Shown: piece by piece, positions 1 to 17,117 of the stretch
How positions within the stretch are numbered: position 1 is the first letter of the stretch
Layout of the letters: each line of letters begins with the position of its first letter
The notes under the pieces: generated by a model
The model's database searches: none
The model's input: the letters and a program-made list of their open reading frames with translations, nothing else
What the model was told of the DNA's origin: nothing
Translations under genes and position numbers: made by a program
From: a virus
Lineage: Duplodnaviria; Heunggongvirae; Uroviricota; Caudoviricetes
Virus record (IMG/VR): IMGVR_UViG_2548876945_000002
Length of the DNA stretch: 17,117 nucleotides
Strand: one strand, 5' to 3'

Positions 1-194
1 AGCTCCTTTGTGTATCTGGCGTCGAGTTCTGCTACATCACGTTGACGCTTCTGCATATCAGCGATGATGGATGTGGCTTTGTCGCGCTGGTCTTTATAGG
101 CGATGGCGTTATCACGGTAATGATTAACAGCCCATGACAGGCAGACGATGATGCAGATAACCAGAGAGGAGATAATCGCGGTTACTCTGCTCAT
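1..194 (-). CDS. Rz: Rz i-spanin, N-terminal part only (gene runs off the window edge)
   Basis: Reverse-strand translation from ATG at 194..192 reads [39 protein letters not shown]..., close to lambda Rz as I recall it. Its ATG overlaps the R stop as ATGA, as in lambda. Truncated by the window boundary. Confidence 0.8.
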
Positions 195-667
195 ACTTCA
201 ATCTCTCTGACCGTTCCGCCTGCTTCTTTGAATTTTGCAATCAGTCTGTCAGCCTTATGCTCGAACTGACCATAACCAGCCCCCGGAAGTGAAGCCCAGA
301 TATTGCTGCAACGGTCAATTGCCTGACGAATATCACCACGATCAATCATCGGTAAAGCGCCACGCTCCTTAATCTGCTGCAGCGCAACAGCGTCCTGGCT
401 TTTGGGAGAGAAGTCTTTCAGGCCAAGCTGCTTACGGTAAGCATCCCACCAACGGGAAAGAAGCTGGTAACGTCCGGCTGCTGTTGATTTGAGTTTGGGG
501 TTTAGCGTGACAAGTTTGCGAGGGTGATCGGAGTAATCAGTGAATAGCTCTCCGCCTACAATGACGTCATAACCATGATTTCTGGTTTTCTGACGTCCGT
601 TATCAGTTCCCTCTGACCACGCCAGCATATCGAGGAACGCCTTACGTTGATTATTGATTTCCACCAT
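191..667 (-). CDS. R: Endolysin R (lambda-type lytic transglycosylase), 158 aa
   Basis: ORF translation [39 protein letters not shown]... is near-identical over its whole length to lambda R as I recall it. ATG start confirmed at 667..665; start overlaps the S gene 3' end. Confidence 0.95.
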
Positions 668-974
668 CTTCTACTCCGGCTTTTTTAGCAGCGAAGCGTT
701 TGATAAGCGAACCAATCGAGTCAGTACCGATGTAGCCGATGAACACGCTCGTTATATAAGCGAGATTGCTACTTAGTCCGGCGAAGTCGAGAAGATCACG
801 AATGAACCAGGCGATAATGGCGCACATCGTTGCGTCGATTACTGTTTTTGTAAACGCACCGCCATTATATCTGCCGCGAAGGTACGCCATTGCAAACGCA
901 AGGATTGCCCCGATGCCTTGTTCCTTTGCCGCGAGAATCGCGGCTAACAGGTCATGTTTTTCTGGCATCTTCAT
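651..974 (-). CDS. S: Holin S (class I, lambda S107/S105 dual-start type), 107 aa
   Basis: Translation [39 protein letters not shown]... is near-identical to lambda S. Two in-frame ATGs (974..972 and 968..966) give the Met-Lys-Met dual-start motif of the antiholin/holin pair. Confidence 0.95.
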
Positions 975-1511
975 GTCTTACCCCCAATAAGGGGATTTGC
1001 TCTATTTAATTAGGAATAAGGTCGATTACTGATAGAACAAATCCAGGCTACTGTGTTTAGTAATCAGATTTGTTCGTGACCGATATGCACGGGCAAAACG
1101 GCAGGAGGTTGTTAGCGCGACCTCCTGTCACCCGCTTTCACGAAGATCATGTGTAGAAGGCCGCAGCATAACTATCACTGATGAATTCAGGATAGCCAGT
1201 GGCTACGGCTCAGTTTGGGTTGTGCTGTTGCTGGGCGGCGATGACGCCTGTACGCATTTGGTGATCCGGTTCTGCTTCCGGCATTCGCTTAATTCAGCAC
1301 AACGGAAAGAGCACTGTATGTTGCCGGGCCAGATGTCGGCTGCACAGGGAGTCATTGCCGACCCACGCCCTAAACACACTCGTAAATGCGCTTAGGGTTG
1401 TCTCCCCTGGTATCCAGTTATTCCCCGGCTGGGGATACTCCGCGCGACGCTAATGCGTTTCGTCCCTCATGGACTCGTCAGGCGCGCAATGCTCTTACCT
1501 GTTGTGCAAAC

Positions 1512-1552
1512 AAAAAAGCCACCGTTGCAACTTAAGAGTCACTAACGGCAGC
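1512..1552 (-). terminator. Candidate tR'-like intrinsic terminator of the short late-leader transcript
   Basis: On the minus strand, an imperfect stem GCUGCCGUU...AACGGUGGC (two G-U pairs) is followed by U6. The sequence just after the U-tract (TTTGCACAACAGGTAAGAGCATTG) matches what follows tR' in lambda as I recall it. Confidence 0.4.
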
Positions 1553-1562
1553 TTACCCTCTA

Positions 1563-1591
1563 ATTATGGCTAAATGGCTAATTGCATGTCA
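1563..1591 (-). promoter_or_regulatory. Candidate late promoter pR' (-35 TTGACA, 17-nt spacer, -10 CATAAT) overlapping the 3' end of Q
   Basis: Minus-strand TTGACA at 1591..1586 and CATAAT at 1568..1563 with a 17-nt spacer, directly upstream of the candidate terminator. A qut site is expected here but cannot be delimited by eye. Confidence 0.45.
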
Positions 1592-2088
1592 AGGCTTTTA
1601 ACAGCAACATGCTTAACTTTCTCAACACGTTTACGCATTTTGAAAGCATTTTGCATTGGTTGGTACAAAACAAATAACGACGCTTTCAGGATGTCGTCAA
1701 TTTCATTTCTACAGGTTGCCAGTGAAGGTTTTCTCCATCCCTCACCACCACGCCCACACATCTTGCGTGGCTTTGCAGTCGCGTGATAGTAGGATGCAAT
1801 TGCTCGCTTAGATGAACCATGAGCGTAGTAGCTGAGGAGGATGCCAAAGGCTTTCTTGTCAATGTACATGACGGAATCGACGACCTGAGAAATCAACATT
1901 CCATCATCATCATTACACATTGGCCTTGTAATAACTCTTCCCGGCTCTACGCTCTCCATAAACTTCGCTATTACGCTGCTCATGCGCTTTTCCAGGCGAC
2001 CTGAATAAACCCATGCGCCCCACAGTTCAAGCCAGCCATTCAGCCACTCATGCTGTTCTTTGGTGAGGTTTAGTTCTCTTATGCCCAC
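1570..2088 (-). CDS. Q: Late antiterminator Q, 933W/phage 82-like family (not lambda-Q type), 172 aa
   Basis: Sits between ninI and pR'/S. Motifs LELWGAWV and [14 protein letters not shown]...LLSYYAHG resemble the 933W/82 Q family (LERWGAWA, ICDDDAMIICGCM as recalled). First codon is GTG at 2088..2086 and there is no in-frame ATG near the N-terminus, so the exact start is uncertain. Confidence 0.65.
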
Positions 2089-2750
2089 GCGCCTTCTCCC
2101 TGTACTTGAATCAATGTGATGTTTCCGCAGAACACTGCGCCGGTATCGATATACATCTGGTTGGCAAACTTGAGTGGTTTCACTGCTGGCGTATGACCAA
2201 AGATGAACGTGTCCGCTCCTTTGATTTCTTTCACGATCCCGTCTTGTGAGTTGCTGATTCGTTCGCGGTTCCAGATTACCTGCTGATGATCAACTGGCTT
2301 TCCAAACTCGTATTCGTCAAAGGGATAATCGGCGTGGCAGATGACATATTTTTTACCTTTGCTCACCAGCTCGATGATTAACGGAAGTTCATCTGCTTTA
2401 TGGGCAAGAGCTTTAGCCAGAATTTCTTTGTCGTAATCGAGATTAAAGAACCAACTACCGCCATTAAGCAGCCAGTGATTGACGTTTCCACGCTCTGATA
2501 AGCCATCAATCATCATTTGCTCATGGTTTCCACGTACAGCTCTGAACCAGGGGGATGTGATTAATTCCAGGCATTCGACGTTCTCTGTACCACGATCAAC
2601 CAAATCGCCCACCGAGATAAGCAGGTCTTTTTTGGTGTCGAATCCTATCGTCTCCAGTTTTTTCATCAGGTTCGTGTAGCATCCGTGCAGATCGCCAACT
2701 ACCCAAATATTTCGGTATTTGCTGCCATCAATTCTTTCGTAATAGCGCAT
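2079..2750 (-). CDS. ninI: Ser/Thr protein phosphatase NinI (lambda PPase, calcineurin-like metallophosphatase), about 223 aa
   Basis: From the internal ATG at 2750..2748 the translation [29 protein letters not shown]...GDLVDRG...GNHE is near-identical to lambda phosphatase. The longer ORF-track start at 2825 would overlap ninH, so the internal Met is preferred. Confidence 0.9.
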
Positions 2751-2934
2751 CTCTTTCACTCCATCCGCGATGAACCATAAGAACGTCGTTGACGATGGCG
2801 TGCATTTTCCCGTCTTTATCATCAACGTATTTTCTGACCGTGCCGCGACTACATTTCAGTCTGCGTGCTACTTCTGTCTGGTTTCCGTATGCTTCAACGA
2901 GCATGTCTGGAATGGTTTTTACTGAGAACGTCAT
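2728..2934 (-). CDS. ninH: NinH, 68 aa
   Basis: From the internal ATG at 2934..2932 the translation is [43 protein letters not shown]..., matching lambda NinH. Its ATG overlaps the upstream stop as ATGA. Confidence 0.85.
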
Positions 2935-3326
2935 GCGGCCTCCAGTAGCTCTGTAATCATTGGCAAACTCCCGCATGTTTCAGTCACAACCAACACAAGC
3001 ATTCCACCTTTAATCGCCTGATAGCGCTTGATGCGCATATCGTCTATCTGACCGTCATCCAGCCAGAAGCCCGCACTGGTGAGTGCGTCAAAAACGGCTT
3101 TGGGCAGATTGTCCAAATCTCGTTTGCGGTTATCGGGAGGTGCTGCGTGGATGGTTATTCTGATGCGAGGTGTGATTTTGATGTCTAGCTGTTGTTGCTG
3201 GATTATTTCGATTACTTCTTTTCGGTATCTCTTCCCCCAGTCGCTGATGTAGTGGATCCCTCTTGAGTGTCGCCAATATCGGTTGTTTGAAGGAGGCCAC
3301 GGCAATTTTATTCGGTAGGTTTTCAT
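2931..3326 (-). CDS. rusA: RusA-family Holliday junction resolvase, 131 aa
   Basis: Translation MKTYRIKLPWPPSNNRYWRH...RDLDNLPKAVFDALTSAGFWLDDGQI carries the RusA signature. It occupies the position NinG/Rap has in lambda. ATGA overlap with the upstream gene. Confidence 0.85.
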   Translation of the reverse strand: MKTYRIKLPWPPSNNRYWRHSRGIHYISDWGKRYRKEVIEIIQQQQLDIKITPRIRITIHAAPPDNRKRDLDNLPKAVFDALTSAGFWLDDGQIDDMRIKRYQAIKGGMLVLVVTETCGSLPMITELLEAA

Positions 3327-3613
3327 GACTTAATCTTCCCCTCCTTCAGCAGTATCGCCTGCGTCCTGATCACGCCTTCGAGGTGGTAAAGTCTGGCGTC
3401 TTTGTTGTCGAGAATCATTGTGCGTCGGTCGATCTCCGCGTGGCAGTCACTACAAGCCCATGCACCGATCAGGTCGTCAGGCTTCATTCCAGTTCCGCAA
3501 ATTCCAGCCATCCGGTAATGTGCCAGAACTGTAGTTTCAGGATTGCCATTGCATACGCCGTAAATACGTACCTGGCATTCTCTGCCGCGCGCTTCTTTGC
3601 GTAGGTTAGCCAT
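3323..3613 (-). CDS. YbcO-like protein (DUF1364, putative Zn-binding nuclease), 96 aa
   Basis: Translation MANLRKEARGRECQVRIYGVCNGNPETTVLAHY...CSDCHAEIDRR resembles DLP12 YbcO as recalled, which also sits next to rusA. Start ATG overlaps the upstream stop as TAATG. Confidence 0.6.
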   Translation of the reverse strand: MANLRKEARGRECQVRIYGVCNGNPETTVLAHYRMAGICGTGMKPDDLIGAWACSDCHAEIDRRTMILDNKDARLYHLEGVIRTQAILLKEGKIKS

Positions 3614-4338
3614 TAAGCAGCCTCCCCTGTTACTTTCAGCATTCCGTTATCGAGCAGCTTTCTGGTCAGCCACTGTTGACCACGCCCGGTGATTTTTGTG
3701 GTGAACGATATCTGTATTCCGTGATTTGTGTTGACCGCTGTTTCTTTCACTGTGAAATAGCCGCGCTCCATATATTCCTGCATTGGCACATTGCGCCGGG
3801 AACCTGAAGCAATAAGGATTTTGTGATCGCGCATCCACGCAAACAGTTTGTTTGGACCAATTCCAACAACCTTTGCAAAGTTTCCAATCAAAATTCCGCT
3901 GGCCTCGCCAACGCGATCGGCAAACTCAACTTTAGGTGCGGCAATTGCGAGCTGGTTTTCCAGTTGCATTTTCTGCTCAGCAAGATCAGCAGCAAGGCGC
4001 AACGCTTCCGGTAGCGTTTTGGGGATATTAACCGCAGCTTCTTCAAGCTCTCGCCAACGGTCAACAAGACGAGCGGTGAATTCCGGCGACAATTGGGCGA
4101 CGACAATAATGCTGTCTCGCTTTCCTTGTTCGCCCTCGAAGACGTAGAAATCACGCTTCCCGGTAATAACACCTAAATCATTGATTATGTTAGTGTGCTG
4201 CAATGCAGGAGGCTTGATAACGCCACGTTTCACCAATCTATCTATGGATACTTTTACATTGCTATGGCGGCTTTCTACCAACTCAGCGATTTCAATGCTG
4301 GTCATTTTGATGGCATTGCCATTTATTAACTCATTCAT
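3613..4338 (-). CDS. Rha/antirepressor-family protein (N-terminal Rha-like, C-terminal ANT/KilA-C-like), 241 aa
   Basis: N-terminal segment TSIEIAELVESRHSNVKVSIDRLVKRG looks like the phage Rha regulatory domain; the C-terminal half resembles antirepressor ANT domains. Domain calls are from memory of the families. Confidence 0.6.
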   Translation of the reverse strand: MNELINGNAIKMTSIEIAELVESRHSNVKVSIDRLVKRGVIKPPALQHTNIINDLGVITGKRDFYVFEGEQGKRDSIIVVAQLSPEFTARLVDRWRELEEAAVNIPKTLPEALRLAADLAEQKMQLENQLAIAAPKVEFADRVGEASGILIGNFAKVVGIGPNKLFAWMRDHKILIASGSRRNVPMQEYMERGYFTVKETAVNTNHGIQISFTTKITGRGQQWLTRKLLDNGMLKVTGEAA

Positions 4339-4501
4339 CGTCTTCTTCCTCGTACATTGAGCTATTCGGATCGCTCATCAGCTCTGCGCAGCAATCGGAG
4401 CACACGTGAACTTCCAGCATATGCAGCTTCTGACCGCAATTAGCGCACGTTAAAGCCCGCTCGACGCTTTGTTGTTCGTAACTTCGATTTGGGTCAATCA
4501 C
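4331..4501 (-). CDS. ninF: NinF, about 56 aa with GTG start (ORF-track start at 4543 is the alternative)
   Basis: Core [47 protein letters not shown] matches lambda NinF. GTG at 4501..4499 overlaps the ninE stop as GTGA, which I take as the more likely start. Confidence 0.65.
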
Positions 4502-4680
4502 CTTGTTTTCCTCGCACGATGTCTTAGCCACCGGATATCCCACAGATGAGCCGCGTAGTTGAAGGTTTTTACGTCAGATTCTTTTGGGATTAGCTTGCGT
4601 TTATTTCTGGAACGCTTCGTTGGAAGGTATTTGCAGTTTTCGCAGATGATGTCGGTGATACTTCGTCGCTGTCGTCTCAT
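4498..4680 (-). CDS. ninE: NinE, 60 aa
   Basis: From the internal ATG at 4680..4678 the translation [60 protein letters not shown] matches lambda NinE. ATGA overlap with the methyltransferase stop. Confidence 0.8.
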
Positions 4681-5204
4681 GCCGCCCTCCTGACGCCCTG
4701 CCCGATCGCCATCAATGCCGCTTTGGATACGGTAGTAAACATCCGTCGAGGACTGATGAACGGTCGCCAAATCAGCAGCATGGAGCCTTTGCTGTTTCCC
4801 TTCTTCTCCAGCCCTGTCGATGGTTCGATAAAATTAATCCGTCCATCAGTGATAATGCGAACTTCGTCAACACTCTCCAGAGCCTTGCTGAACCATCCGA
4901 CTGACATATCCTCTGGCACAAGCATAACTACCGTCTGTCGCTGTTGTATGCACTGCTCAGCGGCTTTTTCCACCCACGGCCTGATATTGCTGTGCGGTGG
5001 GTTATTCCAGATTGCACCGTGGCTTACCCACTCAGAATTGAGCGCGTCGTCGGCCTCAGTTAGCCAGTGAGCACACAGAGCATTTTTGTCGCTCGCTGCC
5101 GAATCCAGCCAGAATCCAAACTCAATATCCAGTGCATCAAAAAGCCAAAGCGGCGTTTGCCAGCAGTCCTTGTCGTGTGCTGGCGTATTTGATTTGATAG
5201 TCAT
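4677..5204 (-). CDS. Phage-type DNA N6-adenine methyltransferase (Dam family), about 175 aa
   Basis: Translation [25 protein letters not shown]...[16 protein letters not shown] carries an NPP(H/Y)-type motif typical of N6-adenine methyltransferases. Preferred start is the ATG at 5204..5202, which overlaps the HNH stop as ATGA; the ORF-track start is 5222. Confidence 0.7.
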
Positions 5205-5803
5205 GCAGCCCGATCTCCCCATCTCGCTTTCATTGTTTCATTTGCAAATCGCCAGAATCTTCCTTTGTGATATGAGCTTTCGCCATTACAGCAACGACTA
5301 ATTGACGAACTATCAAATCCTTCTCTGACAGCATCCATAGCTGCTTCATAATAAACCTCCTCCCCAGTTTTCATGTCAGTAGAAATAACAGCTTTACTGG
5401 CAGGATGATCACCACTAAATTTACCTAGCGATATAGGTATTCTTCCATTTTGTTTATATCCGTGCTTTGAGTTTTCAGAATGTGATACCCATTCAAGGTT
5501 TTCAGCCCTATTGTCATCTCTTTGCCCATTTTTGTGATTAACTACCAAGCCATCACAGAACCCTGTACAGAATGCTTTCGCAACTATCCTGTGGGCGCTG
5601 TATTTCTTACCGTATACCTTTATTTGAAGATATCCTGTCGACTTGCACTTGAATGGTTTTACGCTAGTGCCATTAATTATTTTCTTATATGGCCTCTGTC
5701 TAGTTGATGTTACTGTAATTTCCCTCGTAATAGACCTGAAATTTCCTTTATTGCTAACCTGATAAAATGGAATTCCTTCGATATCTACCCAAACCTCAAT
5801 CAT
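5201..5803 (-). CDS. HNH homing-type endonuclease (NUMOD4-like N-terminus, HNH core, C-terminal DNA-binding module), 200 aa
   Basis: N-terminal WVDIEGIPFYQVSNKGNFRS, HNH core NHKNGQRDDNRAENLEWVSHSENSKHG, C-terminal SISRCCNGESSYHKGRFWRFA. The region is AT-rich relative to its flanks. A GGAGG Shine-Dalgarno lies inside the ninB 3' end. The last codons encode KARWGDRAA (see findings). Confidence 0.8.
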   Translation of the reverse strand: MIEVWVDIEGIPFYQVSNKGNFRSITREITVTSTRQRPYKKIINGTSVKPFKCKSTGYLQIKVYGKKYSAHRIVAKAFCTGFCDGLVVNHKNGQRDDNRAENLEWVSHSENSKHGYKQNGRIPISLGKFSGDHPASKAVISTDMKTGEEVYYEAAMDAVREGFDSSSISRCCNGESSYHKGRFWRFANETMKARWGDRAA

Positions 5804-6212
5804 AATTCCTCCATTCGCTAAGATGAATTGAGTTCATGGCACAATATGCTTCTATGTAGTCCATTATTTCGGATATTTTTTTTACAGAGAGAGTCGCCGT
5901 ACTCTCTCTGATGTTTATTAGCTCACCTTCTAACCCTGATATAATCTCAGGGTGCTGGTTGGTTGCAATCTGCCAACCAGAAACGAATAACCCCTTCCAA
6001 AACTCAATATTTCTTGCTTTTCCATGATATGTAGCCTTCTTACTTATTTCAGATAGCATCGCGTGAAGGCGTGCATTTTGCCGAATGCTGCGGTTGCGTT
6101 CCTGAATGGTTACTACGATTGGTTTGGTTGGGTCTGGAAGGATTTGCTGGATAGCTTGAATGGCGTTCTGCTGATGTGCTGGAGATCGAATTTCAAAGGT
6201 TAGTTTTTTCAT
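5796..6212 (-). CDS. ninB: NinB (Orf-family recombination mediator), about 138 aa
   Basis: From ATG at 6212..6210: MKKLTFEIRSPAHQQNAIQAIQQILPDPTKPIVVTIQERNRS is nearly identical to the lambda NinB N-terminus. The rest is divergent but alignable with lambda NinB. Confidence 0.85.
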   Translation of the reverse strand: MKKLTFEIRSPAHQQNAIQAIQQILPDPTKPIVVTIQERNRSIRQNARLHAMLSEISKKATYHGKARNIEFWKGLFVSGWQIATNQHPEIISGLEGELINIRESTATLSVKKISEIMDYIEAYCAMNSIHLSEWRNYD

Positions 6213-6230
6213 GACTTCCCTCTCCCCCAA

Positions 6231-6260
6231 ATAAAAAGGCCTGCGATTACCAGCAGGCCT
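6231..6260 (-). terminator. Intrinsic terminator between the primase-helicase gene and ninB (tR2-like position)
   Basis: Perfect 8-bp inverted repeat AGGCCTGC / GCAGGCCT with an 8-nt loop (6237..6260), followed on the minus strand by TTTTTAT (6236..6231). Confidence 0.7.
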
Positions 6261-6289
6261 GTTATTAGCTCAGTGATGTAGATGGTCAT

Positions 6290-8170
6290 TTAATACTCCG
6301 TCACGTTTTCCTGTCGCCACGCCTCGTCATATTCCGATTTCGGCATATTGGCGATGTAGCTATATGGCGATCCTGATTCAAGTTGCAGGAACTGGTGCGA
6401 TTGCTCATCAAGGAACAACGGGACACCACCTTCCCAACCTTCGCCGTTACGTTGTTTTTCAAGCATCAAAACAGATGCCGGAGATGCCAGTAGCTGTTCG
6501 TCCTTCTCTGACATCTTTTCACCACTCTGAACTCTCTGTAACGCTCTCTCGCGAGCCTTGTTACGCCAGATGATGAAAAGATTGTCTGTCAGGTCTGTTA
6601 TCGCTCCAGAGCCTTTTACGTCCATTTTCCCGGTTGGTTTTTCTTCGCTGTCACCTTTTCGCGAGTGAGTAACGAGAATGACGTGGGAGTTTGTTTTGTT
6701 TTTGAAATCGCAAATCGAGTCAACAAACGCCTTCTGCCCGTTATAGTCATCGTCGCCTATGCCACATTTCATCAGGCTGTCGATGATGAATAACTGGATG
6801 CCGTATCGGCGGCGAGCGTAGTCGAATATTTCGATCAGCCTGTCGGCTTTCGCCGTTCCGGTCAGGCCAAACACCCAAAGTCTTTCGTCATAAAATTTAA
6901 ATGCAGAGTCAATTTCCAGCACTGGCGGCATCTTGCAGCACGTCGCCTGACGGGTAAGTCGCTTAAGGAGAATGCCTGGCTTCAGCTCAAGTGACGCGAT
7001 GCACGTCTTCACACCCTGACGCATTGCCTCAAGTGCCATATGCCCGACAACCTCCGTTTTTCCGTGACCGTTCACACCATTGACCAGCGTCAACTCGGCC
7101 TCACGGAACTGGAATTTATCTGCCAGAGATTCCCATGGTGGATTAAACAGATACTGCTGCTTGCCGTAGAAAGCGTTGATTGTGTCCTGGTAAAACTCTC
7201 GCGCGCTGTAGAGTTCTTCAGGATCGAAGTAGGATGCCGTGCCGATGTACTGCCAGATTTCATCCTCGGTAACACCGTTCATCAGGCATTCGTTGATGTC
7301 TTTGTACGGCAGAGTAACAAGACGGCAACGATGTTCACCGAGTCGGCTTGCGATTTCCCTTGCGGCTTCACGACCAACATCATCAACATCCATCGAGATG
7401 AATATTTCCTCAAACCTGTCGAGGTTGTGATACTCAAACTCAATCCACTGTTGCTTAGCGCCTTTCCCGCCACCAAACGGCACGGATAACGCCGAGATGC
7501 CGTATTGCGCATAGCTCATACAATCAATTTCGCCTTCGCAAAGTACAACCGCCCTCACGCCAGCGTCCAGAGCCTGCCATCCGAACAGACAAGGTTCGCA
7601 ATCACCTTCTGCCATAATGACTTTCTTCCCGTCCGGGCGCTCAGTGCTGATTCGCTTGACCTGCAACAACTCACCATCGCGTTTGTACGGAAGCACCAGA
7701 GCATCCAGTTCTCGTTCTCCATTCCACACCTTTCCGCTGACAACCTCGTAGCGCTTTACGACTTCTGGCGATATGCCACGCGATTGCAGGTACTCAAGAT
7801 GGGATTCTGTTCTGGTAACGTAGCGGGCGATTTTCTTGCGATCAGGTCTGGAGAATTTCTTCTCACGTTTGGCATCGAAATGGTGATCGTCATCCTTGAT
7901 ACCGAGAAATGCTTTCGCTTCCTGCATAGCCTGATGCAGGTTAATTCCACGACATGCCATCCACAAATCAAGCATGTCACCGCCGTCTCCCTCAGCGAAA
8001 TCAGCCCATTTTTTCTTGCCGCTAAGGTTGACCTTAAGGCTGTTTCCCTTGTCACCGTTGACGTTACCGGCAACCCACTCATGCCCCTCTTTCTTGCCGT
8101 TTGGCAACAGGTGCGGAGCCACCCTGTCAACCTGCGCCCAAAGCAGGTTGCTAAGTTCACTTGGCCTCAT
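6290..8170 (-). CDS. Replicative DNA primase-helicase fusion (TOPRIM primase domain plus DnaB/RecA-fold helicase domain), 626 aa
   Basis: Central TOPRIM-like segment (VVLCEGEIDCMSYAQYGISALSVPFGGG) and C-terminal Walker A (LVNGVNGHGKTE) and Walker B-like (LFIIDSL) motifs. It occupies the position of lambda P. ATG start confirmed at 8170..8168. Confidence 0.8.
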   Translation of the reverse strand: MRPSELSNLLWAQVDRVAPHLLPNGKKEGHEWVAGNVNGDKGNSLKVNLSGKKKWADFAEGDGGDMLDLWMACRGINLHQAMQEAKAFLGIKDDDHHFDAKREKKFSRPDRKKIARYVTRTESHLEYLQSRGISPEVVKRYEVVSGKVWNGERELDALVLPYKRDGELLQVKRISTERPDGKKVIMAEGDCEPCLFGWQALDAGVRAVVLCEGEIDCMSYAQYGISALSVPFGGGKGAKQQWIEFEYHNLDRFEEIFISMDVDDVGREAAREIASRLGEHRCRLVTLPYKDINECLMNGVTEDEIWQYIGTASYFDPEELYSAREFYQDTINAFYGKQQYLFNPPWESLADKFQFREAELTLVNGVNGHGKTEVVGHMALEAMRQGVKTCIASLELKPGILLKRLTRQATCCKMPPVLEIDSAFKFYDERLWVFGLTGTAKADRLIEIFDYARRRYGIQLFIIDSLMKCGIGDDDYNGQKAFVDSICDFKNKTNSHVILVTHSRKGDSEEKPTGKMDVKGSGAITDLTDNLFIIWRNKARERALQRVQSGEKMSEKDEQLLASPASVLMLEKQRNGEGWEGGVPLFLDEQSHQFLQLESGSPYSYIANMPKSEYDEAWRQENVTEY

Positions 8171-8274
8171 GATTCCCTCAGATTGAGATTTTTAAACCAG
8201 AAATCGACAAACGAAATACTTAACCAGCCGTGGTTATAACCAGCGACCAGTAGCGATTTGATTTTTGATTTCAT
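8167..8274 (-). CDS. Small ORF (35 aa) between the initiator and the primase-helicase
   Basis: MKSKIKSLLVAGYNHGWLSISFVDFWFKNLNLRES, found by manual translation (below the ORF-track size cut-off). AGGTGA lies 4-5 nt upstream of the ATG; its stop overlaps the primase-helicase ATG as ATGA. Confidence 0.3.
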   Translation of the reverse strand: MKSKIKSLLVAGYNHGWLSISFVDFWFKNLNLRES

Positions 8275-8277
8275 GGT

Positions 8278-9054
8278 TCACCTGTCGAAAAACACGTAGC
8301 CAGTTTTCGATACGGTGATTGCGGATGATGGTTTGGATTGTGGTTGAATGGTTTCTGGCTTTTCGTCGTTCCAGCGCTGACCGTTCAGGTAGCTCGATGG
8401 TAACAACCTGTCGAATCCGAACTGCTTACCATTCCTGCACGCAATGTCTTCTGCCAGCATCGTGGCAAACTCGCTTGCCGTCCCCCTGGTAGTTTTACGC
8501 CATTCCCTGAACTGTGTTCTGAATGCTGAAGCTGCGTTTTTCTTCCCGGCTTTCCGCATGCCTGCACACCAGAATATTTCCTCGAATGCCTTGTCGGTTT
8601 CTTCGTGACGGTCAGGAGTTTTTTCACACTCTGTTCGGACATGTTCGAACATAATGTTTTTAGGTTCATTGACTGGTTCAAAAGAGTGATAGGTTCTGGG
8701 GGCAGCTCCTGCCCCACCCCCTAGGGCAGCTCCTGCCCCACCCCGGGCAGCTCCTGCCCCACCTGATTCTGGTTGGATTTGTTGTGCATTATCCAGCGTC
8801 AGATAAAAAACGTTTGACTGGTTAAGCTCTCCTTTTCTTCTGAATTCCCTTTTCAAAAGCCCCATCTCTTCCAGTGCCCTAATGTGACTTTTTACTGTCG
8901 ATCTGCTCACCTCACACTGGTCAGCGACATGTTGATATGAAGGCCAGCATTCGCCATTATCATTGGCGTTATCGGCAAGTTTAATCAGAACCAGTTTTCT
9001 CAGTGGGTTGCCAACCTTTATATTCATGGCCTTAGCCATAAGATTCATGCTCAT
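8278..9054 (-). CDS. Putative replication initiator / replisome organizer (N-terminal winged-helix HTH, Gly/Ala linker, C-terminal domain), 258 aa
   Basis: Lies immediately upstream of the primase-helicase and downstream of cII, the lambda O position. N-terminal HTH-like segment LVLIKLADNANDNGECWPSYQHVADQCEVSRSTVKSHIRALEEMGLL. Contains in-frame iteron-like DNA repeats. Start overlaps the upstream small ORF as ATGA. The initiator role is inferred from position and architecture. Confidence 0.55.
   Translation of the reverse strand: MSMNLMAKAMNIKVGNPLRKLVLIKLADNANDNGECWPSYQHVADQCEVSRSTVKSHIRALEEMGLLKREFRRKGELNQSNVFYLTLDNAQQIQPESGGAGAARGGAGAALGGGAGAAPRTYHSFEPVNEPKNIMFEHVRTECEKTPDRHEETDKAFEEIFWCAGMRKAGKKNAASAFRTQFREWRKTTRGTASEFATMLAEDIACRNGKQFGFDRLLPSSYLNGQRWNDEKPETIQPQSKPSSAITVSKTGYVFFDR
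8697..8763. repeat. Three tandem iteron-like direct repeats (unit GGCAGCTCCTGCCCCACC, 21-24 bp period) inside the initiator gene; candidate replication origin
   Basis: Copies at 8701-8718, 8725-8742 and 8746-8763, each with an internal dyad GGCAG/CTGCC. They encode the GGAGAA-rich linker. An AT-rich stretch (about 8641-8697) follows in the gene direction, as in ori-lambda within O. Confidence 0.5.
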
Positions 9055-9194
9055 TTTGACTTCTCCGAAGTTTTGTACCTGTTAAGTATTTCTCTCAGTG
9101 GCACAGCTATTGCTGGATTAACCCCCTGATAAAACTGGTCACGTAGCACATCTTTTCGGTGATTAACGCGTTTATTTTCCTGCGTTTTTCGCAT
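9051..9194 (-). CDS. Small basic ORF (47 aa) between cII and the initiator gene
   Basis: MRKTQENKRVNHRKDVLRDQFYQGVNPAIAVPLREILNRYKTSEKSK from the internal ATG at 9194..9192, with GAGGT about 8 nt upstream. Stop overlaps the initiator ATG as ATGA. The longer ORF-track version would overlap the cII 3' end. Confidence 0.35.
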   Translation of the reverse strand: MRKTQENKRVNHRKDVLRDQFYQGVNPAIAVPLREILNRYKTSEKSK

Positions 9195-9216
9195 ATAATT
9201 ACCTCGTTGGATGTTG

Positions 9217-9513
9217 TTAAAATTCCATTTGTATTTGCTCAGAATCCTCGGTGGCAGCCGGGGATTTTTTCTTTGTGAGTCCATCAAGCGCATACTTAAA
9301 AGCCCTGCTAATCGGACTGATATCTGATGCCATTCCGAAAGCACACAAGACCGAAGCAATAAACCGCCAGTCCGTTCTGCTTATCTTCGATTCATGACAG
9401 CCAATCATCTTTGCCAGACCGCGCTGGGTAAGCGTTGACAGGTTGATGAGTAAATCCGTTTCTGCGCGATCAACGTCGCGCTGGGATAGTTTGCTGTAAC
9501 TTGTTTGTGTCAT
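9217..9513 (-). CDS. cII: CII-like transcriptional activator, 98 aa
   Basis: C-terminus LTKKKSPAATEDSEQIQMEF closely matches lambda CII (LTNKKRPAATERSEQIQMEF as recalled). Central HTH-like region. Sits downstream of cro and nutR. Confidence 0.85.
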   Translation of the reverse strand: MTQTSYSKLSQRDVDRAETDLLINLSTLTQRGLAKMIGCHESKISRTDWRFIASVLCAFGMASDISPISRAFKYALDGLTKKKSPAATEDSEQIQMEF

Positions 9514-9598
9514 TTCTTAATATTTCCAATAGTGAATAGTTAGTTGAAAGGTATGCGTGGAAACGCATATGGCCTTAGTTGGTCAGATATCTTGGGGC

Positions 9599-9613
9599 TC
9601 GCTTTGTCAGCGA
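9599..9613 (-). promoter_or_regulatory. Candidate nutR boxB hairpin (UCGCUGACAAAGCGA; 5-bp stem, GACAA loop)
   Basis: Minus-strand RNA forms UCGCU-GACAA-AGCGA between cro and cII. Its core CGCUGACAAAGCG is shared with the nutL candidate at 11770-11784. A boxA-like CGCUAUUUU lies upstream in the transcript. Confidence 0.55.
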
Positions 9614-9651
9614 CGTAGGACGAATGTCCATTGTGAAAATAGCGGTGTTAC

Positions 9652-9879
9652 TTATGCAGCCAGAAGGTTCTTTTTGCTTATTTCAAGCATTTCGCTTGCT
9701 TGATATTTGCCACCAGAAATCTCTTCGATTTTTGATGCGTATTTAGTTTTCCCAAAAAACTCAGTCTTAGGGAGGAAGCCGTTTTTGAGCCACTTATAGA
9801 CAGCCCTTTCGCTAACTCCACAAGCCTTCGCAACTTCAGGGATGCCGACACCTTTAATCGGCTCATCAAGATTTTGCAT
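9652..9879 (-). CDS. cro: Cro-like repressor (small HTH protein), 75 aa
   Basis: Divergently transcribed from cI across a 78-bp operator region. HTH segment GIPEVAKACGVSERAVYKWLKNG. ATG at 9879..9877 with AAGGA 9 nt upstream. Assigned mainly by position. Confidence 0.6.
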   Translation of the reverse strand: MQNLDEPIKGVGIPEVAKACGVSERAVYKWLKNGFLPKTEFFGKTKYASKIEEISGGKYQASEMLEISKKNLLAA

Positions 9880-9965
9880 AGGAATATCCTTTTTCGTACT
9901 TTCAGTACGTATTATGGTTGAACTGAAAGTTTTTGCAAGTGCTTTAGTATCGTACTCATGGTTCA
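9880..9965. promoter_or_regulatory. Right operator/promoter region (OR, pR, pRM) between cro and cI
   Basis: Perfect palindrome CGTACT-ttc-AGTACG at 9895-9909; related inverted element GAACTGAAAGTT at 9920-9931; third related site ATCGTACTCATGGTTC overlapping the cI start. Candidate pR on minus: TTGCAA (9939..9934), 16-nt spacer, CATAAT (9917..9912). Candidate pRM -10 TAGTAT at 9945-9950, 7 nt before the cI ATG. Confidence 0.55.
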
Positions 9966-10665
9966 GAATGAAAAAGTGCGCAAAGAATTCGCCCAGCGGC
10001 TAGCGCAAGCCTGTAAAGAAGCTGGTCTTGATGAACATGGTAGGGGAATGGCTATAGCCCGTGCCCTTTCTCTTTCGTCCAAAGGCGTTAGCAAATGGTT
10101 TAATGCTGAGTCTTTACCGCGTCAGGAAAAAATGAATGCGCTTGCGAAATTTCTAAACGTTGATGTTGTTTGGCTTCAGCACGGCACTTCGTTAAATGGA
10201 GCGAATGATGAAGATACTCTTTCATTTGTTGGCAAATTAAAAAAAGGGTTAGTGCGCGTGGTTGGTGAGGCAATTCTTGGTGTTGATGGTGCCATCGAGA
10301 TGACCGAAGAGCGCGATGGGTGGCTCAAAATTTATAGCGATGATCCAGATGCCTTTGGTCTTCGTGTGAAAGGAGACAGCATGTGGCCCAGAATAAAATC
10401 AGGAGAATATGTACTCATTGAGCCTAACACCAAAGTATTCCCGGGTGATGAGGTGTTTGTCAGAACCGTTGAAGGACACAACATGATTAAGGTTCTTGGC
10501 TATGACAGAGATGGAGAATACCAATTTACAAGCATTAACCAGGACCACAGGCCAATAACGTTGCCTTATCATCAAGTAGCAAAGGTGGAGTATGTGGCTG
10601 GTATTCTGAAGCAATCTCGCCATCTGGATGACATCGAGGCAAGGGAGTGGCTGAAAAGTTCGTGA
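9958..10665 (+). CDS. cI: CI-type repressor (N-terminal HTH, C-terminal LexA-like S24 autopeptidase domain), 235 aa
   Basis: N-terminal HTH (GMAIARALSLSSKGVSKW) and C-terminal S24 motifs (KGDSMWP). ATG at 9958 with no Shine-Dalgarno and a -10 hexamer only 7 nt upstream, suggesting a leaderless transcript as for lambda cI. Confidence 0.85.
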   Translation: MVQNEKVRKEFAQRLAQACKEAGLDEHGRGMAIARALSLSSKGVSKWFNAESLPRQEKMNALAKFLNVDVVWLQHGTSLNGANDEDTLSFVGKLKKGLVRVVGEAILGVDGAIEMTEERDGWLKIYSDDPDAFGLRVKGDSMWPRIKSGEYVLIEPNTKVFPGDEVFVRTVEGHNMIKVLGYDRDGEYQFTSINQDHRPITLPYHQVAKVEYVAGILKQSRHLDDIEAREWLKSS

Positions 10666-10933
10666 CTTCATCGTCACATAGCTGGTAACCAGTGGCCTGA
10701 AGAGACGTTTGGGTGATGTGATAGAGATCATTATTCAATTCGATTGAGAAAAATCATCATAAGGTTTATATCCATTTATTAGATTTTATGTGTATAAATA
10801 GTTAAAAATGCACGATGTAGAGATATTTGTGCTTAACATCAATTAATCATTGCTAAATCGTGCTTATTGTTCAGAAATCGCCCAAGTCATATTGAAAATC
10901 TGTTGGCGAACACCTATATAAGGAGTATAGTTA

Positions 10934-11296
10934 GTGACCCAAAACGTATTGCCAATCAACAAGAGCTTGCATGACCGAGCTGTTGATGAATTTAATCGTC
11001 TGCATGGAACAATGATTGGCGAGATTAGTGCAATGCTGAAAACAGCTAAAGTAGCGCCATTGGTGGATCTTCGTAAGAAAGATCCTACCTTTTCGAACGT
11101 TGTCGCAGAATTACGGACATTCAGAGACGTATGTAATGCTCTGCTCCCATACTTTCGTGTAGATAAGACCAGCGAAATCGCTGTCATCGATAAGTTACTT
11201 ATACTGGCTAATGACCTGGCTCAAGCCATCGATGCTGACGATCCTGACGCATTGTGCGCAGCAATAGCAGCCCTTGATGTTGAGCCTTACATTTAA
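10934..11296 (+). CDS. Hypothetical protein (120 aa) in the cI-to-pL accessory slot
   Basis: GTG start at 10934 with AAGGAG 8 nt upstream. Preceded by about 270 bp of AT-rich non-coding DNA containing promoter-like hexamers. Predicted soluble and helical. I do not recognise the sequence. Confidence 0.6.
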   Translation: MTQNVLPINKSLHDRAVDEFNRLHGTMIGEISAMLKTAKVAPLVDLRKKDPTFSNVVAELRTFRDVCNALLPYFRVDKTSEIAVIDKLLILANDLAQAIDADDPDALCAAIAALDVEPYI

Positions 11297-11311
11297 ACGA
11301 GGGGAAAAAAA

Positions 11312-11440
11312 ATGACTAAAGCGTTTGACTATACTGCCGTTAGTAAGCTTTTGGCTGAAATGCGCGGATGTGTAGAGCGCGTTCAAAATCTACGCCGCGA
11401 CTTTGAAGCTCACATCAATCATTCACAAAAAGCGGCTTGA
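11312..11440 (+). CDS. Small ORF (42 aa) following the 120-aa gene
   Basis: MTKAFDYTAVSKLLAEMRGCVERVQNLRRDFEAHINHSQKAA, found by manual translation. GAGGGG lies 7 nt upstream of the ATG. Followed by an intrinsic terminator. Confidence 0.4.
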   Translation: MTKAFDYTAVSKLLAEMRGCVERVQNLRRDFEAHINHSQKAA

Positions 11441-11461
11441 TACTTAAGTTAGATGACAGAA

Positions 11462-11487
11462 CCCGGCCTCAGCGCCGGGTTTTCTTT
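11462..11487 (+). terminator. Intrinsic terminator closing the cI-side accessory cassette
   Basis: Stem CCCGGC / GCCGGG with a 6-nt loop, followed by TTTTCTTT. Confidence 0.65.
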
Positions 11488-11655
11488 GCCTCACGTTCGC
11501 CCACCTAAAAAACATAACCAATTGTATTTATTGATGTAACTCGCTAAACCATGCAGTTATGATCCCTGCCGCATAACCTTCATCAGCCACATTTTCAAAA
11601 ATAAATTTCCTTATATATCAGAATCATACTTCGTAGAGTTAATAAATCACCAAAA

Positions 11656-11700
11656 TTCGTACCAATAGTTCTTGATAATGTCGAACTATTGGTTCATTAT
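11656..11700 (+). promoter_or_regulatory. Candidate pL promoter with left operator sites
   Basis: TTGATA (11672-11677), 17-nt spacer, CATTAT (11695-11700). A perfect 10-bp inverted repeat CCAATAGTTC / GAACTATTGG (11662-11671 and 11683-11692) overlaps the -35 and spacer. TTCGTACCAATAGTTCT resembles the OR site TTCGTACTTTCAGTACG. Confidence 0.5.
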
Positions 11701-11769
11701 TATCGTCGTCAGCAGGACGCATTACTCACCAGGGCGGTGAATATACAACGATTCGAATATGAATCTACG

Positions 11770-11784
11770 GCGCTGACAAAGCGC
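11770..11784 (+). promoter_or_regulatory. nutL boxB hairpin (GCGCUGACAAAGCGC)
   Basis: Perfect 5-bp stem with GACAA loop, identical to the P22-type boxB as I recall it. Lies about 65 nt downstream of the candidate pL start and 165 nt upstream of N. Confidence 0.65.
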
Positions 11785-11949
11785 AATAACCAAAGTGAAC
11801 TTTGGGGTGTGGTGAAGGGTTCATGGACGGGAATATGTCGCACGTAAAGCGGCGAGGCCTGCGGGACTATTGCCGAATTGAAGTAGGCCGAAACAGGTCG
11901 AAATGGGTCTCCCACCTACCACACCACCAAAGTTCATCAGGAGGTCTAT

Positions 11950-12333
11950 ATGACACGCAGAACTCAGTTCAAAGGCAATTCACGTTCTCGTCGTCGTGAG
12001 CGTTTAAAGGCAAAGGCATTAGCTAACGGCGTACTGGCCCGCGAAGAAGCAATAAGTTCAGAAGTATTACACCGCCCTACTCTAAGCAGAGCGCAGATTC
12101 AGGCTAAAGGTACTCACGAAACGCCTGAGCGCATAGAAGACGCTAAGCCAATTAAGTTCATGGCACAGGACGTGATCTGGCAACAGAAAGAATACAGACG
12201 CAATCTGGAGAGAGCGGCCATTGTGTACGCGAATGAGTTTGGGCATAGGCAACCAGAAACTGGTGTATGTCTTCCAAATGTAGCTCTTTACGCGGCAGGC
12301 TACCGTAAATCCAAACAACTGACAGCAAGATGA
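11950..12333 (+). CDS. N: N-type transcription antiterminator (P22 gp24-like), 127 aa
   Basis: N-terminal arginine-rich motif GNSRSRRRERLKAKA. C-terminus LPNVALYAAGYRKSKQLTAR closely matches the P22 N C-terminus (LPGVALYAAGHRKSKQITAR as recalled). AGGAGG 6 nt upstream of the ATG. First gene after pL and nutL. Confidence 0.8.
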   Translation: MTRRTQFKGNSRSRRRERLKAKALANGVLAREEAISSEVLHRPTLSRAQIQAKGTHETPERIEDAKPIKFMAQDVIWQQKEYRRNLERAAIVYANEFGHRQPETGVCLPNVALYAAGYRKSKQLTAR

Positions 12334-12391
12334 CTTGTGTTGGTCGCCAGAAAATGAAATTAGGCAGCAAACCACTGTATGAGGGGTGAGA

Positions 12392-12523
12392 TATGAGCTA
12401 CCAAATTCAATACAGAAGTTGCGGTAGATGGGTTTGCGGAAACTCTTTCAAAACAAAAGAACAGGCTGAGCAATACGCAAAACAAACAGGTCAGGATTAT
12501 CAAATTGTAAAGACAAGGAGATA
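12392..12523 (+). CDS. Small ORF (43 aa, two Cys in a CxxxxC arrangement)
   Basis: MSYQIQYRSCGRWVCGNSFKTKEQAEQYAKQTGQDYQIVKTRR, found by manual translation. GAGGGG upstream. Its stop lies 2 nt before the next gene, which has its own AAGGAG. Confidence 0.4.
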
Positions 12524-12525
12524 AC

Positions 12526-13383
12526 ATGCCAGGATTTACAAGTAAATTCATACCAAGAAGAGAATTCAAGCATAATCCAGAAAGACTAAATGTTATTTCT
12601 TCCGGTGGTGGGACTCAAAGTAACGCAATAATCTGCTTAGTACATGCTGGCGTTCTTCCAAAGCCTGACATTATCGTTATGTCAGATACAGAACGTGAGG
12701 CAAGTAATGTATTTGAATATCAGAAAAAATATATAGCTCCTATTTGTGAAGATATGGGTGTTGATTACCTGATTGTTCCTAAAAGTAGATTTGCTACCTA
12801 CGACATTGATGGGCCTGATCCAGACGTTCCTCTACCTGGATATTTCACAGAATACGAGGGAAGGGATTCAAAAGGAATGTGCGCTGGAAAGCAACCAGCA
12901 TTTTGTTCTATAAAGTGGAAAACTGAAGTTATTCAGAGATTTTTAAATGAAAGATATGGAGAGAAGTATCTCACAGCAAGAGGAGTGGATAGTTGGATGG
13001 GGATAAGCATTGAAGAGGCTACACGAAGAGCGAAATACCCAACTGGCAAGTGGCAGAGGCGCTATCCACTTATTGAAATGCTAATGACTAAACAGATGGC
13101 AATTCAATGTGTCGAGGATTATGGTCTTCCTACACCACCTGCCTCGCTTTGCTGGATGTGCCCTAACAGAGATGATGATCTGTGGCTTTATATGAAAAAT
13201 AACGTCCCATCTGATTTTGAAAGAGCATGTCAGCATGAAAAAGAGATACAAATGAAGTGGCCTCATTTGTGGCTTACTAAATATGGTGTTCCACTATCTG
13301 AGGCACCACTAACACCTAGTGGTGGTAAAAATGCACAAATGGATCTTATACAATTCTGCGATTCTGGACTGTGCTTCGTTTAA
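12526..13383 (+). CDS. PAPS-reductase-like / PP-loop superfamily protein (DndC-like or NinC-like fold), 285 aa
   Basis: N-terminal VISSGGGTQSNAI resembles a degenerate SGGxDS PP-loop; C-terminal CWMCPNRDDD is a CxxC element. The gene is clearly AT-rich relative to N and recT. Superfamily call is by motif only. Confidence 0.55.
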   Translation: MPGFTSKFIPRREFKHNPERLNVISSGGGTQSNAIICLVHAGVLPKPDIIVMSDTEREASNVFEYQKKYIAPICEDMGVDYLIVPKSRFATYDIDGPDPDVPLPGYFTEYEGRDSKGMCAGKQPAFCSIKWKTEVIQRFLNERYGEKYLTARGVDSWMGISIEEATRRAKYPTGKWQRRYPLIEMLMTKQMAIQCVEDYGLPTPPASLCWMCPNRDDDLWLYMKNNVPSDFERACQHEKEIQMKWPHLWLTKYGVPLSEAPLTPSGGKNAQMDLIQFCDSGLCFV

Positions 13384-13519
13384 GCCGCATAACCCATTAG
13401 AGCAGAAATATTCGCTAATTAAAATTGAAAGAATAATTTCATTTATAAACCAGTTCCCTGAATCTTACCTGTTTTGCGATGGTGATCGGGAAATAGCAGA
13501 GATTAAGTTTGAGGAATGA
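13331..13519 (+). CDS. Possible small ORF (62 aa) overlapping the 3' end of the PAPS-reductase-like gene
   Basis: MHKWILYNSAILDCASFKPHNPLEQKYSLIKIERIISFINQFPESYLFCDGDREIAEIKFEE from an internal ATG. No clear Shine-Dalgarno; very AT-rich. Ends 1 nt before a terminator hairpin. May be spurious. Confidence 0.25.
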   Translation: MHKWILYNSAILDCASFKPHNPLEQKYSLIKIERIISFINQFPESYLFCDGDREIAEIKFEE

Positions 13520-13520
13520 A

Positions 13521-13545
13521 GCCGAATATTCGGCCTTTATTTTTG
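13521..13545 (+). terminator. Intrinsic terminator (tL-type) after the PAPS-reductase-like region
   Basis: Perfect 14-bp palindrome GCCGAATATTCGGC followed by CTTTATTTTTG. Confidence 0.6.
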
Positions 13546-13663
13546 GCATAAACAACAGAATAAACACTGCACTGTGTATTCATTCCAACGAGTGAATACA
13601 CGGAGCAATGTCGCTCGTAACCAAACAGGAGCCGACTTGTTCTGATTATTGGAAATCTTCTTT

Positions 13664-13690
13664 GCCCTCCAATGTGAGGGCAATTTTTTT
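13664..13690 (+). terminator. Intrinsic terminator just upstream of the coiled-coil gene
   Basis: GCCCTC-CAATGT-GAGGGC hairpin followed by AATTTTTTT. It falls inside the ORF-track N-terminal extension of the next gene, so that gene more likely starts at 13703. Confidence 0.65.
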
Positions 13691-13702
13691 GACGGAGGAT
13701 AT

Positions 13703-14671
13703 ATGAGTGAAGTAACAGATTTAGTTGTTATTGAAAAAGCAAATGCAATGACTGTATTTCAGTCTGCCGACCAGATTGAAGAAATTCTCCAAAAGGTTGA
13801 ACGTGAAGTTATGTCCTTTGTGCCTGATATCACAACGGCAAAGGGCAGAAAGGAGATCGCTTCTCTGGCGTATAAAGTTGCGCAGACGAAAACATATCTC
13901 GATGGTCTTGGCAAAGACCTTGTTGCTGAACTGAAGGAAATTCCAAAGCTAATTGATGCCAACCGCAAAACAGTGCGCGATCGCCTTGATGAACTGAAAG
14001 CCAAGGCGCGCCAGCCTCTTACTGATTATGAGGAAGAACAGGCGCGGATTAAAGCCGAAGAAGAAGCTAAGGCAGCAGCTGAAGCTCTCGCAAAGCAAAT
14101 TGAGTCTGACCATGAAATAGCGATTTTGATGGATCGCGAATTTGACCGCCAAAGAGAAGAGGCAAGACTCAAAGCGGAGCAGGAAAAGCGAGAGCATGAA
14201 GAGCGCTTAAAAAGAGAAGCTGAAGAGAAAGCCAGAGCTGAAGCCGAAGCAAAGGCAAAAGCCGAAATTGAAGCAGCAGCAAGGCGAGAAGCAGAAGCTA
14301 AGGCAGCAGCGGAACGTGCAGAGCGTGAACGTATTGAAGCCGAGCAACGAGCACAGCGCGAAGCAAAAGAGGCAGCAGAACGAGCTGAAAGAGAAAAGCA
14401 GGCAGCGATTGAAGCAGAACGCAGAAAAGCACAGGAGGAGGCTGAACGAATCCGTCGCGAGGCTGAAGCAAAAGAGCAAGCCAGAATAGCAGAAGAAAAA
14501 AGAATCAAGGACGAAGAAGAGCGTAGAGCAAAGGATAAAGCTCACCGGAAAGAAGTAAATAACAAAATACTTGCTGACCTTATCAAGGTTGGAGCATCAG
14601 AAGATGTTGCTAAAAATATCATAACAGCCATCGTAAAAGGCGAAGTATTCGCAACAAAAATAACCTACTAA
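13703..14671 (+). CDS. Hypothetical protein with a long charged ER/K-rich alpha-helical (coiled-coil or single-helix) domain, about 322 aa
   Basis: Start ATG at 13703 with GGAGG 4 nt upstream. About 120-residue N-terminal domain, about 170 residues of EAEAKAKAE / REAEEKARAE-type repeats, then a short C-terminal segment. TolA-like in composition only. Confidence 0.7.
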   Translation: MSEVTDLVVIEKANAMTVFQSADQIEEILQKVEREVMSFVPDITTAKGRKEIASLAYKVAQTKTYLDGLGKDLVAELKEIPKLIDANRKTVRDRLDELKAKARQPLTDYEEEQARIKAEEEAKAAAEALAKQIESDHEIAILMDREFDRQREEARLKAEQEKREHEERLKREAEEKARAEAEAKAKAEIEAAARREAEAKAAAERAERERIEAEQRAQREAKEAAERAEREKQAAIEAERRKAQEEAERIRREAEAKEQARIAEEKRIKDEEERRAKDKAHRKEVNNKILADLIKVGASEDVAKNIITAIVKGEVFATKITY

Positions 14672-14695
14672 TAAAACCAACATAAGGAACCACCC

Positions 14696-14827
14696 ATGAT
14701 TTACGCAATCGCGGGAGGCGCTCGCATGGGTGCCTTCCAATTAAATGAATCTTTACTTGAACGAATCACCCGTAAATTACGTGACGGATGGAAAAGAGTT
14801 GAGGTCTTATTATGCGCAATGAAATAG
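14696..14827 (+). CDS. Small ORF (43 aa)
   Basis: MIYAIAGGARMGAFQLNESLLERITRKLRDGWKRVEVLLCAMK. AAGGAA 6 nt upstream of the ATG. First in a chain of overlapping small ORFs. Confidence 0.3.
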   Translation: MIYAIAGGARMGAFQLNESLLERITRKLRDGWKRVEVLLCAMK

Positions 14828-14964
14828 CCATCAATCACCAGATGCTTCGTGCTGCACAAAACAAAGCAGTAATAGCCAGATTTATTGGTGATTCAAAAAT
14901 GTGGCTTGAAGCAAATAAAGCGATGAAATCAGCTATCAACCTTCCGTGGTATCGCAGGAAATGA
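14812..14964 (+). CDS. Small ORF (50 aa)
   Basis: MRNEIAINHQMLRAAQNKAVIARFIGDSKMWLEANKAMKSAINLPWYRRK. GAGG 7 nt upstream. Its stop overlaps the next ATG as ATGA. Confidence 0.3.
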   Translation: MRNEIAINHQMLRAAQNKAVIARFIGDSKMWLEANKAMKSAINLPWYRRK

Positions 14965-15068
14965 GTTTTACAGATAACTGGTCAGACGAAGAATTCATTC
15001 GTCAGATGAACAAAATGCTCAATCAGCACAAAGAACAGGAGAAAGATGATGATTCTGACTCTGAATGA
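14961..15068 (+). CDS. Small acidic ORF (35 aa)
   Basis: MSFTDNWSDEEFIRQMNKMLNQHKEQEKDDDSDSE. Overlaps the start of the following 103-aa gene. Confidence 0.25.
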   Translation: MSFTDNWSDEEFIRQMNKMLNQHKEQEKDDDSDSE

Positions 15069-15357
15069 TAAGCGTGAAATATCGCAAATTATCGCAAGTT
15101 TTACTGATGAAGATTACGAACGAATCAACAGTGAAGTTGATCGCCTCTGCAAACGTTGCGACCCAATAAGCGAAATGCTTCGCTCATATAAACCAGATGA
15201 ACATACTAAGGATGCTATCGACTGGCTGGAAGATGATGATTGTAACTATCAGGAAAAAGCCGCTGAATGGTTCTGGGATGCAATAACCGAAAGAGTTAAG
15301 GCTGAATATGCCTTCGCAATATTCAAACGCAGACACATTTTTGGAGAAGCTGCATGA
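15046..15357 (+). CDS. Hypothetical protein (103 aa), translationally coupled to recT
   Basis: MMILTLNDKREISQIIASFTDEDYERINSEVDRLCKRCDPISEMLRSYKPDE.... AGGAGA upstream. Its stop overlaps the recT ATG as ATGA. Not recognised. Confidence 0.55.
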   Translation: MMILTLNDKREISQIIASFTDEDYERINSEVDRLCKRCDPISEMLRSYKPDEHTKDAIDWLEDDDCNYQEKAAEWFWDAITERVKAEYAFAIFKRRHIFGEAA

Positions 15358-16265
15358 GCAATATCGTTGAATTCGTTAAACAGCAAGAGCAGTTATTCTG
15401 CGGAGCATTGACTGAACAGACGGTGACATGGGCTAAGGAAAGCCAGTTTGCAATTCAGTATTTCCAGAAAAACGATTACCTGGCTAAAACGGCACTGGCA
15501 AATCCAACCAGCGCACAGAACGCCATCATCAATGTTGCGGCGATCGGCATCACCTTAAACCCGGCCAGCAAACTGGCTTATCTGGTTCCGCGCGACGGCA
15601 TGGTTTGCCTTGATATCAGTTATATGGGATTGCTCCATATTGCAATGGAGTCTGGTGTTATCTCATGGGGTCAGGCAAAACTTGTTCATGCTAACGATAC
15701 CTATGAGTCAAACGGGCTTGATAAAGCACCAACCCATAAATACAACGCCTTCGGTGATCGTGGTGATATCGTTGGCGTTTACTGCACAGTTAAGACGCCA
15801 GCAGGTGATTATCTAACGGAAGAGATGAGTCTGGCTGAAATTGAGGCTGTAAGGAAAACAAGCAAGGCAGCATTCAGCGATAAAGGACCATGGGTAAATC
15901 ACTGGAATGAGATGGCGCGAAAGACGGTCGTAAAGCGTGCAAGCAAGTATTGGCCTAAGGCATCACGTCTTGATAGTGCTATTCACGTACTAAACGAAGA
16001 AGAAGGTGTGTGGACTGAACCAGTTATGCCGCACAAATCAGAGGAAGATATCCGCGAAGATGAACGGAAACTCCAGCAGGAAATAATGGATAAAGTACAA
16101 CTTCTTTGCGATGAAATGGCTCAGGCAGAAAACATGGATGATTTGAAGCGATATTTTGCAGAAGCATATCGCCTAACATCTGGAATGAAATTACAGCAGA
16201 ACGTACAAGCCATTTACATAGAATGCAAAGCGAAACTGGAGGTTGCCAGTGAGCAAACTATATGA
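15354..16265 (+). CDS. recT: RecT-family single-strand annealing recombinase, 303 aa
   Basis: Segment GPWVNHWNEMARKTVVKRASKYWP matches E. coli RecT (GPWVTHWEEMAKKTAIRRLFKYLP as recalled), and the N-terminal half is alignable as well. Confidence 0.85.
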   Translation: MSNIVEFVKQQEQLFCGALTEQTVTWAKESQFAIQYFQKNDYLAKTALANPTSAQNAIINVAAIGITLNPASKLAYLVPRDGMVCLDISYMGLLHIAMESGVISWGQAKLVHANDTYESNGLDKAPTHKYNAFGDRGDIVGVYCTVKTPAGDYLTEEMSLAEIEAVRKTSKAAFSDKGPWVNHWNEMARKTVVKRASKYWPKASRLDSAIHVLNEEEGVWTEPVMPHKSEEDIREDERKLQQEIMDKVQLLCDEMAQAENMDDLKRYFAEAYRLTSGMKLQQNVQAIYIECKAKLEVASEQTI

Positions 16266-16731
16266 AATAGCCAATGAATACGCAAAATTGATGGATTCAG
16301 ATTTAGATCCAGAGATGATTGCTGACACAATAGAAGGCATGGAAGGAGAATTTACCGATAAAATAGAGCAACTTCTCGCCATTATTAAAAATGAATCTGG
16401 TTATGCTGAACGCCTCAAGGAAGAGGCAAAGTCGCTGAATGAGCGAGCCGCAGTAATTCAAAATAAGATTGACAGCATCAAATCATATATAGCGTCATCG
16501 CTTGAAATGGTTGGCAAGAAAAAGATTCGAGCAGGTATTCACCAGGTAACAATCCGCAAACCGTCAGAAATTGTAGAAATAATCGACTCAAGCGCCCTTC
16601 CTCCTGAATACGTTGAGTTTGAAACGACAATTAAAGCCAACAAACTGGCAATCAAACACCAACTAAAAGCAGGAATAAATATCCCAGGCGCTCAACTCAA
16701 GGTTGGGAAACCTTCACTTCTTATCAAATAA
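16249..16731 (+). CDS. Hypothetical protein, possibly siphovirus Gp157-family, about 160 aa
   Basis: Immediately downstream of and overlapping the recT 3' end. GTG at 16249 has GGAGG 6 nt upstream (ORF-track start is TTG at 16243). Coiled-coil N-terminus and KP-containing C-terminus resemble Gp157-family proteins often found next to recombinases. Family call is tentative. Confidence 0.45.
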   Translation: MSKLYEIANEYAKLMDSDLDPEMIADTIEGMEGEFTDKIEQLLAIIKNESGYAERLKEEAKSLNERAAVIQNKIDSIKSYIASSLEMVGKKKIRAGIHQVTIRKPSEIVEIIDSSALPPEYVEFETTIKANKLAIKHQLKAGINIPGAQLKVGKPSLLIK

Positions 16732-16742
16732 CGGTATCGCCT

Positions 16743-17057
16743 ATGAAAAAGACTCCTTGGGAGAAATGGGAAGTAGATTTCTTGCGCGAAGTAGCGGCAA
16801 CAATGCCAGTTGAAGTTATCGCTGAAAAACTGGAAAGGACTGAGAAAGCAGTAATGGCGAAAGCAACAAGGATTGGCGCTGACATTGTTAGCCGACTTCG
16901 TGGAAGACGCTGGACAAGAGCCGAAGTATCACTTTTCGGTAAGTTCTCCGCAGAAGAAATAGCAATTGCAACCTGCCGCTCAATTTATTCAGTAAGAGCT
17001 ATGCGATACAAGCTAAAAAAACTCGATGAAGAAAGAGAAGGCATACGAATAAATTAA
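16743..17057 (+). CDS. Hypothetical protein (104 aa) with two tandem W-containing HTH-like repeats
   Basis: Two internally similar segments, WEKWEVDFLREVAATMPVEVIAEKLERTEKAVMAKATRIG and WTRAEVSLFGKFSAEEIAIATCRSIYSVRAMRYKL, suggest a duplicated small DNA-binding module. Function unknown. Confidence 0.55.
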   Translation: MKKTPWEKWEVDFLREVAATMPVEVIAEKLERTEKAVMAKATRIGADIVSRLRGRRWTRAEVSLFGKFSAEEIAIATCRSIYSVRAMRYKLKKLDEEREGIRIN

Positions 17058-17074
17058 CAAAGAGGAATTTACCA

Positions 17075-17117
17075 TGAGAGGACTTGCATACAATCCCGGC
17101 ATTCTTCCGGCAGAAAT
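17075..17117 (+). CDS. 5' end of a further early-left gene (runs off the window)
   Basis: ATG at 17075 with AGAGGAA upstream; open to the window edge (MRGLAYNPGILPAE...). Confidence 0.35.

Follow-up and report, generated by a model that had tools for sequence, protein, structure and literature searches.

Organization of the late-gene region

The window, i.e. the whole stretch of 17,117 nucleotides analysed here, has all its genes on the minus strand, and the features described below are read on that strand. An open reading frame at positions 1570–2088 encodes a 172-amino-acid Q antiterminator. The protein matches the Pfam family Phage_antitermQ (E = 1.4e-25), and its residues 1–162 match the Q chains of PDB entries 6JNX and 6P18, which we take to be Q21 complexes (E = 6e-92). 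At the DNA level the gene is 97–98% identical to the Q genes of HK75, CUS-3 and Sf6, and the annotations of HK75 and Sf6 label the identical Q module phage 21-like. A preliminary description of this DNA had assigned Q to the 933W/82 type; the end-to-end match of the protein to Q21 supersedes this assignment, and Q is thus of the phage 21 type.

The late promoter pR′ (1563–1592) consists of a −35 element TTGACA (1592–1587) and a −10 element CATAAT (1568–1563) separated by an 18-nt spacer, and matches the consensus at 11 of 12 positions. The promoter had been placed inside the last codons of Q with a 17-nt spacer, which holds for TTGACA, whereas CATAAT lies just past the Q stop codon and the spacer is one nucleotide longer. 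The homologous site is annotated as pR′ in HK75 and as 'nearly identical to phage 21 late promoter' in Sf6. Judged from promoter spacing only, the late transcript should start near 1556. It would then run into the intrinsic terminator tR′ (1511–1554), a long hairpin followed by GGCUUUUUUG, with a folding energy of −21.3 kcal/mol (z = −2.8). A simple terminator scan of the window missed tR′, which was revealed by folding; Tr′ is annotated at the homologous position in HK75 and Sf6. A Q21 homologue, a pR′ overlapping the end of Q and a promoter-proximal intrinsic terminator, as expected for phage 21-type antitermination, are all present.

Beyond tR′, the DNA resembles lambda in two stretches: window 1517–1487 matches lambda 44776–44806 at 90%, and window 1316–900 is 97.4% identical to lambda 44844–45260. 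The second stretch comprises the lambda-type late leader (975–1316), with a hairpin at about 1128–1101, and leads into the first gene 3′ of the element described below, the lambda-family holin S (651–974; Pfam Phage_holin_3_1, E = 2.4e-30). The lambda-like character attributed earlier to the DNA from tR′ to S, including this hairpin, applies to these two stretches. Q homology and the lambda alignment together confirm the mosaic that had been proposed, in which a non-lambda Q with its own pR′ and tR′ is joined to a lambda-type late leader.

Between the two stretches, positions 1486–1317 (about 170 nt) stand in place of only 37 nt in lambda, so that the alignment bears out the existence of a segment absent from lambda. 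The insert is closed by a helix of about 20 bp, P0, whose 5′ arm (1487–1507, GCACAACAGGUAAGAGCAUUG) pairs in the minimum-energy fold with a 3′ arm at the start of the lambda-like leader (1297–1316, CAGUGCUCUUUCCGUUGUGC). Both arms also occur in lambda, which forms the same P0 hairpin upon folding (z = −3.6), and they travel with the element in EhYP and in E. coli 2017.17.01CC. The idea that the 37-nt and 38-nt tips of P0 in lambda and HK75 are relics of the element found no support (best p 0.04 in four comparisons, the others 0.5–0.9).

A type I hammerhead motif at the 5′ end of the insert

The first part of the insert (1441–1486) is a type I hammerhead motif, as established by an Rfam match, folding and covariation. 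Stem I (1486–1482/1445–1441) is followed by the core CUGACGA (1481–1475), stem II (1474–1462), GAAA (1461–1458) and stem III (1458–1447), the latter corresponding to ACGCTAATGCGT, one of the hairpins pointed out in the preliminary description. A GUC triplet ends at C1446, the C17 of the motif, and the predicted cleavage site lies between C1446 and G1445. Scanning 401 nt permissively, we matched Rfam Hammerhead_1 (RF00163, clan CL00010) end to end with 24.7 bits (E = 8e-4), a score below the Rfam gathering score of 34; the whole window scanned at the gathering score gave no match. The Rfam model nevertheless matches every core base of the window copy, and the conserved type I core (C3 U4 G5 A6 N7 G8 A9, G12 A13 A14, A15.1–U16.1 and an H17 other than G) is complete. 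Stems II and III are capped and stem I is open, as in the three-helix type I arrangement, and energy folding alone recovers the three-way junction with all three stems.

Further support comes from comparison of 25 distinct copies. The core is invariant in all of them (25/25), position 17 is C in 14, A in 10 and U in one, never G, and the 10.1–11.1 pair is G–C or G•U, while the copies comprise 21 variants of the stem II hairpin and 21 of stem III. Changes on both sides of a pair were found at 3/4 pairs of stem II, 1/4 of stem III and 1/5 of stem I, the compensatory variants of stem I including GCGG/CCGC and GCGA/UCGC. Among the hammerheads of standard-order relatives (see below), a search of 45 kb gave no Rfam hammerhead match at E ≤ 0.5.

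Self-cleavage of the leader by this motif is what the intact core would predict. Its rate is another matter: stem I has 5 bp in the window copy and 4–5 bp in the family, and a possible contact between loop II (ACGC) and GCGU in the adjoining domain, a weak lead seen in 7/24 copies against 1.75 expected and with one compensatory case (L033), is absent from the window copy. Hammerheads depend on a tertiary contact between the regions of stem I and loop II to cleave fast in cells; with this short stem I and no loop II contact, cleavage in cells could be slow.

Type I hammerheads of phages and prophages have been suggested to process long phage RNAs (Perreault et al. 2011, PMC3088659). The window motif shares with these RF00163 members the catalytic core, the three-helix junction, the open stem I and an intergenic position in a polycistronic transcript. 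It differs from them in being fused to, or in relatives embedded in, a second conserved RNA fold, in its short and nearly fixed stem I and in its score below the Rfam gathering score. Our literature search did not find a hammerhead in a lambdoid late leader.

The X domain, a covarying double pseudoknot

The hammerhead is followed by a domain of about 120 nt (1323–1445), here called X, for which anchor parsing and pair counts define a double pseudoknot. Its helices, obtained by anchor parsing of 24 copies, are Ha (1438–1433/1415–1410), Hb (1429–1424/1328–1323), Hc (1406–1402/1351–1347), the hairpin Hd (1397–1368) and He (1362–1357/1340–1335). In the A2 set, chosen without a structure filter, the pair counts give 96.4% paired, against 35–44% with slid partners; both members have changed in 23 pairs, and covariation scores 0.363 against at most 0.072 for slid partners. 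The A3 set comprises 45 units picked by complementarity of He, Hb and Hc, which inflates the paired percentages of these helices (98.7% overall, against 32–44% slid). Ha was not used in this selection, and six of its six pairs covary; the covariation score of the set is 0.702 against at most 0.115. Overall, the helices of the composite are 96–99% paired, compared with 32–44% in slid controls, and the fold of X is thereby established.

Neither junk nor a tRNA or a gene, the insert is a structured RNA. Of the three options offered by the preliminary description, a structured RNA element in the late leader is thus the one supported, by the hammerhead motif and by a double pseudoknot with strong covariation. 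Its reading as a remnant of another element is unsupported because every conserved family position is intact in the window copy. The hairpins it noted are all present in the sequence, and GTATCC/GGATAC is helix Ha, whereas the CCCCGGCTGGGG hairpin is not a conserved pairing: its G's pair with a distal CCC to form helix Hb.

About 40 bases of X are unpaired and invariant. The X sequence CGCGGAG is conserved even in copies devoid of a hammerhead and overlaps the 3′ strand of stem I (GCGCG), which explains why the sequence of stem I is nearly fixed, as it is shared with conserved X bases.

Searches with X against known RNA families were negative. In permuted order (the window copy), it gave nothing but the hammerhead at E ≤ 10 against Rfam 15, neither HDV-type nor any other family; in standard order without a hammerhead (L051), the best Rfam match was an unrelated human lncRNA model (E = 0.41). 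For eight loci scanned at the Rfam gathering score, only tRNAs and one RNase P RNA were reported, the tRNA model matching neighbours of X and never X itself. Theta ribozymes, minimal HDV-like ribozymes adjoining phage tRNAs, have been proposed to mature RNA ends (Kienbeck et al. 2024, PMC10879173). X resembles them as a small structured RNA of double-pseudoknot topology abutting tRNA genes in uncultured phages. However, it is about twice as long, and of the elements of the HDV fold, a nested double pseudoknot with P1, P1.1, P2, a P3/L3 hairpin, P4 and a catalytic C in J4/2, both P3/L3 and P1.1 are missing from X; cleavage is predicted to come from a separate hammerhead. An HDV-like or theta identity was rejected: with 6 nt between the 3′ strands of Hc and He and 2–4 nt between the 5′ strands of Ha and Hb, there is no room for P3/L3. 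Twister, pistol and hatchet were likewise rejected, as neither topology nor Rfam models fit.

Distribution and circular permutation of the X family

X belongs to a diverse RNA family found in uncultured phage contigs and apparently undescribed; our literature search found no description of the composite RNA. The insert had been called unique. Instead, the element is present in 14 of 5,426 complete E. coli genomes (0.3%), in 4 of 50,697 sequenced phages and in many viral contigs. An insert widespread and identical in ordinary lambda-like leaders, with no conserved structure, would have counted against the preliminary description; what we found is a conserved structure with covariation. Copies about 95% identical occur in unrelated phages, namely P22-like prophages, a T7-like Enterobacter phage, where the copy lies between capsid and tail genes, and a prophage in which it is near portal and terminase genes. 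The exact X core had no match in representative bacterial genomes. Two sets of candidates were discarded: 39 matches to a looser pattern of the 3′ half, which seemed to spread X over many phyla, were all chance hits in GC-rich coding sequence with no other X feature, and L030 was a chance match in coding sequence to a pattern with wrong spacing.

The family occurs in two circular permutations. In the standard order, found in 28 units, a T-half, a linker and an F-half follow each other, and the hammerhead, where present, is inside the linker, one of the loops of X. In the permuted order, found in 17 units including the window copy, the F-half precedes the Hd loop and the T-half, and a hammerhead stands directly 5′ in 17/17. 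The link between permutation and a leading hammerhead is thus strict. Our parser found no intact hammerhead in 7 of the 45 units, all of standard order, two of these seven having degenerate cores. X conservation is complete in all seven, and the ribozyme is therefore not essential to the family; L051 and L058 are examples of X devoid of a hammerhead.

In the window, the element lies on the sense strand between tR′ and S, and annotated relatives have it in the same orientation as the gene that follows. Members are packed closely between co-oriented ORFs; a start codon often follows after 3–40 nt, and a late, lysis or terminase block is often headed by a member. The downstream genes form no single functional class. 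A same-strand tRNA is at most 60 nt away in 11/46 loci, and in L051 the space between two tRNAs is taken up exactly by X. A search for a protein conserved in the neighbourhood of X came out negative, the top cluster being made of ORFs that run through X. The slot after tR′ is already known to hold cargo, namely tRNAs in Sf6 and an HNH gene in HK629.

A model for leader processing and for the role of X

The explanation that best accounts for the insert as a whole, and that we hold to be fairly likely, is one composite RNA of the late transcript made of a type I hammerhead, a permuted X and the closing helix P0. RNA polymerase modified by the phage 21-type Q would start at pR′ and pass tR′. The hammerhead (1486–1441), transcribed first, would fold and cut between C1446 and G1445, releasing a leader piece of about 110 nt that contains pR′–tR′–hammerhead sequence and ends in a 2′,3′-cyclic phosphate. 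G1445, carrying a 5′-hydroxyl, would become the first base of X, to be followed by the lambda-type leader, S, R and the later genes. The hammerhead thus most likely cuts the Q-antiterminated late transcript to make the 5′ end of X, and the leader RNA probably cuts and reshapes itself upstream of the lysis genes. Since P0 could hold both products together, detachment of the leader piece may be incomplete.

The predicted cut site coincides with the position of the dispensable linker in non-permuted relatives. The ribozyme would therefore give the permuted copy the free end that it needs to fold like them. Naturally permuted RNAs are known among hammerheads (types I–III), twister types and two-piece tmRNA (reviewed in PMC10085705). 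As in these, one fold exists here in different 5′-to-3′ orders with its ends in a dispensable loop; unlike them, permuted X is always paired with a ribozyme that would make the new 5′ end, and in unpermuted X the corresponding loop can hold this ribozyme too. If our proposal is true, the standard and permuted forms show how, in nature, a ribozyme can mend the topology of an RNA gene that has been circularly permuted. The occurrence of two gene orders, one of them always led by a hammerhead, also bears on the long-open question of what hammerheads do in phages and bacteria.

What X does is more speculative. With its roughly 40 invariant unpaired bases and two covarying pseudoknots, it has the hallmarks of an important RNA and no description in Rfam 15 or in the searchable literature. 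Our best guess, which we hold tentatively and with less than even confidence, is a stable RNA module that would bind a conserved host component. Processing would release or expose it, through tRNA enzymes where it lies in a tRNA array and elsewhere through the ribozyme, perhaps with RNase III at P0/P1. Nearly as likely, X would work in cis and protect the late mRNA as a structure at its 5′ end. The chances seem to us evenly balanced that X is a functional phage RNA of a new class, matured by a hammerhead that is embedded in it or leads it; X would then be a ribozyme performing its own chemistry, or would bind a universal host component with high affinity.

T4 rnaC and rnaD, GOLLD and ROOL are stable RNAs of phage tRNA clusters for which no role has emerged so far (PMC12286853). 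Like X, they are non-coding RNAs in or beside phage tRNA arrays, presumably freed by tRNA-processing enzymes. X has no sequence likeness to rnaC or rnaD and no match to the GOLLD and ROOL families of Rfam, and it also occurs far from tRNAs, as in the window. GOLLD and ROOL are, in addition, several times larger.

Few regulatory regions in biology have been studied as closely as the lambda-type late leader. If the hammerhead cuts directly after tR′, an RNA-processing step absent from the textbook picture lies between antitermination and expression of the lysis genes. The window copy is found in E. coli prophages that can be induced, and a lysogen with the identical element is, for example, E. 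coli CFSAN061763, so that standard lambda genetics can address cleavage, RNA products and phenotypes; a tractable prophage would in turn open to genetics a family that uncultured phages alone have otherwise revealed.

Alternative explanations

Synthetic ribozyme insulators (RiboJ) and the T7 RNase III intercistronic sites detach a leader from its message by a cut at one defined base, after which the end that remains is structured. The element could likewise be just a processing and stabilizing cassette, in which the leader is cut off, a 5′-OH knot shields the late mRNA from 5′-end-dependent decay and X is otherwise functionless. The tight placement of members ahead of co-oriented ORFs, at the head of late, lysis and terminase blocks and between the capsid and tail genes of the T7-like phage, would suit such a cassette, as would the long closing helices P0/P1, which resemble processing stems. 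The analogy would be a functional one, RiboJ and the T7 sites being simple hairpins with no conserved partner fold. Plain protection would not call for about 40 unpaired bases to stay invariant across very different phages, copies in tRNA arrays have no mRNA to protect, and those lacking a hammerhead cannot make a 5′-OH end; we thus regard this explanation as rather unlikely.

An improbable explanation is that the cassette is a selfish or neutral passenger, spread by recombination and tolerated in a permissive slot, with a hammerhead that may be decaying. Its near-identical copies in unrelated phages, the cargo already known from the slot after tR′, its rarity in E. coli genomes and a broken stem I in L009 would all fit. 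Purifying selection on structure is nonetheless plain: each of the helices shows compensatory changes, and the core bases do not vary among many divergent copies. Mobility does not exclude function.

Slightly less probable again is an allosteric ribozyme or riboswitch in which X senses a ligand or host factor and controls hammerhead cutting and late-mRNA processing. The hammerhead does lie inside a loop of X in standard-order copies, and the many invariant unpaired bases are aptamer-like. Moreover, the overlap between the stem I strand GCGCG and CGCGGAG means that folding of X and of stem I could compete. Yet X is fully conserved in the 7/45 units in which no intact hammerhead was detected by the parser, the genes downstream are not of one functional class, unlike those of usual riboswitches, and in the window the hammerhead is transcribed, and able to cut, before X exists.

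We consider it very unlikely that X acts as an RNA antiterminator. By analogy with the put RNAs of phage HK022, which bind elongating RNA polymerase, it might help long late operons or untranslated tRNA arrays to escape termination; the strand that bears X is always the transcribed one, with X ahead of long operons or within tRNA arrays, no protein partner is encoded nearby, and its conservation is strong across phages of varied base composition. In the window leader, however, Q already does that job, one copy lies in a T7-like phage, which is expected to transcribe its late genes with its own polymerase, and X has no sequence or structural likeness to put RNA, which consists of two simple stem-loops.

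Finally, the idea that the insert codes for a small protein, or that it is what is left of a tRNA or transposable element, can practically be set aside: short ORFs do overlap it (e.g. 49 amino acids at 1386–1535, plus strand), a 'hypothetical protein' is annotated there in Pappous and Taid and tRNA genes fill the same slot in Sf6, but the only shared 'protein cluster' consists of ORFs read through X, ARAGORN finds no tRNA in the window, variation in the helix arms is compensatory with indels of 1–2 nt inside the conserved core, and the insert retains the family consensus intact in both arms and in every loop.

The late region and the slot downstream of tR′

All genes of the flagged region lie on the − strand: Q (2088–1570) is followed by a leader (1569–975, read here as the reverse complement), the holin gene S (974–651) and the endolysin gene R (667–191). 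Q belongs to the Pfam family Phage_antitermQ, and its residues 1–162 match the Q chains of PDB entries 6JNX and 6P18 (E = 6e-92), which we take to be phage 21 Q complexes. The Q–pR′–terminator module is also carried, at 97–98% identity, by HK75, CUS-3 and Sf6, and the Sf6 annotation calls it phage 21-like; thus Q is not of the 933W/82 type, as the preliminary description had it. The promoter proposed there in the last codons of Q (TTGACA-17-CATAAT) was correctly placed, with an 11/12 match, but its spacer is 18 nt: the −35 hexamer TTGACA (1592–1587, − strand) lies within the final codons of Q and the −10 hexamer CATAAT (1568–1563, − strand) immediately beyond the stop codon. The terminator tR′ (~1554–1511, − strand) consists of a strong hairpin followed by GGCUUUUUUG (−21.3 kcal/mol), the hairpin being located at the position annotated as tR′ in HK75 and Sf6.

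Module boundaries were set by local alignments. A phage 21-type module covers 2087–1487, of which 1517–1487 additionally matches lambda 44776–44806 (90%), and 1316–900 matches lambda 44844–45260 with 97.4% identity. Nothing in lambda corresponds to 1486–1317 (~170 nt), in place of which lambda has 37 nt. The insert of about 175 bp noticed from the sequence is thus present, but it is not unique, since other genomes carry copies.

In the late transcript this element follows tR′ and precedes S, and it lies within a ~20-bp hairpin, P0, that lies directly 3′ of tR′ and is common to lambda (44785–44863; 986–1064 in the lambda locus L005), HK75 (1195–1270 in its locus L001), CUS-3, HK629 and the window (1507–1487 with 1316–1297). 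We know of no description of this hairpin, which is long enough to suggest a processing (RNase III-like) site. The tip differs between genomes and is either the 170-nt element or a stretch of 37 or 38 nt; HK75, CUS-3 and HK629 keep the arms with a different 38-nt tip, and neither this tip nor that of lambda shows a significant likeness to the element. The slot following tR′ is known to take up cargo: tRNA-Asn and tRNA-Thr in Sf6 and an HNH gene in HK629. The HK75 leader contains, 3′ of P0 (L001 ~1360–1395), the sequence GGAAGCCGGTTCGATTCCGGCCGCCAC, which resembles a decayed tRNA's T-arm and acceptor end and fits a slot that formerly held tRNA genes. Further downstream, the lambda-like hairpin reported near 1101–1130 was found at 1101–1128 (− strand, CAGGAGGU…ACCUCCUG), ~130 nt before S begins, with one base at its foot unlike the form first quoted.

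A hammerhead motif and the X fold

On the transcribed strand the insert starts with CGCGC-CUGACGA-GUCC-AUGAG-GGAC-GAAA-CGC-AUUA-GCG-UC-GCGCG. In a permissive Rfam scan of 1200–1600, Hammerhead_1 was the sole meaningful match (1486–1440, − strand), end to end and with every core base, at 24.7 bits, which falls short of the gathering score of 34 (E = 8e-4 for the 401-nt scan). Energy folding of 1508–1296 (z = −4.5) recovered the three-way junction of the hammerhead together with a 19–20-bp closing helix P0, and the scissile bond is predicted between C1446 and G1445. Among the hairpins listed in the preliminary description, ACGCTAATGCGT corresponds to hammerhead stem III; the CCCC…GGGG hairpin is not the conserved pairing, and its G residues belong to helix Hb, described below.

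Pattern scans of viral and metagenome contigs provided 24 distinct parsed copies, a chance match (L030) and a truncated copy (L037) being excluded. In all 24 the hammerhead stands directly upstream of the invariant GCGCGGAGUAUCCC…GGGGAAUAACUGGAUACCAG, and parsing by conserved anchors revealed five further helices downstream of it, which form the domain named X. In the window (− strand) these are Ha (1438–1433 with 1415–1410), Hb (1429–1424 with 1328–1323), Hc (1406–1402 with 1351–1347), the hairpin Hd (1397–1368) and He (1362–1357 with 1340–1335). The 5′ strand of Hb lies inside the Ha loop and the 3′ strand of Hc inside the He loop, which makes two pseudoknots in X.

Hb, He and Hc each occur as 7–13 different, fully complementary sequences. 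Pairs were counted in an alignment (A2) of copies retrieved by sequence pattern alone, which independently supports these three helices: 96.4% of cells are paired (35–44% with partners slid), 23 pairs are changed on both sides (3–15 when slid), and the covariation score is 0.363 against ≤0.072 when slid and 0.112 when shuffled, the observed score being reached by 0 of 500 shuffles. In the unified alignment (A3) 98.7% of cells are paired versus 32–44% when slid, the percentages for He, Hb and Hc being inflated because their complementarity was a selection filter, and the covariation score is 0.702 versus ≤0.115. All six pairs of Ha, a helix without variation in the first set and with no part in sequence selection, covary in A3.

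Two orders of the X halves

In four loci (L013, L033, L034, L035) the hammerhead lies between the two halves of X, preceded by the 3′ half and followed by the 5′ half, and every X helix is kept with quite different sequences. A later scan, with a pattern from the 3′ half only and He complementarity as filter, yielded a much larger and more diverse family. In the usual order, called standard, the 3′-type half comes first, then a linker and the 5′-type half, closed by Hd; the linker either contains a hammerhead or is short and lacks one, measuring 1–3 nt in L058 and L115 and 16 nt in L051. The window has instead hammerhead, 5′-type half, capped Hd and 3′-type half, a circular permutation opened at the linker. 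The family occurs in these two orders, with 45 distinct units: 21 standard with a hammerhead, seven standard in which the parser found no intact one (degenerate cores in L063 and L067) and 17 permuted. The permuted order is strictly paired with a 5′ hammerhead (17/17). At one locus (L053, ~11189–11447) two X/hammerhead units are adjacent, with only a long Hd hairpin between them, the second ending at the contig end; such a tandem is the obvious source from which a permuted copy could arise. In L051 (~6752–6737, − strand) the 16-nt linker, AUCACGAGUCCGCAGG, resembles a hammerhead start (C-UG-ACGAGUCC), which suggests that this lineage lost the ribozyme by deletion.

Across 25 distinct hammerheads the core always reads CUGANGA…GAAA with A15.1–U16.1; G is never seen at H17, which is C, A or U, and 10.1–11.1 is a G–C pair in 23 sequences and G•U in two. 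Stems II and III each occur as 21 different hairpins, and changes in stem I compensate each other (GCGG/CCGC, GCGA/UCGC). Such a pattern is what would be expected of a ribozyme selected for activity. In L033, L034, L053, L117, L136 and L144 loop II and the 5′ edge of X may be in contact: the recurrent loop II sequence AGUAACGC can pair with GCGU before GGG in X, and L033 has ACGA with UCGU; this pairing, absent from the window copy, may be a tertiary contact. A copy in E. coli 2017.17.01CC (L009, ~2510–2681) has lost one stem I pair through a G-to-A change (GCAC vs GCGC) and, since divergent portal and terminase genes flank it, may be decaying.

Distribution

The full 1486–1317 stretch is present in 14 of 5,426 complete E. 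coli genomes, at 95.5% identity in Enterobacter phage SDFMU_EhYP and at ~80%, across exactly 1486–1319, in three Pectobacterium/Dickeya phages. In an insert-carrying E. coli prophage with P22-like structural genes, PGAP annotated nothing in the Q–holin gap. Copies were detectable in only 4 of 50,697 sequenced phage genomes, and two scans of one-genome-per-species bacterial contigs gave no real copy, the 39 matches of the second being chance matches within GC-rich coding sequence. Thus the family resides mostly in uncultured viral contigs, of widely differing base composition, and in a few prophages.

A same-strand tRNA lies within 60 nt at 11 of 46 loci. Several contigs of 83–164 kb have the permuted form between tRNA-Thr and tRNA-Gly, ending 4 nt 5′ of tRNA-Gly, and in L051 X occupies the entire 112 nt between two tRNAs. 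Elsewhere it is tightly packed between co-oriented ORFs, which often head lysis, terminase or structural blocks but are of no single type; no recurring protein family was found beside it.

Relation to known RNAs and possible role

No Rfam 15 family corresponds to X, whichever order is used. At E ≤ 10 the scan of 1200–1600 returned the hammerhead only, a hammerhead-less standard copy gave an unrelated model at best (E = 0.41), and eight loci searched at the gathering score gave tRNAs and one RNase P RNA. An HDV-like/theta fold is excluded because there is no space for the P3/L3 hairpin; a tRNA was rejected by a tRNA search of the window, and a relative of T4 rnaC/rnaD for want of resemblance. 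Phage hammerheads have been reported in general terms (PMC3088659). In literature mostly outside subscription journals, searched also for the invariant strings and for lambdoid late-leader hammerheads, we found no description of the composite. Judged by its sequence, the hammerhead adds a member to a known class, in a setting both new and classic, while the partner fold and the ribozyme-linked permutation appear undescribed. The finding is real, and of more interest than the preliminary description could show.

We propose that Q-modified polymerase would read through tR′ and that the hammerhead, transcribed first, would cleave 3′ of C1446. This would split off a ~110-nt leader piece with a terminal cyclic phosphate and leave X with a 5′-OH on G1445, its first base, where relatives of standard order have a dispensable loop; the pieces could be held together by P0. 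The cleavage rate in cells is uncertain, because stem I is short and the window copy lacks the loop II contact possible in some relatives.

As for X itself, the absence of a closing helix where it occurs in tRNA arrays, and the long closing helices seen elsewhere, fit an RNA released as a stable product. A host-factor-binding RNA, released or exposed, is our tentative first choice, somewhat short of an even chance. A cis-protective cassette comes second; the position of X tightly before start codons fits a cis role. A selfish passenger, allosteric control of the ribozyme by X and a put-like antiterminator are all less probable than such a cassette.

Two of the X-bearing phage contigs encode further RNAs. 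L051 (IMGVR_UViG_3300045837_000152) has a complete bacterial-type, class A RNase P RNA (2968–3382, − strand, 266 bits) within an array of ~27 tRNA genes, the same array in which hammerhead-less X lies between two tRNAs, and L112, whose X has an embedded hammerhead, has a tmRNA (10261–10608, + strand, Rfam 89 bits).

Follow-up and report, generated by a model that had tools for sequence, protein, structure and literature searches.

The locus analysed here raises the question of how an HNH endonuclease gene came to end in what appear to be the last codons of lambda-type ninB, with a full-length ninB standing directly upstream of it. An earlier note on this DNA had proposed that the endonuclease gene entered at or within the ninB 3' end, leaving a ninB-tail remnant fused in frame. 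We have analysed this proposal in the window, by which we mean the whole stretch of 17,117 nucleotides, in which the locus belongs to the nin region of a lambdoid prophage, with all genes on the minus strand. The features are as follows:

6237..6260, minus strand: tR2-like intrinsic terminator hairpin directly 5' of ninB (terminator scan)
6212..5796, minus strand: ninB, ORF of 138 aa (Pfam NinB, E 9.6e-41)
6087..6212, minus strand: ninB codons 1-42, lambda-type 5' part, the left homology with endonuclease-free phages
6150..6168, minus strand: P27-type patch, ninB nt 45-63 (Q19, I21), from a 14-allele alignment
5232..6086, minus strand: 855-nt block in place of 284 nt of lambda-type ninB (placed by comparison with 434, HK97 and lambda)
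5796..6086, minus strand: divergent ninB body, codons 43-138 and stop, left part of the 855-nt block
5808..5812, minus strand: GGAGG, ribosome-binding site of the HNH gene within the ninB 3' end (sequence read)
5803..5201, minus strand: HNH ORF of 200 aa (Pfam NUMOD4, E 1.5e-13; HNH_3, E 8e-12)
5231..5803, minus strand: HNH core, codons 1-191, with NUMOD4, HNH_3 and an I-HmuI-type C-terminal NUMOD-like domain
5204..5230, minus strand: nine-codon lambda-type ninB remnant K138-A146 (KARWGDRAA), C-terminus of the HNH protein
5215..5220, minus strand: GGGGAG, dam ribosome-binding site inside the ninB remnant (sequence read)
5201..5204, minus strand: ATGA, overlap of the HNH stop (originally that of ninB) with the dam start
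5204..4677, minus strand: dam, phage N6-adenine methyltransferase (Pfam Dam, E 1.2e-63)

Joints of the block with lambda-type ninB

The joints were placed by anchored ungapped comparisons with the endonuclease-free alleles of phages 434, HK97 and lambda; a MAFFT multi-sequence DNA alignment put the short lambda/434 tail in the wrong place and was set aside for the breakpoints. The AT-rich block (6086..5232) occupies the place of lambda-type ninB codons 43-137, and what is left of the resident gene amounts to its first 126 nt and its last 28 nt. The block itself comprises codons 43-138 of a divergent ninB allele and codons 1-191 of the HNH gene. On the left, ninB nt 1-126 are identical to lambda/434 at 120 of 126 positions, with two amino-acid changes in codons 1-42 (H19Q and V21I), and the homology carries on upstream, where the sequence 5' of ninB (hairpin region) is identical in lambda and 434. 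Past window position 6087 the similarity to lambda-type ninB drops abruptly: no DNA similarity is detectable beyond the joint, and about one third of the protein residues are common to the two bodies. A lambda-like N-terminus that gives way to divergence in a full-length gene had been described in the earlier note and is indeed present, the shared part being 42 codons long and not about 41. On the right, dam is nearly identical to that of 434 and HK97, a flank common to endonuclease-free phages.

Within the 5' part of ninB there is a third crossover, located between nt 37 and 44 (window 6176..6169): nt 1-43 are of the lambda kind and nt 45-63 of the P27 kind, a combination that occurs in no other sampled copy. 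The at least two recombination joints that had been proposed are therefore there, as the two block edges, together with this crossover. The expectation that they fall within 600 bp does not hold, as the edges (6087/6086 and 5232/5231) are 855 nt apart and bracket ninB codons 43-138 too.

The HNH gene had been called AT-rich, in agreement with the 38.3% GC of its core as compared to 50-52% in the flanking genes; the divergent ninB part is at 39.5%, and the lambda-type segment that was replaced at 51.8%. Clearly, the difference from the empty alleles is a two-gene block, equally AT-rich in both parts, which are never found apart, and the view that the endonuclease gene entered alone is therefore unsupported in that wording; what stands of that proposal is the remnant fused in frame.

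The ninB of the window matches the Pfam NinB family (PF05772) end to end (residues 3-130, model positions 2-129 of 131), and has no counterpart of the final ~13 residues of lambda Orf, W137 and W141 included. In phage records a ninB body of at least 85% identity always adjoins an HNH gene, and the NinB relatives at 70% identity or above all end in the HNH-junction motif. No divergent ninB body without the endonuclease was found in phage records, in E. coli genomes or in a collection of 5.8 billion proteins, the latter being clustered data in which most matches come without genomic context. Alleles lacking the endonuclease, which the earlier note had suggested looking for, are found in 434, HK97, lambda and P22, and amount to a presence/absence polymorphism at the same genomic site; lambda-type ninB abuts dam in 434 and HK97, ninC in lambda and ninD in P22.

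The nine-codon tail and its proposed role in translational coupling

The translation of lambda ninB (NC_001416, 40644..41084) ends in KARWGDRAA, as the earlier note had stated and as the HNH protein does. At the DNA level, the last 28 nt of the HNH ORF with its TGA (5231..5201) agree with the 3' end of lambda ninB in 29 of 31 positions and with those of 434 and HK97 in 30 of 31, the identity then running on into dam. Close homologues of the endonuclease do not natively carry this tail: relatives 66-78% identical have 193-194 aa and end in A[DN]E[RK]xAA, without KARWGDR. Judging from these matches, the peptide is a genuine 3' remnant of lambda-type ninB, fused in frame to the HNH ORF.

The HNH stop does overlap the ATG of the next gene as ATGA (5204..5201), as had been claimed, and in endonuclease-free phages the same ATGA links lambda-type ninB to dam, ninC, ninD or ninE. 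At the other end of the ORF, the last ninB codons (W R N Y D and the stop) overlap the ribosome-binding site and start of the HNH gene. The GenBank record of P27 has a ribosome-binding site annotated at the same spot as this GGAGG, and that of dam at the position equivalent to GGGGAG, inside the tail. The remnant would have been kept because it holds the ribosome-binding site and the stop/start of the next gene, and only in-frame joints 5' of it would preserve the translational coupling of the nin operon. The nine codons would then illustrate that tightly coupled operons limit where a selfish gene can settle, as an insertion had to retain both the ribosome-binding site of the next gene and the stop/start overlap. 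No promoter excess was seen in the block, and the only convincing terminator in the scan is the tR2-like hairpin 5' of ninB.

In lambda Orf, KARWGDRAA belongs to the DNA-binding C-terminal helix (PMC4118853). On the enzyme the nine-residue peptide is probably a passenger. We considered a functional role for it and regard this as unlikely, given that the last 10 residues are the lowest-confidence part of the HNH model (mean pLDDT 62) and that W195R, G196E and R198K/Q are tolerated. Among 18 copies there are 4 amino-acid replacements in the 9 tail codons and 8 in the 191 core codons, which corresponds to a rate per codon ~10 times higher in the tail. The locus is also not a gene in pieces, in the sense of two separately translated, jointly functional pieces, because the downstream piece consists of nine fast-evolving, poorly modelled codons and a complete NinB-profile ORF stands upstream.

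A rather improbable account of this arrangement is that the HNH ORF and its ribosome-binding site were dropped cleanly between the W137 and K138 codons of ninB, the divergent body being the allele that was hit by chance and the outer flanks having later been homogenised by recombination with lambda-type phages. The geometry is indeed nearly contiguous, with the upstream NinB ending around lambda residue 133 and the tail beginning at 138, and at every homologous locus the end of the upstream NinB frame falls within, or immediately past, the HNH start, as expected for a dropped-in ORF. The eight-base sequence CGAATGG|A, which stands before the HNH ribosome-binding site (5817..5810) and before the tail in 434/HK97 ninB, fits this account as well. 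We considered whether its presence at the two joints proves a clean insertion, and rejected this: the TGG lies within TGGAGG, so that the W codon could be a part of the ribosome-binding site, and in the Salmonella pair, SEN22 versus P22, the match comprises only 5 nt. A clean insertion is also at odds with the fact that the tail is lambda-type at the DNA level and the adjoining ninB body is not, no single allele today uniting the two. Moreover, in several relatives (L089, L094 and L011) one NinB segment is present twice, in diverged versions, at the end of the upstream NinB and as the tail, which a simple insertion cannot yield; in L089 the upstream NinB ends in ..AWMTENVEVAA and the tail reads AFGTQRGVEWS..GRAA. 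Finally, with the closest homologues lacking it, the nine-codon tail appears to be a derived feature of the E. coli lineage.

The endonuclease and the inheritance of the block

Domain matches and modelling predict that the HNH protein is an I-HmuI-like HNH (NUMOD4) endonuclease. The HNH_3 match spans residues 69-112 (Pfam, E 8.2e-12), and residues H71, H90, N92, D97, N98, N102 and N111 are invariant across 50 homologues; the I-HmuI_NUMOD-like domain gives a weak match, below the Pfam cut-off (E 8.5e-4). Using phmmer, residues 55-186 match I-HmuI (1U3E, E 4.7e-14), which ends 4 residues past the position matching residue 186. The AlphaFold model has a mean pLDDT of 92.9, and in Foldseek I-HmuI (1u3e) is its sole significant match (E 2.3e-13, nothing else <0.1), so that by sequence and by fold I-HmuI is the only match in the PDB. 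The ORF has its own GGAGG and ATG, overlapping the ninB stop, and an Rfam scan of the whole window returned no family at threshold, group I/II introns included, from which it follows that the ORF is free-standing. It is intact in 17 of 18 copies. The gene has been annotated previously in the Stx phages P27 and 86, and we found no description of the cassette in the literature. APC_JM3.2 is a further prophage that carries the cassette. It is probable that we are dealing with a putative selfish gene for a DNA-cutting enzyme, with its own copy of ninB travelling along.

The comparison with the copy of Salmonella phage SEN22 yields pS values of 0.78 for the HNH gene, 0.75 for ninB codons 43-138 and 0.14 for ninB codons 1-42: ninB body and HNH gene are both saturated at synonymous sites. 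The corresponding pN values are low (0.13 for HNH and 0.075 for ninB codons 43-138), which indicates that both genes are under purifying selection.

Of 5426 complete E. coli genomes, 77 contain the block, and it is whole in every one of the 77 that hold any part of it; in phage records the ninB body and the HNH gene are likewise never apart (65/65). The HNH-to-tail joint is one and the same whether dam, ninC, ninE or ninD follows, and on the other side the block stands 3' of ren, toprim primase or DnaB-type helicase modules, depending on the background. Across many differing phage backgrounds, the whole block is passed on as one piece. An endonuclease-free lambda-type ninB body is found in 1293 E. 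coli genomes, and counted by places in complete E. coli genomes the cassette occupies ~5% of the lambda-type ninB sites (80 versus ~1500).

In 18 copies, polymorphic sites make up 24% of the 5' part, 2.1% and 4.2% of the block and 33% of the tail, the block being ~10 times less polymorphic than either flank; the excess in the tail rests on 18 copies and 9 sites in 27 nt, and could in part reflect relaxed constraint instead of recombination. The tail has 11 haplotypes among the 18 copies, which follow the downstream gene and are those of the local endonuclease-free alleles: ET776 has a lambda tail with ninC, and P27 and SC407 have a 434 tail with dam. These patterns suggest that block and flanks have separate histories.

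Ordinary lambdoid mosaicism might produce such patterns, with the ninB-HNH block as a module exchanged between co-resident prophages by general or Red/RecT-type recombination and the endonuclease without a part in its own spread; the enzyme may then attack competing phages, process DNA or be idle cargo. We regard this explanation as unlikely, although several observations agree with it. All the phages compared have a highly mosaic nin region, with differing genes on both sides of ninB whether or not the cassette is present; the window also encodes a RecT-family recombinase; the cassette is infrequent; and perfect linkage of ninB body and HNH gene is expected for adjacent segments that have no homologous partner. 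What it accounts for less readily is the ~tenfold jump in polymorphism within a few nucleotides of both block edges, and the match of tail haplotypes to the local endonuclease-free allele as near as 7 nt from the joint, which is hard to obtain via crossovers over long flanking homology and easier if exchange begins at the joint. In addition, the protein matches a proven homing enzyme in its entire architecture and in its fold, its catalytic columns are intact and it is under purifying selection. Its relatives occupy the same position 3' of ninB alleles that differ greatly among the many genera concerned, and in each case the ninB-tail joint is an independent one.

As to these relatives, a profile scan of genome contigs with the HNH alignment gave four close ones (Serratia, Trabulsiella, Camelimonas and Mixta), its other 76 loci being distant NUMOD4/HNH genes with no bearing on the question, and the genomic context of homologues was therefore taken from exact-protein look-ups. 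HNH homologues stand directly 3' of ninB in Salmonella, Serratia, Klebsiella, Pantoea, Aeromonas and Camelimonas. A NinB gene directly 5', with overlapping stop/start, is found in Serratia, Trabulsiella, Klebsiella, Camelimonas, Mixta, Pantoea, Aeromonas and metagenome contigs. A Pseudomonas aeruginosa homologue has no adjoining NinB gene, and the HNH family is thus not strictly tied to ninB. NinB-like C-terminal tails of differing kinds occur in at least 22 of 105 homologue clusters (these beat shuffled tails at p<=0.02, mostly at the p=0.01 floor of 100 shuffles), with joints at differing NinB positions; SEN22 retains just the last two codons and the stop of a P22-type ninB. At E<=1e-20 the homologue clusters number 196. 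The divergence of HNH and NinB proteins is correlated (r 0.60, Mantel p about 0.0006), a correlation that is confounded by host relatedness and to which we have therefore given little weight.

Proposed homing into ninB and comparison with known systems

The reading that we favour, with a probability of roughly 0.6, is that 6086..5232 is a homing-type, two-gene mobile block made of a divergent, complete ninB allele and a free-standing I-HmuI-like endonuclease gene. Lambda-type ninB that lacks the endonuclease would be cut or nicked by the enzyme, probably in the vicinity of the joint at codon 137/138, this target site being a guess, and the break would be repaired from a co-resident phage or prophage bearing the cassette. 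The conserved ninB 5' end on one side and the 28-nt tail plus the downstream gene on the other would provide the homology, and repair would copy in the endonuclease gene with its linked, presumably uncut, ninB allele. The support for homing is indirect, coming from the uniformity of the block amid variable flanks and from the co-divergence of the linked ninB allele with the HNH gene. We have counted against homing that a cassette occupancy of ~5% would seem low for an efficient drive, and that lambdoid nin regions are mosaic, sharp boundaries and swapped flanks also arising without a nuclease.

More tentatively, the NUMOD4-HNH lineage as a whole might be a specialised ninB/orf homing system, a gene-replacement cassette with an uncut substitute ninB, for which the conserved 5' end and the final few codons of the ninB of the victim act as portable homology arms and the victim tail supplies the stop and the next ribosome-binding site. 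If so, the ladder of NinB tails would record repeated independent invasions, and the cut would fall at or near lambda ninB codon 137/138 (lambda ~41054/41055).

Lambda-like phages are the best understood temperate phages, and true homing into lambda-type ninB would offer a natural, easily manipulated homing system among them, with a defined candidate target (ninB codon 137/138) and empty alleles at hand in lambda, 434 and HK97. The nuclease gene would then adjoin a recombination mediator that could aid its spread, and some of the sharp nin-region joints, including those of the Shiga-toxin phages P27 and 86, would have a mechanism. Were the enzyme inactive, the locus would be a well-resolved case of lambdoid mosaicism. 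As it stands, it is a tidy but unsurprising example of the probable footprint of a phage homing endonuclease.

The NinB/Orf-HNH fusions of Gram-positive phages (DUF968 family; PMC4118853, PMC2034487) likewise bring together a NinB-family protein and an HNH nuclease within the recombination region of a phage. In those fusions one polypeptide carries an Orf-like domain at its N-terminus and a zinc-finger HNH motif at its C-terminus, whereas in the window there are two ORFs in different frames, the nuclease is of the NUMOD4/HNH_3 I-HmuI type with nine NinB residues attached, and Pfam gives no DUF968 match. Endonuclease ORFs embedded in, or fused in frame to, a host-gene fragment are known from FelixO1-like phages, in which a homing endonuclease gene interrupts nrdD (PMC4837284), and from epsilon34 gene 31, where the eaE N-terminus is fused in frame with an HNH endonuclease (PMC2629481). 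Here the fragment is C-terminal and nine codons long, and a complete substitute ninB arrives, so that the gene is not left in pieces. A study on ICP1 places a putative homing nuclease gene at sharp recombination boundaries between otherwise similar phage genomes (PMC10448857). The window is comparable to this in its three breakpoints within ~1 kb and the tenfold diversity step at both block edges, and differs from it in phage group, nuclease family and host gene.

The free-standing homing endonucleases of T4-like phages (MobE, SegF, SegG and others) home without an intron and co-convert flanking genes (PMC2790892, PMC2988022). As in the window, they lie between or at the ends of conserved genes, are present or absent among phages that are homologous otherwise, and are inherited together with the neighbouring allele. 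Contrary to those systems, the window is of a temperate lambdoid prophage, the linked allele is very divergent (~1/3 protein identity) and not marked by a few protective polymorphisms, the endonuclease ORF continues into what is left of the gene replaced, and homing is putative.

The closest counterpart of the enzyme itself, I-HmuI of Bacillus phage SPO1 (PDB 1U3E), is an intron-encoded HNH nicking homing endonuclease that aligns with the window protein over 190 columns in Foldseek and shares its domain order, namely an N-terminal beta-rich DNA-binding region, the HNH core and a C-terminal helix-turn-helix-like NUMOD. The two are ~29% identical, and the window protein has nine extra C-terminal residues that come from the target gene. 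I-HmuI sits in a group I intron of a DNA polymerase gene; the window ORF is intronless, has ninB as its host gene and, unlike its intron-borne counterpart, is linked to the genes on either side through overlapping stops and starts.

Gene order and breakpoints of the ninB-HNH block

Pfam scans identify the window as a lambdoid prophage early region, arranged as follows.

Features of the window (gene assignments by Pfam unless stated)
Minus strand, read from high to low coordinates: cII, then an HTH replication initiator
8170..6293, minus: toprim primase/helicase
6260..6237: tR2-like terminator hairpin, just upstream of ninB
6212..5796, minus: ninB, 138 aa (Pfam NinB, E 9.6e-41)
5803..5201, minus: HNH ORF, 200 aa (NUMOD4, E 1.5e-13; HNH_3, E 8e-12)
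5204..4677, minus: dam
Below dam, minus: NinE- and NinF-like ORFs, recognised by eye
After the NinF-like ORF, minus, in this order: KilAC antirepressor, YbcO, RusA, phosphatase, Q, holin
Plus strand: cI-like repressor, N, RecT module

No Pfam match at E<=0.001 was found for five ORFs of 103-340 aa (194-667, 10867-11187, 12526-13380, 13649-14668 and 15046-15354), which lie in the lysis and early-left regions. The genes ninB, HNH and dam form three translationally chained minus-strand ORFs, the ninB stop overlapping the HNH start by 8 nt (ATGATTGA) and the HNH stop overlapping the dam start as ATGA, just as the earlier note had read the junction with the next gene. A 10-bp perfect inverted repeat (CAGAGAGAGT...ACTCTCTCTG) at 5885-5910, within the divergent ninB coding sequence, was flagged on the plus (antisense) strand by a terminator scan.

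In phages 434 and HK97, lambda-type ninB runs directly into the same dam gene, and these phages thus provide endonuclease-free alleles of this very junction, which the earlier note had proposed as a check. An anchored ungapped comparison of the window with both places the left joint after codon 42: identity extends from upstream of ninB through this codon (120/126 nt of the ninB 5' part) and then collapses, the last shared base being 6087. At the right joint identity returns at 5231, 28 nt before the TGA, and extends into dam, so that an 855-nt block (6086..5232) stands in place of 284 nt of lambda-type ninB. The collapse in similarity to lambda NinB noted after about 41 residues is therefore real, although identity reaches codon 42, and the two joints placed within 600 bp of each other exist but lie 855 nt apart. 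They are accompanied by a third crossover within the ninB 5' part (6150-6176), where nt 1-43 of the window resemble lambda and nt 45-63 resemble P27 (Q19, I21); the ninB 5' end of the window is itself a recombinant, and this combination occurs in none of the 17 other cassette copies. The AT-richness ascribed to the HNH gene (38.3% GC) is shared by the ninB part of the block (39.5%), against 50-52% in the flanks and 51.8% in the replaced lambda-type segment. The HNH protein and lambda NinB (NC_001416 40644..41084) indeed share the end KARWGDRAA, as the earlier note has it, and the last 28 nt before the TGA match 434 and HK97 and continue into dam, which bears out a lambda-type ninB remnant fused in frame to the HNH ORF.

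The earlier note had pictured the endonuclease gene alone entering the ninB 3' end. Such an entry of the HNH ORF at W137/K138, followed by homogenisation of the flanks, agrees with the contiguous geometry and with the occurrence of CGAATGG/A in two positions, at 5817..5810 immediately ahead of the HNH ribosome-binding site and immediately ahead of the tail in 434 (L004) and HK97. These eight shared bases may be the trace of a clean ancestral insertion at W137/K138 or a coincidence arising from the TGGAGG ribosome-binding site, to which the TGG belongs. We consider this route improbable, since the body and tail alleles are mismatched, relatives carry duplicated NinB ends (see below) and the nearest homologues have a 193-aa form lacking KARWGDR.

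Inheritance and movement of the block

The block occurs in 77 of 5426 complete E. coli genomes (80 places) and is essentially full length in all 77, at 98.6-100% identity. Phage records with the divergent ninB body (at least 85% identity), 63 of E. coli/Stx type plus the Salmonella phage SEN22, always have the HNH gene beside it. All ninB relatives of at least 70% identity in the protein collection end with a short ..x-Y-D/E motif imposed by the HNH start region, and in the single context examined, from Salmonella Newport, a 200-aa HNH gene adjoins again. Against the SEN22 copy, pS is saturated across the block (HNH 0.78; ninB codons 43-138 0.75) and pN is low (0.13 and 0.075, respectively), which indicates a long joint divergence under purifying selection, whereas pS is 0.14 in ninB codons 1-42, the 5' part having therefore a recent, separate history.

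Among 18 sampled copies the HNH-to-tail joint lies at the identical nucleotide, while the gene downstream of the block is dam, ninC, ninE or ninD, the same set that follows endonuclease-free lambda-type ninB, and upstream there is ren, a toprim primase/helicase, a DnaB-type helicase or a set of unrelated small ORFs. Polymorphic sites amount to 24% in ninB nt 1-126, 2.1% in the ninB part of the block, 4.2% in its HNH part and 33% in the 27-nt tail. The tail comprises 11 haplotypes, which match local endonuclease-free alleles: ET776 has the exact lambda tail and then ninC, and Stx phage P27 and SC407 have the exact 434 tail and then dam. The flanks are therefore the recipient phages' own right up to the block edges, an outcome which break repair at the insertion site would give and which is harder, not impossible, to obtain via crossovers spread over long flanking homology.

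We thus favour, with a probability of roughly 0.6, a free-standing homing-type HNH gene that has a divergent ninB allele linked to it. The pair would enter lambda-type ninB by break-induced or break-like recombination, with homology supplied by the conserved first 126 nt of ninB and by the 28-nt tail with the downstream gene, and the tail would be retained for the sake of translational coupling. The comparisons establish how the block is built, its linkage, the distinct histories of block and flanks and the type of enzyme; cleavage, a target site and nuclease-dependent spread are what we infer from these patterns. Ordinary lambdoid module exchange, with the nuclease idle or otherwise employed, seems unlikely but deserves weight: nin regions are generally mosaic and occupancy is low, empty lambda-type sites outnumbering occupied ones about 19:1 (1293 genomes, ~1500 places, versus 77 genomes, 80 places), but it accounts poorly for the diversity step at the joints and for the ninB-tail joints that recur independently across many genera.

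Further HNH genes are present in the nin regions of E. coli ETEC1722 (203 aa, between a helicase gene and ninB; L100 415-1026) and of SEN22 (93 aa, between ninF and rusA; L007 3030-3311), and nin regions seem to collect such genes.

The enzyme, its tail and its homologues

By sequence, domains and fold the HNH protein belongs to the I-HmuI-type HNH family and is a predicted nuclease. Its sole solved relative is I-HmuI (1U3E; phmmer E 4.7e-14, query residues 55-186), an intron-encoded HNH nicking homing endonuclease, and 1U3E is also the only significant Foldseek match (E 2.3e-13) of an AlphaFold model built on 50 homologues (mean pLDDT 92.9); the columns of the HNH motif do not vary among these homologues. 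As no intron or other RNA family was detected, the gene is free-standing. The ORF is intact in 17 of the 18 sampled copies, the exception being E. coli O103:H2 12009 with a G162* nonsense change (L104 1484-1969); frameshifted or truncated variants of 130-191 aa occur in other E. coli (P0004-P0006, P0054).

Homology in the core stops at residue 186, beyond which I-HmuI has only four residues; over its final ten residues the model has a mean pLDDT of 62. The nine tail codons hold 4 amino-acid replacements among the 18 copies, compared with 8 in the 191 core codons, and the tail peptide looks like a passenger. K138-A146 is part of the lambda Orf C-terminal helix, which contributes to DNA binding in Orf (PMC4118853); this analysis gave no indication that the tail does so on the endonuclease. 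The tail does contain, besides the ATGA overlap, GGGGAG (5220..5215) 10 nt before the dam ATG, exactly where the GenBank record of P27 places the ribosome-binding site of dam, and lambda-type ninB is followed by no intergenic space. A gene added behind ninB would leave the next gene unsilenced only if the joint lay upstream of this signal, and ribosomes would reach termination at ATGA only if it were in frame; the in-frame remnant could thus be explained without any peptide function.

The 196 homologous protein clusters (E<=1e-20) share a core up to ...HKGxxWRF and diverge beyond. The closest relatives (66-78% identity; Salmonella, Cronobacter, Yersinia) have 193-194 aa and end in A[DN]E[RK]xAA, and in SEN22 M191 is followed by GCCGCATGA, exactly the sequence with which P22 ninB finishes (two codons and the stop), and then by ninD, 99% identical to that of P22. 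The nine-codon tail is therefore specific to the E. coli/Salmonella 200-aa lineage and not native to the enzyme, the alternative which the earlier note had weighed. More distant homologues carry NinB-like tails of their own (..SDASRLEIEWATRWGKS; ..AFGTQRGVEWSPTSLGRAA; ..GTEHGVKWADEAKAA; ..RHGVQWSEPNPYE..). Of 105 tails of at least 6 residues, 22 fit NinB C-termini better than their shuffled versions (p<=0.02; 100 shuffles, most at the floor of p=0.01; ~2 expected by chance), a lower bound because the NinB reference set is lambda-biased.

In eleven loci (Serratia, Trabulsiella, Klebsiella, Camelimonas, Mixta, Pantoea, Aeromonas, metagenomes) the HNH homologue directly follows a NinB-family gene whose stop overlaps the HNH start, as judged from recorded Pfam NinB hits for six, source names for Mixta and Camelimonas, and alignment for others. 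In several, one NinB segment is present twice in diverged versions, once in the upstream NinB and once in the tail, as in L089 (..AWMTENVEVAA* upstream, AFGTQRGVEWS..GRAA* as tail). Such duplicated ends would result if an endonuclease gene together with a substitute ninB overwrote the resident copy, and would not be given by simple insertion. Across loci, identity between HNH proteins rises with identity between the upstream NinB proteins (r 0.60, Mantel p about 0.0006), a relation confounded by host relatedness.

Several homologue loci have features of their own. The 143-aa upstream ORF of Klebsiella/Trabulsiella (L092/L010) has no recorded Pfam NinB hit yet aligns with NinB (RS.PQN and WCAERGIKL motifs), and is probably a distant YbcN-like Orf family member. 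An exception to the upstream NinB is Pseudomonas aeruginosa CP084890, where a 54% identical homologue (L091 2166-3094) lies in a nin-like region with NinG downstream and is preceded by a 112-aa coiled-coil-looking protein showing no NinB similarity; the ..WEAA tail common to many Pseudomonas homologues is possibly a remnant of a different target gene. The Mixta sp. homologue (L012 3001-3372) ends after 123 codons with, by ORF scan, a transposase-looking ORF just downstream, which suggests that an insertion sequence truncated the gene. On the contig of homologue P0071, a DnaB helicase gene lying a few genes further down (L089 5041-5567) has a weak recorded match to the homing-endonuclease 'hint' domain, and this phage may therefore contain an intein as well.

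Relation to known systems

Existing annotations of Stx phages P27 and 86 and of RefSeq E. coli genomes already list the two genes, under the names 'NinB' and 'HNH endonuclease / NUMOD4 domain-containing protein'; in the literature searched we found no paper describing the cassette, its breakpoints or the ninB tails. The cassette would not surprise a specialist, but as a homing candidate in lambda-type phages it is clean and testable, and the in-frame remnant finds a neat explanation. The arrangement is not the single-chain NinB-HNH fusion (DUF968) of Gram-positive phages (PMC4118853, PMC2034487). Endonuclease genes fused in frame to, or interrupting, other genes are known from P22-like and FelixO1-like phages (PMC2629481, PMC4837284), and the block fits the observation that nuclease genes mark exchange boundaries between phages (PMC10448857). 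T4-type phages have free-standing endonucleases that co-convert neighbouring genes (PMC2790892, PMC2988022), and by analogy the arrangement here would work in the same way.

Follow-up and report, generated by a model that had tools for sequence, protein, structure and literature searches.

We predict that three identical palindromic units at positions 8699-8765 of the window (the whole 17,117-nucleotide stretch of the caudoviricete record IMGVR_UViG_2548876945_000002 analyzed here) are the initiator-binding sites (iterons) of the replication origin of a prophage, lodged in the linker-coding part of the initiator gene as in lambda, and we put the probability of this reading at about three in four. 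A sequence-only reading had already likened these repeats to ori-lambda, and that proposal drew further support from the position of the annotated origin in phage ES18, the independence of the units from the reading frame, the covariation of their dyad arms and the presence of an adjoining element that appears to be constrained as DNA.

The 19-mer GGGCAGCTCCTGCCCCACC occurs in three exact copies at 8700-8718, 8724-8742 and 8745-8763, with start-to-start distances of 24 and 21 bp, and together with a following CC the copies span 8700-8720, 8724-8744 and 8745-8765. Tandem Repeats Finder describes the array with a period of 21, 2.9 copies and a score of 103. When up to three mismatches are allowed, the 19-mer has three matches in the 17-kb window, all of which are the three units, against an expectation of 0.01, and none of 200 shuffles reached three matches; the claim of three tandem copies spaced by 21-24 bp inside the initiator gene is thereby borne out. 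The internal dyad claimed alongside it is present, but its extent had been understated, being in fact a 7+3+7 palindrome (GGGGCAG-CTC-CTGCCCC at 8699-8715). The predicted iteron array accordingly comprises, on the minus strand, three identical units of the form GGGGCAG GAG CTGCCCC (gene strand) with a GGT/ACC flank, namely a distal unit at 8745-8765, a middle unit at 8724-8744 and a third at 8699-8720 that adjoins a conserved element (see below). The array is very GC-rich, as had been noted (77.6% vs. 45.7% for the window), and it doubles, again as claimed, as codons for a Gly/Ala linker (GGAGAAR GGAGAAL GGGAGAA, residues 98-118 of the 258-aa protein). A repeat search found no further repeat sets in or around the initiator gene, and this search, Tandem Repeats Finder and the 19-mer scan recovered no other origin-like repeat cluster in the 17-kb window. 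The 10-mer TTGACTGGTT, with one copy on each side of the array (8669 and 8814), was set aside as a chance occurrence, its upstream copy not being kept in relatives.

The initiator is encoded by an ORF at 8278-9054 on the minus strand (258 aa). Its predicted N-terminal winged-helix DNA-binding domain (aa 1-97; 8764-9054, minus strand) matches the Pfam HTH_36 model at residues 17-67 (E = 5e-14), and PHROG families labelled as replication initiation or O-like proteins also match. The Phage_rep_O domain (PF04492) was not found in the 258-aa protein, where only HTH_36 and related HTH models match, whereas in a comparable scan P22 gp18 and ES18 gp59 hit Phage_rep_O at 7e-38 and 1e-35, respectively. 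A search of PDB sequences returned only insignificant HTH matches for the initiator (E of 0.28 or worse). The description of this protein as O-like, therefore, holds for its position and architecture but not for its family, which is HTH_36. The C-terminal domain (aa 132-258 and the stop codon; 8278-8662, minus strand) shows 94% protein identity to the C-terminus of ES18 gp59 and presumably recruits the primase-helicase. The latter (626 aa; 6290-8170, minus strand) combines Toprim_2 with DnaB_C/AAA_25 and is 94% identical to ES18 gp61; its Toprim and DnaB_C domains agree with the earlier assignment of the partner as a primase-helicase rather than a P-type loader. The minus strand displays, in order, a cro-like gene (9652-9879), cII (9217-9513), the initiator, the primase-helicase, ninB, an HNH endonuclease, dam and an antirepressor, followed further along by Q and a holin gene, while the plus strand carries cI (9958-10665) and N. 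This gene set is the early right operon of a lambdoid prophage; no stx genes are present between Q and the holin gene.

A comparison with the Salmonella phage ES18 and its relatives provides one of the main lines of evidence. Window positions 8278-8662 share 93-96% nucleotide identity with ES18, epsilon34, mEp043 and Sf101; at the protein level, initiator residues 132-258 align with ES18 gp59 residues 156-282 with 120 of 127 identical (94%), and the primase-helicase matches ES18 gp61 at 588 of its 626 residues (94%). The N-domains of the window initiator and of ES18 gp59, in contrast, show no similarity by BLASTP, and 8662/8663 marks the mosaic junction with ES18. In the ES18 record, a rep_origin labelled "similar to lambda ori" lies within gp59, where four lambda-type iterons (TCCCTCAnnnTGAGGGA) lie 39-123 nt past the end of the shared segment; the window repeats (GGGGCAGGAGCTGCCCC units) lie about 37-103 nt past the same boundary. 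Thus, ES18, like epsilon34, mEp043 and Sf101, has the same C-terminal domain and primase-helicase and an origin annotated at the equivalent position, but it carries a lambda-like N-domain with lambda-type iterons where the window has an unrelated wHTH domain with its own units. Because ES18 displays a lambda N-domain and ori in the same slot beside the same C-terminal domain and helicase, the DNA-binding domain and the repeats appear to be exchanged as one cassette, with Phage_rep_O and lambda iterons as one alternative and HTH_36 and GC-rich repeats as the other. Such an arrangement would follow if the N-domain recognizes the repeats as its cognate sites. The pairing of an O-type initiator with a primase-helicase is itself already known from ES18 gp59/gp61.

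To place the array in a wider family, we collected relatives of the N-domain by tblastn with initiator residues 1-97 (357 phage records) and by an IMG/VR scan for the N-domain (80 further loci). Besides these 80 loci, the relatives come from hosts including E. coli, Klebsiella, Pectobacterium, Pseudomonas, Vibrio and Aggregatibacter; those read in detail, at 49-72% identity, were ZF40, RothD, PseuP_222, Vibrio D173, Vibrio D290, SfV, Aggregatibacter S1249 and mEp044. All the intact N-domain relatives examined (49-100% identity) have one to nine units, 21-24 bp apart, after the winged-helix domain, usually with a dyad core (e.g., GTGCAGGAGCTGCAC, GTGACAAAATGTCAC, TGCCATCTGATGGCA and GTGACACAGAGTCAC); in the eight phages read in detail and in the intact IMG/VR loci the number is one to six, and more distant relatives have two to six units that are non-identical. 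The unit type tracks the clade of the N-domain and the residues of its presumed recognition helix, with the helix-unit pairs RSTVK/GGGCAG, KRSVMN/GTGCAG, KSAVRN/TATGCCA and KRTAMR/GTGAC. The peptides encoded by the units of the relatives differ widely (GGAGAA, GSAGDS, PSDKMSP, GMPADST, PGVVTQSH and PVPPKSTA). Moreover, eight loci translate the window's own unit (GGGCAGGAGCTGCCC) in two frames of a single gene, giving GAGAA and GQELP, and mEp044 and PseuP_222 likewise read their own units in two frames. Since a single DNA unit is read in two frames in one gene, a peptide repeat cannot explain the units. On these comparisons, the repeats appear to be a DNA feature of the whole HTH_36 initiator family.

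A signal of constraint on DNA comes from an element of 35 bp immediately beyond the array (8663-8697, minus strand; AGAACCTATCACTCTTTTGAACCAGTCAATGAACC on the gene strand), which encodes RTYHSFEPVNE and has a family consensus beginning AGAACCAGTCAC. Throughout the family, the sequence directly after the last unit is AGAACCAGTCACTCTTTTGAACCAGTCAATGAACC, encoding (P/T)RTSHSFEPVNEP; it is about 57% AT and holds two copies of GAACCAGTCA, the first of which is degenerate in the window (GAACCTATCA). We compared codons in 34 representatives with N-domain DNA identity below 88%. In the element, nine of ten conserved-residue columns use one codon in all 34 sequences (AGA, ACC, AGT, CAC, TCT, GAA, CCA, GTC and GAA), whereas in the N-domain the commonest codon of conserved-residue columns accounts for a mean of 56% of sequences, with not one of about 50 informative columns fixed. 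This difference points to purifying selection on the DNA of the element itself. An exact-pattern search of IMG/VR gave 120 contigs with a single occurrence of the element each; 113 of the 120 matches lie in an ORF fitting the N-domain profile, and the other seven are cut by the contig end or frameshifted. The sequences diverge right after ...GAACCTAAA, at the start of different C-terminal domains, and the partner genes vary from a DnaB-like helicase (ZF40) to a P-like loader (RothD, S1249) and the primase-helicase of the window. From this divergence and the differing partner genes it follows that the exchanged cassette comprises the N-domain, the iterons and the element. We propose that the element is the origin core or a set of unwinding-element repeats, with 10-12-nt repeats contacted by the initiator, and regard this as the weakest step of our reconstruction.

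The number of units is unstable: among 23 intact genes with a near-identical N-domain, 1, 2, 3, 4, 5, 7 and 9 units are found in 5, 6, 4, 4, 2, 1 and 1 genes, respectively. The comparison across related prophages that the sequence-only reading had called for thus yields a count that is not fixed at three, with single copies common. Units within one array are identical in these near-identical prophages, and their number always changes in frame, a pattern that looks like the signature of replication slippage or of unequal exchange between identical units. Relatives that match only query positions 1-486 at first suggested a different N-domain, but they proved to have expanded arrays (e.g., nine copies in L009). 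One sub-lineage, which includes complete Stx2a phage records, has GTCAG for GGCAG in every copy, weakening the dyad and changing A to D in the peptide. We looked for a recognition-helix change paired with this variant and found only E63D, which is inconsistent (L023 has the variant unit without E63D). Genes with just one palindromic site can evidently be intact, and three copies are not special. Because copy number is unconstrained, either replication does not require a cooperative complex on several iterons or it is inefficient in some of these prophages. A variable number of in-frame tandem units between close relatives is also what characterizes a coding minisatellite (VNTR), a label that describes how the array changes and is compatible with a function as DNA. 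The stronger version of this idea, that the repeats are merely a slippage-prone minisatellite in a disordered Gly/Ala linker, with no function as DNA and the real origin elsewhere, could appeal to the identity of copies within an array, to the in-frame range of one to nine among near-identical genes, to the frequency of single-copy genes and to the tolerance of an array-wide A-to-D variant. We consider it very unlikely, as the DNA unit is kept in relatives while the peptide changes, one gene can read it in two frames, its dyad arms covary, the 21-24 bp phasing is kept across genera, the array sits in the slot of the annotated ES18 origin and there is no other repeat set in or around the gene.

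The dyad arms themselves also bear on what the units might bind or form. In 48 distinct origin-proximal units, 89.2% of cells pair across the arms vs. 58.4% in shuffles, and the arm covariation score is 0.66 vs. 0.20 in shuffles, a value reached by none of 500 shuffles; as a control, sliding the partner columns gave scores of at most 0.22. All five arm pairs vary on both sides (e.g., the outer pair is G:C in 27 units and T:A in 21). By itself, this covariation cannot tell binding by a dimer from the folding of a hairpin: a 5-7 bp stem would likewise be kept in DNA cruciforms or in mRNA stem-loops that make translation pause between the domains, and at one pair the most frequent departures from Watson-Crick pairing are G:T cells (10 of 48), which correspond to G-U in the sense RNA. 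However, many internal units are half-palindromes that keep the left arm only (e.g., GGGCAGGAGATAACC) and would be unable to fold, which favors recognition by a protein. Hairpins would also leave the conserved unpaired flanks (GGGGGT or CCCCCT ... CC) and the two-turn phasing without a role, the units match no Rfam family and no terminator-like T-run follows them; we accordingly judge such structures highly improbable as the basis of the dyads. A further alternative accepts that the units bind the initiator but assigns them mainly to control, as a roadblock within its own gene, as titration sites or through the pairing of DNA copies as in iteron plasmids. Here, the variation in copy number without obvious loss of gene integrity and the location of the sites inside the initiator's own transcription unit would fit, and iterons are established to have such dual roles in plasmids (background in PMC10602881). 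Yet, the position equivalent to the lambda-type ori of ES18 and the DNA-constrained element next to the array are more naturally those of an origin, and an account based on control is less economical since the 17-kb window has no alternative origin-like repeat cluster. We deem it unlikely as the main role, though control and origin roles are not mutually exclusive.

Under the preferred reading, of the array as the iterons of a theta-type origin, initiation might proceed as follows. Transcription from pR would supply the 258-aa initiator, as the gene order suggests. Its N-terminal winged-helix (HTH_36) domain would bind each palindromic unit, probably as a dimer, and the spacing of about two helical turns would place the bound proteins on one face of the DNA in an O-some-like complex; this step draws on the way the arms covary, on the 21-24 bp phasing and on the joint inheritance of the N-domain and repeats. 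The duplex might then open at the 35-bp element with its GAACCAGTCA repeats and at the A/T run and hairpin at 8632-8661, where the initiator may contact the element repeats as single strands, as TrfA and RepE do; of all the steps this is the weakest, suggested solely by the strict conservation of the element at the DNA level. Finally, the C-terminal domain (aa 132-258) would recruit the T7-gp4-like primase-helicase with no need for a separate loader, as suggested by the joint inheritance of this domain and the helicase in ES18 and related phages. The Gly/Ala peptide would be mostly a by-product of the DNA sites, in a linker whose length is free to change, and slippage between identical units would generate the variants with one to nine copies.

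The sequences around the array show further features. The AT-rich stretch that the sequence-only reading had placed after the repeats exists as a segment of lower GC, but the effect is modest: 8649-8698 is 34% GC (34-36% over 50-80 nt), 8% of the 50-nt segments of the window are equally low or lower, and the opposite flank (8766-8845) is comparable at 37.5%. Immediately past the mosaic junction with ES18 lies a hairpin (TGTTCGGA-CATG-TTCGAACA, then TAATGTTTTT; 8632-8661, plus strand), which is also kept in ES18 via a compensatory change. Lambda has a palindrome beyond the AT-rich region of its origin, and the hairpin may be an accessory origin element, although its role is uncertain. A match to the DnaA-box consensus (TTTTTCACA; 8620-8628, plus strand) is a lead only: the whole window has two such matches vs. 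1.9 expected, which is no significant signal, and this is the one near the array. By eye, no IHF consensus was seen in the 35-bp element, and an Rfam scan of the whole window gave no family at the gathering score. A promoter and terminator scan of 8100-9700 found nothing at the repeats and returned only an oop-like terminator in cII and the hairpin at 8632-8661.

The overall architecture is that of lambda, in which the origin also lies in the initiator gene between the parts encoding the N-terminal DNA-binding and C-terminal recruiting domains. Both systems have several dyad units of about 20 bp (19 bp for the window's repeated core), a lower-GC segment next to them in the pR direction and the gene order cI, cro, cII, initiator and helicase-function gene. 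Unlike lambda, the window has an HTH_36 N-domain instead of Phage_rep_O, units that are 78% GC, mutually identical and hypervariable in number, a primase-helicase instead of a P loader and a strictly conserved 35-bp element in place of a strongly AT-rich tract. Lambda, P22 and L each have their own distinct iterons inside the initiator gene (PMC8022706). In gene 18 of P22 and of phage L, as in the window, distinct iterons lie in the initiator coding region and specificity co-varies with the initiator (PMC8022706), and the P22 record annotates a rep_origin; P22 differs in that gp18 is a Phage_rep_O protein that works with a DnaB-type helicase (gp12) and its repeats are AT-rich. Phased direct repeats of about 17-22 bp in an initiator gene, with a sequence that co-varies with the DNA-binding domain, also align the window with iteron-type origins in general. 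Iteron plasmids (e.g., F with RepE and RK2 with TrfA) share with the proposed arrangement a winged-helix initiator and phased direct repeats beside an unwinding element with short repeats, but their iterons are usually non-coding and non-palindromic, whereas the window sites form palindromes and lie in coding sequence. The initiators of such plasmids bind the repeats of their origins in double-stranded and in single-stranded form, with TrfA acting on the RK2 13-mers and RepE on the F 8-mers (PMC10602881), and Rep proteins with an HTH_36 domain have been described for iteron plasmids, in Paracoccus (PMC3832669).

The same module is found in Shiga toxin phages. The initiator gene shares 99% identity with its "O" counterpart in the Stx2a phages phi24B, Min27 and Stx2a_F403/F451 (99.1% to AP012529), and the HTH_36 protein is followed by a primase gene in a pR operon diverging from cI, as in the Eru5/phiStx2a_beta replication region (Stx2a_F403, phi24B, Min27; 99% nucleotide identity), from which the window's prophage differs by its lack of stx genes in the interval from Q to the holin gene. 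The phiStx2a_beta subtype was defined by Ogura et al. (PMC4645166) and the Eru5 type, with its HTH_36 protein and primase, by Fagerlund et al. (PMC8951638); these two defining papers mention no repeats, iterons or origin for the module. The type of replication module in Stx2a phages has been linked to the amount of Shiga toxin made by the host strain (PMC4645166, PMC8951638). In our literature search, no paper carried the repeat or element sequences and none joined iterons with phi24B and Stx; searches for SfV orf39 returned unrelated viruses only, and those for HTH_36 with iterons returned plasmid work only. The in-gene origin is a known design, for which we found no description in the HTH_36 initiator family, including phi24B, in the literature searched. 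The architecture is lambda's; particular to this module are the family of the DNA-binding domain, the sequence of the sites, the instability of their copy number and the invariant 35-bp element.

As a speculation, which we hold to be rather doubtful, the HTH_36 "O-like" initiators of gammaproteobacterial temperate phages might share an undescribed three-part in-gene origin. Its parts would be palindromic iterons that change with initiator specificity, an invariant 35-bp core (AGAACCAGTCACTCTTTTGAACCAGTCAATGAACC) that every member would read alike, perhaps through contacts between the conserved part of the initiator and its repeats in single-stranded form, and an exchangeable C-terminal domain that fits at least three helicase systems; in the phi24B/Eru5 Stx lineage, iteron slippage (1-9) would then provide a heritable way of tuning phage replication and, through it, the dose of toxin. 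Papers searched on the module, which is that of phi24B, Min27 and the beta/Eru5 Stx2a phages, do not state where its origin is located, and the predicted placement at 8663-8765 gives a concrete candidate fragment. It would also explain the differences in length of the "O" gene between strains, and the natural series of one to nine iterons bears on how the number of sites relates to phage replication. The family comparison also brings out the strictly conserved 35-bp element and suggests a simple rule by which origins might be found in many phage genes annotated as "helix-turn-helix domain-containing".

Synonymous variation is absent from the 35-bp element (window 8663-8697) and in the loci of the initiator relatives L012-L018 and L021-L220, and the phages that carry this invariant element infect hosts as different as E. 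coli, Vibrio, Pseudomonas and Pectobacterium. The element is confined to the HTH_36 initiator family. Just beyond the mosaic junction, within window 8620-8661 (+ strand), lies a hairpin (TGTTCGGA-CATG-TTCGAACA, then TAATGTTTTT), with a match to the DnaA-box consensus, TTTTTCACA, recovered on the same strand by consensus search 4 nt ahead of it. In ES18, the hairpin is retained by means of a compensatory change of a T:A pair to C:G. We posit that it may constitute an accessory origin element or, alternatively, an antisense terminator.

In two IMG/VR relatives (L025 and L061), the initiator gene is truncated or frameshifted inside or right after the repeat array (the proposed iterons), suggesting that array slippage occasionally knocks out the gene as well. 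The nomenclature of the initiator and its partner differs between databases: the GenBank records of phi24B (HM208303) and Min27 (EU311208) label the HTH_36 initiator as 'O' and the primase-helicase as 'P', labels that reflect where the genes lie rather than homology, while in RefSeq the initiator is a 'helix-turn-helix domain-containing protein' and the primase-helicase a 'toprim domain-containing protein'.

Near the initiator gene, the + strand carries a GC-rich hairpin with a T-run behind it (window 9241-9268), in antisense orientation to the 3′ portion of cII (9217-9513, - strand). It has the appearance of a terminator for an oop-like antisense RNA, such a terminator being annotated in P22 at the matching position. 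Also overlapping cII is a 102-aa ORF (9051-9359, - strand), whose PHROG match is limited to its last 47 residues; the true gene within it is probably short. The matched family, phrog_1913, corresponds to P22 orf48 and is labelled 'tail protein', a designation that we consider doubtful.

The prophage in the window is an stx-negative mosaic relative of phi24B and Stx2a_F403. The genes for the Q antiterminator (1570-2088) and the holin (651-974) are only about 600 bp apart, and the stx genes are accordingly absent from this interval; coverage of the window by any single phage record is at most 49%. Elsewhere, an ORF without a Pfam match (13649-14671) contains tandem repeats with 6-nt and 15-nt units (14171-14332, + strand), and a homing-type HNH endonuclease combining NUMOD4 and HNH_3 domains (5201-5803, - strand) is inserted between ninB and dam.

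Follow-up and report, generated by a model that had tools for sequence, protein, structure and literature searches.

The interval between cI and N of lambdoid phages holds in lambda rexA and rexB, the abortive-infection system that has been known longest, and further exclusion genes, several in number, occupy the same slot. RexA is a protein of about 279 aa and RexB a membrane protein of 144 aa; nun of HK022 and stk of 933W are further cargoes of the same position. The slot has been described as a hotspot for abortive-infection (Abi) and defence genes, rexAB and bstA among them (PMC8585504). BstA of the Salmonella prophage BTP1 is an Abi protein encoded downstream of cI, which has a terminator of its own and reaches high expression in lysogens (PMC8585504). 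In the immunity region of the cryptic lambdoid prophage CP-933P a three-component toxin-antitoxin (TA) operon, paaR2-paaA2-parE2, is governed by a CI-like repressor, its transcription depending on the prophage switch. The system causes addiction, and a role in keeping the immunity region stable has been proposed for it (PMC8630535).

Here we analyse a window of 17,117 nucleotides of a tailed-phage genome (Caudoviricetes, IMG/VR record IMGVR_UViG_2548876945_000002), a lambda-like prophage in which the slot between cI and pL carries two small genes, designated A and B. A sequence-only reading of this window had pointed to the slot as a known hotspot, which the literature on rexAB, bstA (PMC8585504) and paaR2-paaA2-parE2 (PMC8630535) bears out. 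The spacer, the promoter-like pair TTGAAA-17-TATATA, the two reading frames with their Shine-Dalgarno sequences and the terminator that it had listed are all present at the positions it gave. The features of the locus are as follows.

9958-10665, + strand: cI-type repressor gene, 235 aa, HTH_3 and Peptidase_S24 domains (upstream context, outside the cassette)
10666-10933: spacer between cI and ORF A, 268 bp, GC 0.33 (whole window 0.457)
10690-10717, + strand: left junction, 28-nt remnant of a lambda-type cI 3' end (..QWPEETFG stop)
10718-10933, + strand: cassette-specific AT-rich upstream region, non-coding, GC 0.29, which moves with the cassette
10892-10920, + strand: candidate promoter P1, proposed from sequence, TTGAAA (10892-97), 17 nt, TATATA (10915-20)
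10903-10931, + strand: candidate promoter P2, overlapping P1, TTGGCG, 17 nt, TATAGT (9/12 match)
10920-10925, + strand: Shine-Dalgarno sequence of ORF A, AAGGAG, 8 nt ahead of the GTG
10934-11296, + strand: ORF A, 120 aa, GTG start, acidic product (pI 4.9), phrog_13858
11299-11304, + strand: Shine-Dalgarno sequence of ORF B, GAGGGG, within the 15 nt that separate A from B
11312-11440, + strand: ORF B, 42 aa, basic product (pI 9.1), 4.8 kDa, phrog_12503
11459-11487, + strand: intrinsic terminator, 9-bp stem with 6 G-C pairs, 6-nt loop, UCUUU
11460-11534, + strand: right junction, lambda rexB stop codon, t_imm and downstream sequence, assigned by homology

Boundaries of the cassette

Upstream in the lysogenic transcription unit stands cI, whose product in family searches belongs to phrog_4 (transcriptional repressor) and matches Peptidase_S24 with E=4e-16. 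Past the stop codon of this gene lies the end of a different, lambda-type cI: in a blastn comparison with lambda, positions 10690-10717 correspond to lambda 37253-37226 with 27/28 nucleotides identical. On the other side, positions 11460-11534 correspond to lambda 35826-35754 at 93% identity, and the same right-junction sequence is found in the Stx2a phage Stx2_EH0505, whose slot cargo differs. Since the flanks are the 3' end of lambda cI and the rexB stop codon with t_imm, the cassette of about 742 bp enclosed by them (10718-11459) is an exact swap for lambda rexA-rexB, from the end of cI to t_imm, and the rexAB position proposed earlier turned out to be precise. Homology to other cassette-bearing loci begins at 10678-10711, and the whole unit (approximately 10711-11490) is found again, about 81% identical, behind repressors that are unrelated. 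Downstream of it the window continues with a pL-like site (11672-11700) and the N gene (11950-12333).

The terminator had been counted as part of a self-contained unit. The hairpin (11459-11482 in the centroid structure) is real, but by its sequence the terminator is lambda's own t_imm, and therefore it forms part of the conserved flank and is not a feature specific to the cassette. A sroD-like Rfam match at this place was dismissed (19.8 bits against a threshold of 50), and no Rfam family scored above threshold in the sequence. A putative cI operator upstream of the cassette was also set aside: positions 10857-10876 fit an OR word at 17/20, yet this stretch accompanies the cassette under other immunities too.

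The cassette had further been called AT-rich, and horizontal acquisition had been deduced from its base composition. The first statement holds for the spacer and not for the genes, as the GC content of ORFs A and B is 0.446 and 0.450; the second fails for the genes, whose GC and GC3 resemble those of cI and N. Altogether the locus has the traits of a lambdoid cargo cassette, namely sharp mosaic boundaries, variable presence, a conserved promoter-like block and a terminator shared with the flank.

Conservation, distribution and expression signals

In every locus checked (about 30) A is followed by B, with a gap of 6-18 nt in lambdoid loci and a slightly longer one in P2-like loci. Selection on both genes is purifying (dN/dS about 0.05 in A, 0.07-0.4 in B), and from pair to pair A and B show comparable non-synonymous divergence. 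An overlapping RNA constraint on B was considered and rejected, as the low synonymous divergence is seen in a few close pairs only and fits recombination. According to our analysis the A-B pair lies immediately behind at least 13 distinct repressors of the cI type, one of them true lambda cI. Distant homologues (27-31% identity) are encoded in P2-like prophages, with the C repressor (PF07022) on one side and the integrase on the other. Homologues always neighbour a prophage repressor, of the lambdoid cI type or a P2-like C repressor, and among the loci examined A and B homologues occur in prophage immunity regions only.

Of 5426 complete E. coli genomes 89 have the cassette, among them STEC strains and poultry E. 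coli lineages. A and B were found as well in other Enterobacterales, in Gilliamella and in Glaesserella, where the frames stay intact though protein identity falls to 24-45% and synonymous sites are saturated. Out of 72,556 plasmid records a single one, of 2.2 kb, carries the pair; we take it as an assembly fragment, and the pair is missing from real plasmids. In Stx2a phages the same cI with the same flanks carries other cargo, DUF3024 plus NYN, whose proteins are unrelated to A and B, as are the products of nun in HK022 and stk in 933W, which share the hotspot.

Several sigma-70-like hexamer pairs had been reported for the region, and such pairs do exist, but their number (four against 5.8 expected) is not above chance. 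It is only conservation that singles out P1: in an alignment of 10 divergent loci, which takes in Proteus phage Pm34 and Xenorhabdus, its -35 (TTGnAA) and -10 ((T/C)ATAtA) elements are kept in 10/10, which suggests that it may function as a promoter. The TTG and TATAnT of P2 are likewise conserved in this alignment. Promoter, Shine-Dalgarno sequence and start codon form a block conserved in 10/10 loci, and the GAG of the ORF A Shine-Dalgarno sequence is invariant. The predicted start site of P2 falls 3' of the ORF A GTG, and transcripts from the cassette's own candidate promoter would lack the Shine-Dalgarno sequence, or even the start codon, of ORF A. As no intrinsic terminator is predicted in the interval between cI and A, the cassette would in a lysogen most likely be reached by transcription that starts at pRM and reads through cI; transcription may also start at the conserved sigma-70 promoter of the cassette itself, and in either case would stop at t_imm.

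The two proteins and the known systems

Single sequences and 30 family members were searched against Pfam, NCBIfam, PADLOC and PHROGs. In Pfam, NCBIfam and PADLOC neither A nor B found a match (E<=1-10), and the sole real matches are phrog_13858 for A and phrog_12503 for B, both listed in PHROGs as "unknown function", in agreement with the earlier remark that the two proteins resemble nothing recognisable. PADLOC-DB v2.0.0 returned nothing for either protein, and 30 homologues of A gave scattered single hits with E>=0.002. No toxin or antitoxin model and no recognised toxin fold was matched by A or B. Searches by accession, PHROG identifier and peptide strings retrieved no literature on either protein or PHROG family. 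HEPN-, Doc-, Hha/TomB- and Nun-like assignments were considered and dropped, as neither motifs nor Pfam supported them and not every B has the Cys.

Most members of the A family are 110-130 aa long and have a conserved C-terminus, ..AIAALDxKPYI, with no extension past KPYI. AlphaFold2 models A as a helical bundle of four long helices and one short helix (pLDDT 82.5), a soluble bundle with GRAVY 0.15. The predicted fold gave no informative structural match, and a profile search against PDB sequences retrieved only designed helical proteins with weak E-values. As no conserved catalytic residues are apparent in the alignment of homologues, the 13-kDa, presumably cytoplasmic A protein probably acts by binding something.

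B is modelled as a single helix of residues 7-41 (AlphaFold2, pLDDT 93.7), bears a heptad-like hydrophobic stripe and is predicted to be amphipathic (GRAVY -0.50). Its most striking feature is the C-terminus. Ala-Ala-COOH terminates B in 16/16 loci, and AA is the end of 27 of the 28 database clusters, the exception being a truncated 30-aa entry; the length is 42-43 aa in 27/28 clusters. The tail residues ahead of AA vary, with a net tail charge of 0 to +2, and the end can be written as [K/Q/L]AA, with position -3 usually Lys and also Gln, as against the preferred Leu. In ssrA-type degrons ClpXP depends above all on Ala-Ala-COOH (PMC7652416). Among the 100 C-terminal degrons that were strongest in an unbiased E. 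coli screen 91% had this end, and the screen also favoured neutral or positively charged tags (PMC10862746). In the same screen AA alone was insufficient for strong degradation, 39% of AA-ending tags being weak (PMC10862746). In the model the tail of B is helical almost to its end, through residue 41. B shares with ssrA-type degrons (ClpX C-motif 1) the Ala-Ala-COOH, which in B closes a tail of otherwise variable, neutral-to-basic residues, and differs from them in the -3 residue, usually Lys and not Leu, and in that its degron would be genetically encoded and constitutive. The conserved terminus of B thus appears degron-like, and B may be labile to ClpXP; we see the invariant Ala-Ala-COOH as new sequence evidence that would favour a TA-like reading.

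With lambda rexA-rexB the cassette has in common its position to the nucleotide, two co-oriented genes downstream of cI and the character of dispensable cargo; each pair presumably shares a transcript from pRM and has one more promoter, internal or upstream. It differs in being half the size of rexAB and in having no sequence or fold kinship with it: blastn against lambda matches the flanks only, with no family match to RexA or RexB, and GRAVY and the AlphaFold2 models reveal no polytopic membrane component of the RexB kind, as A is modelled as soluble and B as one amphipathic helix. Two small adjacent genes always inherited together, as A and B are, are typical for type II TA systems. B, however, is a 35-residue single helix with no DNA-binding domain, so the classical type II autoregulation is absent.

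The paaR2-paaA2-parE2 operon is similar in that its pair lies right behind a CI-like repressor and its small antitoxin also has no DNA-binding domain. There, in contrast, ParE2 is a gyrase toxin of the ParE/RelE fold and the 63-aa antitoxin PaaA2 is encoded first, whereas in A/B the larger protein comes first and neither protein matches the ParE or PaaA family. BstA resembles the cassette in its tie to the repressor locus, its position behind cI and a promoter presumably shared with cI; it differs as a single large protein with DNA-encoded self-immunity (aba), and A and B have no homology to it in PADLOC or Pfam searches.

A possible function and its alternatives

We propose, with a probability of roughly 0.4, that A/B is an accessory unit of the immunity region, a non-canonical TA-like or sensor-effector pair in which a labile B restrains A. 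Two small cytoplasmic proteins would be made, as partners that always travel together. B would be short-lived through ClpXP and continually resynthesised, and would bind and restrain A. Its supply could fail upon host shutoff by a superinfecting phage, upon altered proteolytic flux or upon loss of the immunity region, and A, once freed, would act by binding and halt a process essential to the host or the phage. The outcome would be abortive infection or exclusion, or else prophage addiction. A more specific version, in which the cassette represents a new family of prophage abortive infection or exclusion, portable to any lysogeny repressor, lambdoid or P2-like, with the ClpXP-timed half-life of B as the infection sensor and A acting as a non-enzymatic effector via KPYI, we hold to be unlikely as a whole.

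Among the alternatives, it is improbable that A/B tunes the lysis-lysogeny switch of its own prophage, at induction or re-repression, with no defence against other phages. [quoted passage not shown] The cassette, however, remains unchanged across at least 13 unrelated repressor/operator specificities, and it is found with S24-cleavable as well as non-S24 (P2 C-type) repressors, which leaves no room for recognition of one given repressor or operator. It is also dispensable, most lambdoid phages lacking it (as the E. coli count illustrates), the same cI occurs with other cargo, and neither A nor B has a recognisable DNA-binding fold in the models. Slightly less probable still is an action on host ClpXP or another AAA+ protease, with B as an abundant decoy or competitor bearing an ssrA-like tail and A as an adaptor or anti-adaptor that docks through its conserved free C-terminus, in analogy to an anti-ClpP function of RexB. 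The extreme C-termini are conserved in both proteins ([K/Q/L]AA in B, ..KPYI in A), and the cassette takes the place of rexB, whose product reportedly protects lambda O, Phd and MazE from ClpP-dependent degradation, an anti-ClpP activity which would make a precedent. Proteolytic queueing at ClpXP, mentioned in PMC12013620, would point in the same direction. On the other hand, no known protease-docking motif resembling KPYI was found, Pfam searches gave no homology to SspB, ClpS, RssB or anti-adaptors, a decoy needs no second protein, and expression at lysogen level may be too low to saturate ClpXP.

Ordinary lysogenic-conversion cargo, which alters host physiology (stress tolerance, biofilm, virulence regulation) and has nothing to do with phages or killing, would be an explanation about as doubtful as a tuning of the switch. 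Many cargo genes of lambdoid prophages are host-directed, STEC and poultry E. coli lineages are among the carriers, and A and B may well be small non-enzymatic binders, as modelled; but in two types of prophage that are unrelated the pair keeps to the slot beside the repressor, and it is missing from real plasmids, which argues for a phage-linked role, and the characterised cargoes of the slot that we considered are exclusion, defence or TA genes. That A and B are chance or decaying frames in a non-coding cI-pL spacer is hardly credible. Both are annotated merely as hypothetical proteins and B is very short, but this explanation is refuted by the conservation data: purifying selection, conserved lengths, Shine-Dalgarno sequences and start codons, and frames that stay intact at the lowest protein identities, together with confident AlphaFold2 models.

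A TA-like or sensor-effector pair with a labile B stays the reading that we prefer, and the sequence makes the cassette a good candidate for a new prophage defence or TA-like module. As rexAB is replaced here base for base by two uncharacterised proteins, the candidate, for defence or addiction, is focused and cheap to pursue. If the proposal is true, a very small system (<750 bp) would join the defence repertoire and would reveal the way in which prophages couple systems of this kind to the repressor operon; if it is refuted, A/B would still be a well-defined conserved cargo. The Ala-Ala end of B provides a direct mechanistic handle on ClpXP dependence. Rare natural variants of B end in KAT or KAD, or are frameshifted, which indicates that the Ala-Ala terminus can be lost in some lineages.

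A replacement cargo in the rexAB slot

The window is the early region of a lambdoid prophage, in which a cI-type repressor is followed by a non-coding spacer, two small open reading frames (A and B) and the pL side of the immunity region.

Features of the early region around the cassette
9217-9513, minus strand, cII
9652-9879, minus strand, cro
9958-10665, plus strand, cI-type repressor (HTH plus Peptidase_S24)
10666-10933, non-coding spacer, 268 bp
10934-11296, plus strand, ORF A, 120 aa, GTG start 8 nt after AAGGAG
11312-11440, plus strand, ORF B, 42 aa, GAGGGG ahead of the start
11459-11487, plus strand, hairpin terminator
11672-11700, plus strand, pL-like promoter, TTGATA-17-CATTAT
11950-12333, plus strand, N antiterminator (PF25694)

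Alignment of the window with lambda (J02459) gave two significant matches. The left one (window 10690-10717, lambda 37253-37226, 27 of 28 nt identical) holds the last codons and the stop of lambda cI, and the right one (window 11460-11534, lambda 35826-35754, 93%) takes in most of the rexB stop codon and t_imm, the terminator behind it. The roughly 742 bp between these flanks stand in for the rexA-rexB genes of lambda (about 1.4 kb), and the cassette is thus an exact rexAB replacement, in the place where the sequence-only reading had put it. That reading also gave the cassette an intrinsic terminator; the hairpin does exist, with a predicted 9-bp stem containing 6 G-C pairs and a U-rich tail, but since the right match spans t_imm it is lambda's own terminator and a member of the conserved flank. 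The 28-nt remnant of lambda-type cI comes after the stop codon of the cI that the window itself carries, which is not of the lambda type, and records a past recombination at the cI/rex boundary. In another IMG/VR prophage (L017) a true lambda-type cI is followed by the cassette in the rexAB place, and the Stx2a phage Stx2_EH0505 (LC616031, L038) has the window's cI and both flanks, but carries other cargo in its slot (3061-4407), a DUF3024 protein of 113 aa and an NYN-domain protein of 285 aa, another uncharacterised two-gene cargo that may be RNase-based. A second partial copy of the lambda-cI remnant lies inside the slot of this phage (3404-3423).

Mosaic diversity is known to be concentrated in the cI-N region, with rexAB in lambda and bstA in BTP1 (Owen et al., PMC8585504), which agrees with the earlier description of the slot as a hotspot for exclusion and defence genes. 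Cargo or exclusion-type cassettes of the cI-N slot are already known as a kind of element; the proteins of this one are without characterised relatives. The AT-rich non-coding stretch of about 270 bp and both reading frames, A with its Shine-Dalgarno sequence, were found as first described. The case for horizontal acquisition that had been made from base composition did not hold for the genes: only the spacer is AT-rich (GC 0.33 overall, 0.29 in 10718-10933), and the GC content of A (0.446) and B (0.450), as well as their GC3, match those of neighbouring genes, so that composition offers no argument for a foreign origin of the genes.

A portable pair behind lysogeny repressors

The whole 835-bp stretch (10666-11500) is 100% identical to a prophage of E. 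coli strain E2, and copies with 99.9% identity or more occur in many strains (STEC, human and poultry), including strain H19. Copies of nearly full length are present in 89 of 5426 complete E. coli genomes, where the annotation is always two hypothetical proteins. The replication module of the window (6290-8170, minus strand) encodes Toprim and DnaB-like primase-helicase functions and strain E2 has lambda-type O and P (L001, 8922-10519), while cassette, cI, cro and N are identical, which indicates that the block of immunity genes plus cassette occurs in different mosaics.

A word-indexed search of 5.8 billion proteins gave 14 relatives of A, and only 36 clusters were retrieved when 1.84 billion representatives were searched in full with a HMMER profile; a match of the profile to a 1574-aa repeat protein was rejected as spurious. 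The relatives stand alone as proteins of about 104-130 aa, except for fragments and a small number with N-terminal extensions that reach up to 182 aa. They make up a narrow family of Gammaproteobacteria (Escherichia, Citrobacter, Enterobacter, Serratia, Pantoea, Hafnia, Yersinia, Proteus, Xenorhabdus, Gilliamella, Glaesserella). Every examined locus (about 30 from IMG/VR and genomes, plus gp26/gp27 of Proteus phage Pm34) has a B-like ORF of 37-45 aa behind A, at a distance of 6-18 nt in lambdoid loci and slightly more in P2-like ones. By pairwise Nei-Gojobori estimates pN/pS is about 0.05-0.4 for A and B, and in distant pairs the synonymous sites have reached saturation. These conservation data exclude spurious ORFs: A and B are real genes, and they form an obligate pair.

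A repressor almost always lies 200-490 nt upstream of A, and the cI-type (HTH plus S24) sequences that precede the pair fall into at least 13 distinct ones when clustered at 60%. The most distant homologues of A (27-31% identity) are found in P2-like prophages between a C repressor (PF07022) and the integrase. A single exception was seen, a Serratia locus whose upstream ORF is not cI-like. One of 72,556 plasmid records has the pair, and this record, of 2.2 kb, was taken to be an assembly fragment; one of 50,697 isolated phage genomes carries it too. From the pairing, the repressor linkage and this rarity on plasmids and in phage genomes we conclude that it is a portable module plugging in behind lysogeny repressors of any specificity.

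Expression and the two proteins

The sequence-only reading had pointed to several sigma70-like hexamer pairs in the spacer. Their number is not above shuffled expectation (4 versus 5.8), but the pair TTGAAA-17-TATATA (candidate promoter P1) is conserved: all 10 divergent aligned loci, including Pm34 and Xenorhabdus, keep a -35 TTGnAA and a -10 (T/C)ATAtA, and the block CCTATATAAGGAGTATAGTTAGTGACCC is nearly unchanged in 8 of them and looser in Pm34 and Xenorhabdus. A second, overlapping pair, TTGGCG-17-TATAGT (P2, 10903-10931), is likewise conserved. The predicted starts lie just 3' of the Shine-Dalgarno sequence of A (P1, about 10927) and 3' of its GTG (P2, about 10937), so the message bearing the Shine-Dalgarno sequence may come from read-through of pRM; no intrinsic terminator was predicted between cI and A.

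Several repeats accompany this region. A perfect 11-nt inverted repeat, ACCAATAGTTC-N11-GAACTATTGGT (11661-11693), overlaps the pL-like promoter and presumably represents the OL operators of this immunity type. Related words of 16-20 nt occur at OR (9945-9968), upstream of the cassette (10857-10876) and at pL/OL (11676-11696). The middle one, ATCGTGCTTATTGTTCAGAA, is identical to the OR copy at 17 of 20 positions and precedes the -35 of the cassette by about 20 nt; judged by its sequence it could be an extra repressor site, though this stretch accompanies the cassette behind other repressors, so that the likeness may be due to chance. In the P2-like prophages L039 (2850-2885) and L044 (2838-2870) three tandem copies of TTTATTGATG or CTTATTGACG, spaced by 10 bp, precede the distant A homologues, and one CTTATTG copy is also present upstream of the window's cassette (10863-10869); such repeats may bind a regulator.

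Protein A is acidic (pI 4.9), and its AlphaFold2 model (pLDDT 82.5, pTM 0.73) consists of four long helices (5-40, 53-73, 79-101, 104-115) and a short one (43-47). Its conserved positions are mostly hydrophobic, with the motifs AKLxP, PSF and a C-terminal AIAALDxKPYI that forms the very end of most members; no catalytic-looking constellation is seen among them. PHROGs places A in phrog_13858, of unknown function, and neither A nor 30 family members matched Pfam, NCBIfam or PADLOC. A literature search with both protein accessions, both PHROG ids and four peptide strings found no paper. That neither protein has a characterised relative agrees with the first impression.

Protein B is basic (pI 9.1) and is modelled as one helix (AlphaFold2, residues 7-41, pLDDT 93.7) with a heptad-like hydrophobic stripe (V10, L13, L14, M17, C20, V21, V24, L27, F31). 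D6, L14, C20 and L27 are invariant among 10 close-to-moderate relatives, and C20 is lost in more distant B-like ORFs. The residues just ahead of the terminus vary, but Ala-Ala forms the end of each of the 16 B-like ORFs taken from the loci (KAA in 13, QAA in 2, LAA in 1), including the otherwise unrecognisable ones of P2-like prophages, and of 27 of 28 database clusters, the exception being a truncated entry. An unbiased E. coli screen of C-terminal pentapeptides found an Ala-Ala end in 91% of the 100 top-ranking degrons and a neutral or slightly positive charge in strong tags; 39% of the tags ending in AA were weak, and Leu was favoured at -3 (PMC10862746). The tails of B (such as SQKAA and IPKAA; net charge 0 to +2) fit the main degron rule and not the optimum, and we infer that B is a built-in short-lived protein.

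A proposed mechanism and its alternatives

The cassette is very probably a functional, lysogen-linked accessory pair. How it works is more tentative; the picture with the best support, to which we give a probability of about 40%, is a two-protein module, expressed in the lysogen, in which A is bound and restrained by labile B. B would be kept in supply as long as transcription from the repressor operon continues; if this supply were interrupted or proteolytic flux changed, possibly by superinfection with host shut-off or by loss of the immunity region, A would be freed and could act through binding a target, with abortive infection, exclusion or addiction to the prophage as the outcome. A direct precedent is known from the lambdoid immunity region of CP-933P, where the toxin-antitoxin pair of paaR2-paaA2-parE2 is coupled to a CI-like repressor and has a small antitoxin without a DNA-binding domain; this system is addictive, and a part in stabilising the immunity region has been put forward for it (PMC8630535). 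A role in defence or of a TA-like kind is plausible in view of the slot, the pairing, the repressor linkage and the degron-like terminus, and the sequence-only interpretation is supported in part.

Alternatively, the pair may modulate the switch of the prophage that carries it, an activity recently reported for RexA (PMC11077077); against this, the cassette is exchanged freely among repressors and operators of unrelated specificity, and also from one class of repressor to another. Another alternative is action on ClpXP itself, with B as a decoy and A as an adaptor or anti-adaptor, which would account for the conserved free C-termini of both proteins and would echo the anti-ClpP activity that has been reported for RexB, although no known docking motif is similar to KPYI. 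The pair may instead be host-physiology cargo without a phage connection.

Natural variants bear weakly on the proposed restraint of A by B. In rare E. coli variants of B (clusters P0068, P0069, P0070 and P0074) the Ala-Ala end is gone: they finish in ..KAT or ..KAD, in a frameshifted ..KRLDT (10 contigs) or in the stop-loss extension ..KAARPAGLLPN. At one locus (L036, 2813-3014, IMG/VR UViG_2681813316_000009) a deletion joins A codons 1-36 to B codons 11-42 in a 68-aa hybrid ORF that retains the KAA end. Stabilising or losing the end of B is hence tolerated in some lineages, which is a weak hint, easier to reconcile with B as a neutraliser than with B as an effector.

Elsewhere in the window, an ORF of 340 aa (13649-14671, plus strand), rich in E, A, K and R, coiled-coil-like and without a Pfam match, is the source of the extreme AT skew at 14100-14550, where values reach 0.73. 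A 21-nt tandem repeat, GGGCAGCTCCTGCCCCACCCCA (2.9 copies, 8700-8763), lies within a replication-initiator-like HTH_36 ORF of 258 aa (8278-9054, minus strand) and encodes a GGAGAA-rich stretch of the protein.

What the first reader, a model, noticed from the sequence alone, without database searches (positions are those of the whole stretch)
12392..13545. AT-rich PAPS-reductase-like (PP-loop) gene inserted in the N-antiterminated pL operon
The 285-aa ORF has a degenerate PP-loop (SSGGGTQSNA rather than SGGxDS) and a C-terminal CxxC, as seen in PAPS reductase and DndC-like enzymes that act on nucleotides or modify DNA. It is much more AT-rich than N upstream and recT downstream. It is bracketed by a 43-aa CxxxxC ORF and a terminator, so it looks like a separately acquired cassette. 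It sits where lambdoid phages carry anti-restriction and exclusion functions such as ral and sieB. The degenerate P-loop raises the question of whether it is catalytically active.
Basis: partly seen in the sequence, partly recalled or inferred. Interest (0 to 1): 0.65.

Follow-up and report, generated by a model that had tools for sequence, protein, structure and literature searches.

The report
Phage NinC-like PAPS-reductase-fold gene cassette
A rare, horizontally acquired three-gene cassette just after the N gene of a lambda-like E. coli prophage encodes an apparently intact iron-sulfur enzyme that is distantly related to lambda NinC and to sulfate-assimilation PAPS reductase; it sits where related phages carry anti-restriction genes, and its function is untested.

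Summary

The "degenerate" loop is not decay. Gln31 sits where SGGxDS has Asp, as in E. coli CysH, and is invariant across 60 diverse relatives. Also invariant are C127, K132, C209xxC212 and a C-terminal C278x4C283. The enzyme is therefore probably active, with a likely 3-Cys [4Fe-4S] site and a cysteine tail.

The family has at least 6,962 clusters at 50% identity and no conserved partner gene. This version is in only 2 of 5,426 complete E. coli genomes and in no sequenced phage.

The cassette (12396-13530) replaces an 83-aa ORF of phage mEp234. It holds three ORFs (43, 285 and 62 aa) and lies between N and the first terminator. Other prophages carry Ral and Nmad5 in this slot.

The most likely role is an early counter-defence or nucleic-acid-modifying enzyme; a phage PAPS-domain protein has been linked to anti-Dnd activity. 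It is a new member of a known, uncharacterised kind.

The parts
11672..11700 (+). pL-like promoter that drives N and the cassette
   Evidence: TTGATA-17-CATTAT consensus match. It corresponds to the 'similar to lambda PL' promoter annotated in mEp234 at locus 2774-2802.
11950..12333 (+). Antiterminator N gene (127 aa), upstream neighbour and part of the conserved scaffold
   Evidence: PF25694 1.7e-15 and phrog_271 3.8e-38. 100% identical to mEp234 N.
12396..13530 (+). Acquired cassette: the segment that replaces a 252-bp ORF (83 aa) of phage mEp234
   Evidence: blastn breakpoints against mEp234 at 12395 and 13531. In a P22-like prophage (JNE082640) the shared block starts at 12331. 39.6% GC over 12340-13545.
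12393..12524 (+). ORF43, a small basic protein (pI 9.6) translationally coupled to the 285-aa gene
   Evidence: 16 synonymous and 2 non-synonymous codon changes against L043. A 56%-identical homologue in L048 lacks both Cys. It travels with the 285-aa gene in 10 loci. phrog_15891 at 4.7e-5.
12526..13383 (+). 285-aa PAPS-reductase-like / NinC-superfamily enzyme. P-loop S25-S32 (Gln31), D54-T55-x-x-E58, C127...K132, C209xxC212, flexible tail C278x4C283
13331..13519 (+). ORF62, a third conserved small acidic ORF that overlaps the 3' end of the 285-aa gene by 53 nt
   Evidence: The core NPLEQ..FPESYLFC.GD..IAEIKFEE is conserved with the frame and stop preserved in L043 (79%) and L048 (71%). In L048 it starts by ATGA overlap with the upstream stop. 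No PHROG match.
13521..13544 (+). First intrinsic terminator-like hairpin plus T-run (scaffold, shared with mEp234)
   Evidence: mEp234 annotates a 'rho-independent terminator' at the homologous place.
13662..13690 (+). Second intrinsic terminator (scaffold), just before the 322-aa coiled-coil gene
   Evidence: 8-bp stem plus T7. -17.5 kcal/mol, z -2.8. Annotated as a terminator in mEp234.

Best explanation
The region is a three-ORF accessory cassette (43 aa, 285 aa, 62 aa) that was swapped by recombination into the variable slot between N and the first terminator of the leftward early operon of a lambdoid prophage.

The 285-aa protein is an intact, stand-alone enzyme of the PAPS-reductase branch of the PP-loop fold and a distant paralogue of lambda NinC.

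Proposed mechanism (inferred):
- The beta1-loop-alpha1 motif (SSGGGTQS, with Gln in place of the PP-loop Asp, as in CysH) binds an adenine nucleotide or an adenylylated or sulfo-nucleotide substrate.
- C127, C209 and C212 hold a [4Fe-4S] cluster, as in APS reductase and DndC.
- The disordered C-terminal tail carries C278 and C283 into the active site as a nucleophile or persulfide carrier.

It lies upstream of the first intrinsic terminator, so it should be transcribed together with N in the first minutes of infection. Its most likely biological role is counter-defence. It may chemically modify phage nucleic acid, or it may interfere with sulfur-based (Dnd/Ssp-type) or other restriction. Host sulfate assimilation is a less likely role.

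Shown here by computation: gene reality, fold, family, conserved residues, cassette borders, rarity, and the absence of partner genes. Inferred: the cluster, the substrate, the timing of expression and the biological role.
For: - Family: phrog_424 1.2e-34. Lambda NinC and E. coli CysH fall in the same PHROG.
- Homology: hhalign against NinC gives 98%, E 2e-13 over 177 columns, including the P-loop, DTG, C..K and CxxC motifs. hhalign against CysH aligns SSGGGTQS with SSSFGIQA.
- Conservation: G27, G29, Q31, E58, C127, K132, C209, C212, C278 and C283 are invariant in 60 sequences with 28% mean column identity. C283 aligns with the CysH catalytic Cys. Gln is found in 222 of 273 collected members and the canonical GGGVDS loop in 8.
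- Selection: 114 synonymous against 20 non-synonymous codon changes.
- Stand-alone: no conserved neighbour across 55 dereplicated clusters.
- Slot: holds Ral and Nmad5 in E. coli E2, and Ral or DUF7167 elsewhere.
- Cassette borders and composition. Terminators.
- Neighbours elsewhere are DNA methyltransferases, Lar, a DpdA-like transglycosylase and ParB-like genes.
- Literature: a PAPS-domain/Dam fusion plus one neighbouring gene confers anti-Dnd activity in a Vibrio phage (bioRxiv 10.1101/2021.05.05.442762). PAPS reductases are listed as anti-defence candidates in Aca-regulated operons (PMC13551039). DndC has a 3-Cys [4Fe-4S] cluster plus a Cys dyad (PMC10853773).
Against: - There is no experimental datum for this protein or for lambda NinC.
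- Pfam and NCBIfam give no hit. The link to characterised enzymes rests on remote homology (CysH hhalign probability only 63%) and on fold.
- I could not inspect model coordinates, so clustering of the three Cys is inferred from motif order, not measured.
[quoted passage not shown] I could not retrieve its sequence, so its relatedness to this subfamily is untested.
- Being located in a hotspot is circumstantial evidence.
- The protein is near-neutral (pI 6.1), which gives no sign of nucleic-acid binding.
- Immediate-early expression assumes that the predicted hairpins are the first functional terminators.
Confidence: 0.5

Rival explanations
1. It is an auxiliary metabolic gene: a genuine CysH-type PAPS/APS reductase that boosts sulfite and cysteine supply during infection. 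This is how phage 'PAPS reductase' genes are usually read in virome papers.
Against: There is no PF01507 or NCBIfam cysH/APS-reductase hit. The ECGLH signature is replaced by CDSGxCFV. The E. coli host already has cysH. The gene sits in the immediate-early operon among DNA-metabolism and anti-restriction genes, never beside other sulfur-assimilation genes in 55 clusters. The virome paper itself notes that the function lacks experimental validation.
Confidence: 0.13
2. It is a DndC/SspD-type sulfurtransferase that writes phosphorothioate into phage DNA, using host IscS and possibly host Dnd/Ssp partners, so that the phage passes as 'self' in PT-based restriction hosts.
For: PADLOC SspD hit at 3.1e-7 over residues 120-252. 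The three conserved Cys plus a Cys dyad match the description of DndC. A phage PAPS-domain protein has been linked to anti-Dnd activity. Others make the same suggestion for phage PAPS reductases.
Against: No DndC model matched in PADLOC or NCBIfam. The canonical SGGKDS ATP-pyrophosphatase loop is absent in this clade. No DndD/DndE or SspA/B/C-like partner occurs in any of 55 neighbourhoods. A host with Dnd already supplies DndC, so the benefit is unclear.
Confidence: 0.15
3. It is an RNA- or base-directed enzyme. One option is a TtuA/NcsA-like [4Fe-4S] thiolase acting on tRNA. Another is an accessory enzyme of the 7-deazaguanine (DpdA) DNA-modification pathway.
Confidence: 0.15
4. It is a decayed, catalytically dead remnant of a PP-loop enzyme, the possibility raised by the first reader.
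For: The loop lacks the Asp of SGGxDS, and Pfam does not recognise the protein.
Against: The variant loop is invariant across 60 sequences with 28% mean column identity and matches the active enzyme CysH at that position. Five Cys, K132, E58, E164 and R167 are also invariant. Synonymous changes outnumber non-synonymous ones nearly 6 to 1. The family has at least 6,962 clusters at 50% identity.
Confidence: 0.03

Closest known systems
Lambda NinC (nin-region 'PAPS reductase', function unknown)
   Same: Same PHROG 424 (NinC 1.2e-89, this protein 1.2e-34). hhalign 98%, E 2e-13 over 177 columns. Similar size (290 against 285 aa). Shared x-G-G-x-x-S loop without Asp (NinC SGGRTS), DTG, FC..K, CxxC and a Cys-containing C-terminus. 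Both are non-structural accessory genes of lambdoid phages.
   Different: Only 19-20% identity; pairwise BLASTP E 0.003. It does not hit NinC's own PHROG 33262. NinC has Thr where this protein has the invariant Gln. This gene lies in the pL operon after N, not after ninB. The NinC type is common (562 phage records), whereas this type is in 20 records and in no E. coli phage. This prophage has no NinC after NinB; an HNH endonuclease and a Dam-type methylase sit there.
Assimilatory PAPS/APS reductase CysH (E. coli CysH; Fe-S APS reductase, PDB 2GOY)
   Different: No PF01507 or NCBIfam hit. No ECGLH motif. There is an extra insertion at residues 86-126 and a second tail Cys. The genomic context is phage early genes, not cys genes.
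DndC / SspD / BrxP (phosphorothioation PP-loop sulfurtransferases)
   Same: Partial SspD profile match at 3.1e-7. The conserved 3-Cys pattern plus Cys dyad matches the description of DndC. Both act in phage-host conflict settings.
   Different: It lacks the canonical SGGKDS loop. It lacks DndD/E or SspA/B/C partners. No DndC model hit. It is much smaller than BrxP fusions.
PAPS-domain/Dam fusion p0018 of Vibrio phage 44E38.1 (anti-Dnd, Piel et al.)
   Same: A phage-encoded PAPS-reductase-like domain in a variable accessory region, exchanged between related phages by recombination and genetically linked to escape from a Dnd system.
   Different: That protein is 479 aa, fused to a methylase, and has a Pfam-detectable PAPS domain. 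Its effect was shown for two genes together. I could not retrieve its sequence, so its relatedness to this subfamily is untested.
PDB 21fy chain C 'PptA'
   Same: Best solved-structure sequence match to the family profile (E 3.1e-6 over the C..K and CxxC region), and similar length at 270 aa.
   Different: The match is partial. I could not find what PptA is or does.

Membership tests
PAPS reductase CysH / Pfam PF01507 | Match to PF01507 (PAPS_reduct) at or above the gathering score | tested here: not met
   No hit even at E<=10. The best distant relatives reach 22.2 bits against a cut-off of 22.5.
PAPS reductase CysH / Pfam PF01507 | NCBIfam cysH or APS-reductase equivalog models | tested here: not met
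   0 NCBIfam families at E<=1.
PAPS reductase CysH / Pfam PF01507 | Adenine nucleotide alpha hydrolase fold with the reductase-type loop (Ser..Gly-x-Gln, no Asp) | tested here: met
PAPS reductase CysH / Pfam PF01507 | C-terminal ECG[LI]H motif with the catalytic Cys | tested here: inconclusive
   The invariant C283 aligns with the CysH catalytic Cys in a MAFFT alignment, but the motif is C-D-S-G-x-C-F-V.
PAPS reductase CysH / Pfam PF01507 | Thioredoxin-dependent reduction of PAPS or APS to sulfite | not testable with these tools
   Needs an enzyme assay or cysH complementation.
Fe-S APS reductase | Cys-Cys...CxxC ligands of a [4Fe-4S] cluster | tested here: inconclusive
   A single invariant C127 followed by the invariant C209xxC212 is present in the same order. 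There is no Cys-Cys pair. Cluster binding was not measured.
DndC / SspD | Canonical SGGKDS ATP-pyrophosphatase loop | tested here: not met
   The loop is SSGGGTQS. Gln is found in 222 of 273 family members and Asp in only 8 remote ones.
DndC / SspD | Significant full-length match to DndC or SspD models | tested here: inconclusive
   PADLOC SspD 3.1e-7, but only residues 120-252. No DndC hit in PADLOC and no hit of any kind in NCBIfam.
DndC / SspD | Operon with DndD/DndE (or SspA/B/C) and a cysteine desulfurase | tested here: not met
   No conserved neighbour in 55 dereplicated clusters. The PHROG census of 150 neighbours shows methyltransferases, replication and recombination genes only.
Lambda NinC family | Homology to NinC at profile level and shared PHROG 424 | tested here: met
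   hhalign 98%, E 2.2e-13. phrog_424 for both.
Lambda NinC family | Membership of the NinC-specific cluster (phrog_33262) and close sequence similarity | tested here: not met
   Only phrog_424 was hit at E<=0.01. 19-20% identity. NinC was not found by tblastn with this protein at E<=1.
Lambda NinC family | Position in the nin region after ninB | tested here: not met
   The gene follows N in the pL operon. After NinB this prophage has an HNH endonuclease and a Dam-type methylase.
TtuA / TtcA / NcsA tRNA thiolases | SGGxDS loop, CxxC...C cluster order and flanking zinc fingers | tested here: not met
QueC / 7-deazaguanine pathway | QueC-like sequence or structure and co-occurrence with DpdA | tested here: not met

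The most novel reading that the evidence does not exclude
The 285-aa protein, perhaps with the two small co-travelling proteins, is a minimal stand-alone Fe-S enzyme. It would install or erase a sulfur-based or other covalent mark on phage nucleic acid within the first minutes of infection, without the DndD/E-type machinery that cellular systems need, and so defeat a modification-dependent defence. This would also give a first function to the whole NinC superfamily (at least 6,962 clusters at 50% identity), which virome studies currently count as a sulfur-metabolism AMG.
Probability: 0.2. Interest if true: 0.7.

Novelty: new member of a known kind. Interest (0 to 1): 0.38.

Why it matters
Phage "PAPS reductase" genes are very widespread. 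They are routinely scored as sulfur-metabolism auxiliary genes in virome studies, yet neither lambda NinC nor any stand-alone phage member has a demonstrated activity.

This copy sits in a genetically tractable lambdoid prophage of E. coli, in a slot otherwise used for Ral-type anti-restriction genes. Its catalytic residues look intact.

Simple tests could decide between metabolism and counter-defence: cassette deletion or transplantation, plating on defence-system panels, and nucleoside mass spectrometry. The answer would correct or confirm a common annotation.

If it is a stand-alone nucleic-acid-modifying enzyme, it would be a compact new tool and a new anti-defence mechanism.

Tried and rejected
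- Pfam, NCBIfam and single-sequence PDB searches gave nothing for the protein.
- I looked for an obligate partner gene in 107 related loci (55 clusters at 85% identity) by all-against-all clustering and by a PHROG census of 150 neighbours. None was found.
- I followed the DpdA (7-deazaguanine) lead from Serratia prophages. It holds in only 2 clusters, and there is no DpdA-like gene in the window.
- The ParB-like neighbour is confined to the Serratia lineage.
- I tried to identify PDB 21fy 'PptA' in the literature without success.
- I tried to retrieve the anti-Dnd PAPS/Dam fusion p0018 of Vibrio phage 44E38.1 without success.
- The afdb50 fold library was not available.
- There is no sign of an own promoter for the cassette: promoter-like sites are fewer than in shuffles (3 against a mean of 5.1).
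- There is no Rfam family or tRNA in the window.
- I rejected the idea that the CxxxxC of ORF43 is a metal site, because it is not conserved.
- I rejected the idea that the loop is degenerate.
Full report
**Setting.** The window is the early region of a lambdoid prophage, read in reverse relative to the usual lambda map. The left half, on the minus strand, holds an endolysin, a Q antiterminator, a NinI-like phosphatase, RusA, an Ant-type antirepressor, a Dam-type methylase, an HNH endonuclease, NinB, a primase/helicase and an O-like initiator. These are followed by cII and cro. The right half, on the plus strand, holds a cI-type repressor (PF00717/PF01381), N (PF25694 1.7e-15), the finding, a 322-aa coiled-coil protein, RecT and a Mu-Gam-like protein. 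A pL-like promoter lies at 11672-11700 and corresponds to the promoter annotated as pL in phage mEp234.

- The 285-aa ORF (12526-13383), the SSGGGTQSNA loop at residues 25-34, C209xxC212, the 43-aa ORF with CGRWVC (12393-12524) and a hairpin plus T-run at 13521-13544 are all present.
- The ORF is 40.1% GC (GC3 0.29), against 48.4% for N and 45.3% for recT.
- It is a real gene. Against an 82.5%-identical copy (L043) it shows 114 synonymous and 20 non-synonymous codon changes.
- ORF43 shows 16 synonymous and 2 non-synonymous changes, so it is also a gene. Its two Cys are replaced by Asn in a 56%-identical homologue.
The frame 13331-13519 (62 aa) keeps its reading frame, its stop and a conserved core (NPLEQ..FPESYLFC.GD..IAEIKFEE) in two diverged copies. 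In one of these it starts by an ATGA overlap with the stop of the enzyme gene.
- All three ORFs co-occur in the same 10 loci.

**It is a cassette.**
- N and the terminator region are 97-99% identical to 346 phage records, but no phage record contains the insert.
- Only 2 of 5,426 complete E. coli genomes contain the insert.
- Against mEp234, homology stops at 12395 (the ATG of ORF43) and resumes at 13531 (inside the terminator hairpin). So 1,135 bp replace a 252-bp ORF.
- In a P22-like prophage with a different N, the shared block begins at the N stop codon.
- In E. coli E2 the same slot, between N and the coiled-coil gene, holds Ral plus an Nmad5 "nucleotide modification" gene. Other genomes have Ral or DUF7167 there.
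- Both terminators belong to the scaffold. The cassette lies upstream of the first one, so I infer that it is transcribed together with N, before antitermination is needed.
- Promoter-like sites in the region are no more frequent than in shuffled sequence.

**What the protein is.**
- Pfam gives no hit even at E<=10, and NCBIfam gives none.
- PHROG 424 ("PAPS reductase") matches at 1.2e-34. PADLOC SspD matches residues 120-252 at 3e-7.
- An alignment-based AlphaFold model is confident (pLDDT 90.7). Only residues 272-282 are disordered.
- Among viral models the best match is a Vibrio podophage "PAPS reductase".
- The family is very large: 6,962 representatives of 50%-identity clusters at E<=1e-3. 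No listed member has a Pfam domain on record.
- Distant members hit PF01507 only just below threshold, at 22.2 against 22.5 bits. These include Geobacillus phage PK5.1 gp43 and Thermus phage P23-77 ORF3.
- Lambda NinC and E. coli CysH both fall in PHROG 424.
- A 60-sequence profile aligns to NinC with 98% probability (E 2e-13, 177 columns). It aligns to CysH over the P-loop and DTG region with 63% probability (E 7e-5).
- Pairwise identity to NinC is only 19-20%, and the protein does not hit NinC's own PHROG 33262.
- The NinC type is common in phages (562 records). This type occurs in 20 records, none from E. coli.
- This prophage has no NinC after NinB.

**Is it active?**
- The loop is not degenerate. 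In the alignments, S25-S26-G27-G28-G29-T30-Q31-S32 matches CysH S-S-S-F-G-I-Q-A and NinC S-F-S-G-G-R-T-S. Gln31 therefore occupies the Asp position of SGGxDS, as in the active enzyme CysH.
- Across 60 relatives with 28% mean column identity, the following are invariant: G27, G29, Q31, E58, P104, C127, K132, E164, R167, P181, S207, C209, C212, C278 and C283.
- Of 273 collected members, 222 have Gln, 8 have a canonical GGGVDS loop and 2 have Glu. The Gln form is a stable variant of a true PP-loop.
- The order C127...K132, then C209xxC212, then a Cys on a flexible C-terminal tail mirrors Fe-S APS reductases (CC...CxxC, ECGLH). That comparison is from my own knowledge of the Carroll 2005 and Chartron 2006 work.
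- The same pattern matches the description of DndC as having a three-Cys [4Fe-4S] centre plus a Cys dyad (PMC10853773).
- C283 aligns with the CysH catalytic Cys.
- I infer, but did not measure, a 3-Cys [4Fe-4S] site and a mobile Cys tail acting as a nucleophile or persulfide carrier.

**Context elsewhere.**
- In 107 related loci grouped into 55 clusters there is no conserved neighbour. A PHROG census of 150 neighbours finds DNA methyltransferases most often, then replication and recombination genes and HNH endonucleases.
- In an Orbus prophage the gene follows a C5 methylase, with Dam and Lar nearby.
- In a Vibrio P2-like prophage it precedes the GpA replication gene.
- In Serratia prophages it follows ParB-like, ParE-like and DpdA-like (phrog_887, 5.8e-92) genes. 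One further cluster has a DpdA-like gene two genes downstream.
- At least 11 family members have an N-terminal four-Cys zinc ribbon.
- The enzyme therefore works alone or with host factors, and it lives among DNA-transaction and anti-restriction genes.

**Literature.**
- Virome papers treat phage "PAPS reductase" as a sulfur-metabolism AMG while noting that the function lacks experimental validation (PMC13369170).
- Piel et al. showed that two genes specific to one Vibrio phage lineage let a related phage escape a Dnd system. One of the two is a PAPS-domain/Dam fusion (bioRxiv 10.1101/2021.05.05.442762).
- A 2026 paper lists PAPS reductases in Aca-regulated operons as anti-defence candidates (PMC13551039).
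- I found nothing on NinC function.
- I found nothing on the PDB entry "PptA" (21fy), the best solved-sequence match at E 3e-6.

**Verdict.** The protein is a PAPS-reductase-fold enzyme in an acquired cassette in an anti-restriction slot. Three points need correcting:
- The loop is a conserved CysH-like variant, not a decayed one.
- It belongs to the already known, uncharacterised NinC superfamily.

I rate an early counter-defence or nucleic-acid-directed role as most likely (about 0.5). The rivals are specific phosphorothioate writing (0.15), RNA or 7-deazaguanine chemistry (0.15), true CysH-type metabolism (0.13) and a dead remnant (0.03). It is a new member of a known kind, of moderate interest mainly because it offers a tractable way to test what this very large family does.

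Noticed in passing
window 13331-13519 (+): A conserved 62-aa acidic ORF overlaps the last 53 nt of the 285-aa gene and ends 2 nt before the terminator hairpin. In locus L048 the homologue starts by ATGA overlap with the upstream stop. It has no PHROG match.
   Followed up: partly
window 4677-6230 (-): The nin region has no NinC. NinB is followed by an HNH endonuclease and a Dam-type DNA methyltransferase in a 37.5% GC stretch, which looks like another inserted module at the place where lambda carries ninC.
   Followed up: partly
window 10934-11296 (+): A 120-aa ORF lies downstream of cI, in the position of lambda rexAB. It matches phrog_13858 (unknown function, 5.2e-73) and follows an AT-rich stretch. 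It is a candidate lysogen-expressed exclusion gene.
   Followed up: no
window 13703-14671 (+): A 322-aa highly charged coiled-coil protein (E/A/K/R repeats) with AT skew up to 0.65. It is conserved at about 99% across lambdoids (mEp234 gp33) and is annotated variously as 'TolA' or 'coiled-coil'. Its function is unknown.
   Followed up: no
L005/L006 4202-6858 (Serratia prophages): A gene string of ParB-like, ParE-like, a 251-aa DpdA-like transglycosylase (phrog_887, 5.8e-92) and then the PAPS-reductase-like gene. This is a possible composite DNA-modification island. L076 has a truncated DpdA-like gene two genes downstream of its homologue.
   Followed up: partly
proteins P0154, P0185, P0195, P0207, P0209, P0210, P0213, P0227, P0231, P0246, P0029: Family members carry an N-terminal four-Cys zinc ribbon (CxxC...[FY]CSxxC, twice in P0207 and P0231). 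Several of these also keep a canonical GGGVDS loop. P0204 is a tandem duplication of the domain.
   Followed up: partly
PDB 21fy chain C: A solved 270-aa protein called 'PptA' is the best sequence match to the family profile (E 3.1e-6, over the C..K and CxxC region). I could not find what it is in the searchable literature.
   Followed up: partly
L123 1623-2483 (E. coli E2 prophage); L001 3493-3744 (mEp234): The slot between N and the coiled-coil gene is a swap site. It holds Ral plus Nmad5 in E2, an 83-aa VT2-Sap20-like ORF in mEp234, and DUF7167 or Ral in other genomes.
   Followed up: partly
window 15354-16731 (+): The recombination module is RecT (PF03837) followed by a Gp157 / Mu-Gam-like protein whose ORF overlaps the RecT 3' end by 23 nt. 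This differs from lambda's exo-bet-gam.
   Followed up: no

What the first reader, a model, noticed from the sequence alone, without database searches (positions are those of the whole stretch)
13703..14671. Early-left protein with a roughly 170-residue ER/K-rich helical spacer
The protein has a folded N-terminal domain followed by an extremely long run of Glu/Ala/Lys/Arg repeats typical of stable single alpha-helices or coiled coils. It sits directly behind an intrinsic terminator in the pL operon. Proteins like this in early operons are uncharacterised. The shape suggests a molecular ruler or tether, for example membrane or nucleoid associated, or a host-takeover factor. The repetitive DNA also creates long spurious antisense ORFs.
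Basis: seen in the sequence. Interest (0 to 1): 0.5.

Follow-up and report, generated by a model that had tools for sequence, protein, structure and literature searches.

The report
Rod-shaped Agt-family phage recombination accessory
This prophage gene encodes a long, charged, rod-like protein related to the little-studied phi80 protein Agt; its very large family sits next to phage DNA-recombination genes, so it is a known kind of gene whose mechanism is still unsolved.

Summary
ORF 13703-14671 (+) is a real 322-aa gene behind an intrinsic terminator in the pL operon. Residues 111-285 are 80% Glu/Arg/Lys/Ala. Residues 161-285 have a strong single-alpha-helix signature and no heptads.

The claim that it is uncharacterised is only partly right. 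The protein is collinear with phage phi80 Agt (51% identity, E 1e-64), which GenBank annotates as "anti-toxin for Gam / modifier of Gam". It is about 98% identical in DNA to Sf6 gene 33 and occurs in 530 of 5426 complete E. coli genomes.

The family is very large (5699 clusters at 50% identity) and matches no Pfam family. All members share three parts:
- an N-terminal cap;
- a helical spacer, median 190 aa;

The gene lies upstream of a phage single-strand annealing protein (SSAP) in 71 of 72 enterobacterial loci and 81 of 82 Pseudomonas/Shewanella loci (median gap 8 bp). The SSAP family varies. GamL is usually absent, and is absent from this window. Identical alleles pair with unrelated SSAPs.

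My best explanation is a rod-shaped tether belonging to the recombination module that acts on a host factor or DNA ends, probably RecBCD/SbcCD handling. That mechanism is inferred, not shown. Membrane or nucleoid roles have no support.

The parts
13521..13544 (+). First terminator-like hairpin (GCCGAATATTCGGC followed by a T-rich tail) after the upstream PAPS-reductase-like gene
13662..13690 (+). Intrinsic terminator: 8-bp stem (5 GC pairs), 6-nt loop, T7 run. Equivalent to the element annotated tL2A in Sf6. Transcription of the gene therefore probably needs N antitermination from pL
   Evidence: No sigma-70-like promoter found in 13300-14800
13694..13699 (+). Shine-Dalgarno GGAGGA
13703..14671 (+). 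Agt-family CDS, 322 aa (stop codon included)
13703..14056 (+). Residues 1-118: conserved N-terminal module. Helices 12-20 and 22-38, the loop VPDxxTxKGR, then the start of the long helix. R49, K63 and K78 are invariant. P41, D42, T45, K47, G48, S54, T64, G70, D96 and P105 are nearly invariant
14105..14146 (+). Residues 135-148, the DHEIAILMDREFDR motif shared with phi80, Klebsiella, Vibrio and Iodobacter homologues. It lies just before the only low-confidence break in the rod (148-155) and is absent from the 245-aa natural deletion variant
14183..14557 (+). Residues 161-285: ER/K single-alpha-helix segment, about 19 nm if fully helical (0.15 nm per residue)
14543..14668 (+). Residues 281-322: conserved C-terminal mini-domain. 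Invariant His281, end of the long helix, short helix 300-311, then an extended tail ending ...KITY-COOH
14057..14083 (+). Direct repeat copy 1 (GAAGAAGAAGCTAAGGCAGCAGCTGAA)
   Evidence: Together with copy 2 it accounts for the 77-codon deletion in the 245-aa variant P0016
14288..14314 (+). Direct repeat copy 2, 93% identical to copy 1 and 231 nt downstream of it
14026..14508 (-). Spurious antisense ORF (160 aa, Ser/Ala/Cys-rich), a by-product of the GAA/GCA-rich coding repeats. A second one lies at 14207-14545
14696..14964 (+). Downstream cIII (14696-14827) and the overlapping kil (14812-14964)
15046..16731 (+). Recombination module downstream: orf103 (15046-15357, phrog_3486, function unknown), RecT (15354-16265, PF03837), and Gp157/MuGam-type protein (16243-16731, PF05565)

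Best explanation
**Shown**
- The gene encodes a member of the Agt family (prototype: phage phi80 Agt/Mog).
- The protein is predicted to be an elongated rod. A small N-terminal helical cap and a roughly 42-residue C-terminal mini-domain are separated by a helix of about 250 residues. The distal 125 residues of that helix form an ER/K single alpha-helix.
- It is a delayed-early pL gene located behind a terminator.
- Across Proteobacterial phages the family is a constituent of the recombination (Rec) module, usually its first gene.
- It is independent of which SSAP or anti-RecBCD protein the module carries.

**Inferred**
- The two end modules bind separate partners and the ER/K helix holds them roughly 20-35 nm apart, acting as a tether or spacer.
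- The partner(s) are host factors or DNA ends rather than the phage SSAP or Gam.
- The most likely process is control of the host dsDNA-end nucleases (RecBCD/SbcCD) during phage recombination and replication. The protein would tune or complement the anti-RecBCD protein so that ends are protected without lethal loss of host break repair.
- In this window the cognate anti-RecBCD protein would be the MuGam-type Gp157, not GamL.
For: **Homology.** 51% identity to phi80 Agt over all 322 residues, E 1e-64. The phi80 GenBank record names agt 'anti-toxin for Gam; Mog (modifier of Gam)' and gamL 'toxic without Mog'. The HF4s record annotates the 98%-identical gene likewise. PMC5862497 confirms that phi80 lysogeny was reported to give recD/sbcCD phenotypes.

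**Architecture.** AF2 models have pLDDT 83 and 88. The C-terminal domain and the terminal [IV]x[YF] are present in 106 of 135 diverse representatives. Spacer median is 190 aa, IQR 173-202, and the i/i+4 opposite-to-same charge ratio is 2796:547.

**Synteny in annotated phages.** phi80, Mulock, D3, phiLM21, PhiPLPE, TCUAN1, Shewanella 1/41 and Sf6.

**Synteny counts.**
- 71 of 72 enterobacterial loci have an SSAP within 4 kb downstream: ERF 30, Rad52/22 24, RecT 14, Sak4-like 3.
- 81 of 82 Pseudomonas/Shewanella loci have ERF or RecT directly downstream (median gap 8 bp), nearly always followed by an exonuclease gene. No known anti-RecBCD gene was detected in any of them.

**Allele sharing.**
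- One identical C-domain allele is found 26 times with RecT-type and 17 times with ERF-type SSAPs.
- Identical 322-aa proteins occur with ERF+Abc2, Rad52+Abc2 and RecT+Gp157 modules.

**Analogy.** In Firmicutes phages the slot upstream of erf or sak4 is filled by MuGam, DUF2483, DUF1351 or Gp157, which the authors say 'implies their analogous function' (PMC8093625).
Against: - No biochemical or structural partner is identified. Fold and sequence searches gave nothing beyond family members and generic coiled coils.
- The only functional datum comes from phi80 and concerns GamL. GamL is absent here and from 66 of 72 related enterobacterial loci.
- I could not read Rotman et al. 2012. Details of the Agt experiment rest on GenBank notes and my memory.
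- PMC5862497 reports that the recD/sbcCD phenocopy of phi80 lysogens was not seen in MG1655.
- In E. coli-type lambdoids cIII and kil lie between this gene and the Rec module, and everything in pL lies near the Rec module anyway.
- The sampled loci are not phylogenetically independent.
- Short natural variants argue against a strict length requirement.
- A recent survey of Rec modules in 325 lambdoid phages does not mention Agt in its main text.
Confidence: 0.45

Rival explanations
1. Dedicated antitoxin for a Gam-type RecBCD inhibitor. Agt binds the phage anti-RecBCD protein itself and tempers it, as proposed for phi80 GamL.
For: GenBank annotation of phi80 agt and gamL. In Klebsiella-type phages agt is followed 8 bp later by gamL. 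All six GamL-adjacent loci in that class carry one C-terminal allele type...DLIPCAKIHY.
Against: GamL is present in only 6 of 72 enterobacterial loci and in none of 82 Pseudomonas/Shewanella loci. This window has no GamL or lambda Gam homologue. Identical Agt proteins occur with Abc2 and with Gp157 modules. The same C-terminal allele also occurs in two loci where no GamL was detected (L081, L089), and Mulock with GamL has a different allele. The linkage is explained by physical adjacency. hhalign finds no Agt-GamL similarity.
Confidence: 0.15
2. Adaptor that recruits the phage recombination machinery (SSAP or exonuclease) to a cellular structure such as the replisome or SSB. The C-terminal aromatic tail would act as a docking peptide.
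For: Direct adjacency to the SSAP, probably with translational coupling: median gap 8 bp. The tail ends in a conserved [IV]x[YF]-COOH and is predicted to be extended. The ER/K spacer architecture fits this role.
Against: Neither end domain covaries with SSAP family. N-domain identity is 0.966 for same-SSAP pairs against 0.964 for different-SSAP pairs. C-domain identity is 0.948 against 0.941. Four unrelated SSAP families and modules without an exonuclease accompany near-identical Agt proteins. The tail lacks the acidic residues of SSB tips and does not fit a beta-clamp motif (my own knowledge, not tested).
Confidence: 0.15
3. Envelope, membrane or nucleoid tether, or a TolA-like protein or general host-takeover factor.
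For: Many records call it 'TolA' or 'colicin import membrane protein'. TolA domain II is also a long Ala/Glu/Lys-rich helix.
Against: The TolA model TIGR02794 scores 9.2 bits against a cut-off of 59.45. I saw no hydrophobic segment or signal-peptide-like N-terminus in the sequence (by inspection output, no predictor run). The conserved context is the Rec module, not lysis or envelope genes.
Confidence: 0.04
4. Counter-defence protein or decoy that merely resides in the early operon and targets a host immune system triggered by recombination proteins.
For: Early-operon accessory genes are often anti-defence genes (general knowledge). The upstream neighbour is a PAPS-reductase/SspD-like protein.
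Against: There is no PADLOC match, though that library does not cover anti-defence proteins. The family keeps a fixed position beside SSAPs over very large phylogenetic distances, across alpha-, beta- and gamma-proteobacterial phages. That is atypical for fast-turnover anti-defence cargo.
Confidence: 0.1

Closest known systems
Phage phi80 (Lula) Agt / Mog, PHI80_40, AFV29176.1
   Same: Same length (322 aa). 51% identity end to end, with the same N-cap, DHE(I/M)A(I/L)LM motif, ER/K helix and C-terminal domain. It is a pL-operon gene just upstream of the Rec module.
   Different: In phi80 it directly precedes gamL, whose toxicity it is annotated to relieve. Here cIII, kil and two small ORFs follow, the module is orf103-RecT-Gp157, and no GamL is present.
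Shigella phage Sf6 gene 33, CUS-3, IME10 Orf53, mEp043/213/234, HK544, many Stx phages
   Same: About 98% DNA identity. The protein is 100% identical to mEp043 over the unmasked 61% of its length. Same terminator and cIII-kil neighbours.
   Different: The Rec modules downstream differ, for example Sf6 has a Rad52/22-type SSAP, SSB and Abc2. All are annotated hypothetical, TolA or coiled-coil.
ER/K single alpha-helix (SAH) linkers, e.g. myosin VI/X, caldesmon, engineered ER/K linkers
   Same: The composition, the i/i+4 E-to-K/R pattern, the absence of a hydrophobic seam and the isolated high-confidence helix all match.
   Different: Those are eukaryotic lever-arm or linker segments and there is no homology, only a shared physical principle. 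Monomeric stability has not been measured here.
DUF1351 (PF07083), DUF2483, Sipho_Gp157 (PF05565) and Mu Gam genes upstream of SSAPs in Firmicutes phages
   Same: They occupy the same genomic slot immediately upstream of erf, sak4 or recT, which PMC8093625 proposes implies analogous function.
   Different: No Pfam match in 101 family members. hhalign against the window's own Gp157 gives probability 0.2%. This window carries both an Agt-like gene and a Gp157 gene, so they are not simple substitutes.
TolA domain II
   Same: A long Ala/Glu/Lys-rich helix, which is the source of the widespread 'TolA' mis-annotation.
   Different: By inspection (no predictor run) there is no membrane anchor, and there is no match to TolA domain III. 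The HMM score is far below its cut-off.

Membership tests
phi80 Agt (anti-Gam-toxicity / Mog) family | End-to-end sequence homology to phi80 Agt | tested here: met
   BLASTP gives 51% identity over 322 of 322 residues, E 1e-64. Also full-length match to PHROG 1376.
phi80 Agt (anti-Gam-toxicity / Mog) family | Tripartite architecture: N-cap, long charged helix, C-terminal mini-domain ending in an aromatic residue | tested here: met
phi80 Agt (anti-Gam-toxicity / Mog) family | Early-left operon gene upstream of the recombination module | tested here: met
   N at 11950-12333 and RecT at 15354-16265. Synteny statistics.
phi80 Agt (anti-Gam-toxicity / Mog) family | Adjacent cognate gamL gene | tested here: not met
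   No GamL or lambda Gam homologue downstream in the window. GamL is present in only 6 of 72 related loci.
phi80 Agt (anti-Gam-toxicity / Mog) family | Relieves toxicity of a Gam-type RecBCD/SbcCD inhibitor | not testable with these tools
   Needs co-expression genetics. Known only from the phi80 annotation and Rotman et al. 2012, which I could not access.
ER/K single alpha-helix (SAH) | High E/K/R(/A) content with very few hydrophobic residues | tested here: met
   Residues 161-285 are 86% E/R/K/A and 6% hydrophobic.
ER/K single alpha-helix (SAH) | Excess of i/i+4 oppositely charged pairs and depletion of like-charged pairs | tested here: met
   49 against 23.3 +/- 3.6, and 3 against 22.4 +/- 3.8. 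Family-wide ratio 2796:547.
ER/K single alpha-helix (SAH) | No heptad hydrophobic seam, i.e. not a coiled coil | tested here: met
   a/d enrichment z = 1.1 for residues 161-285. The N-proximal part, 46-104, is modestly heptad-like (z = 2.9).
ER/K single alpha-helix (SAH) | Monomeric, thermally stable helix in solution | not testable with these tools
   Needs CD, SAXS or AUC measurements. AF2 predicts an isolated helix with pLDDT 88-94.
TolA (TIGR02794) | Model score above the curated cut-off, with membrane anchor and C-terminal domain III | tested here: not met
   9.2 bits against 59.45. By inspection of the sequence (no predictor run) there is no hydrophobic N-terminal anchor.
DUF1351 / Sipho_Gp157 / Mu Gam-like end-protection proteins | Pfam or profile match to PF07083, PF05565 or PF07352 | tested here: not met
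   No Pfam hit for the protein or for 101 relatives. hhalign against Gp157 gives probability 0.2%. A direct profile-profile test against DUF1351 could not be run.
DUF1351 / Sipho_Gp157 / Mu Gam-like end-protection proteins | Position immediately upstream of the SSAP gene | tested here: met
   Median gap of 8 bp to the SSAP in 81 of 82 Pseudomonas/Shewanella loci. The analogy is described in PMC8093625.

The most novel reading that the evidence does not exclude
The Agt family would be a general but overlooked component of SSAP recombination modules in Proteobacterial phages. It would be a roughly 30-nm rod, built around a single alpha-helix, that itself engages the host end-processing machinery (RecBCD and/or SbcCD) or DNA ends. 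In Pseudomonas D3-like phages, where no Gam, Abc2 or MuGam homologue was detected, it would be the module's only anti-nuclease or end-handling factor. In lambdoid phages it would moderate otherwise toxic anti-RecBCD proteins.
Probability: 0.25. Interest if true: 0.65.

Novelty: new member of a known kind. Interest (0 to 1): 0.45.

Why it matters
Phage Red/RecET-type modules are the basis of recombineering and a main driver of phage mosaicism.
- A family with more than 5000 sequence clusters heads these modules across alpha-, beta- and gamma-proteobacterial phages.
- That family matches no Pfam family, is routinely mislabelled 'TolA', and is not mentioned in the main text of a 2025 survey of lambdoid Rec modules.
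- If it modulates host RecBCD/SbcCD or DNA-end handling, it would explain how phages tolerate their own toxic nuclease inhibitors, and it could improve recombineering toolkits.
- It would also be a rare bacterial-virus example of an ER/K single-helix spacer with a conserved preferred length.

Tried and rejected
**Family and profile searches**
- Pfam on the protein, its two end domains, eight relatives and 101 family members gave nothing consistent.
- NCBIfam gave only sub-threshold compositional hits, including TolA.
- PADLOC gave none.

**Structure searches**
- PDB profile searches with the N- and C-domain alignments gave nothing significant. The best hits were the Rad50 coiled coil (E 0.032) and RuvA domain III (E 0.45).
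- The afdb50 library was unavailable.

**hhalign of the family profile**
- Against the window's Gp157, phi80 GamL and orf103: probabilities 0.2%, 0.1% and 1.0%.

**Domain fusions**
- Apparent fusions are artefacts: frameshifts, prophage deletions and one chimeric SusD contig.

- The word-index homologue searches returned mostly truncated proteins at contig ends, so they could not reveal other architectures for the C-domain.

**Literature**
- Rotman et al. 2012 is not held.
- No open-access paper discusses Agt.
- The Genome Research 2025 paper has no supplements held.

**Hypotheses rejected**
- A coiled-coil SMC/Rad50-like tether, because residues 161-285 lack heptads.
- A structural, scaffold or tape-measure protein, because of the early-operon position and the lack of any structural-family match.
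- A spurious low-complexity ORF, because the protein is conserved across thousands of clusters.
Full report

Yes. The + strand carries an ORF from ATG 13703 to the stop at 14669-14671. It is 322 aa and is preceded by GGAGGA at 13694-13699.

Immediately upstream is an 8-bp, GC-rich hairpin at 13662-13683 followed by seven T residues. A second terminator-like hairpin lies at 13521-13534. No sigma-70-like promoter was found between them and the start codon. Sf6 annotates the same hairpin as 'tL2A'.

The window has the layout of a lambdoid early-left operon:
- CI-like repressor at 9958-10665;
- N at 11950-12333;
- a PAPS-reductase-like gene at 12526-13383;
- this gene;
- cIII, kil, a 103-aa ORF, RecT and a Gp157 protein.

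Composition:
- Residues 111-285 are 80% Glu/Arg/Lys/Ala.
- Residues 161-285 are 86% E/R/K/A with only 6% hydrophobic residues.
- In 161-285 there are 49 oppositely charged i/i+4 pairs, against 23.3 +/- 3.6 in shuffles.
- There are 3 like-charged i/i+4 pairs, against 22.4 +/- 3.8.

Residues 161-285 show no heptad a/d enrichment (z = 1.1). This is the signature of an ER/K single alpha-helix, not a coiled coil.

At the DNA level the region is compositionally biased rather than recently duplicated.

**2. Predicted structure**

AlphaFold2 with a 45-sequence alignment gave mean pLDDT 83. The predicted elements are:
- helices 12-20 and 22-38;
- a loop at 39-45;
- one helix at 46-147;
- a low-confidence break at 148-155;
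- one helix at 156-295, with pLDDT 88-94 through the ER/K part;
- a short helix at 300-311;
- an extended tail at 312-322.

A second model of residues 1-160, built from 101 sequences, reached pLDDT 88 and agreed with the first.

The 'folded N-terminal domain' is therefore a small two-helix cap on the start of a rod of about 250 residues. Residues 46-104 are modestly heptad-like (z = 2.9). They probably pack against the cap or mediate oligomerisation.

**3. What is it?**

The DNA is about 98% identical to Sf6 gene 33, CUS-3, IME10 Orf53, HK544, mEp043/213/234 and many Stx phages, giving 331 phage records. It is present in 530 of 5426 complete E. coli genomes, labelled 'hypothetical', 'coiled-coil domain-containing' or 'TolA'.

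The decisive lead was the HF4s record, which calls the gene 'antitoxin protein; similar to phage phi80 Agt; Gam antitoxin'. The phi80 GenBank record annotates:
- agt (PHI80_40, also 322 aa) as 'anti-toxin for Gam; Mog (modifier of Gam)';
- the next gene, gamL, as 'host RecBCD/SbcCD enzymes inhibitor; toxic without Mog'.

The window protein and phi80 Agt align end to end at 51% identity, E 1e-64.

I could not obtain the primary paper, Rotman et al. 2012, J Bacteriol 194:6802. From memory, its abstract says the antidote agt 'apparently encod[es] a modifier protein' and that phi80 lysogens are recD and sbcCD phenocopies. PMC5862497 independently confirms that such phenotypes were reported. It adds that they were not reproduced in MG1655.

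**4. The family**

- An exhaustive profile search with the N-terminal module found 5699 cluster representatives at 50% identity with E <= 1e-3, of which 1136 had E <= 1e-30.
- Of the top 135 new representatives, 106 also carry the C-terminal domain and end in [IV]x[YF]-COOH. Their median length is 343.5 aa.
- The C-domain consensus is R-E-A-D-K-x-H-[RK]-x-x-I-N...G-x-V-P-x-V-x-I-x-Y, with an invariant His.
- The spacer between the N-module's PLTDWE motif and that His has median 190 aa, IQR 173-202 and range 100-257. Its i/i+4 opposite-to-same charge ratio is 2796:547.
- The ER/K spacer is therefore a conserved property with a preferred length but not a fixed one.
- Natural short forms exist. 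One is a 245-aa E. coli/Salmonella variant lacking 77 codons between the direct repeats at 14057-14083 and 14288-14314. Relatives of 221 and 262 aa also occur.
- Homologues with the same three parts occur in phages of Pseudomonas (D3), Vibrio, Klebsiella, Sinorhizobium, Iodobacter, Acinetobacter and Shewanella.
- No Pfam family matches the protein or any consistent subset of 101 relatives. Its PHROGs are all 'unknown function'.

**5. Genomic context**

In annotated phages the gene abuts the recombination module whatever its type:

| Phage | Gene order |
|---|---|
| phi80 | agt, gamL, recT, exo |
| Klebsiella phage Mulock | gene 041 (Agt-like), GamL, Bet, Exo |
| Pseudomonas phage D3 | CDS0058 (Agt-like), Erf, exonuclease |
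| Sinorhizobium phage phiLM21 | p010 (Agt-like), ERF, YqaJ exonuclease, NinB |
| Acinetobacter phage TCUAN1 | Agt-like gene, Bet |
| Shewanella phage 1/41 | S141_5 (Agt-like), exonuclease VIII, Bet |
| Iodobacter phage PhiPLPE | RecE, Bet, gp77 (Agt-like), RdgC |

I quantified this with ORFs from fetched IMG/VR loci, classified by phmmer against reference proteins whose families I checked in Pfam.

Enterobacterial loci with at least 2.5 kb downstream:
- 71 of 72 have an SSAP on the same strand within 4 kb, at a median of 520 bp.
- SSAP types: ERF 30, Rad52/22 24, RecT 14, Sak4-like 3.
- Anti-RecBCD types: Abc2 42, GamL 6, lambda Gam 3, Gp157 3, none detected 18.

Pseudomonas/Shewanella loci:
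- 81 of 82 have the SSAP directly downstream, at a median gap of 8 bp.
- SSAP types: RecT 43, ERF 38, nearly always followed by an exonuclease gene.
- No recognisable anti-RecBCD gene was found in any of them.

Identical alleles combine with different modules:
- One C-domain allele occurs 26 times with RecT-type and 17 times with ERF-type SSAPs.
- Mean N-domain identity is 0.966 for same-SSAP pairs against 0.964 for different-SSAP pairs. C-domain identity is 0.948 against 0.941.
- Identical 322-aa proteins occur with ERF+Abc2, Rad52+Abc2 and RecT+Gp157 modules.

Caveats. The loci are not phylogenetically independent. In lambdoid phages, proximity within pL is partly a given. In E. coli-type phages cIII-kil intervenes, whereas in Klebsiella-type phages kil lies upstream and Agt touches the Rec genes.

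**6. How it most likely works**

Shown: membership of the Agt family, the rod-like three-part architecture with a single-helix spacer, delayed-early expression context, membership of the Rec module, and independence from any particular SSAP or anti-RecBCD type.

Inferred:
- Near-identical proteins serve unrelated SSAPs and inhibitors, so the binding partners of the two conserved end modules are most probably host proteins or DNA ends.
- The only genetic datum links the family to the consequences of RecBCD/SbcCD inhibition.
- D3-like modules contain nothing else that could deal with host nucleases.
- From these points I favour a tether or spacer that modulates host dsDNA-end processing during phage recombination. 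In this window it would work alongside the MuGam-type Gp157.

I put about 0.45 on this composite statement. Confidence is high for family and module membership and low for the molecular target.

Rivals, with their evidence listed in the report sections:
- a dedicated antitoxin that binds Gam-type proteins (0.15);
- an adaptor linking SSAP or exonuclease to the replisome or SSB through the C-terminal aromatic tail (0.15);
- a counter-defence protein (0.10);
- an envelope, TolA-like or nucleoid tether (0.04).

**7. Comparison with known systems**

It is a member of the phi80 Agt family by sequence, architecture and position. It fails one contextual feature, the adjacent gamL, and the defining activity could not be tested.

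Its spacer has the physical signature of eukaryotic ER/K single-helix linkers, without homology to them.

It occupies the same slot as DUF1351, DUF2483, Gp157 and Mu Gam in Firmicutes phages, for which analogous function has been proposed (PMC8093625). No homology to those families was detected. This window has both an Agt-like gene and a Gp157 gene.

The 'TolA' label is a compositional artefact.

A 2025 survey of Rec modules in 325 lambdoid phages lists SSAP, nuclease, SSB and four anti-RecBCD types, plus Abc1, Arf, RecE-2, ParA/B and RdgC. Agt does not appear in its main text.

**8. Verdict**

The feature is real, but it is not a new kind of thing. It is an already-sequenced, widespread gene and an orthologue of a named but barely characterised phi80 protein.

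What this analysis adds:
- evidence that the family belongs to the Rec module across Proteobacterial phages;
- evidence that its function cannot be Gam-specific;
- evidence that its spacer is of the ER/K single-helix type rather than a coiled coil, with a conserved preferred length;
- identification of a conserved C-terminal domain.

Interest is moderate (0.45). It is a good experimental target with an unsolved mechanism, not a surprise.

Noticed in passing
window 12526-13383 (+): A 285-aa PAPS-reductase-like protein lies in the pL operon just upstream. It matches phrog_424 at E 1e-34 and the PADLOC SspD model at E 3e-7, with no Pfam hit. A DNA-phosphorothioation-related fold in an early phage operon could indicate a modification or anti-restriction function.
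   Followed up: partly
window 16243-16731 (+): A Sipho_Gp157 protein (PF05565, E 1e-37; PHROG label 'Mu Gam-like end protection') overlaps the end of RecT. With RecT and no exonuclease in the window, this resembles the HK140-type Rec module (SAP-4 plus MuGam) described in PMC12315714.
   Followed up: partly
window 15046-15357 (+): A 103-aa ORF (phrog_3486, unknown function, no Pfam) precedes RecT here and in all four related RecT loci where it was detected by phmmer (L015, L017, L032, L054). It may be an uncharacterised Rec-module partner of this RecT type.
   Followed up: partly
window 14057-14083 and 14288-14314: These 27-nt direct repeats are 93% identical and 231 nt apart. They explain a naturally circulating 245-aa in-frame deletion allele (P0016, seen on 14 contigs in E. 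coli and Salmonella) that lacks the DHEIAILMDREFDR motif and 77 residues of the rod.
   Followed up: yes
database hits P0001-P0258: A large share of database entries for this gene are N- or C-terminal fragments at contig ends. Others are frameshifted into the Lys/Gln-rich +2 frame (for example P0003, 27 members). The GAA/GCA-rich coding repeat evidently breaks short-read assemblies and gene calls.
   Followed up: partly
L009 (Leptolyngbya phage Lbo-JY16, PP438408.1) 4001-6418: By eye, this phage's Agt-like protein appears roughly 85-90% identical in its N-terminal domain to that of Pseudomonas D3-like phages. It has the same arrangement of Agt-like gene, ERF, then a further downstream gene whose family was not checked. 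The cyanobacterial host assignment looks doubtful and may reflect a Pseudomonas phage from a non-axenic culture.
   Followed up: no
window 14696-14964 (+): cIII (PF02061) and kil (PF06301) overlap by 16 nt. A further 40-aa ORF (14946-15068, phrog_17766) overlaps the end of kil. This is a tightly packed run of small early genes between Agt and the Rec module.
   Followed up: no
L072-L091 (Klebsiella-type relatives): All six loci in which gamL directly follows agt share the C-terminal allele type ...DLIPCAKIHY. The allele also occurs in two loci where no GamL was detected. This is probably hitch-hiking of adjacent DNA, but it could hint at a C-domain-GamL interaction.
   Followed up: partly
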